Source: an uncultured virus (IMG/VR IMGVR_UViG_3300020183_000049)
Lineage: Duplodnaviria > Heunggongvirae > Uroviricota > Caudoviricetes
Reading direction: 5' to 3' (one strand)
DNA length: 20,000 bases
IMG/VR virus record: IMGVR_UViG_3300020183_000049
Positions 1-20,000 of the stretch are shown one piece after another. Below the pieces are notes generated by a model, which worked only from the letters and a program-made list of their open reading frames with translations, was not told the DNA's origin and searched no databases. Position numbers and translations under genes: made by a program. Positions within the stretch are counted from its first letter, which is position 1. Every line of letters starts with the position of its first letter.

Positions 1-79
1 TTTTACCTGGTTGTTCATTAATAAGGTTTCTTATAATTCTAACCAAGTCAGATTCAGTTAACCTTATAATCTTTGTCAT
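1..79 (-). CDS. 5' end of a third leader-bearing paralog of 114..1001/1033..1953 (partial, runs off window)
   Basis: Manual translation from ATG at 79 gives MTKIIRLTESDLVRIIRNLINEQPGK, nearly identical to the N-termini of the next two genes; upstream sequence matches that of 1001. Confidence 0.85.
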   Translation of the reverse strand, partial: MTKIIRLTESDLVRIIRNLINEQPGK

Positions 80-113
80 AATATATTATAGTGATAAATA
101 TAAATTATTTTAA

Positions 114-1001
114 CTATTTTTTTAACAACACATCTAAAATTTTTTCAGCGCTTGTATGTTTATATTTCTGTATCCCCCCCAAATCAATAAATTGTATTCC
201 TTTATTCGGATCGTATAAAAAATTTTCTGGATTTGGATCTACAAATACATTATTTCTGTATAATTCTTCGAGATCTTTTTTGAAATTTATTTTATGTATT
301 TCAGGTATTTTTTCTATTTCTGTTTTAGTTAATTTGTTCATAGGTCTACCTGTTGCTTTTTGTTGTACTTGATAAACTACTTCTTTTCCTTCGGAATTTA
401 TAAATGATCTAACTTGAACTGTTTTCATCACCCTAGGTGATTTTATTCTATCTTTCCATTTCAAATTTCGAATTCCGGGATCATTCCATCCCATATCAGA
501 TAATTTTGCAACATTTCCATCCCCAAGTTCAAATACACCAAGATTATTTGAACCACCTTGCCTTATGTCTTTCCCTCTGATTGCGTCATATCTACTTTTT
601 ATTATATTTTCTTGAGGTGTATTTGCAACAACCATTCTGTTTTTTTCAATATTAATTTGTTGTCGTAGTTTTGTAATACCATTTCGTACATTTTCAATAT
701 CGTATTTTTTCAATAGTTCACCATAGTCAGAAGCGAATTGTTGGGCGTTTATTTCTTTGTTACGGAGTTTAGCCATCAATAATGCTTCTTTTTCTAAGAA
801 GAGTTTTTCCTGATTTCGTAAATACTTAATTTTTTCGGCATATCTCCCTACGTTAGAAATTTGTTTACCTCCTTGACCCCTAACCCAATTAAGTACTGGT
901 CTGACAAGTTTTTGTCCTATTATTTTACCTGGTTGTTCATTAATAAGTTTTCTTACAATTCTAACCAATTCAGATTCCGTTAACCTTATAATCTTTTTCA
1001 T
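114..1001 (-). CDS. Protein-kinase-like (PKL fold) protein with LTE leader and coiled-coil linker
   Basis: 295 aa. Gly-rich QGGSNNLGVF, VAK lysine, catalytic-loop-like VDPNPENFL, DFG-equivalent IDLG; N-terminal MKKIIRLTESELVRIVRKLINEQ. Confidence 0.75.
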   Translation of the reverse strand: MKKIIRLTESELVRIVRKLINEQPGKIIGQKLVRPVLNWVRGQGGKQISNVGRYAEKIKYLRNQEKLFLEKEALLMAKLRNKEINAQQFASDYGELLKKYDIENVRNGITKLRQQINIEKNRMVVANTPQENIIKSRYDAIRGKDIRQGGSNNLGVFELGDGNVAKLSDMGWNDPGIRNLKWKDRIKSPRVMKTVQVRSFINSEGKEVVYQVQQKATGRPMNKLTKTEIEKIPEIHKINFKKDLEELYRNNVFVDPNPENFLYDPNKGIQFIDLGGIQKYKHTSAEKILDVLLKK

Positions 1002-1032
1002 AATATATTATAGTGATAAATATCAAAATTTT

Positions 1033-1953
1033 CTAGAAGGTATCAAATTGAGGCCACACTCTTTTTATAAGATCCTCAGGTTTGAAAATCGGAGTCATCA
1101 TTCCATCCCGAAAATTTGGGTTTCTACCCAAATCAACAAATTGTATTCCTTTATTTGGATCATATAAAAAATTTTCTGCATTTGGATCTACAAATACATT
1201 ATTTTTGTATAATTCTTCGAGATCTTTTTTGAAATTTTCTCTATGTATTTTAGGTATATGTAATCGATCGTAACCAGATATACTAATCAGAGGTCTACCT
1301 GTTGCTTTTTGCTGTACTTGATAAACTATTTCTTTTCCTTGGGAATCTATGAAAGATTTAACTTCAATTGTTTTCATCACCCTAGGTGATTGTATTTTAT
1401 CTTTCCATTTCAAATTTTGTATTGCAGGATCATCCCATCCCATTTTAGATATTTTTGCGACATATCCATTTCCAAGATCAAATACACCTTCATTATACTG
1501 ACCACCTTGACTTATGTTTGAACCTCTTCTCATTGCTTCATATCTACTTTTTATTATATTTTCTTGAGGTGTATTTGCAACAACATTTTTGTTTTTTTCA
1601 ACTTGTATTTGTTGTCGTCTTTTTAATATACCTTCTTTTACTTTTTCAGTATTATATTTATTCTTTAGTTTATTAAACTCAGCCATATATTGGTCATAAG
1701 TTATTTCCCCACGAAGATATCTATTTCTAGCTATTTCTGTTTCAGAGTTAAATAACTTTAAAATATTTTTTAATTGTTTAATTTCTTGTCCCAGCTTTGC
1801 TGTTTTAGAAATTTGTTTACCTCCTTGACCCCTAACCAAATTAAGTACTGGTCTGACAAGATTTTGTCCTATTATTTTACCCGGTTGTTCATTAATAAGG
1901 TTTCTTACAATTCTTACCAAGTCAGATTCAGTTAACCTTATAATCTTTGCCAT
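1033..1953 (-). CDS. Protein-kinase-like protein, tandem paralog of 114..1001
   Basis: 306 aa. QGGQYNEGVF, VAK, VDPNAENFL and VDLG motifs; long near-identical stretches with the neighbour and a diverged coiled-coil middle. Confidence 0.75.
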   Translation of the reverse strand: MAKIIRLTESDLVRIVRNLINEQPGKIIGQNLVRPVLNLVRGQGGKQISKTAKLGQEIKQLKNILKLFNSETEIARNRYLRGEITYDQYMAEFNKLKNKYNTEKVKEGILKRRQQIQVEKNKNVVANTPQENIIKSRYEAMRRGSNISQGGQYNEGVFDLGNGYVAKISKMGWDDPAIQNLKWKDKIQSPRVMKTIEVKSFIDSQGKEIVYQVQQKATGRPLISISGYDRLHIPKIHRENFKKDLEELYKNNVFVDPNAENFLYDPNKGIQFVDLGRNPNFRDGMMTPIFKPEDLIKRVWPQFDTF

Positions 1954-2026
1954 AATATCCTATAGTAGTAAATATCAATTTTTCCCAAAAATTTTTTCCA
2001 GAAAAATTTCTGTTATAATCGTAAGA

Positions 2027-2572
2027 CTATAATTCTTTAATTCTTGAAACACCATTGGATTTCCATATACAACCAGATGACACATCCCATAGATATAACC
2101 ACCAATATCTTTTAACATCTTCCCGACCATTTTCAAATGGGTCACCCCATGACCTCATTCCCAACTCATTATACGTGGGAATTTCAATACCAGAATAATC
2201 CTGAGATACTTTAACCCAATCAATATTGTACTGATTATTAATAGGAACCTCACTAAGATATCTATCAACAAAATTATCTACATCATTTTTAGTTCTTAAT
2301 ACAATTATATTCTCCATGTTTGGATATATCTTATATCCATATTTCTTTTTTTTAAAACTTAAATTTGAATCGTCATCAAACCCATGTTTTGAAAAATATA
2401 TCCACTCATCACCAAACCCATACCATAAACCATTAGGTTTCCCAAATACAGATTTTCCTTGCTCAATATCTTTTATTGATTCTATCTTATTTGTAGAAAT
2501 ATGTACCCTTTCATCTCTACCTAAAATTAATTTCTCCTTTATAATAAACTTTGTAATTTCTAATAATTTCAT
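2027..2572 (-). CDS. Conserved viral hypothetical protein (KPxGLW...IDW..V..DYxGIEI...WDVxSGCIW type; possibly ADP-ribosyltransferase-like fold)
   Basis: 181 aa ORF; Trp-rich motif pattern recalled from phage/giant-virus hypotheticals. Fold is a guess. Confidence 0.55.
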   Translation of the reverse strand: MKLLEITKFIIKEKLILGRDERVHISTNKIESIKDIEQGKSVFGKPNGLWYGFGDEWIYFSKHGFDDDSNLSFKKKKYGYKIYPNMENIIVLRTKNDVDNFVDRYLSEVPINNQYNIDWVKVSQDYSGIEIPTYNELGMRSWGDPFENGREDVKRYWWLYLWDVSSGCIWKSNGVSRIKEL

Positions 2573-2589
2573 ATCATTATAAATATTCC

Positions 2590-2850
2590 CAAAAAATTTT
2601 CCAAAAATTTTTTTTCAGAAAATTTTGCTCGCGGGATTAACCCCCCTTTTTTGTGTTATAACACCCCCTATGGAAGGGGATACGGGGGGAGGCCCCCCCA
2701 TAACACAGGGTAGACCCCCCTACAGTAGGGGGGGGCATTGTTATAACATAACCCCCCTGTGTTATAATACAAGGCCAGCCCCCCTATAACAATCCACAAT
2801 AAAGAAAGGGGAGATCAACAGTTATAACACAGATTGATTTCCCCTTAGCT
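2590..2850. repeat. Non-coding region with G/C homopolymer runs, hairpins and repeated (TG)TTATAAC motifs
   Basis: GTTATAA(C/T) motifs at ~2654, 2739, 2760, 2820 plus degenerate copies at ~2696 and ~2782; hairpin CCCCCCTAC-A-GTAGGGGGG (~2715-2733); AAGGGGAGATCAA/TTGATTTCCCCTT inverted repeat (~2806-2846). Confidence 0.7.
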
Positions 2851-2873
2851 CCACTCCTTGTCGGGTGAGATCT

Positions 2874-3212
2874 TCAATAGTCCTGGTCTTCTTCGTCTTC
2901 TTCTTGTGATGGGGGACGAAGGTTTGATGGAGGATGAGTATCTTCGTGAATTATTTCAAGTACTCTGTTCCAGGCACCGACCAGAAAATCTTTATCCTTT
3001 TGGGTTAGGTTGCTTCTACTAGTTGCATCCCTTTCAGTTTTAACATAATCAATATCATCCAACAGTGATCTACACACTTGCATAATATGATCGGTTGTTG
3101 CCTTCATAGATACTCGATCCATATCCCCTTCATAGTCGGAGGTCTCTTGATTTTCAAGTATTCTATGAATGATCCTTTTAAGATCTGACTCAGTGAGTGT
3201 TACTCTTCTCAT
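2874..3212 (-). CDS. Small acidic protein with LTE leader
   Basis: 112 aa, MRRVTLTESDLKRIIHRILENQ; ATGA overlap with upstream gene. Confidence 0.8.
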   Translation of the reverse strand: MRRVTLTESDLKRIIHRILENQETSDYEGDMDRVSMKATTDHIMQVCRSLLDDIDYVKTERDATSRSNLTQKDKDFLVGAWNRVLEIIHEDTHPPSNLRPPSQEEDEEDQDY

Positions 3213-3604
3213 TGGTTCTCATCATCCATATCCCCGGTTACATCTTCATCATCCATATCCCCGGTTGTGTCTTCATGATCCACATCAATGATTTGTTCAT
3301 AGTCATCGGCATAATCATACTCTTGGCTTCTTACACCAAGTTGATCAAGTTCGCCCCTCATTGTATCCAACAAATAGTCCTTTTCTTCGGAGTCAATGGA
3401 GGTATCCCCGGAAAGTTCGTGGAATAAATCGATAATGTCACTTATTGAATCATAAATGTTCTCAATACGACTATCGAGCATTTGTTTATATTCTTCTAGA
3501 CTATAATTTGGTTCCCCCTCATTTAGATTATTATCAGCAACTTGTTCCATTACGTTGACGATCATTCTTTTTAGTTCGTTTTCTGTTAGTCTTATTTTTT
3601 TCAT
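3209..3604 (-). CDS. Small very acidic protein with LTE leader
   Basis: 131 aa, MKKIRLTENELKRMIVNVMEQ; C-terminal ED.TGDMDD duplicated; ATGA overlaps. Confidence 0.8.
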   Translation of the reverse strand: MKKIRLTENELKRMIVNVMEQVADNNLNEGEPNYSLEEYKQMLDSRIENIYDSISDIIDLFHELSGDTSIDSEEKDYLLDTMRGELDQLGVRSQEYDYADDYEQIIDVDHEDTTGDMDDEDVTGDMDDENQ

Positions 3605-4035
3605 GGTGTTATATTTGGTTGTGTTGGTTGAACGGGTGGTTGAATATTACCACTCTTTATGTTATTGATTGTTGTATCAAGTTCATCTTGATATTCTTCG
3701 AATTTTGTTTTTACATTAGTAATCATTCTTTCTAGTGCAGCTTTTCTTTCTTGTGTCATTGAACTATTTCTTATTCTTGTAAGTAACATATCCAGATGTC
3801 TCATCACTTCTTCATTGGGTACATCCAGTTTTTTAAGTCTATTTAAAAACCGAGAGAGTGCTGTTGAATGTTCACCATACTTAAACCCCTCACCTCGATA
3901 CATTCCCCTAATACCACTTATTAGATCTCCCACTCTAGATAGGGGGTTTCTTCCATCCTTAAAAAACGATTGTTCCTCTATTGTTCTTTTTATGATCCCC
4001 CTTAATTGAGACTCAGTTAAATAAATCTTTCTCAT
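3601..4035 (-). CDS. Helical protein with LTE leader
   Basis: 144 aa, MRKIYLTESQLRGIIKRTIEEQ; ATGA overlaps. Confidence 0.8.
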   Translation of the reverse strand: MRKIYLTESQLRGIIKRTIEEQSFFKDGRNPLSRVGDLISGIRGMYRGEGFKYGEHSTALSRFLNRLKKLDVPNEEVMRHLDMLLTRIRNSSMTQERKAALERMITNVKTKFEEYQDELDTTINNIKSGNIQPPVQPTQPNITP

Positions 4036-4325
4036 ATCTTGTAAATATCCCCGTTATTGAAAATGGATAGTATCTTACGTATAAGAATTTCTTTTTTCTC
4101 TTCCCCCAATTCAGGTGTGTCCTGGATCTCCTCGATCATGTTCCTAAATTCATTAAGTGAATTCCTTACCAAGTCTTTCATAATTAACACATGACCAAGG
4201 TGTGCATCAATCTCCTCCATCATAATTTTGAAATATTCCTCTGGATCAAACTCATCATCATATCGTTCCTTGATGACAGTCCTCACAAGCCTTCTTAATT
4301 TTTCTTCCGTTAGTTCCATAACCAT
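4032..4325 (-). CDS. Small helical protein with LTE leader (start may be 4319)
   Basis: 97 aa, MELTEEKLRRLVRTVIKER; first gene of a coupled four-gene run. Confidence 0.75.
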   Translation of the reverse strand: MVMELTEEKLRRLVRTVIKERYDDEFDPEEYFKIMMEEIDAHLGHVLIMKDLVRNSLNEFRNMIEEIQDTPELGEEKKEILIRKILSIFNNGDIYKI

Positions 4326-4379
4326 AAATATAACAATGGTGTACTTTGTTATGAATACTTCCTTGAATGTAGGGGGTTA

Positions 4380-4488
4380 GTTTACAGTAAACACATTACT
4401 GTAAACAACATTGTGTTATAATAATCATGTGTTTTGTTATAATAATAGTGTGTTATGTTATAATAATAGGGGGTTTTGTTATAACAAT
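4380..4488. repeat. 11-bp perfect inverted repeat followed by four iteron-like direct repeats with 21-bp period
   Basis: GTTTACAGTAA (4380-4390)/TTACTGTAAAC (4396-4406); TGTTATAAYAAT at 4414, 4435, 4456, 4477. Confidence 0.85.
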
Positions 4489-5251
4489 GCGCAAAAAAAC
4501 CGAGAATGTGTCACGGACTTTGGATGGGGGATAATCCCCTCACCCCAGAACACCACAAATAACACCACATTCTTACTTCCACTTTCCCCCACTTTATACC
4601 ACAATTTTCCACCATTTTGTTTGTTTTAGAGCATATAATGTTAATTTTTTCCCCCTCACGCTATCATGAGAGAGGTTTTTTTTACCTATCACAAATCCCA
4701 GAGAAAAAAAATCATATCCCCCAAGATCGGGGTAGAGACGCTAGTCTCCTAGATGGATCACTATTGACCATTAGATGACCTGTATTTGACCCAAATTATG
4801 ACCACTATATTCCCCCTTCAACGAGCAGTAACCTCCGTCATACTTAAGGCCAGAACTTCTGGTAAGAGGTGGGGAAAAGTGGGACAAACATACCTTTTAA
4901 TGTCCCATTATGATCCCCCAACATTTTCTTCGAGTATGGGGGATTTATTGTGGATCCTTCTATTGTCCTTATGGACAATTAGGTGATCCAGTATTTATTC
5001 CCCCCTTCTTATGAGAACCATAAATGGTTATACATTTGGCCTGTACTTATGACCACTCAATATGGGGGGTTCTTTATATGGGGGGGAATTATGGTGAAGA
5101 GAATGAATTTATGAATGCAGGTTTTTAGTGAGCCCCACCTGAAAGGGGGGGAGAACGTTACGAAGTAAAAAACCGAAATGAGTGAATTTATTCTCTTTAC
5201 AATAAAAAAAAAAGATTTAATATTTATTAAATACAAATACAAAATTTAATT

Positions 5252-5638
5252 ATGAACATTGAAAGATTCGCAATCGAACCTAAAATGGCAAATCGTTGGT
5301 TGATTAAAACAGTTGGTGTTAAGATCCAGGACTACTTATTCTCAAAATATAAATTATACAATGATGGTGATAAATTAATGTTTGAAACATCTTGTTATGA
5401 AACAGTTAGTGACCATATCATCCCGACAGATTTATTTAATCTTTATGGTATTGAATTGGAATATCTCGCTCCCACTGGTGATATTATTGGTGGTTTTAGT
5501 TTTGAAATTAAATCTTTAACTTTTTCATCGTCAGGTGATTATGCGATCTATGATGATCTATTACGATATCATTTTATAATTGAGATTGACAAAAAATCAT
5601 TAAAACCAAAATTTACAAATAGTTCGAAACCCGAATAA
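5252..5638 (+). CDS. Divergent, short tail-tube (T4 gp19-like) homolog
   Basis: 128 aa. EPKMANRWLI and IELEYLAPTGDII...GDY resemble the EPKxxNRF / LEMLDPTGxVV / LxY motifs recalled from jumbo-phage tail tube proteins. Confidence 0.5.
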   Translation: MNIERFAIEPKMANRWLIKTVGVKIQDYLFSKYKLYNDGDKLMFETSCYETVSDHIIPTDLFNLYGIELEYLAPTGDIIGGFSFEIKSLTFSSSGDYAIYDDLLRYHFIIEIDKKSLKPKFTNSSKPE

Positions 5639-5735
5639 TACACAAATACAACATAATCTTGGTGGGTAGGTGAAGTAAAACTGGACAAATGTGTGAGTTA
5701 TACACAATATTTTTTTATCCACGCATAGGTTTAAA

Positions 5736-6131
5736 CTAAAGTTGAAAATTATCACAAAAATCTTTAACAAATTCCGCTTCAATATCTTTATTGTCTAAAT
5801 TTGGGTTTCTATTATTCCATACTTCAGTTGTTTGATATGTTATTAACTTAACTGAAAGTCGTATAATAATCTGAACCACTTTATCAAAAATTAATTCGGC
5901 TGGTAAATCTTCTTCTATTCCCCTAAAAATTCTAACAATTACTGGATGAGCTAATGTTGTTATTTCACCATTATACTTTTCTATATTATCTAATAGATAT
6001 AATGCTGAAAATTCACACGCTAATGCCAAATTTCTTTTGTTTTTGGCGTTACTCAGAAACCCAATGGTTTCCCATTTTGTGATTAATTCACTTGAGTTTT
6101 GTTTTTTTAATGTTTCTAATAATTCTCCCAT
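5736..6131 (-). CDS. Small protein resembling the N-terminal part of T4 gp23-like major capsid protein
   Basis: 131 aa. MGELLE..., KWETIGFL, NLALACE..A.YLL, PVIVRIF and DIEAEF echo recalled gp23-family motifs KWxxLGFL, NIAxLxENQAxxL, PIxRRVF and DAEAEL. Confidence 0.5.
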   Translation of the reverse strand: MGELLETLKKQNSSELITKWETIGFLSNAKNKRNLALACEFSALYLLDNIEKYNGEITTLAHPVIVRIFRGIEEDLPAELIFDKVVQIIIRLSVKLITYQTTEVWNNRNPNLDNKDIEAEFVKDFCDNFQL

Positions 6132-6202
6132 AATTTTTATTTTTTTTGTAAAAATACTAATTTATTTTGATAATATCAAGTCCACCACACAAAAAATACT
6201 AT

Positions 6203-6256
6203 GTATAACAAATGATAAACAACATTAAAACGATTGTTTATCATCAGACGTTATCG
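6203..6256 (+). other. attC-like imperfect palindrome
   Basis: GTATAAC (6203-6209), ATGATAAACAA (6212-6222)/TTGTTTATCAT (6234-6244) stem, GTTATCG (6250-6256): AAC...GTT core geometry as in integron attC sites, but shorter than canonical. Confidence 0.45.
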
Positions 6257-6317
6257 GTAATGTCTTAAATTCGGATGTTTAATGTATATTTCATCCAAAA
6301 TTGATTTGTCTGTACGG

Positions 6318-6572
6318 TTATCCACCAAACTTTTTTCCAAAATGACTGTAATTCTTTTCTACAGATTCTCTGTGACCAAATTTAAGAGCCACTGATTCCG
6401 AATCAAAGATAGCATTAACTGGACATTCTCTTATACAAAAACCACAATCTATACAAATATCCGGGTTGATATACATTTGCTCTCCACCATCTTCTATACA
6501 ATCAACTGGACATACTTCAATACAAGAACCATCTTTTTCACCTATACAAAGAGAAGAAATTATATGTGACAT
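6318..6572 (-). CDS. Dicluster Fe-S ferredoxin (FdxA/7Fe-like)
   Basis: 84 aa with C-x7-CIEVCPVDCI and CIDCGFCIRECPVNAI motifs. Confidence 0.92.
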   Translation of the reverse strand: MSHIISSLCIGEKDGSCIEVCPVDCIEDGGEQMYINPDICIDCGFCIRECPVNAIFDSESVALKFGHRESVEKNYSHFGKKFGG

Positions 6573-6694
6573 TTTCTATTCATCTCATCAAAACAATAAT
6601 CATAATTTAAATATTTCCAAATCTTAATTACACAAATACAACTTGATCCCGGTGAGTAATACTAATGAAAGGGTTGCTAGGTTTTATGGAAAAT

Positions 6695-6722
6695 AAAAAA
6701 CCCCACCTTTTAGGATGGGGTT
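6695..6722 (-). terminator. Probable intrinsic terminator downstream of 6778..7314
   Basis: AACCCCA...TGGGGTT stem followed by a T6 run on the minus strand. Confidence 0.7.
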
Positions 6723-6777
6723 GTATTTTGTTTTACTAGAAGAGGTCATCTTCCATCATTACATATACTTGTTTCAA

Positions 6778-7314
6778 TCAACCCTGAGGGTAACCAAAAT
6801 TCCTTTGTGGCTCAATTCCTGGAACTTTCCCAATTAGTTGTCTACAATATTTATTGGAAATTTCCCTTAGTAAATTTTCACTGTACCAAAACCTTGTATT
6901 TAAACTTCTATTCTGGCTACCAACTAACTCAAAACCAACTTGGAGAGTTTTATCACAACTACAATAAATGTCTAAATTATTGAATTTACCAGTACCATAT
7001 AAACCCCCTATTGATTTTCCACTATTATCAATCAAGTTTACATCAAGATGTACACCCATGTATGGAGCTCCTGTCCTTGATTCTTCCTCGTAAGAACCAA
7101 CCCCCTCAACCTGAATAGAAAAATTAACGTCTGGGGGACCTATTGGTTCATTATTACCATACCCCCCCATGGTTTTTTGTCTTATACTGAATCTTTTCCC
7201 AACTAAACTAGCTAAAACCTTACTTGGATCAGGAAGCTTATCACCTTCCTCCTTAATAACTCTTCTGATAAGTCTTTTCAAATCAGCTTCTGATAATCTT
7301 ATTGTTCTTTTCAT
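6778..7314 (-). CDS. Hypothetical beta-rich protein with LTE-type leader
   Basis: 178 aa, MKRTIRLSEADLKRLIRRVIKEE; ATATTTAT motif upstream. Confidence 0.8.
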   Translation of the reverse strand: MKRTIRLSEADLKRLIRRVIKEEGDKLPDPSKVLASLVGKRFSIRQKTMGGYGNNEPIGPPDVNFSIQVEGVGSYEEESRTGAPYMGVHLDVNLIDNSGKSIGGLYGTGKFNNLDIYCSCDKTLQVGFELVGSQNRSLNTRFWYSENLLREISNKYCRQLIGKVPGIEPQRNFGYPQG

Positions 7315-7481
7315 AATATTTTTTATTCATAAATATCTAATAGTTAGAAAAACAAAATTCATCGCTTTCTTCCTCATTCAGAACATAACCATAATACATA
7401 TCATACATATTACCTGTTGTTATTTTACACATTAAACTGTCATCTAATTTTCCCATAGATTTTAGTTTTCTGATTATACAA

Positions 7482-7589
7482 TTATACTCCCGGTTTGTTT
7501 TTGTCTTGGTAGAGCTTAATTGCAATTAGTACCACACTGAAGACACAAATCATAATGAGATTCATGGTCACAAAGTCAATTCTGTTCAT
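7482..7589 (-). CDS. Putative 35-aa single-TM membrane peptide
   Basis: Manual translation MNRIDFVTMNLIMICVFSVVLIAIKLYQDKNKPGV; A-rich leader and ATATTTAG upstream; below the ORF-track cutoff. Confidence 0.45.
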   Translation of the reverse strand: MNRIDFVTMNLIMICVFSVVLIAIKLYQDKNKPGV

Positions 7590-7728
7590 AGATCTTATTT
7601 TTTTTATATTCTAAATATAGAAATTAATTTTCAGATATCAAATCCGACACCAGATCACCTGGTGAAAAATTATAACGAGTTGTAATATATTGATTGTCAG
7701 AAAAATAGAGTAAATTTGTGACAAAATT

Positions 7729-7758
7729 TGTCCAGTTTTTTTGTAAATTAACTGGACA
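7729..7758 (-). terminator. Hairpin just past the last CRISPR repeat (possible terminator or processing signal)
   Basis: TGTCCAGTT (7729-7737)/AACTGGACA (7750-7758) perfect 9-bp stem; weak U-tract. Confidence 0.4.
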
Positions 7759-7766
7759 TATTGTGT

Positions 7767-7924
7767 ATTGTGTAAATCCCCATTTTTGGGACAATCCACA
7801 ATCCTTCGGTTCGAACTGTTCGGAATCTCCGAATTGTATAAACCCCCGATTTTTAGGACAATCCACAATTACCGCATAATGATTGTAATTGTGTAAACCC
7901 CCCATTTTTAGGACATTCCACAAT
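7767..7924 (-). CRISPR. Mini CRISPR array: 3 repeats (36-37 bp), 2 spacers (18 and 30 bp)
   Basis: Repeats at 7888-7924, 7833-7869, 7767-7802; first repeat on minus strand ATTGTGGAATGTCCTAAAAATGGGGGGTTTACACAAT. Spacers 7870-7887 (TACAATCATTATGCGGTA) and 7803-7832 (TCGGAGATTCCGAACAGTTCGAACCGAAGG). Lies ~215 bp downstream of a Cas12f-like gene. Confidence 0.85.
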
Positions 7925-7932
7925 AGAACGTC

Positions 7933-8090
7933 TTGTAGAATCGTCCAACATAAGAGGTTTTCGGTGAGTGAGATTTCTCTCCTTCCCCTGTTGATTCAGG
8001 GTTCACCATAGCGGTTCACAATAACCGCGAACTTGATAGATGATCGTCAAGTTCAAAACTGAACCATAGATTAAATCCTTAGGTTCCGAA
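7933..8090 (-). ncRNA. tracrRNA-like scaffold with 3' anti-repeat
   Basis: Anti-repeat 7933-7960 is complementary to most of the repeat, with G-U wobbles only in minus-strand RNA. Stems: GGTGA/TCACC (7963/8003), CCCTG/CAGGG (7986/7997), GCGGTT/AACCGC (8011/8023), GAACTTGA/TCAAGTTC (8029/8047), GAACC/GGTTC (8061/8082). 5' end approximate. Confidence 0.75.
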
Positions 8091-8111
8091 TTTGATTCTA
8101 AATAACTAATA

Positions 8112-8123
8112 TGTCAAAGAACA
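8112..8123 (-). promoter_or_regulatory. boxA-like antitermination element
   Basis: Minus-strand TGTTCTTTGACA, one mismatch to the boxA consensus GYTCTTTAANA, between the cas stop and the ncRNA. Confidence 0.45.
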
Positions 8124-8140
8124 ATATGTATAAAATATAA

Positions 8141-9517
8141 TCAAGATTCTGATAAAGTCAAATTTTTTTGTTTCCATTTTTCAATTTTTCCATGTTTTGA
8201 CTTTGGTTTTACCGGGTGACCTTTGAGTCTGGATATATTAATTGCCGCATTGATATCAGCATCTTGTTCAATTCCAAATTTATCACAATCCACTTGTTGA
8301 CAAACAAATTTGGTTACGTCTGTTTTACTGCGATTATTTTCATGTTTATACTTGCAACAATGACAGGTTTGTGATGTGTATTTTGGATCATCCCATAAGA
8401 CAACGATACCTTTGGATTTCAATTTGGTCTCCAATACATTTTGTAAATGTGCATACTGAAAATTATGAAGAAACCCCTCACGTACTGACGCAAGTCCAGT
8501 TAGATCTTCCATGATCACGTGTGTTGCTCCCATACTAACCAAGGATTTCATAACATTGGATGTTAACTGATGAATAAAATTATTATTGAATCCTTCTTTT
8601 TTACTCTTGAATGCATCGGTACCCTTCATTTTTCGTTTTCTTCCGTGACCTCCTTTTGCATATTGAGCCAAAGATCTGGATCTTGATACCTTGTCGTCAA
8701 ATTGACGGATCCTGTCCTTGTAATCCAATCCATAGGTAATTTGACGAACGTATTCACCTGATGTGGTTCCGATCGTAATGGGTCTATTGAACCCGATATC
8801 AATGCCAAAAGTCTTTGTTGGTCTATCGGTATCAACCAGATCATTTGATTCAACCTGGGGAACTTCATATGACAAGTGTAACATTAACTCTACCCCTTTA
8901 TCTCTGTTGTATGTGATTTTGGATTCACACATTTTGTATGTACCGTCTTTGATACCTTTTAATACATCGTACTGATACCTATTGTTTGATCTTACAATAA
9001 TTTTGAAGGTTGTATCAAAATTTAATTGTTCACCTTTGGTTTTGGGTAGTTTTAAAAAATAATTTCCATCCTCAAATACGATTGTATTTCCCTTTCTTGG
9101 TCGAAAATGAATTGGTTGATTCCGATTGTATGACGGAATTGAAGTTTTCATTTGAACAAAGTCTCTCGTGTTTTTTTTAATCGTGGATTGAATTCTATTT
9201 ATTGATGCATCAAAAATATGGGATGGAATATAAGCATATTTACCAGTACGATACTGATATCGGTATGAACTATCTTTTAAATCCCCCAACATATTTGAGA
9301 AATGATCTTCGACAAATCTTTTGATTTCTTGATCATCCTTAAAATTGTTTTGTGACTGGATTCTTATACAGAGGTGTGTGGCCATTTGGTTTCCAACCTC
9401 CGCCAAGTCTGATTGCATTTTACGAATGTATTCAATACATTCTTTTTTTTCATTTGGTGTACCAAAGATTTGTAATTTGTACGAATTGGTTTTGATGTTC
9501 TTTTTTTGGGTTACCAT
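8141..9517 (-). CDS. cas12f: Cas12f-like (TnpB-superfamily) RNA-guided RuvC endonuclease
   Basis: 458 aa. RuvC-I GIDIG, RuvC-II MEDL, RuvC-III ADINAAINI, Zn-ribbon YTSQTCHCC...CQQVDC, and SIPSY and GGHGR motifs as recalled from AsCas12f1; adjacent anti-repeat and array. Confidence 0.85.
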   Translation of the reverse strand: MVTQKKNIKTNSYKLQIFGTPNEKKECIEYIRKMQSDLAEVGNQMATHLCIRIQSQNNFKDDQEIKRFVEDHFSNMLGDLKDSSYRYQYRTGKYAYIPSHIFDASINRIQSTIKKNTRDFVQMKTSIPSYNRNQPIHFRPRKGNTIVFEDGNYFLKLPKTKGEQLNFDTTFKIIVRSNNRYQYDVLKGIKDGTYKMCESKITYNRDKGVELMLHLSYEVPQVESNDLVDTDRPTKTFGIDIGFNRPITIGTTSGEYVRQITYGLDYKDRIRQFDDKVSRSRSLAQYAKGGHGRKRKMKGTDAFKSKKEGFNNNFIHQLTSNVMKSLVSMGATHVIMEDLTGLASVREGFLHNFQYAHLQNVLETKLKSKGIVVLWDDPKYTSQTCHCCKYKHENNRSKTDVTKFVCQQVDCDKFGIEQDADINAAINISRLKGHPVKPKSKHGKIEKWKQKNLTLSES

Positions 9518-9539
9518 TTTGATTAAATTAATTGTGGGA

Positions 9540-9570
9540 CAAATATAACTTATAACCGTGAAAATACAAA
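9540..9570 (-). promoter_or_regulatory. Bacteroidota-type housekeeping promoter for cas12f
   Basis: Minus strand TTTG (9570-9567)-19 nt-TATATTTG (9547-9540), matching the -33/-7 consensus TTTG-N19-21-TAnnTTTG. Confidence 0.8.
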
Positions 9571-9576
9571 ATATGG

Positions 9577-10059
9577 TTAGGTGTGCGATTCTTTGATAAC
9601 AATTTTGGTTATGGATTTGATATTCTCTAAAATATCATCGAATTTCTTTTCAATGTATTCATCAAAATGAAATTCATCATCAAAATCTCTCCCCCCATCA
9701 AATTCAACATTAAATTTTTGTTCTTTCAGTAATTTTTTTAACAAGAATATTACTCGTGATTTGCCTGAGTTTTCAATACCAGAGACATCAATGGTTATTT
9801 CATTTTTTGGTCGGTTGTCTATGATTTTACCATCTGAATCCTCATAGTAGATACAATTACGTTGAGAATCGTATTCCCTCTTTTCCCACCGTCTATCTGT
9901 ATCCTCAAAGTAGATACAATTACCTCGAGAATCGTAATTCCTTATTGCCCAATATCCACTTATAGATTCAATGTAGATTGGAAGTCCATCATGGTTGTTG
10001 ATTTTCAATACACCATTGGTCTTGAAATCCCAGTTGATTTGCTCAGCTATTGTTTTCAT
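9577..10059 (-). CDS. Hypothetical protein: YD-like beta repeats plus C-terminal Walker-A-like segment
   Basis: 160 aa; repeats YDS.(G/R)NCIY(F/Y)ED, then IDVSGIENSGKS. Confidence 0.65.
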   Translation of the reverse strand: MKTIAEQINWDFKTNGVLKINNHDGLPIYIESISGYWAIRNYDSRGNCIYFEDTDRRWEKREYDSQRNCIYYEDSDGKIIDNRPKNEITIDVSGIENSGKSRVIFLLKKLLKEQKFNVEFDGGRDFDDEFHFDEYIEKKFDDILENIKSITKIVIKESHT

Positions 10060-10063
10060 TGTT

Positions 10064-10249
10064 TTATTTTTTATTCAAAAACATTGCAACCAATTCGGAA
10101 TATGAAACAAAACGTTCATAATCTTTGCCGGCCTTCAAAAATACTCCATATTTTGTTTTTTCAATAATTATGGAATGTCGTTGAGGTGCAAAATCATCAA
10201 CGACTTGTGTGAACAAAGGTAATTCATCAACTCTGGGATAAGTTTTCAT
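10064..10249 (-). CDS. Small hypothetical protein
   Basis: 61 aa ATG ORF closely coupled to the downstream gene. Confidence 0.55.
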   Translation of the reverse strand: MKTYPRVDELPLFTQVVDDFAPQRHSIIIEKTKYGVFLKAGKDYERFVSYSELVAMFLNKK

Positions 10250-10353
10250 GGTCTTTTTACATTTTGGTTCATTTTAATGATAGTAAAGAATTTCATAAAA
10301 CCAAATTATTTTTTGAGTTCGTTCAACCGGGATCGAAAAAAAAATCAAATAAT

Positions 10354-10385
10354 TTTGTTTATGAAGTCATCTGTTCGTATATTTG
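10354..10385 (+). promoter_or_regulatory. Bacteroidota-type promoter
   Basis: TTTG (10354-10357)-20 nt-TATATTTG (10378-10385), ~22 nt before ATG 10408. Confidence 0.75.
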
Positions 10386-10407
10386 CACTAAATTAAAACC
10401 TGAAACA

Positions 10408-11169
10408 ATGACCAACACCGTGAAAAATTACACCGACCAAGAGTTCGAACTCGCCTCGCAACTTGTTGATGAGCACAATCAAAAAGTTGGTGAATCAAAA
10501 GTAATTTTTGTTGTTGATACGACTGGCGCGAAAAGGTGCTATTTTACCCTTTATCGCTTTAATAGTGGTCCGGGATCACCACACGTCAATCCCTATACCT
10601 ACCTTCGTAATCTTTCACTAGATCTAGTAGAGGCTGTAAAAAAAGTAGCTACTGGAAGAGGTCTTCCCATTCTTCTTTACTCTGGTGATAACCGACTTCC
10701 AGAAAGGTTCAATGCTGATCAAATCTCCTTTGGTAAATACAAAGGTCAAACCTTGTCTGAGGTCTACGAAAAAGATCCACGTTATGTGGTTTGGTTGGCC
10801 AAAAACTACACTGGTAAAAGAAACCAGTTTCTTGAGATTGCTACTGGTTTGTGTGATCTATATTTTCAGACCCTCAGTGAGATTAATCGTGAAACTTGTA
10901 AAAGTGTTTGGGTTGGTGAACCAAAAACTAGACTTGATCTCTTTTTGACCGTTTTATTCAGAAAGTCGGTTGGTGACGACAAACCTAAGTACCTCACCCA
11001 AGATCCTGATGGTAATCTCTTTGAGTTTTGGTTGAATGAGTCTTTGGATAAGGGTTCTCAAGTCCAAGTTCGTGGTACTGTTATTAAACACTACGAGAAC
11101 CTTTCTAGGAAGATCACCAGAATTAACCGAGTGGTTTTGTCAAAGACAATGTCGGGTGAATTGTCCTAG
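10408..11169 (+). CDS. Putative nucleic-acid-binding protein with FGKYKG (exonuclease X C-terminal/DUF3820-like) module and possible C-terminal OB fold
   Basis: Start reassigned to ATG 10408 (MTNTVK, 253 aa) from promoter position; motif FGKYKGQTLSEVYEKDPRYVVWL; C-terminal beta pattern V.VRGTV.KH...TRINRV. Confidence 0.65.
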   Translation: MTNTVKNYTDQEFELASQLVDEHNQKVGESKVIFVVDTTGAKRCYFTLYRFNSGPGSPHVNPYTYLRNLSLDLVEAVKKVATGRGLPILLYSGDNRLPERFNADQISFGKYKGQTLSEVYEKDPRYVVWLAKNYTGKRNQFLEIATGLCDLYFQTLSEINRETCKSVWVGEPKTRLDLFLTVLFRKSVGDDKPKYLTQDPDGNLFEFWLNESLDKGSQVQVRGTVIKHYENLSRKITRINRVVLSKTMSGELS

Positions 11170-11243
11170 TGTCAAACACGTTGTCATCACTTTCTTTTTA
11201 TTTGGATGGTATTACCTCGCTTGATCTACAGCAAGCGTAAATA

Positions 11244-11930
11244 TCAGAAGAACTCACCACAATTTTTTGTACATATTTCTTTAACCTTAGGTATCATTTT
11301 TCTTATTTGATCACTTGAATAATCTCTAGATAGTGGTGTACGATACAAAAATAATCTTCCTAAAACTTCTAAGTCTGGTGGTAGTTCAGTTATATTGGTA
11401 TCTCTGAGATCTAAATCATACTTTACTTTAAGACCACTTGGAAGTGATGTGATGTTTTTACAACCGTCTACATCCAAATATCCATTAACTGCAAAATTGT
11501 CTGGAAGTTTTTCTATCGGTGTTCTTAGAAGAAAAATACTATTACCAACTTCTAAGTCTGGTGGTAGTTTAGTAATATTGGTATCTCTGAGATCTAGATC
11601 ACCTTTTACATTAAGACCACTAGGAAGTGATGTGATGTTTTTACAACCGTCTAGATCTAAATCACCATTAACTGTTAAATTATTTGGAAGTGATTTGAGA
11701 TTTTCACATCCAATTAACATTAGATTGCGATCAACTTTGGTAAGGTTTTTTGGTAAGACTTCTATGGGTGAACCATTTAAATCTAAATCACCTTGTGAAC
11801 CATTTTTGATGTAATCTCGTATTTTTCTATGGGTTCTAAAAAGTAATTTCTTATCCTTTTCCTTTTTTGTTCTTCGAGGAATAAAGATGTTGTCATCACT
11901 TTCTTTTAATATGTCCAGGAACTTGATCAT
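11244..11930 (-). CDS. LRR-like repeat protein, paralog 6 of 6
   Basis: 20-21-aa repeats LPxxLxVxGxLxLxxxxIxx; shared MIKFLDILKES...FIPRRT N-terminus; start 11930 gives ATGA overlap. Confidence 0.85.
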   Translation of the reverse strand: MIKFLDILKESDDNIFIPRRTKKEKDKKLLFRTHRKIRDYIKNGSQGDLDLNGSPIEVLPKNLTKVDRNLMLIGCENLKSLPNNLTVNGDLDLDGCKNITSLPSGLNVKGDLDLRDTNITKLPPDLEVGNSIFLLRTPIEKLPDNFAVNGYLDVDGCKNITSLPSGLKVKYDLDLRDTNITELPPDLEVLGRLFLYRTPLSRDYSSDQIRKMIPKVKEICTKNCGEFF

Positions 11931-12613
11931 ACCCATATTTCTTTAACCTTAGGTATCATTTTTCTTATTTGATCCCATGAAAGATTAGATAGTGGTGTAC
12001 TTTGTAGAAGAATAGTTCCTTCAACTTCTAAGTCTGATGGGAGTTCAGTTATATTGGTATCTCTGAGATCTAAAGTTCCAAGGACTTTTAGACCACTAGG
12101 AAGTGATGTGATGTTTTTACACTCTCTTAGATTCAAACTACCATGGACTATTAAATTATTTGGAAGTTTTTCTATCGGTGTACGATACAAAATTATATTA
12201 TATCCAACTTCCAAATCTAGTGGTAGTTCAGTAATATTGGTATTTGAGAGCCAAAGATTACCTAAAATTAATCTTGATAAATTACCTTTTACTTTAAGAC
12301 CACTAGGAATTGATGTGATTTTTGTACAACCTCCTAAATCTAAACTTCCATTAACTGTTAAATTATTTGGTAGTGATTTGAGATTTACACATTCATTTAA
12401 CACTAGATCACCATTAACTTCAGTAAGGTTTTTAGGTAAGAATTCTATAGGTGAACCACGTAAAACTAAATCACCTTGTGAACCATTTTTGATGTAATCA
12501 CGTATTTTTCTATAGGTTCTAAAAAGTAATTTCTTATCCTTTTCCTCTTTTGTTCTTCGAGGAATAAAGATGTTGTCATCACTTTCTTTTAATATGTCCA
12601 AGAACTTGATCAT
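11927..12613 (-). CDS. LRR-like repeat protein, paralog 5
   Basis: 228 aa, same architecture, with a short insertion (GNLSRLILGNL). Confidence 0.85.
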   Translation of the reverse strand: MIKFLDILKESDDNIFIPRRTKEEKDKKLLFRTYRKIRDYIKNGSQGDLVLRGSPIEFLPKNLTEVNGDLVLNECVNLKSLPNNLTVNGSLDLGGCTKITSIPSGLKVKGNLSRLILGNLWLSNTNITELPLDLEVGYNIILYRTPIEKLPNNLIVHGSLNLRECKNITSLPSGLKVLGTLDLRDTNITELPSDLEVEGTILLQSTPLSNLSWDQIRKMIPKVKEIWV

Positions 12614-13275
12614 AGAAATATGTCTCCTTTAACCTTAGGTATCATTTCTTCTATTTTATCCATTGAAAGATTAGATAGTGGTGTACCGTGTAAAAGAATA
12701 CTTCCTCCAACTTCTAAGTCTGGTGGTAGTTCAGTAATATTGATACCTCTAAGATCTAGACAATATTTTATTTTAAGACTAGTTGGAAGTGATGTGATGT
12801 TTTTACACTCTCTTAGATTTAAACTACCATGGACTATTAAATTATTTGGAAGTTTTTCTATCGGTGTATGATTCAAAATTATATTATATCCAACTTTCAA
12901 ATCTAAGGGTAGTTCAGTAATATTGGTATCTTGGAGATCTAAAGTACCTATTACTTCTAGACCACTGGGAAGTGATGTGATGTTTTTACAACCCTCTAGA
13001 TCTAACCGACCATAAACTGTTAAATTATTCGGTAGTGATTTGAGATTTTTACATCTGAATAATAAAAGATCACCATTAACTTCGGTAAGGTTTTTTGGTA
13101 AAAATTCTATGAGTGAGCCACGTAAATCTAAATCACCTTGGAAACCATTTTTGATGTAATCTCGTATTTTTCTATAGGTTCTAAAAAGTAATTTCTTATC
13201 CTTTTCCTCTTTTGTTCTTCGAGGAATAAAGATGTTATCATCACTTTCTTTCAATATGTCCAGGAACTTGATCAT
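12610..13275 (-). CDS. LRR-like repeat protein, paralog 4
   Basis: 221 aa, same architecture, ATGA overlaps. Confidence 0.85.
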   Translation of the reverse strand: MIKFLDILKESDDNIFIPRRTKEEKDKKLLFRTYRKIRDYIKNGFQGDLDLRGSLIEFLPKNLTEVNGDLLLFRCKNLKSLPNNLTVYGRLDLEGCKNITSLPSGLEVIGTLDLQDTNITELPLDLKVGYNIILNHTPIEKLPNNLIVHGSLNLRECKNITSLPTSLKIKYCLDLRGINITELPPDLEVGGSILLHGTPLSNLSMDKIEEMIPKVKGDIFL

Positions 13276-14117
13276 TGATATATTTCTCCTTTAAAATTAG
13301 GTATCATTTTTCTTATTTCATCCTTTGAAAGATTAGATAGTGGCGTGTTATACAAAACTATACCCCATTTGACTTTTAGATCTGACGGTAATTTTTCAAT
13401 ATTGGTACCTCTTAAATATAAATTCATCGTTTCGAGTCCGTTAGGAAGTGATTGTAAATTTTTACAATGACTTAAATCTAACTCTCCATTAACTTTTAAG
13501 TTATTCGGAAGTTTTTTTATTGGTGTTCTTTGAAGATAAATACTTTCTCCAAATTCTAAGTCTGGTGGTAGTTCAGTAATATTGGTATCTCTGAGATCTA
13601 AAGCACCGTCTACTTTAAGACCACTGGGAAGTGATGTGATGTTTTTAGAACCCTCTGCATCTAACCTACCATCGACTTTTAAATTTTCTGGAAGTTTTTC
13701 TATCGGTGTTCTCATTAATATAAGACTTTTTCCAAATTCTAAGTCTGGTGGTAGTTCAGTAATATTGGTATCTCTGAGATCTAGATTACCTTTTACTTTT
13801 AAACCATTAGGAAGTGATTTGAGATTTTTACATCCCATTAATACTAGATCACTATTAACTGTTAAATTATCTGGTAGTGATTTGAGATTAACACATTCAT
13901 CTAATATTAGATCACCATTAACTTGGGTAAGGTTTTTTGGTAAGAATTCTATAGGCGAATCACGTAAAACTAAATCACCTTGTGAACCATTTTTGATGTA
14001 ATCACGTATTTTTCTGTAGGTTCTAAAAAGTAATTTCTTATCCTTTTCCTCTTTTGTTCTTCGAGGAATAAAGATGTTGTCATTACTTTCTTTCAATATG
14101 TCCAAGAACTTAATCAT
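13272..14117 (-). CDS. LRR-like repeat protein, paralog 3 (one extra three-repeat unit)
   Basis: ~60 aa longer than its siblings; start 14117 gives ATGA overlap. Confidence 0.85.
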   Translation of the reverse strand: MIKFLDILKESNDNIFIPRRTKEEKDKKLLFRTYRKIRDYIKNGSQGDLVLRDSPIEFLPKNLTQVNGDLILDECVNLKSLPDNLTVNSDLVLMGCKNLKSLPNGLKVKGNLDLRDTNITELPPDLEFGKSLILMRTPIEKLPENLKVDGRLDAEGSKNITSLPSGLKVDGALDLRDTNITELPPDLEFGESIYLQRTPIKKLPNNLKVNGELDLSHCKNLQSLPNGLETMNLYLRGTNIEKLPSDLKVKWGIVLYNTPLSNLSKDEIRKMIPNFKGEIYQ

Positions 14118-14782
14118 ACCCATATATCTCCTTCAACATTAGGTACCATTTTTCTTATTTCATGACGTGGATAATTTCTAGATAGTGGTGTGTTATACAA
14201 AATTAATCTTCCTAAAACTTCTAAGTCTGGTGGTAGTTTAGTAATATTGGTATCTCTGAGATCTAGATCACCTTTTACATTAAGACCACTAGGAAGTGAT
14301 GTGATGTTTTTACAACCGTCTAGATCTAAATCACCATTAACTATTAAATTGTCTGGAAGTTTTTCTATTGGTGTTCTCATTAATATAAGACTATTTCTAA
14401 CTTTCAAATCTGGTGGTAGTTTAGTAATATTGGTATCTCTGAGATCTAAAGTTCCAAGTACTTTTAGACCACTCGGAAGTGATGTGATGTTTTTACAACC
14501 CTCTAGATCTAACCTTCCATTAACTGTTAAGTTATTTGGAAGTGATTTGAGATTTTCACATCTAATTAATATTAGATCACCATTAACTTGGGTAAGGTTT
14601 TTAGGTAAGAATTCTATAGGTGAACCACGTAAATCTAAATAACCTTGTGGAGCATTTTTGATGTAATCACGTATTTTTCTATAGGTTCTAAAAAGTAATT
14701 TCTTATCCTTTTCCTCTTTTGTTCTTCGAGGAATAAAGATGTTGTCATCACTTTCTTTTAATATGTCCAGGAACTTGATCAT
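14114..14782 (-). CDS. LRR-like repeat protein, paralog 2
   Basis: 222 aa, same architecture. Confidence 0.85.
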   Translation of the reverse strand: MIKFLDILKESDDNIFIPRRTKEEKDKKLLFRTYRKIRDYIKNAPQGYLDLRGSPIEFLPKNLTQVNGDLILIRCENLKSLPNNLTVNGRLDLEGCKNITSLPSGLKVLGTLDLRDTNITKLPPDLKVRNSLILMRTPIEKLPDNLIVNGDLDLDGCKNITSLPSGLNVKGDLDLRDTNITKLPPDLEVLGRLILYNTPLSRNYPRHEIRKMVPNVEGDIWV

Positions 14783-15510
14783 AACAATATTATTTCAACC
14801 TTAGGTACCATTTTTCTTATTTCATCACGTGAATAATTTCTAGATATAGGTGTGTCATACAAAACTAAACTTTCAACTTGCAAATCTGGTGGTAATTTTT
14901 TGAAATTAGTTTCTCTGAGATTAAGAGTATCAAATACTTTAAGACCACTGGGAAGTGATGTGATGTTTTTGCAAAAGTGTAAATACAACGATCCATTGAT
15001 TGTTAAATTATTCGGAAGTTTTTCTATTGGTGTCCTTTGTAGATAAAGAGTTCCTCCAAATTGTAAGTCTGGTGGTAGTTCAGTAATATTGGTATATCTG
15101 AGATCTAAAGCACCGTCTACTTTAAGACCACTGGGAAGTGATGTGATGTTTTTACAATCATCTAGATCTAAATATCCCTTGACTATTAAGTTATCTGGAA
15201 GTGATTTAAGATTTACACATCTTAATGTTAGATTACCCCTAACTTGGGTAAAGTTTTTAGGTAAGAATTCTATAGATGAATCCACTAATTCTAAATCACC
15301 TTGTGAACCATTTTTGATGTAATCACGTATTTTTCTGTATGTTCTGAAAAGTAATTTCTTATCCTTTTCCTTTTTTGTTCTGCGAGGAATGAAGATGTTG
15401 TCATCACTATTAATTTCTGGCCCTAAATTTGCATATTCTTTTTTATAATCATCTTCAAAAGGGAAGTCCTCAAAATAGATCTCAGACAATATTTTATTGA
15501 ACTTAATCAT
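14779..15510 (-). CDS. LRR-like repeat protein, paralog 1 (longer acidic N-terminus)
   Basis: 243 aa; MIKFNKILSE...SDDNIFIPRRT followed by repeats. Confidence 0.85.
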   Translation of the reverse strand: MIKFNKILSEIYFEDFPFEDDYKKEYANLGPEINSDDNIFIPRRTKKEKDKKLLFRTYRKIRDYIKNGSQGDLELVDSSIEFLPKNFTQVRGNLTLRCVNLKSLPDNLIVKGYLDLDDCKNITSLPSGLKVDGALDLRYTNITELPPDLQFGGTLYLQRTPIEKLPNNLTINGSLYLHFCKNITSLPSGLKVFDTLNLRETNFKKLPPDLQVESLVLYDTPISRNYSRDEIRKMVPKVEIILL

Positions 15511-15518
15511 TGAAAATT

Positions 15519-16262
15519 TTATTTTTTCCGATATTCGTTCAGAAGGTTTACTATTTGTTTTGTTATATCAACATCAATAAAACTATCCGCACTATCCCAA
15601 GTACCAGTGTAAGTTCCGTCTCTGTTTACTAAAATGGCTAATGCACGTAATGAACAGTCATCACGATCAGGTACAATTTCTTTTAGTTTTTCCAAAAGTT
15701 CATCAGATTTAATAGCACAATAATATATTGTCTGATCTTTAACAAAATATTTGTCTACAAATTGGGAATCATCTTTGAATGTGGTACACCAGGCACAGTC
15801 TATTTTACCATCACCACATAATCTATGTGCAAAGTGTTTAAGTGCTTGTGATCTGGACGCTAAATGTTCGTCGGGAGCTATAACATACATATGTTCATTA
15901 TCGACAACTATCTCGAAATCAGATTCTAAATCTTTATTGGACAAGTTAGCACCAGAATTACTGATATCATCAACTTCGGTTCTTAAGTCTTCAAAAGTTC
16001 TGAAATTATCGATGTTCTTAGTTATTGCTTTACCGTTATCTAGAAGAACAGCATATTCTTCAATTTTATTCCTCAAGTCGTCCCAATTGGTTACATTTTT
16101 ATTAATCCATTGTTTAGCCATCCAATCAACAAATTTAAATTTGTCAGGACCTGTGGGGTCAATTTGTTTTAATTTTTCAAAATCTTCTTGACTTAGTTGT
16201 CCACTTTTAAGATAAAATCTTGCTAAAGTTGTAGCTTCTGAAATTAATGATATTTTTTTCAT
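15519..16262 (-). CDS. Conserved jumbo-phage hypothetical protein with DPT...W / P....AS...WCT motifs (PcfJ-like, tentative)
   Basis: 247 aa; IDPTG..KFVDWM, APDEHLAS, CAWCTT; leads the LRR operon. Confidence 0.55.
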   Translation of the reverse strand: MKKISLISEATTLARFYLKSGQLSQEDFEKLKQIDPTGPDKFKFVDWMAKQWINKNVTNWDDLRNKIEEYAVLLDNGKAITKNIDNFRTFEDLRTEVDDISNSGANLSNKDLESDFEIVVDNEHMYVIAPDEHLASRSQALKHFAHRLCGDGKIDCAWCTTFKDDSQFVDKYFVKDQTIYYCAIKSDELLEKLKEIVPDRDDCSLRALAILVNRDGTYTGTWDSADSFIDVDITKQIVNLLNEYRKK

Positions 16263-16340
16263 AATTTTTATTTATTACTTTATGTTAAATATCATATGTT
16301 TTAACATTTTCAAACACTAAACATAGAATATTCGAAAAAA

Positions 16341-16517
16341 CTACTTAATCTCTTCGGAAAACATTATCGAAACAAGTACCCAAACTATAATAATGGAGAG
16401 TGAAATGAAAACTAAAGGACTTGAAATGCATAATTTGTCTTTCAAAGACATGAGTAACCCTGTCCAGCCCATCACAAATATTGTGATCAAAAGCGTGTTT
16501 TTGAGTTTTGATTTCAT
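16341..16517 (-). CDS. 58-aa two-TM membrane protein
   Basis: Manual translation MKSKLKNTLLITIFVMGWTGLLMSLKDKLCISSPLVFISLSIIIVWVLVSIMFSEEIK; starts 3 nt after the upstream stop. Confidence 0.6.
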   Translation of the reverse strand: MKSKLKNTLLITIFVMGWTGLLMSLKDKLCISSPLVFISLSIIIVWVLVSIMFSEEIK

Positions 16518-16520
16518 ATT

Positions 16521-17123
16521 TTAATCCCACCAAGTTTTAAGCCCGCGACCATCGGTCTTTTCGACGTAAATTTCATAAGAAAGATTATTTTGTTCACTGA
16601 CCTCGGTACCTTTCAGTATTTCACAAAATTCATTCCATTGTTCAATTTCAATTTCATTAGCTCTGTAATAAATCTTTGAATTGTGATCCTTTTGTTCTTG
16701 GGTTAGATTTGTTTCTACTAGTTCAAATTTCTCATTTTTATCGTCAATTGGAACGAATTCAATATCAGATTCATAACAAGAACCCAATTCTTTTTCAGCC
16801 AATTCCAAAAATTTATACTCAGTGTGGTTTTTAAGAATATAACAAGCTTTCCTCATCTGATAAACTTTTTTCATTCTACTGTTATTTTCTTCGTTACCAT
16901 GTTTTTCCAAGTTATCAGCCATGATCCTGAAAAAGGTCTCCATGAAAACCAAAATACCTTGGTAGTCCCACCAGTAAATTTGAGAAAGTGCCTTCCTAAA
17001 TTTCCAGGCGTTCTTGATAAATCTAACAGAAGATCTGTATTTTTCTTCTATTTTGTAACGTAAACCTTCTAGTTTGAAAAGTAAGCTCCGACTATGAGTA
17101 TTAAAATTAAAATTGTTGTCCAT
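16521..17123 (-). CDS. Conserved phage hypothetical protein (C-terminal WWD)
   Basis: 200 aa; WWDY and terminal GLKTWWD motifs. Confidence 0.7.
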   Translation of the reverse strand: MDNNFNFNTHSRSLLFKLEGLRYKIEEKYRSSVRFIKNAWKFRKALSQIYWWDYQGILVFMETFFRIMADNLEKHGNEENNSRMKKVYQMRKACYILKNHTEYKFLELAEKELGSCYESDIEFVPIDDKNEKFELVETNLTQEQKDHNSKIYYRANEIEIEQWNEFCEILKGTEVSEQNNLSYEIYVEKTDGRGLKTWWD

Positions 17124-17257
17124 GATATTAGATTGAAGATTTTATTTTTTTCGTATTTTTCGGTAATAATTTCAAGAACAGCTAGGAGACTACCAATTGA
17201 CAAAATGAATATCAAAGAAATAAAACATCCTTTAAGTAAAAAGTAAAATAATTCCAT
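17069..17257 (-). CDS. Small two-TM membrane protein
   Basis: 62 aa, two hydrophobic segments, directly after a consensus promoter; overlaps the next ORF by 55 bp. Confidence 0.6.
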   Translation of the reverse strand: MELFYFLLKGCFISLIFILSIGSLLAVLEIITEKYEKNKIFNLISWTTILILILIVGAYFSN

Positions 17258-17270
17258 TGTTCTTTTTTTC

Positions 17271-17301
17271 CAAAGATAGTAAATATTTCAGTTAAATCAA
17301 A
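17271..17301 (-). promoter_or_regulatory. Bacteroidota-type promoter
   Basis: Minus strand TTTG (17301-17298)-19 nt-TATCTTTG (17278-17271). Confidence 0.7.
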
Positions 17302-17400
17302 ATTTTTTGAAATAATCGAAAATTATCATATTTGATTAATATTTATAGTTTGTCTTTTGAAATTTTTTAACTATCTTTTCTCAAACCTCAAATTTTTTTT

Positions 17401-17721
17401 ATGGATCTAACCTTTGACAATGTCAGTAAGTTAATTTTGGATAATTTTGATATTCATTTAGAAAAAAGTGATGAAAATTGTATTTGTTTAATTATAGATC
17501 CAAAAGAAGGTGGAGATTCTGATATTGTTTATTTGGAACTTGCAAAAAAGACCTACAACTCCAAACCAATTGGAATGAACAAATATCTCATAATTGATGG
17601 TAGTTTTATGTCCACGCACGATATGATTAACAAAAACATTCCACTCACAGATGAAAATTTTTCGATCGTAAAGAACTTTATCCACAAGTTTTACACAGAA
17701 TTTGTGGAAAAATCGAACTAA
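17401..17721 (+). CDS. Hypothetical protein
   Basis: 106 aa ATG ORF preceded by a variant promoter TTTG-19-TATCTTTT (17349-17379). Confidence 0.65.
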   Translation: MDLTFDNVSKLILDNFDIHLEKSDENCICLIIDPKEGGDSDIVYLELAKKTYNSKPIGMNKYLIIDGSFMSTHDMINKNIPLTDENFSIVKNFIHKFYTEFVEKSN

Positions 17722-17764
17722 ACCTCATAATTTTTCCCGGTTTTGTGTGTATCTTTGTGCCACT

Positions 17765-18184
17765 ATGATAAACCCCCTATTCAAAACCGACGATCTGAAT
17801 ACGAGACGTAAACGTATTATCGCTGAGAAGACCCTCGAATGGTGTAAGGCCAATATGGGTAACAGACGAGCTAATCTGGAGTTCGTTGTCAAAAAAGCTG
17901 GAACAACGGCTAAACAGAACAAAGAACAAGGTCACTTCAAGTTTTGGTGTAACCAAATGGTTATCTATTCGGATATGTGTCCGTCAGTTCGTTCACTCAT
18001 TTCCGTTGTAATTCACGAGTATACTCACTTCCTTCAACCTATGGAGCGTGACTATGTTCGTTTACACCATAAATTCGGGTACTACAAACACCCTTTCGAG
18101 ATCGAAGCTAGAGCCAACGAGAGACTGTGGTCTAAGTGTTATGCTGATACAATCAAGCCGTACTTGCTCGAGTGTGGTTTGTAA
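17765..18184 (+). CDS. HEXXH zincin-like metallopeptidase
   Basis: VIHEYTHFLQ plus downstream EIEA third-ligand motif; start reassigned to ATG 17765 after TATCTTTG (17750-17757). Confidence 0.7.
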   Translation: MINPLFKTDDLNTRRKRIIAEKTLEWCKANMGNRRANLEFVVKKAGTTAKQNKEQGHFKFWCNQMVIYSDMCPSVRSLISVVIHEYTHFLQPMERDYVRLHHKFGYYKHPFEIEARANERLWSKCYADTIKPYLLECGL

Positions 18185-18194
18185 TATCTTAAGA

Positions 18195-18347
18195 TTATAC
18201 AAGGTTTTTGTCTTCCTCATCAAAGAGGTCTAGACCTTTGTAGTCTGAATTATCTTTGTTCATACCGTCGATTAAAGTCGCCAAGATCCACGAAATACAT
18301 AAAATTGGTATCATGATCAGAAACCAGAGGATAACGTATGTGATCAT
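18195..18347 (-). CDS. 50-aa single-TM membrane protein
   Basis: MITYVILWFLIMIPILCISWILATL...; ATGA overlap with the stop of 18344..18562. Confidence 0.55.
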   Translation of the reverse strand: MITYVILWFLIMIPILCISWILATLIDGMNKDNSDYKGLDLFDEEDKNLV

Positions 18348-18562
18348 TTTGTTTTGGAATTTTGTAACTGTAATAAATATTCTCTTGCTTGTTCTTGTGA
18401 CTTCATAGAGGTAAGATAAAATCCATTTGGATTTACTGAAGAAACGATGTAGCATCGATATTCTTCTGACATGGAAATATTGTTGAAAATATGATAAGTA
18501 TTTTTTTTGTGAACTATTCTACCTGATATTTGATTTCCGAAGTCTAGTTCTTCAACTATCAT
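18344..18562 (-). CDS. Hypothetical protein
   Basis: 72 aa, ATGA-coupled on both sides. Confidence 0.65.
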   Translation of the reverse strand: MIVEELDFGNQISGRIVHKKNTYHIFNNISMSEEYRCYIVSSVNPNGFYLTSMKSQEQAREYLLQLQNSKTK

Positions 18563-19047
18563 AACTTGTTTGAAAGATTGAGATGTTCTGAAAATCCAAC
18601 AATTACTTCGTGAGCATATTCTTCATTCAAAGGCGTTTCAGAATTTGATAGTGCTTTTGCAAATTCGGATCCTATATCATTGTAGTTTCCGAAATTATAT
18701 GGAATTTTTGAGAAATGATTTGAAATTCTCTTACAATTGTCTTTGAATGGAACGTAATCATCGTTTTCTGGTTCAAAAAGAATGTCCTTGTTTTTGAAAA
18801 TGAATTGTAAACAACCGTAGTAAATCAGAAAGATTGCTTGTCTTTTTGAAATCCAGCTGGCTTCGAATGGTTGTGTTTTTTTCAATTCAATTCTAATTGT
18901 TTTTCTTTTTGCCCATTTGCTTGGACTCAGCGCAAAATCAATCGTGATAGTTTCCCACCGGGATCTGAAATAAAAAAAATACCCTAGAAAATACCCCTCA
19001 GCTTGAACTGGTGCAAATCCACTAGGTTTGTACAACCATCTTATCAT
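18559..19047 (-). CDS. Hypothetical protein (PVQAEG...YFRSR motif)
   Basis: 162 aa, ATGA-coupled. Confidence 0.65.
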   Translation of the reverse strand: MIRWLYKPSGFAPVQAEGYFLGYFFYFRSRWETITIDFALSPSKWAKRKTIRIELKKTQPFEASWISKRQAIFLIYYGCLQFIFKNKDILFEPENDDYVPFKDNCKRISNHFSKIPYNFGNYNDIGSEFAKALSNSETPLNEEYAHEVIVGFSEHLNLSNKL

Positions 19048-19307
19048 TTGAAAATGTAACTAAAAAGTTTGTGTAGTGACGGTTTATCTCCAGCTGATGA
19101 AGGATAATGCCATTCATTAATTTCGTCCTCGTTATCAATAGGTGGAGCGATTATCGTTGTTTTACCCTGGATCCAATCACAGAGTTGTACGAGTGTGTAA
19201 TTGGCTATAACTTGACCGTTCTGATCCAAGATTTGAAATTGATCTGGATCCAGTTTTTTCAACGTGAGGTTGTCCCCCTCATTGTTGAGTAATGATTGTG
19301 TTTTCAT
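19044..19307 (-). CDS. Hypothetical protein
   Basis: 87 aa, ATGA-coupled. Confidence 0.65.
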   Translation of the reverse strand: MKTQSLLNNEGDNLTLKKLDPDQFQILDQNGQVIANYTLVQLCDWIQGKTTIIAPPIDNEDEINEWHYPSSAGDKPSLHKLFSYIFK

Positions 19308-19540
19308 TTTATAATTTTTACTTCAGCTTCAGTTTCAATTATAACTCTTGCACCACAAGAAATCAAGGGTTTGATTTCAGTTCCAGAACCACAATAGATG
19401 ATTTTACTCGGGCCCAAAATCTCGACCTCATTGCAGTAGGTATTTTTTTTACCTTGTTTAACTGTGATAACTGGTAAATCCGTCCCTTTGGTTTTATTAG
19501 AACGAATGTGATGTTGGTTGACGTGGATTTTAGTTTTCAA
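19304..19540 (-). CDS. Conserved small phage protein (IHVNQH...PVITVK...GPS...SCGARV)
   Basis: 78 aa, TTG start; motif pattern recalled from T4-like phage hypotheticals. Confidence 0.7.
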   Translation of the reverse strand: MKTKIHVNQHHIRSNKTKGTDLPVITVKQGKKNTYCNEVEILGPSKIIYCGSGTEIKPLISCGARVIIETEAEVKIIK

Positions 19541-19579
19541 TTTGATAAAAAGAAAAAAAGTTAAAGGGTAGTCCTAAAA

Positions 19580-20000
19580 TTAATTGGATAACGGCATTTT
19601 AATAGTTGGGTGACTTTGGTAATTCTCTAAAATAATATCATCTAAAGTGTATTCTGAAATATCATTAACAACCCTGTCAGATATTTTTACTGTTGGTAGT
19701 TGGTAAGGTTCTCTTGTCAATTGTTCTTTGATTGGTTCAATATGATTAAGGTATAAATGAACATCCCCTAAATTACCAATTACTTCGTCTGGAACCATAT
19801 TAACTTGTTTAGCAATCATCATTAATAGTAGAGAATAACTTGCTATATTAAAACTCAACCCCAATCCCGTGTCGACTGAACGTTGATTCCACATTAGAGA
19901 GATTGCTCGTTTTGGAATATTAAATCCGTCCATAACAACATCTTTACCCTGAAAGGGATGAATATCAAACTCTCCATATTTTTTAATATACAAATCACAT
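19580..20000 (-). CDS. thyA: Thymidylate synthase, C-terminal part (gene begins beyond window)
   Basis: WNQRSVDTGLGLSFNIASYSLL, GDVHLYLNH, QLTREP and YQSHPTIKMPLS motifs; frame open to the window edge. Confidence 0.95.
   Translation of the reverse strand, partial: CDLYIKKYGEFDIHPFQGKDVVMDGFNIPKRAISLMWNQRSVDTGLGLSFNIASYSLLLMMIAKQVNMVPDEVIGNLGDVHLYLNHIEPIKEQLTREPYQLPTVKISDRVVNDISEYTLDDIILENYQSHPTIKMPLSN

Follow-up and report, generated by a model that had tools for sequence, protein, structure and literature searches.

We describe a locus on the minus strand of a 20,000-nt stretch of uncultured viral DNA (the window), in which a Cas12f-family gene is followed by a structured scaffold of about 200 nt and then by a short repeat-spacer array. 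The anti-repeat at the 3′ end of the scaffold ends eight bases before the first repeat (R1), and the helper RNA, R1 and spacer 1 are therefore probably made as one guide RNA. The interpretation we favour, with a probability of roughly 70%, is of a phage-borne type V-F system whose tracrRNA gene and CRISPR array form one leaderless unit that would yield a natural single-guide RNA carrying spacer 1. As gene architecture the natural single guide is well supported by what we observe: the order of the sequence elements, the fold, its conservation and covariation, a cis arrangement found across the family, and an effector with intact nuclease motifs.

The effector and its surroundings

The virus is probably a freshwater phage and the setting phage-like. 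Its predicted effector, P0001, is a Cas12f by sequence and by fold, with the nuclease motifs intact. The best PDB sequence matches are 8hr5 (1.8e-29), 9nzo/9nzr (1e-25) and AsCas12f entries (~1e-22 to 1e-23). Foldseek ranks Al3/As/Cn/Os/SpCas12f best (E 4e-22 to 1e-18, TMq ~0.6), and the top 13 among the matches listed are all Cas12f (TMq 0.37-0.62). ISDra2 TnpB is much weaker: its sequence match is at 8e-3, and its fold match at 3e-12 compares with 4e-22 for the top Cas12f. The structure of the nuclease-dead dCas12f also fits less well than active Cas12f (7e-16 against 4e-22), and LaTranC is a distant fold match (5.5e-8). The RuvC triad (D240/E337/D421) and the zinc-finger cysteines (C385/C388/C406/C411) are all in place, and these residues are invariant in 44/44 database relatives and in 10/10 proteins encoded at related loci. 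With these features and 458 residues P0001 falls within the range of Cas12f-like type V-F effectors (~400-700 aa).

Curated profiles place the protein in the RNA-guided TnpB family (NCBIfam NF040570, guided_TnpB, 122.1 bits with a cut-off of 100), and PHROG ‘transposase’ families are matched as well. It lies far under the cut-offs of the IS200_TnpB and IS607_TnpB models and scores 65.4 bits against the Cas12f2 model NF049972 (cut-off 450); no curated Cas12f1 model was matched in the same NCBIfam scan. The 20 neighbouring ORFs that were scanned gave no match to TnpA families and no Pfam sigma-factor (rpoE) or HTH family. The window lacks cas1, cas2 and cas4 genes, and a tRNA scan of it gave no hit. 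Searches of positions 7600-9600 against phage records (blastn) and of 7000-9000 against Rfam (4227 families, E <= 1) were without a match.

Architecture and fold of the guide RNA

The elements of the locus are set out in Table 1. As in type V-F, the array lies beside the effector gene, with three repeats of 36-37 nt and spacers of 18 and 30 nt, and the putative tracrRNA lies between gene and array and combines a long repeat:anti-repeat stem with a short pseudoknot.

Table 1. Elements of the locus in the order of the minus strand, with window positions and the basis of each assignment
Feature	Position	Strand	Basis and remarks
Cas12f-family effector gene (P0001), 458 aa	9517-8141	minus	Profile, PDB sequence and fold matches
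Sigma-70-like promoter match (TTGACT, 16 nt, TATATT)	8134..8161	minus	10/12 positions; overlaps the cas12f stop codon
Conserved 5′ motif, GTTCTTTGA-like	8108..8122	minus	Read by eye; found 5′ of the scaffold here and in relatives
Two window-specific hairpins (8087-8061, 8054-8029), 5′ part of scaffold	8029..8087	minus	MFE fold
Stem A; loop AUUGUG (8022-8017) is a short anti-repeat	8011..8028	minus	Fold, covariation
Closing helix GGUGA (8007-8003)/UCACC (7967-7963), enclosing hairpins B and C	7963..8007	minus	Fold, alignment
Hairpin B (8002-7985) and hairpin C (7981-7970)	within 7963..8007	minus	Fold
Long anti-repeat, 28 nt	7933..7960	minus	Fold and duplex energies
Connector between anti-repeat and repeat 1, 8 nt	7925..7932	minus	Sequence, fold
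Repeat 1 (R1), 37 nt, cis partner of the anti-repeat	7888..7924	minus	Sequence, fold
Spacer 1, 18 nt, guide of the predicted cis-fused RNA	7870..7887	minus	Sequence
Repeat 2 (R2)	7869-7833	minus	Sequence, duplex energy
Spacer 2, 30 nt	7832-7803	minus	Sequence
Repeat 3 (R3), degenerate terminal repeat	7802-7767	minus	Sequence, duplex energy
8-bp hairpin, then AAAUUUUGU	7721..7757	minus	Inverted repeat I2

The promoter match at the end of cas12f possibly marks the start of the guide-RNA transcript; it is a weak consensus match that may not be of the host's promoter type, and the region holds seven sigma-70-like sites where shuffles give 3.8 +/- 2.2. The motif at 8108..8122 is probably the 5′ part of the RNA. 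Promoter and terminator scans of the minus strand from ~8130 to 7925 found neither a promoter motif of sigma-70-like or Bacteroidota type nor a terminator-like site; no such site was placed between anti-repeat and R1, where, by the first-pass annotation, termination would speak against a fused RNA. The hairpin at 7721..7757 is a possible end of the transcription unit; it was not called by the terminator scan, and its loop, as read, exceeds the accepted 3-8 nt. The AAAUUUUGU motif downstream of this hairpin recurs elsewhere in the window.

The first-pass annotation had placed the anti-repeat at 7960-7933 on the minus strand, followed by a loop of about nine nucleotides and R1, and had proposed two helices between them. 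The sequence is as it described, with a connector of 8 nt and an unpaired loop of 9 nt, and the two helices are exactly those in the minimum free energy (MFE) fold of 8145-7870. This fold pairs anti-repeat and R1 as a 24-bp interrupted hairpin, in which a 3x5 internal loop separates a helix of 11 bp from one of 13 bp that carries a single bulged G. Of the anti-repeat, the 11 proximal nt pair with the repeat's G-rich portion and the 14 distal nt with the repeat's 5′ half. Over the 276 nt the z-score is -3.88 and 1/200 shuffles folds as well. The argument that G-U wobbles fix the minus-strand orientation holds, since the hairpin 7962-7886 folds at -27.2 kcal/mol in the minus-strand sense, compared with -12.0 kcal/mol for the plus strand. 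In addition, a 6-bp pseudoknot can form between the loop of stem A and the repeat tail CACAAU (7893-7888).

Duplex energies between the anti-repeat and the repeats are -28.6 (R1), -24.9 (R2) and -20.6 (R3) kcal/mol. The anti-repeat has a z of ~-4.6 relative to 13,165 other 40-nt windows taken from both strands (mean -11.2, sd 3.75). Two other sites in the window, 2698-2749 (a hairpin of C/G runs) and 6985-7024, score better (-29.4 to -32.2), so duplex energy by itself would not single out the anti-repeat; position, strand and conservation do so. For the distal part of the anti-repeat, pairing with the 5′ half of each repeat is nearly uniform in strength (-16.3, -16.0 and -15.6 kcal/mol for R1, R2 and R3) and was equalled by 3, 1 and 3 of 500 shuffles, respectively, which makes the suggestion that the later repeats pair in trans with the anti-repeat a plausible one.

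Conservation in related loci

Locus scans with a single protein, run over viral and genome contigs, gave no relatives, and the related loci were then found by profile scans. In a MAFFT alignment of 16 of them 96.3% of the cells of the structure pair, 15/24 pairs show compensatory changes and 0/500 shuffles are as good. The upstream stems noted at first pass are therefore real and conserved, stem A with compensatory changes in 5/6 pairs. The covariation proposed as a check of the anti-repeat:cis-repeat helix is also present in the 16-locus alignment (94.9% of cells paired, 3/5 pairs compensatory) and is modest, being mostly conserved A-U/C-G pairs with G-U variants; a larger count, 4/5 pairs, was obtained with a model-fitted alignment. 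For the pseudoknot 97.8% of cells are paired and 2/6 pairs are compensatory, with 10-11/500 shuffles as good. The motif ACTCAC at 7969-7964 on the minus strand is invariant.

A covariance model built on this structure finds 51 matches (E <= 0.01) from 200 sources, on the effector's strand in 51/51. It matches the window once, at 8037-7888, leaving the two hairpins at 8087-8061 and 8054-8029 outside. In all of the 30 strongest matches the anti-repeat is followed by a cis repeat tail and then by a divergent guide. The cis repeat is full in 7/30, the window included, and half in most others. Further repeat tails occur within 450 nt in 26/30, and the remaining 4/30 are stand-alone; one of these, L004, is a stand-alone fused guide gene that goes with a RuvC-intact protein. 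Connectors range from 4 to ~95 nt and the half repeats from 10 to 14 nt, as at L002 and L051, with loops down to 4-6 nt on stems of 5-8 bp. Relatives have 4-7 repeats, and regular arrays of 5-7 near-identical repeats with unrelated spacers lie directly behind the same scaffold; at L144 and L143, which have regular arrays of 5 or 6 repeats, the first of these stands 0-4 nt past the anti-repeat. The ORF extends into the scaffold, as in tnpB, at L004, L007, L135 and L143. In three of three close pairs the final 100 nt of the scaffold are 92-95% identical and the 22 nt that follow ~52%, which marks a sharp predicted boundary between scaffold and guide, as expected of guide-RNA genes.

We also considered whether the relatives' anti-repeats pair more extensively in trans than in cis. 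This was rejected: in the half-repeat relatives, the anti-repeat region paired with the 5′ portion of full repeats no better than shuffles did at 7/10 loci, and 3/10 beat them (3-12/300).

Proposed mechanism

Transcription would most likely start just past the cas12f stop codon and run through the scaffold straight into R1 and spacer 1, then into two further repeat-spacer units. With R1 only 8 nt past the anti-repeat, the nascent RNA could fold back into the three-part interaction of Cas12f1, here entirely in cis: a long bulged repeat:anti-repeat stem, a short pseudoknot between repeat tail and loop, and a 3′ guide. The product would be a natural single-guide RNA with spacer 1. The R2 and R3 units, whose repeats pair nearly as well as R1, could be loaded in trans onto scaffold copies of other transcripts, so that the first guide would be privileged. 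The scheme supposes co-transcription, a connector left uncut, use of spacers 2 onward and cleavage of DNA by the effector, the target probably being competing phages or other mobile DNA.

The first-pass proposal that scaffold, R1 and spacer 1 act as one sgRNA-like molecule stands in so far as they are contiguous on the gene's strand, that the RNA folds in cis and that the cis anti-repeat:repeat helix is kept with compensatory changes; in the mature RNA the 8-nt connector may be cut.

A wider reading of the clade can be offered tentatively, and we regard it as possible though doubtful. In it, nuclease-competent phage Cas12f proteins would use the tracrRNA as the leader of leaderless arrays; one transcript would self-assemble with its first unit hard-wired in cis as an sgRNA, and later units would act in trans. 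The 10-14-nt half repeats of some members, which keep a few anti-repeat pairs beside the 6-bp pseudoknot tail, would represent the minimal crRNA handle of Cas12f. Arrays could grow by duplication of half repeats, without Cas1-Cas2, and the loci would be living examples of interconversion, in either direction, between omegaRNA and tracrRNA/array.

Alternative explanations

Is the fused RNA simply a precursor? Canonical Cas12f1 gives separate tracrRNA and crRNA species, according to the sections cited of PMC8548392, and in an ordinary dual-RNA Cas12f the tracrRNA would simply adjoin the array, with a host RNase cutting the duplexes formed in cis with R1 and in trans with R2 and R3. The anti-repeat spans both repeat halves like that of a canonical tracrRNA, and its pairing extends to every repeat, R2 and R3 being bound nearly as well as R1, as by an ordinary trans-acting tracrRNA. 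At 24 bp the duplex in the window is long, resembling a canonical tracrRNA:crRNA duplex, and a host RNase could cut it, but it is interrupted by the 3x5 internal loop and the bulge. Across the family, moreover, cis half repeats are kept whose loops, down to 4-6 nt on stems of 5-8 bp, we regard as unlikely substrates for RNase III, and fused guides also occur with no further repeats behind them. On balance we consider a mere precursor unlikely. The opposite extreme is that only the spacer-1 cis guide works and that R2, spacer 2 and R3 are decaying duplicates, the vestigial tail of an omegaRNA-like gene. The pairing with the anti-repeat does worsen progressively over R2 and R3, R3 is one base short and partly deleted in a strain variant, the spacer lengths are irregular, and one scaffold per transcript leaves none free for later units. 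This is nevertheless distinctly unlikely, given relatives with regular arrays of 5-7 repeats directly behind the same scaffold and a distal anti-repeat that binds R2 and R3 as well as it does R1.

Could the locus instead be a mobile IS200/IS605-type TnpB with an omegaRNA at its right end, the ‘repeats’ being duplicated fragments of a transposon end? The guided_TnpB and PHROG matches, the guide placed after the scaffold as in omegaRNA, and the four related loci in which the ORF runs into the scaffold all agree with it. It is very improbable, however, in view of a protein whose best sequence and fold matches are to Cas12f with ISDra2 TnpB far behind, the lack of a TnpA-like protein among the 20 neighbouring ORFs, a single scaffold copy in the window where OMEGA transposons have TnpA or defined ends and are often multi-copy, and regular arrays in relatives whose spacers are unrelated. 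Chance complementarity in AT-rich DNA with G/C runs has in its favour the two unrelated sites that pair with R1 at least as well by energy, but it is scarcely credible for a site that lies directly 5′ of R1 on the strand of the gene and terminates a scaffold with 51 conserved matches, with covariation and strand asymmetry besides.

Comparison with known systems

The favoured reading, a type V-F unit with a natural single guide, is closest to canonical V-F1 (AsCas12f, SpCas12f1, CnCas12f1; PDB codes 8j12, 9i8y, 8hr5), which shares the effector family and fold. According to the sections cited of PMC11246509 and PMC12255294, Cas12f1 RNAs combine a long repeat:anti-repeat duplex with a bulge and a short pseudoknot of 5-7 bp; as here, the tracrRNA lies between effector gene and array and has the long bulged stem and short pseudoknot. 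The difference lies in the spacing. Canonical systems have a separate tracrRNA and crRNA, and from the best anti-repeat window to the first repeat there are 101, 185, 219 and 310 nt at four Bacillota loci (L054, L053, L058 and L052), whereas the window has 8 nt and L144 and L143 have 0-4 nt. A tracrRNA gene set off from the array by a leader, as in type V-F, is not found here and, with 101-310-nt gaps at 4/4 Bacillota loci, fusion is a feature of this clade and not the general Cas12f layout. The natural 8-nt connector occupies the place of the GAAA linker in engineered Cas12f sgRNAs, as these are described in parts of PMC8548392 and PMC12255294.

Chimeric single guides are used by the nuclease-dead, sigma-E-associated dCas12f of Bacteroidota (passages of PMC13472631 and PMC12259091), and one published Sphingobacterium locus combines a chimeric guide with a vestigial array. 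As here, a Cas12f-derived protein is accompanied by a downstream scaffold plus guide, the 3′ end of the scaffold being a repeat end (a half-repeat fusion). Unlike dCas12f, which is defined by a dead RuvC and an rpoE/HTH neighbour, P0001 has an intact RuvC triad and sits in a phage-like setting, and repeat-spacer units come straight after its predicted fused guide. That tracrRNA and half repeat were joined again secondarily has been argued for the neighbouring dCas12f lineage (PMC10691335, section 12; PMC13472631, in part). The first-pass view of the locus as an intermediate between TnpB and CRISPR is a tentative one: the protein is Cas12f by sequence and fold, such a re-fusion is argued for its dCas12f neighbours, and the change may have run in either direction.

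In gene layout, a scaffold, pseudoknot and 3′ guide on the 3′ side of a nuclease gene, with a sharp scaffold/guide boundary, fit TnpB omegaRNA/reRNA; here, in contrast, there is no recognisable transposon and no TnpA, a repeat-spacer array follows and the protein is nearer to Cas12f. A natural single guide is reportedly also found with Streptococcus pyogenes Cas9: tracr-L, attributed to Workman et al. 2021, is said to combine tracrRNA function and guide in one molecule. That system is type II, its guide being the tracrRNA's own 5′ extension and its role autoregulation, whereas the window is type V and the fusion is to the first array unit. TranC, said to have been reported by Jin et al. (Cell 2025), is a TnpB-like effector reportedly able to use a reRNA-type single guide as well as array crRNAs. 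By description, TranC has tracrRNA and crRNA already split, whereas the first unit of the window is encoded unsplit. TranC effectors are small, TnpB-like and encoded beside short arrays, some phage-borne, with single guide and tracrRNA/crRNA interconvertible (parts of 10.64898/2026.03.27.714800 and PMC13565253).

Natural Cas12f single guides and the fusion of tracrRNA with a half repeat have thus been described and the idea is not new in kind; the novelty assigned at first pass was, for this reason, too high. What is new is a phage-borne clade, predicted to be nuclease-competent, with the tracrRNA as the leader of the array. Our literature search found no nuclease-active Cas12f with a natural fused guide. 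The terms V-U40 to V-U43 and ‘half DR’ were not found in one supplementary file of PMC10691335.

Significance

If the fused RNA is a working guide, it represents a natural sgRNA for an active miniature Cas12f, connector and pseudoknot included, and dozens of natural variants in connector length and repeat truncation could inform the design of compact guides. The proposed interconversion between an omegaRNA-type single guide and tracrRNA plus array also falls within closely related systems predicted to be nuclease-competent, where the direction of change and the rules of cis versus trans loading are directly testable. The locus also extends the arsenal of freshwater phages, those represented by contigs of 176-310 kb included, by a probable RNA-guided weapon.

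Spacer targets and strain variation

Allowing up to 3 mismatches, no spacer target was found in the window, and spacer 1 has no match elsewhere in it. A 25-nt part of spacer 2 has no target in IMG/VR, from which an exact 22-nt stretch of the scaffold is also absent; the spacers gave chance-level matches only (E = 2) to 50,697 phage records by blastn, and the array spacers of the related locus L005 yielded no target. A resemblance of the spacer 2/R3 junction to 8082-8066 (score 13 against a background of 12) was taken as chance.

Strain variants touch several parts of the unit. A change of C to U at 7954 keeps its anti-repeat pair as G-U, another variant falls at 7929 inside the connector, and a deletion of 7754-7788 (joint 7753 to 7789) removes part of R3. 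Among the sequencing runs listed as containing the stretch, none is of RNA. Contigs of runs X18 and X22 cover 7600-7802 and 7899-8400 and leave ~7816-7887 without cover; no contig bridges the gap, which is no evidence in itself. Two variant contigs run 54 and 31 letters past 7802 without aligning, and these unaligned ends hint at differing array content between strains.

Locus organization and effector

An ORF-free stretch of about 216 nt separates the P0001 stop codon from three direct repeats, R1, R2 and R3. It carries a predicted structured RNA region, the scaffold, that ends in an anti-repeat, the sequence of which was proposed in the first-pass annotation and is confirmed letter for letter. 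A search for spacer targets found none. A sigma-70-like promoter match lies inside R2 (7833-7861, minus strand; TTGTCC, 17 nt, TACAAT; 9/12) and, if real, could drive transcripts starting within the array.

Features of the locus, and second scaffold copies upstream of the effector gene in related loci (locus:coordinates)
Feature	Position	Strand	Remark
P0001 ORF	9517-8141	minus	encodes 458 aa
Anti-repeat	7960-7933	minus	ends 8 nt before R1
R1	7924-7888	minus	direct repeat
Spacer 1	7887-7870	minus	18 nt
R2	7869-7833	minus	direct repeat
Spacer 2	7832-7803	minus	30 nt
R3	7802-7767	minus	direct repeat
Upstream second scaffold copy	L002:1888-2497	effector's strand	
Upstream second scaffold copy	L003/L006:2003-2126	effector's strand	
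Upstream second scaffold copy	L004:1506-1629	effector's strand	
Upstream second scaffold copy	L005:2059-2230	effector's strand	
Upstream second scaffold copy	L007:1977-2168	effector's strand	
Upstream second scaffold copy	L051:2291-2394	effector's strand	
Upstream second scaffold copy	L135:1245-1364	effector's strand	
Upstream second scaffold copy	L143:1473-1606	effector's strand	

P0001 is a Cas12f. Pfam matches its Cas12f1-like TNB domain and NCBIfam assigns it to the guided_TnpB subfamily with 122 bits against a cut-off of 100. The closest solved relatives by sequence are 8hr5 (1.8e-29), 9nzo/9nzr (1e-25) and AsCas12f entries, with ISDra2 TnpB reaching only 8e-3. An AlphaFold model (mean pLDDT 77.8) matches the folds of Al3Cas12f, AsCas12f, CnCas12f1, OsCas12f and SpCas12f1 with E values of 4e-22 to 1e-18 and TMq of about 0.6; matches to dCas12f (7e-16), TnpB (1e-13 to 3e-12) and LaTranC (5.5e-8) are poorer. 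Across 44 aligned database relatives, and likewise across 10 proteins translated from related loci, neither the RuvC triad (D240, E337, D421) nor any of four zinc-finger cysteines varies, a pattern from which nuclease activity is predicted to be likely.

Pairing of the anti-repeat with the repeats

The minimum free energy fold of 8145-7870 pairs the anti-repeat with R1 through both of the helices put forward in the first-pass annotation: 11 bp at the guide-proximal part of the repeat and, beyond an internal loop, 13 bp that include a single bulged G and are capped by a 9-base unpaired loop. Over the whole 276 nt the fold has a z-score of -3.88, and one of 200 shuffled sequences is equally stable. 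The argument that G-U pairs fix the orientation also stands, as four such pairs work in the minus orientation only and the anti-repeat:R1 hairpin alone has an energy of -27.2 kcal/mol on the minus strand compared with -12.0 kcal/mol on the plus strand.

Duplex energies with the anti-repeat are -28.6, -24.9 and -20.6 kcal/mol for R1, R2 and R3, respectively; the background for R1 pairing, from 13,165 other 40-nt windows, has a mean of -11.2 and a standard deviation of 3.75. Duplex energy alone does not prove an anti-repeat, though context does, because R1 pairing of equal or greater strength (-29.4 to -32.2 kcal/mol) occurs at two unrelated places, namely a C/G-run hairpin at 2698-2749 and the plus strand of 6985-7024, the latter at -29.4 kcal/mol. 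Within 6985-7024, inside ORF 6778-7314, a 15-nt stretch shares 93% identity with part of the CRISPR repeat, probably by chance. For the distal part of the anti-repeat, pairing energies with the 5′ half of each repeat are -16.3 (R1), -16.0 (R2) and -15.6 kcal/mol (R3), and 3, 1 and 3 of 500 shuffles, respectively, do as well.

Conservation of the scaffold

Downstream regions of the relatives were anchored on an invariant ACTCAC motif. All anchored relatives share one order of elements: stem A, GGUGA, hairpin B, a variable hairpin C, UCACC, anti-repeat, variable loop and the repeat 3′ part, which ends in ACAAC or ACAAT and is followed by unrelated sequence. RNAalifold, applied to a MAFFT alignment of 16 loci, gives stem A, a GGUGA:UCACC closing helix, hairpin B and a helix between the anti-repeat and the cis repeat. 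Standard pairs fill 96.3% of cells and compensatory changes occur in 15 of 24 pairs, values that neither the 500 shuffles nor the six slid controls approach. In the cis helix 94.9% of cells are paired and three of five pairs have changed on both sides, so the covariation sought for this duplex across homologues is present, if modest. The last six repeat bases are complementary to the stem A loop, which reads AUUGUG in the window and GUUGUA or GUUGUG in relatives; 97.8% of cells pair, two pairs swap A-U and G-C together, and 10-11 of 500 shuffles are as good. The scaffold has the architecture of a Cas12f1 RNA.

The cis arrangement in related loci

A covariance model built from the 16 scaffold sequences was searched against both strands at E ≤ 0.01. 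It matched 17 times in the window and L001-L099 and 34 times in L100-L199, always on the strand of the effector gene (51/51); L200-L210, searched at E ≤ 1e-8 only, gave no match. The 30 strongest matches all span the full model, that is, an anti-repeat then a repeat tail in cis. When these are aligned to the model, a procedure biased towards structure, 97.6% of cells pair and four of five cis-helix pairs are compensatory. A full-length cis repeat, at least 31/36 identical to the next unit, is found in seven of the 30 (the window, L132, L143:1473, L144, L007:1977 and two in L005), and most of the other cis units are half repeats (13-22 of 36 identical to later units). At least one further repeat tail follows within 450 nt in 26 of the 30, some of these extra tails being spurious (two of the window's four), and in four the fused guide stands alone. 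A regular five-repeat array starts 0 nt after the anti-repeat in L144, and one of six repeats about 4 nt after it in L143. In each of three pairs of close loci, identity drops from 92-95% over the final 100 nt of the scaffold to about 52% over the next 22 nt, the sharp boundary expected at a guide start.

The fusion is not the general Cas12f layout, since in four Bacillota Cas12f loci with ordinary arrays the best anti-repeat window ends 101 (L054), 185 (L053), 219 (L058) or 310 nt (L052) before the first repeat. Of ten relatives whose cis unit is a half repeat, seven show pairing between the anti-repeat region and the 5′ part of the full repeats that does not exceed the level of shuffled versions.

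In many relatives the scaffold also occurs a second time, ahead of the effector gene and on its strand. The second copy in L002 is followed, up to the effector start codon, by an irregular array in which 10-14-nt half repeats are mixed with full 36-nt repeats and spacers are about 15-37 nt. L138 has three tandem whole-scaffold copies downstream of one effector gene (1720-1816, 1908-2050 and 2131-2227), resembling the ‘omegaRNA arrays’ of PMC10691335, section 12. In L051:3954-4070 (the L141 sequence) and L139:3460-3520 the fused guide precedes units of about 12 nt corresponding to the repeat 3′ end, with spacers of 22-45 nt; such units may be a minimal crRNA handle. In gut-metagenome relatives with 26-30% identity (L145-L154, L158) the covariance-model matches are weak (E about 1e-4 to 1e-3) and lie upstream of the effector gene, at a distance of about 700-900 nt, and not downstream.

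A probable natural single guide

That the anti-repeat is fused to R1 is well supported. Motif scans of the minus strand over approximately 8130-7925 returned neither promoter motifs (sigma-70-like or Bacteroidota-type) nor terminator-like sites; termination between anti-repeat and repeat, which the first-pass annotation held to be fatal to its reading, has no candidate site in the scan. Given this, and the 8-nt gap, any transcript of the array would have to begin within the scaffold or upstream of it. Weak evidence for such a start comes from a sigma-70-like match at 8161-8134 (10/12). Scaffold, repeats and spacers would then be made as one transcript, the 3′ part of which would fold back on the anti-repeat and the stem A loop to give a natural single guide with spacer 1. 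Later units could load in trans on scaffolds of other transcripts, which is possible because the distal anti-repeat pairs equally with the 5′ halves of all three repeats; the first guide should be favoured because the one scaffold of each transcript is already occupied in cis.

The proposal that scaffold, repeat and spacer 1 form one sgRNA-like molecule holds as a description of the gene, on the basis of the 8-nt gap, the cis fold and conservation. As a primary transcript the natural single guide is likely; as an uncut mature RNA it is plausible only. A host RNase might cut the anti-repeat:repeat duplex, which in the window is long and canonical-looking, and the single guide would then be a precursor only. 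The fused guide may represent an evolutionary intermediate, with change running in either direction.

Natural single guides are already known in Cas12f-type systems. Canonical Cas12f1 works with a pair of RNAs, and its tracrRNA gene sits between the effector gene and the array (PMC8548392); naturally encoded single guides are described for the nuclease-dead dCas12f of Bacteroidota (PMC12259091, PMC13472631). For dCas12f, Altae-Tran et al. suggested that an omegaRNA was re-created by fusion of a half repeat to the tracrRNA (PMC10691335, section 12); the same section notes ‘divergent CRISPR-like arrays’ in the neighbouring V-U40-43 and active Cas12f1 groups. TranC, according to papers citing the work, comprises TnpB-like effectors with a split guide. 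Our literature search turned up no report of a naturally fused guide in a nuclease-active Cas12f. What is new here is a phage-borne Cas12f clade, apparently active as judged from sequence, with a tracrRNA that doubles as array leader and a first unit fused in cis.

Source and strain variation

The source is likely a large freshwater phage. The window encodes a ferredoxin, a thymidylate synthase and a protein resembling ExoX; several PHROG families are represented, together with many ORFans and families of paralogues. Contigs with near-identical DNA come from 24 lake and freshwater metagenome runs, none of them an RNA run. The protein nearest to P0001 (96% identity) is on a 3-kb contig and the next ones share at most 38%; profile-based scans extended the close family to loci in IMG/VR viral contigs (29-310 kb), metagenome contigs and one Flavobacteriaceae MAG.

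Strain variants were read from contigs of four runs. At 7954 a C to U change on the RNA strand converts a C-G pair of the proximal stem to U-G, and a variant at 7929 falls within the connector between anti-repeat and R1. One variant contig, from one metagenome run, joins 7753 to 7789, skipping 35 nt (7754-7788) and with them most of R3. In two runs, contig alignments cover 7600-7802 and 7899-8400 and leave the interval between them empty, a gap that hints at differing array content and is not evidence of it.

Six tandem paralogous genes occupy 11244-15510 of the minus strand, encoding 221-283 aa with near-identical N-termini and leucine-rich-repeat-like bodies; their Pfam matches are weak only. 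The otherwise unrelated minus-strand ORFs 114-1001, 1033-1953, 2874-3212, 3209-3604, 3601-4035 and 6778-7314 share the N-terminal motif M-K/R-K/R-I-x-L-T-E-S-x-L-K/R-R-I-V; none could be placed in a family. The places 7721-7766, 5677-5690 and 6500-6517 share a hairpin motif, TGTCCAGTT / AACTGGACA. In two metagenome runs, further contigs match this motif, their depths adding up to several times the value for the flanking bins, and it may serve the phage as a regulatory element or terminator.
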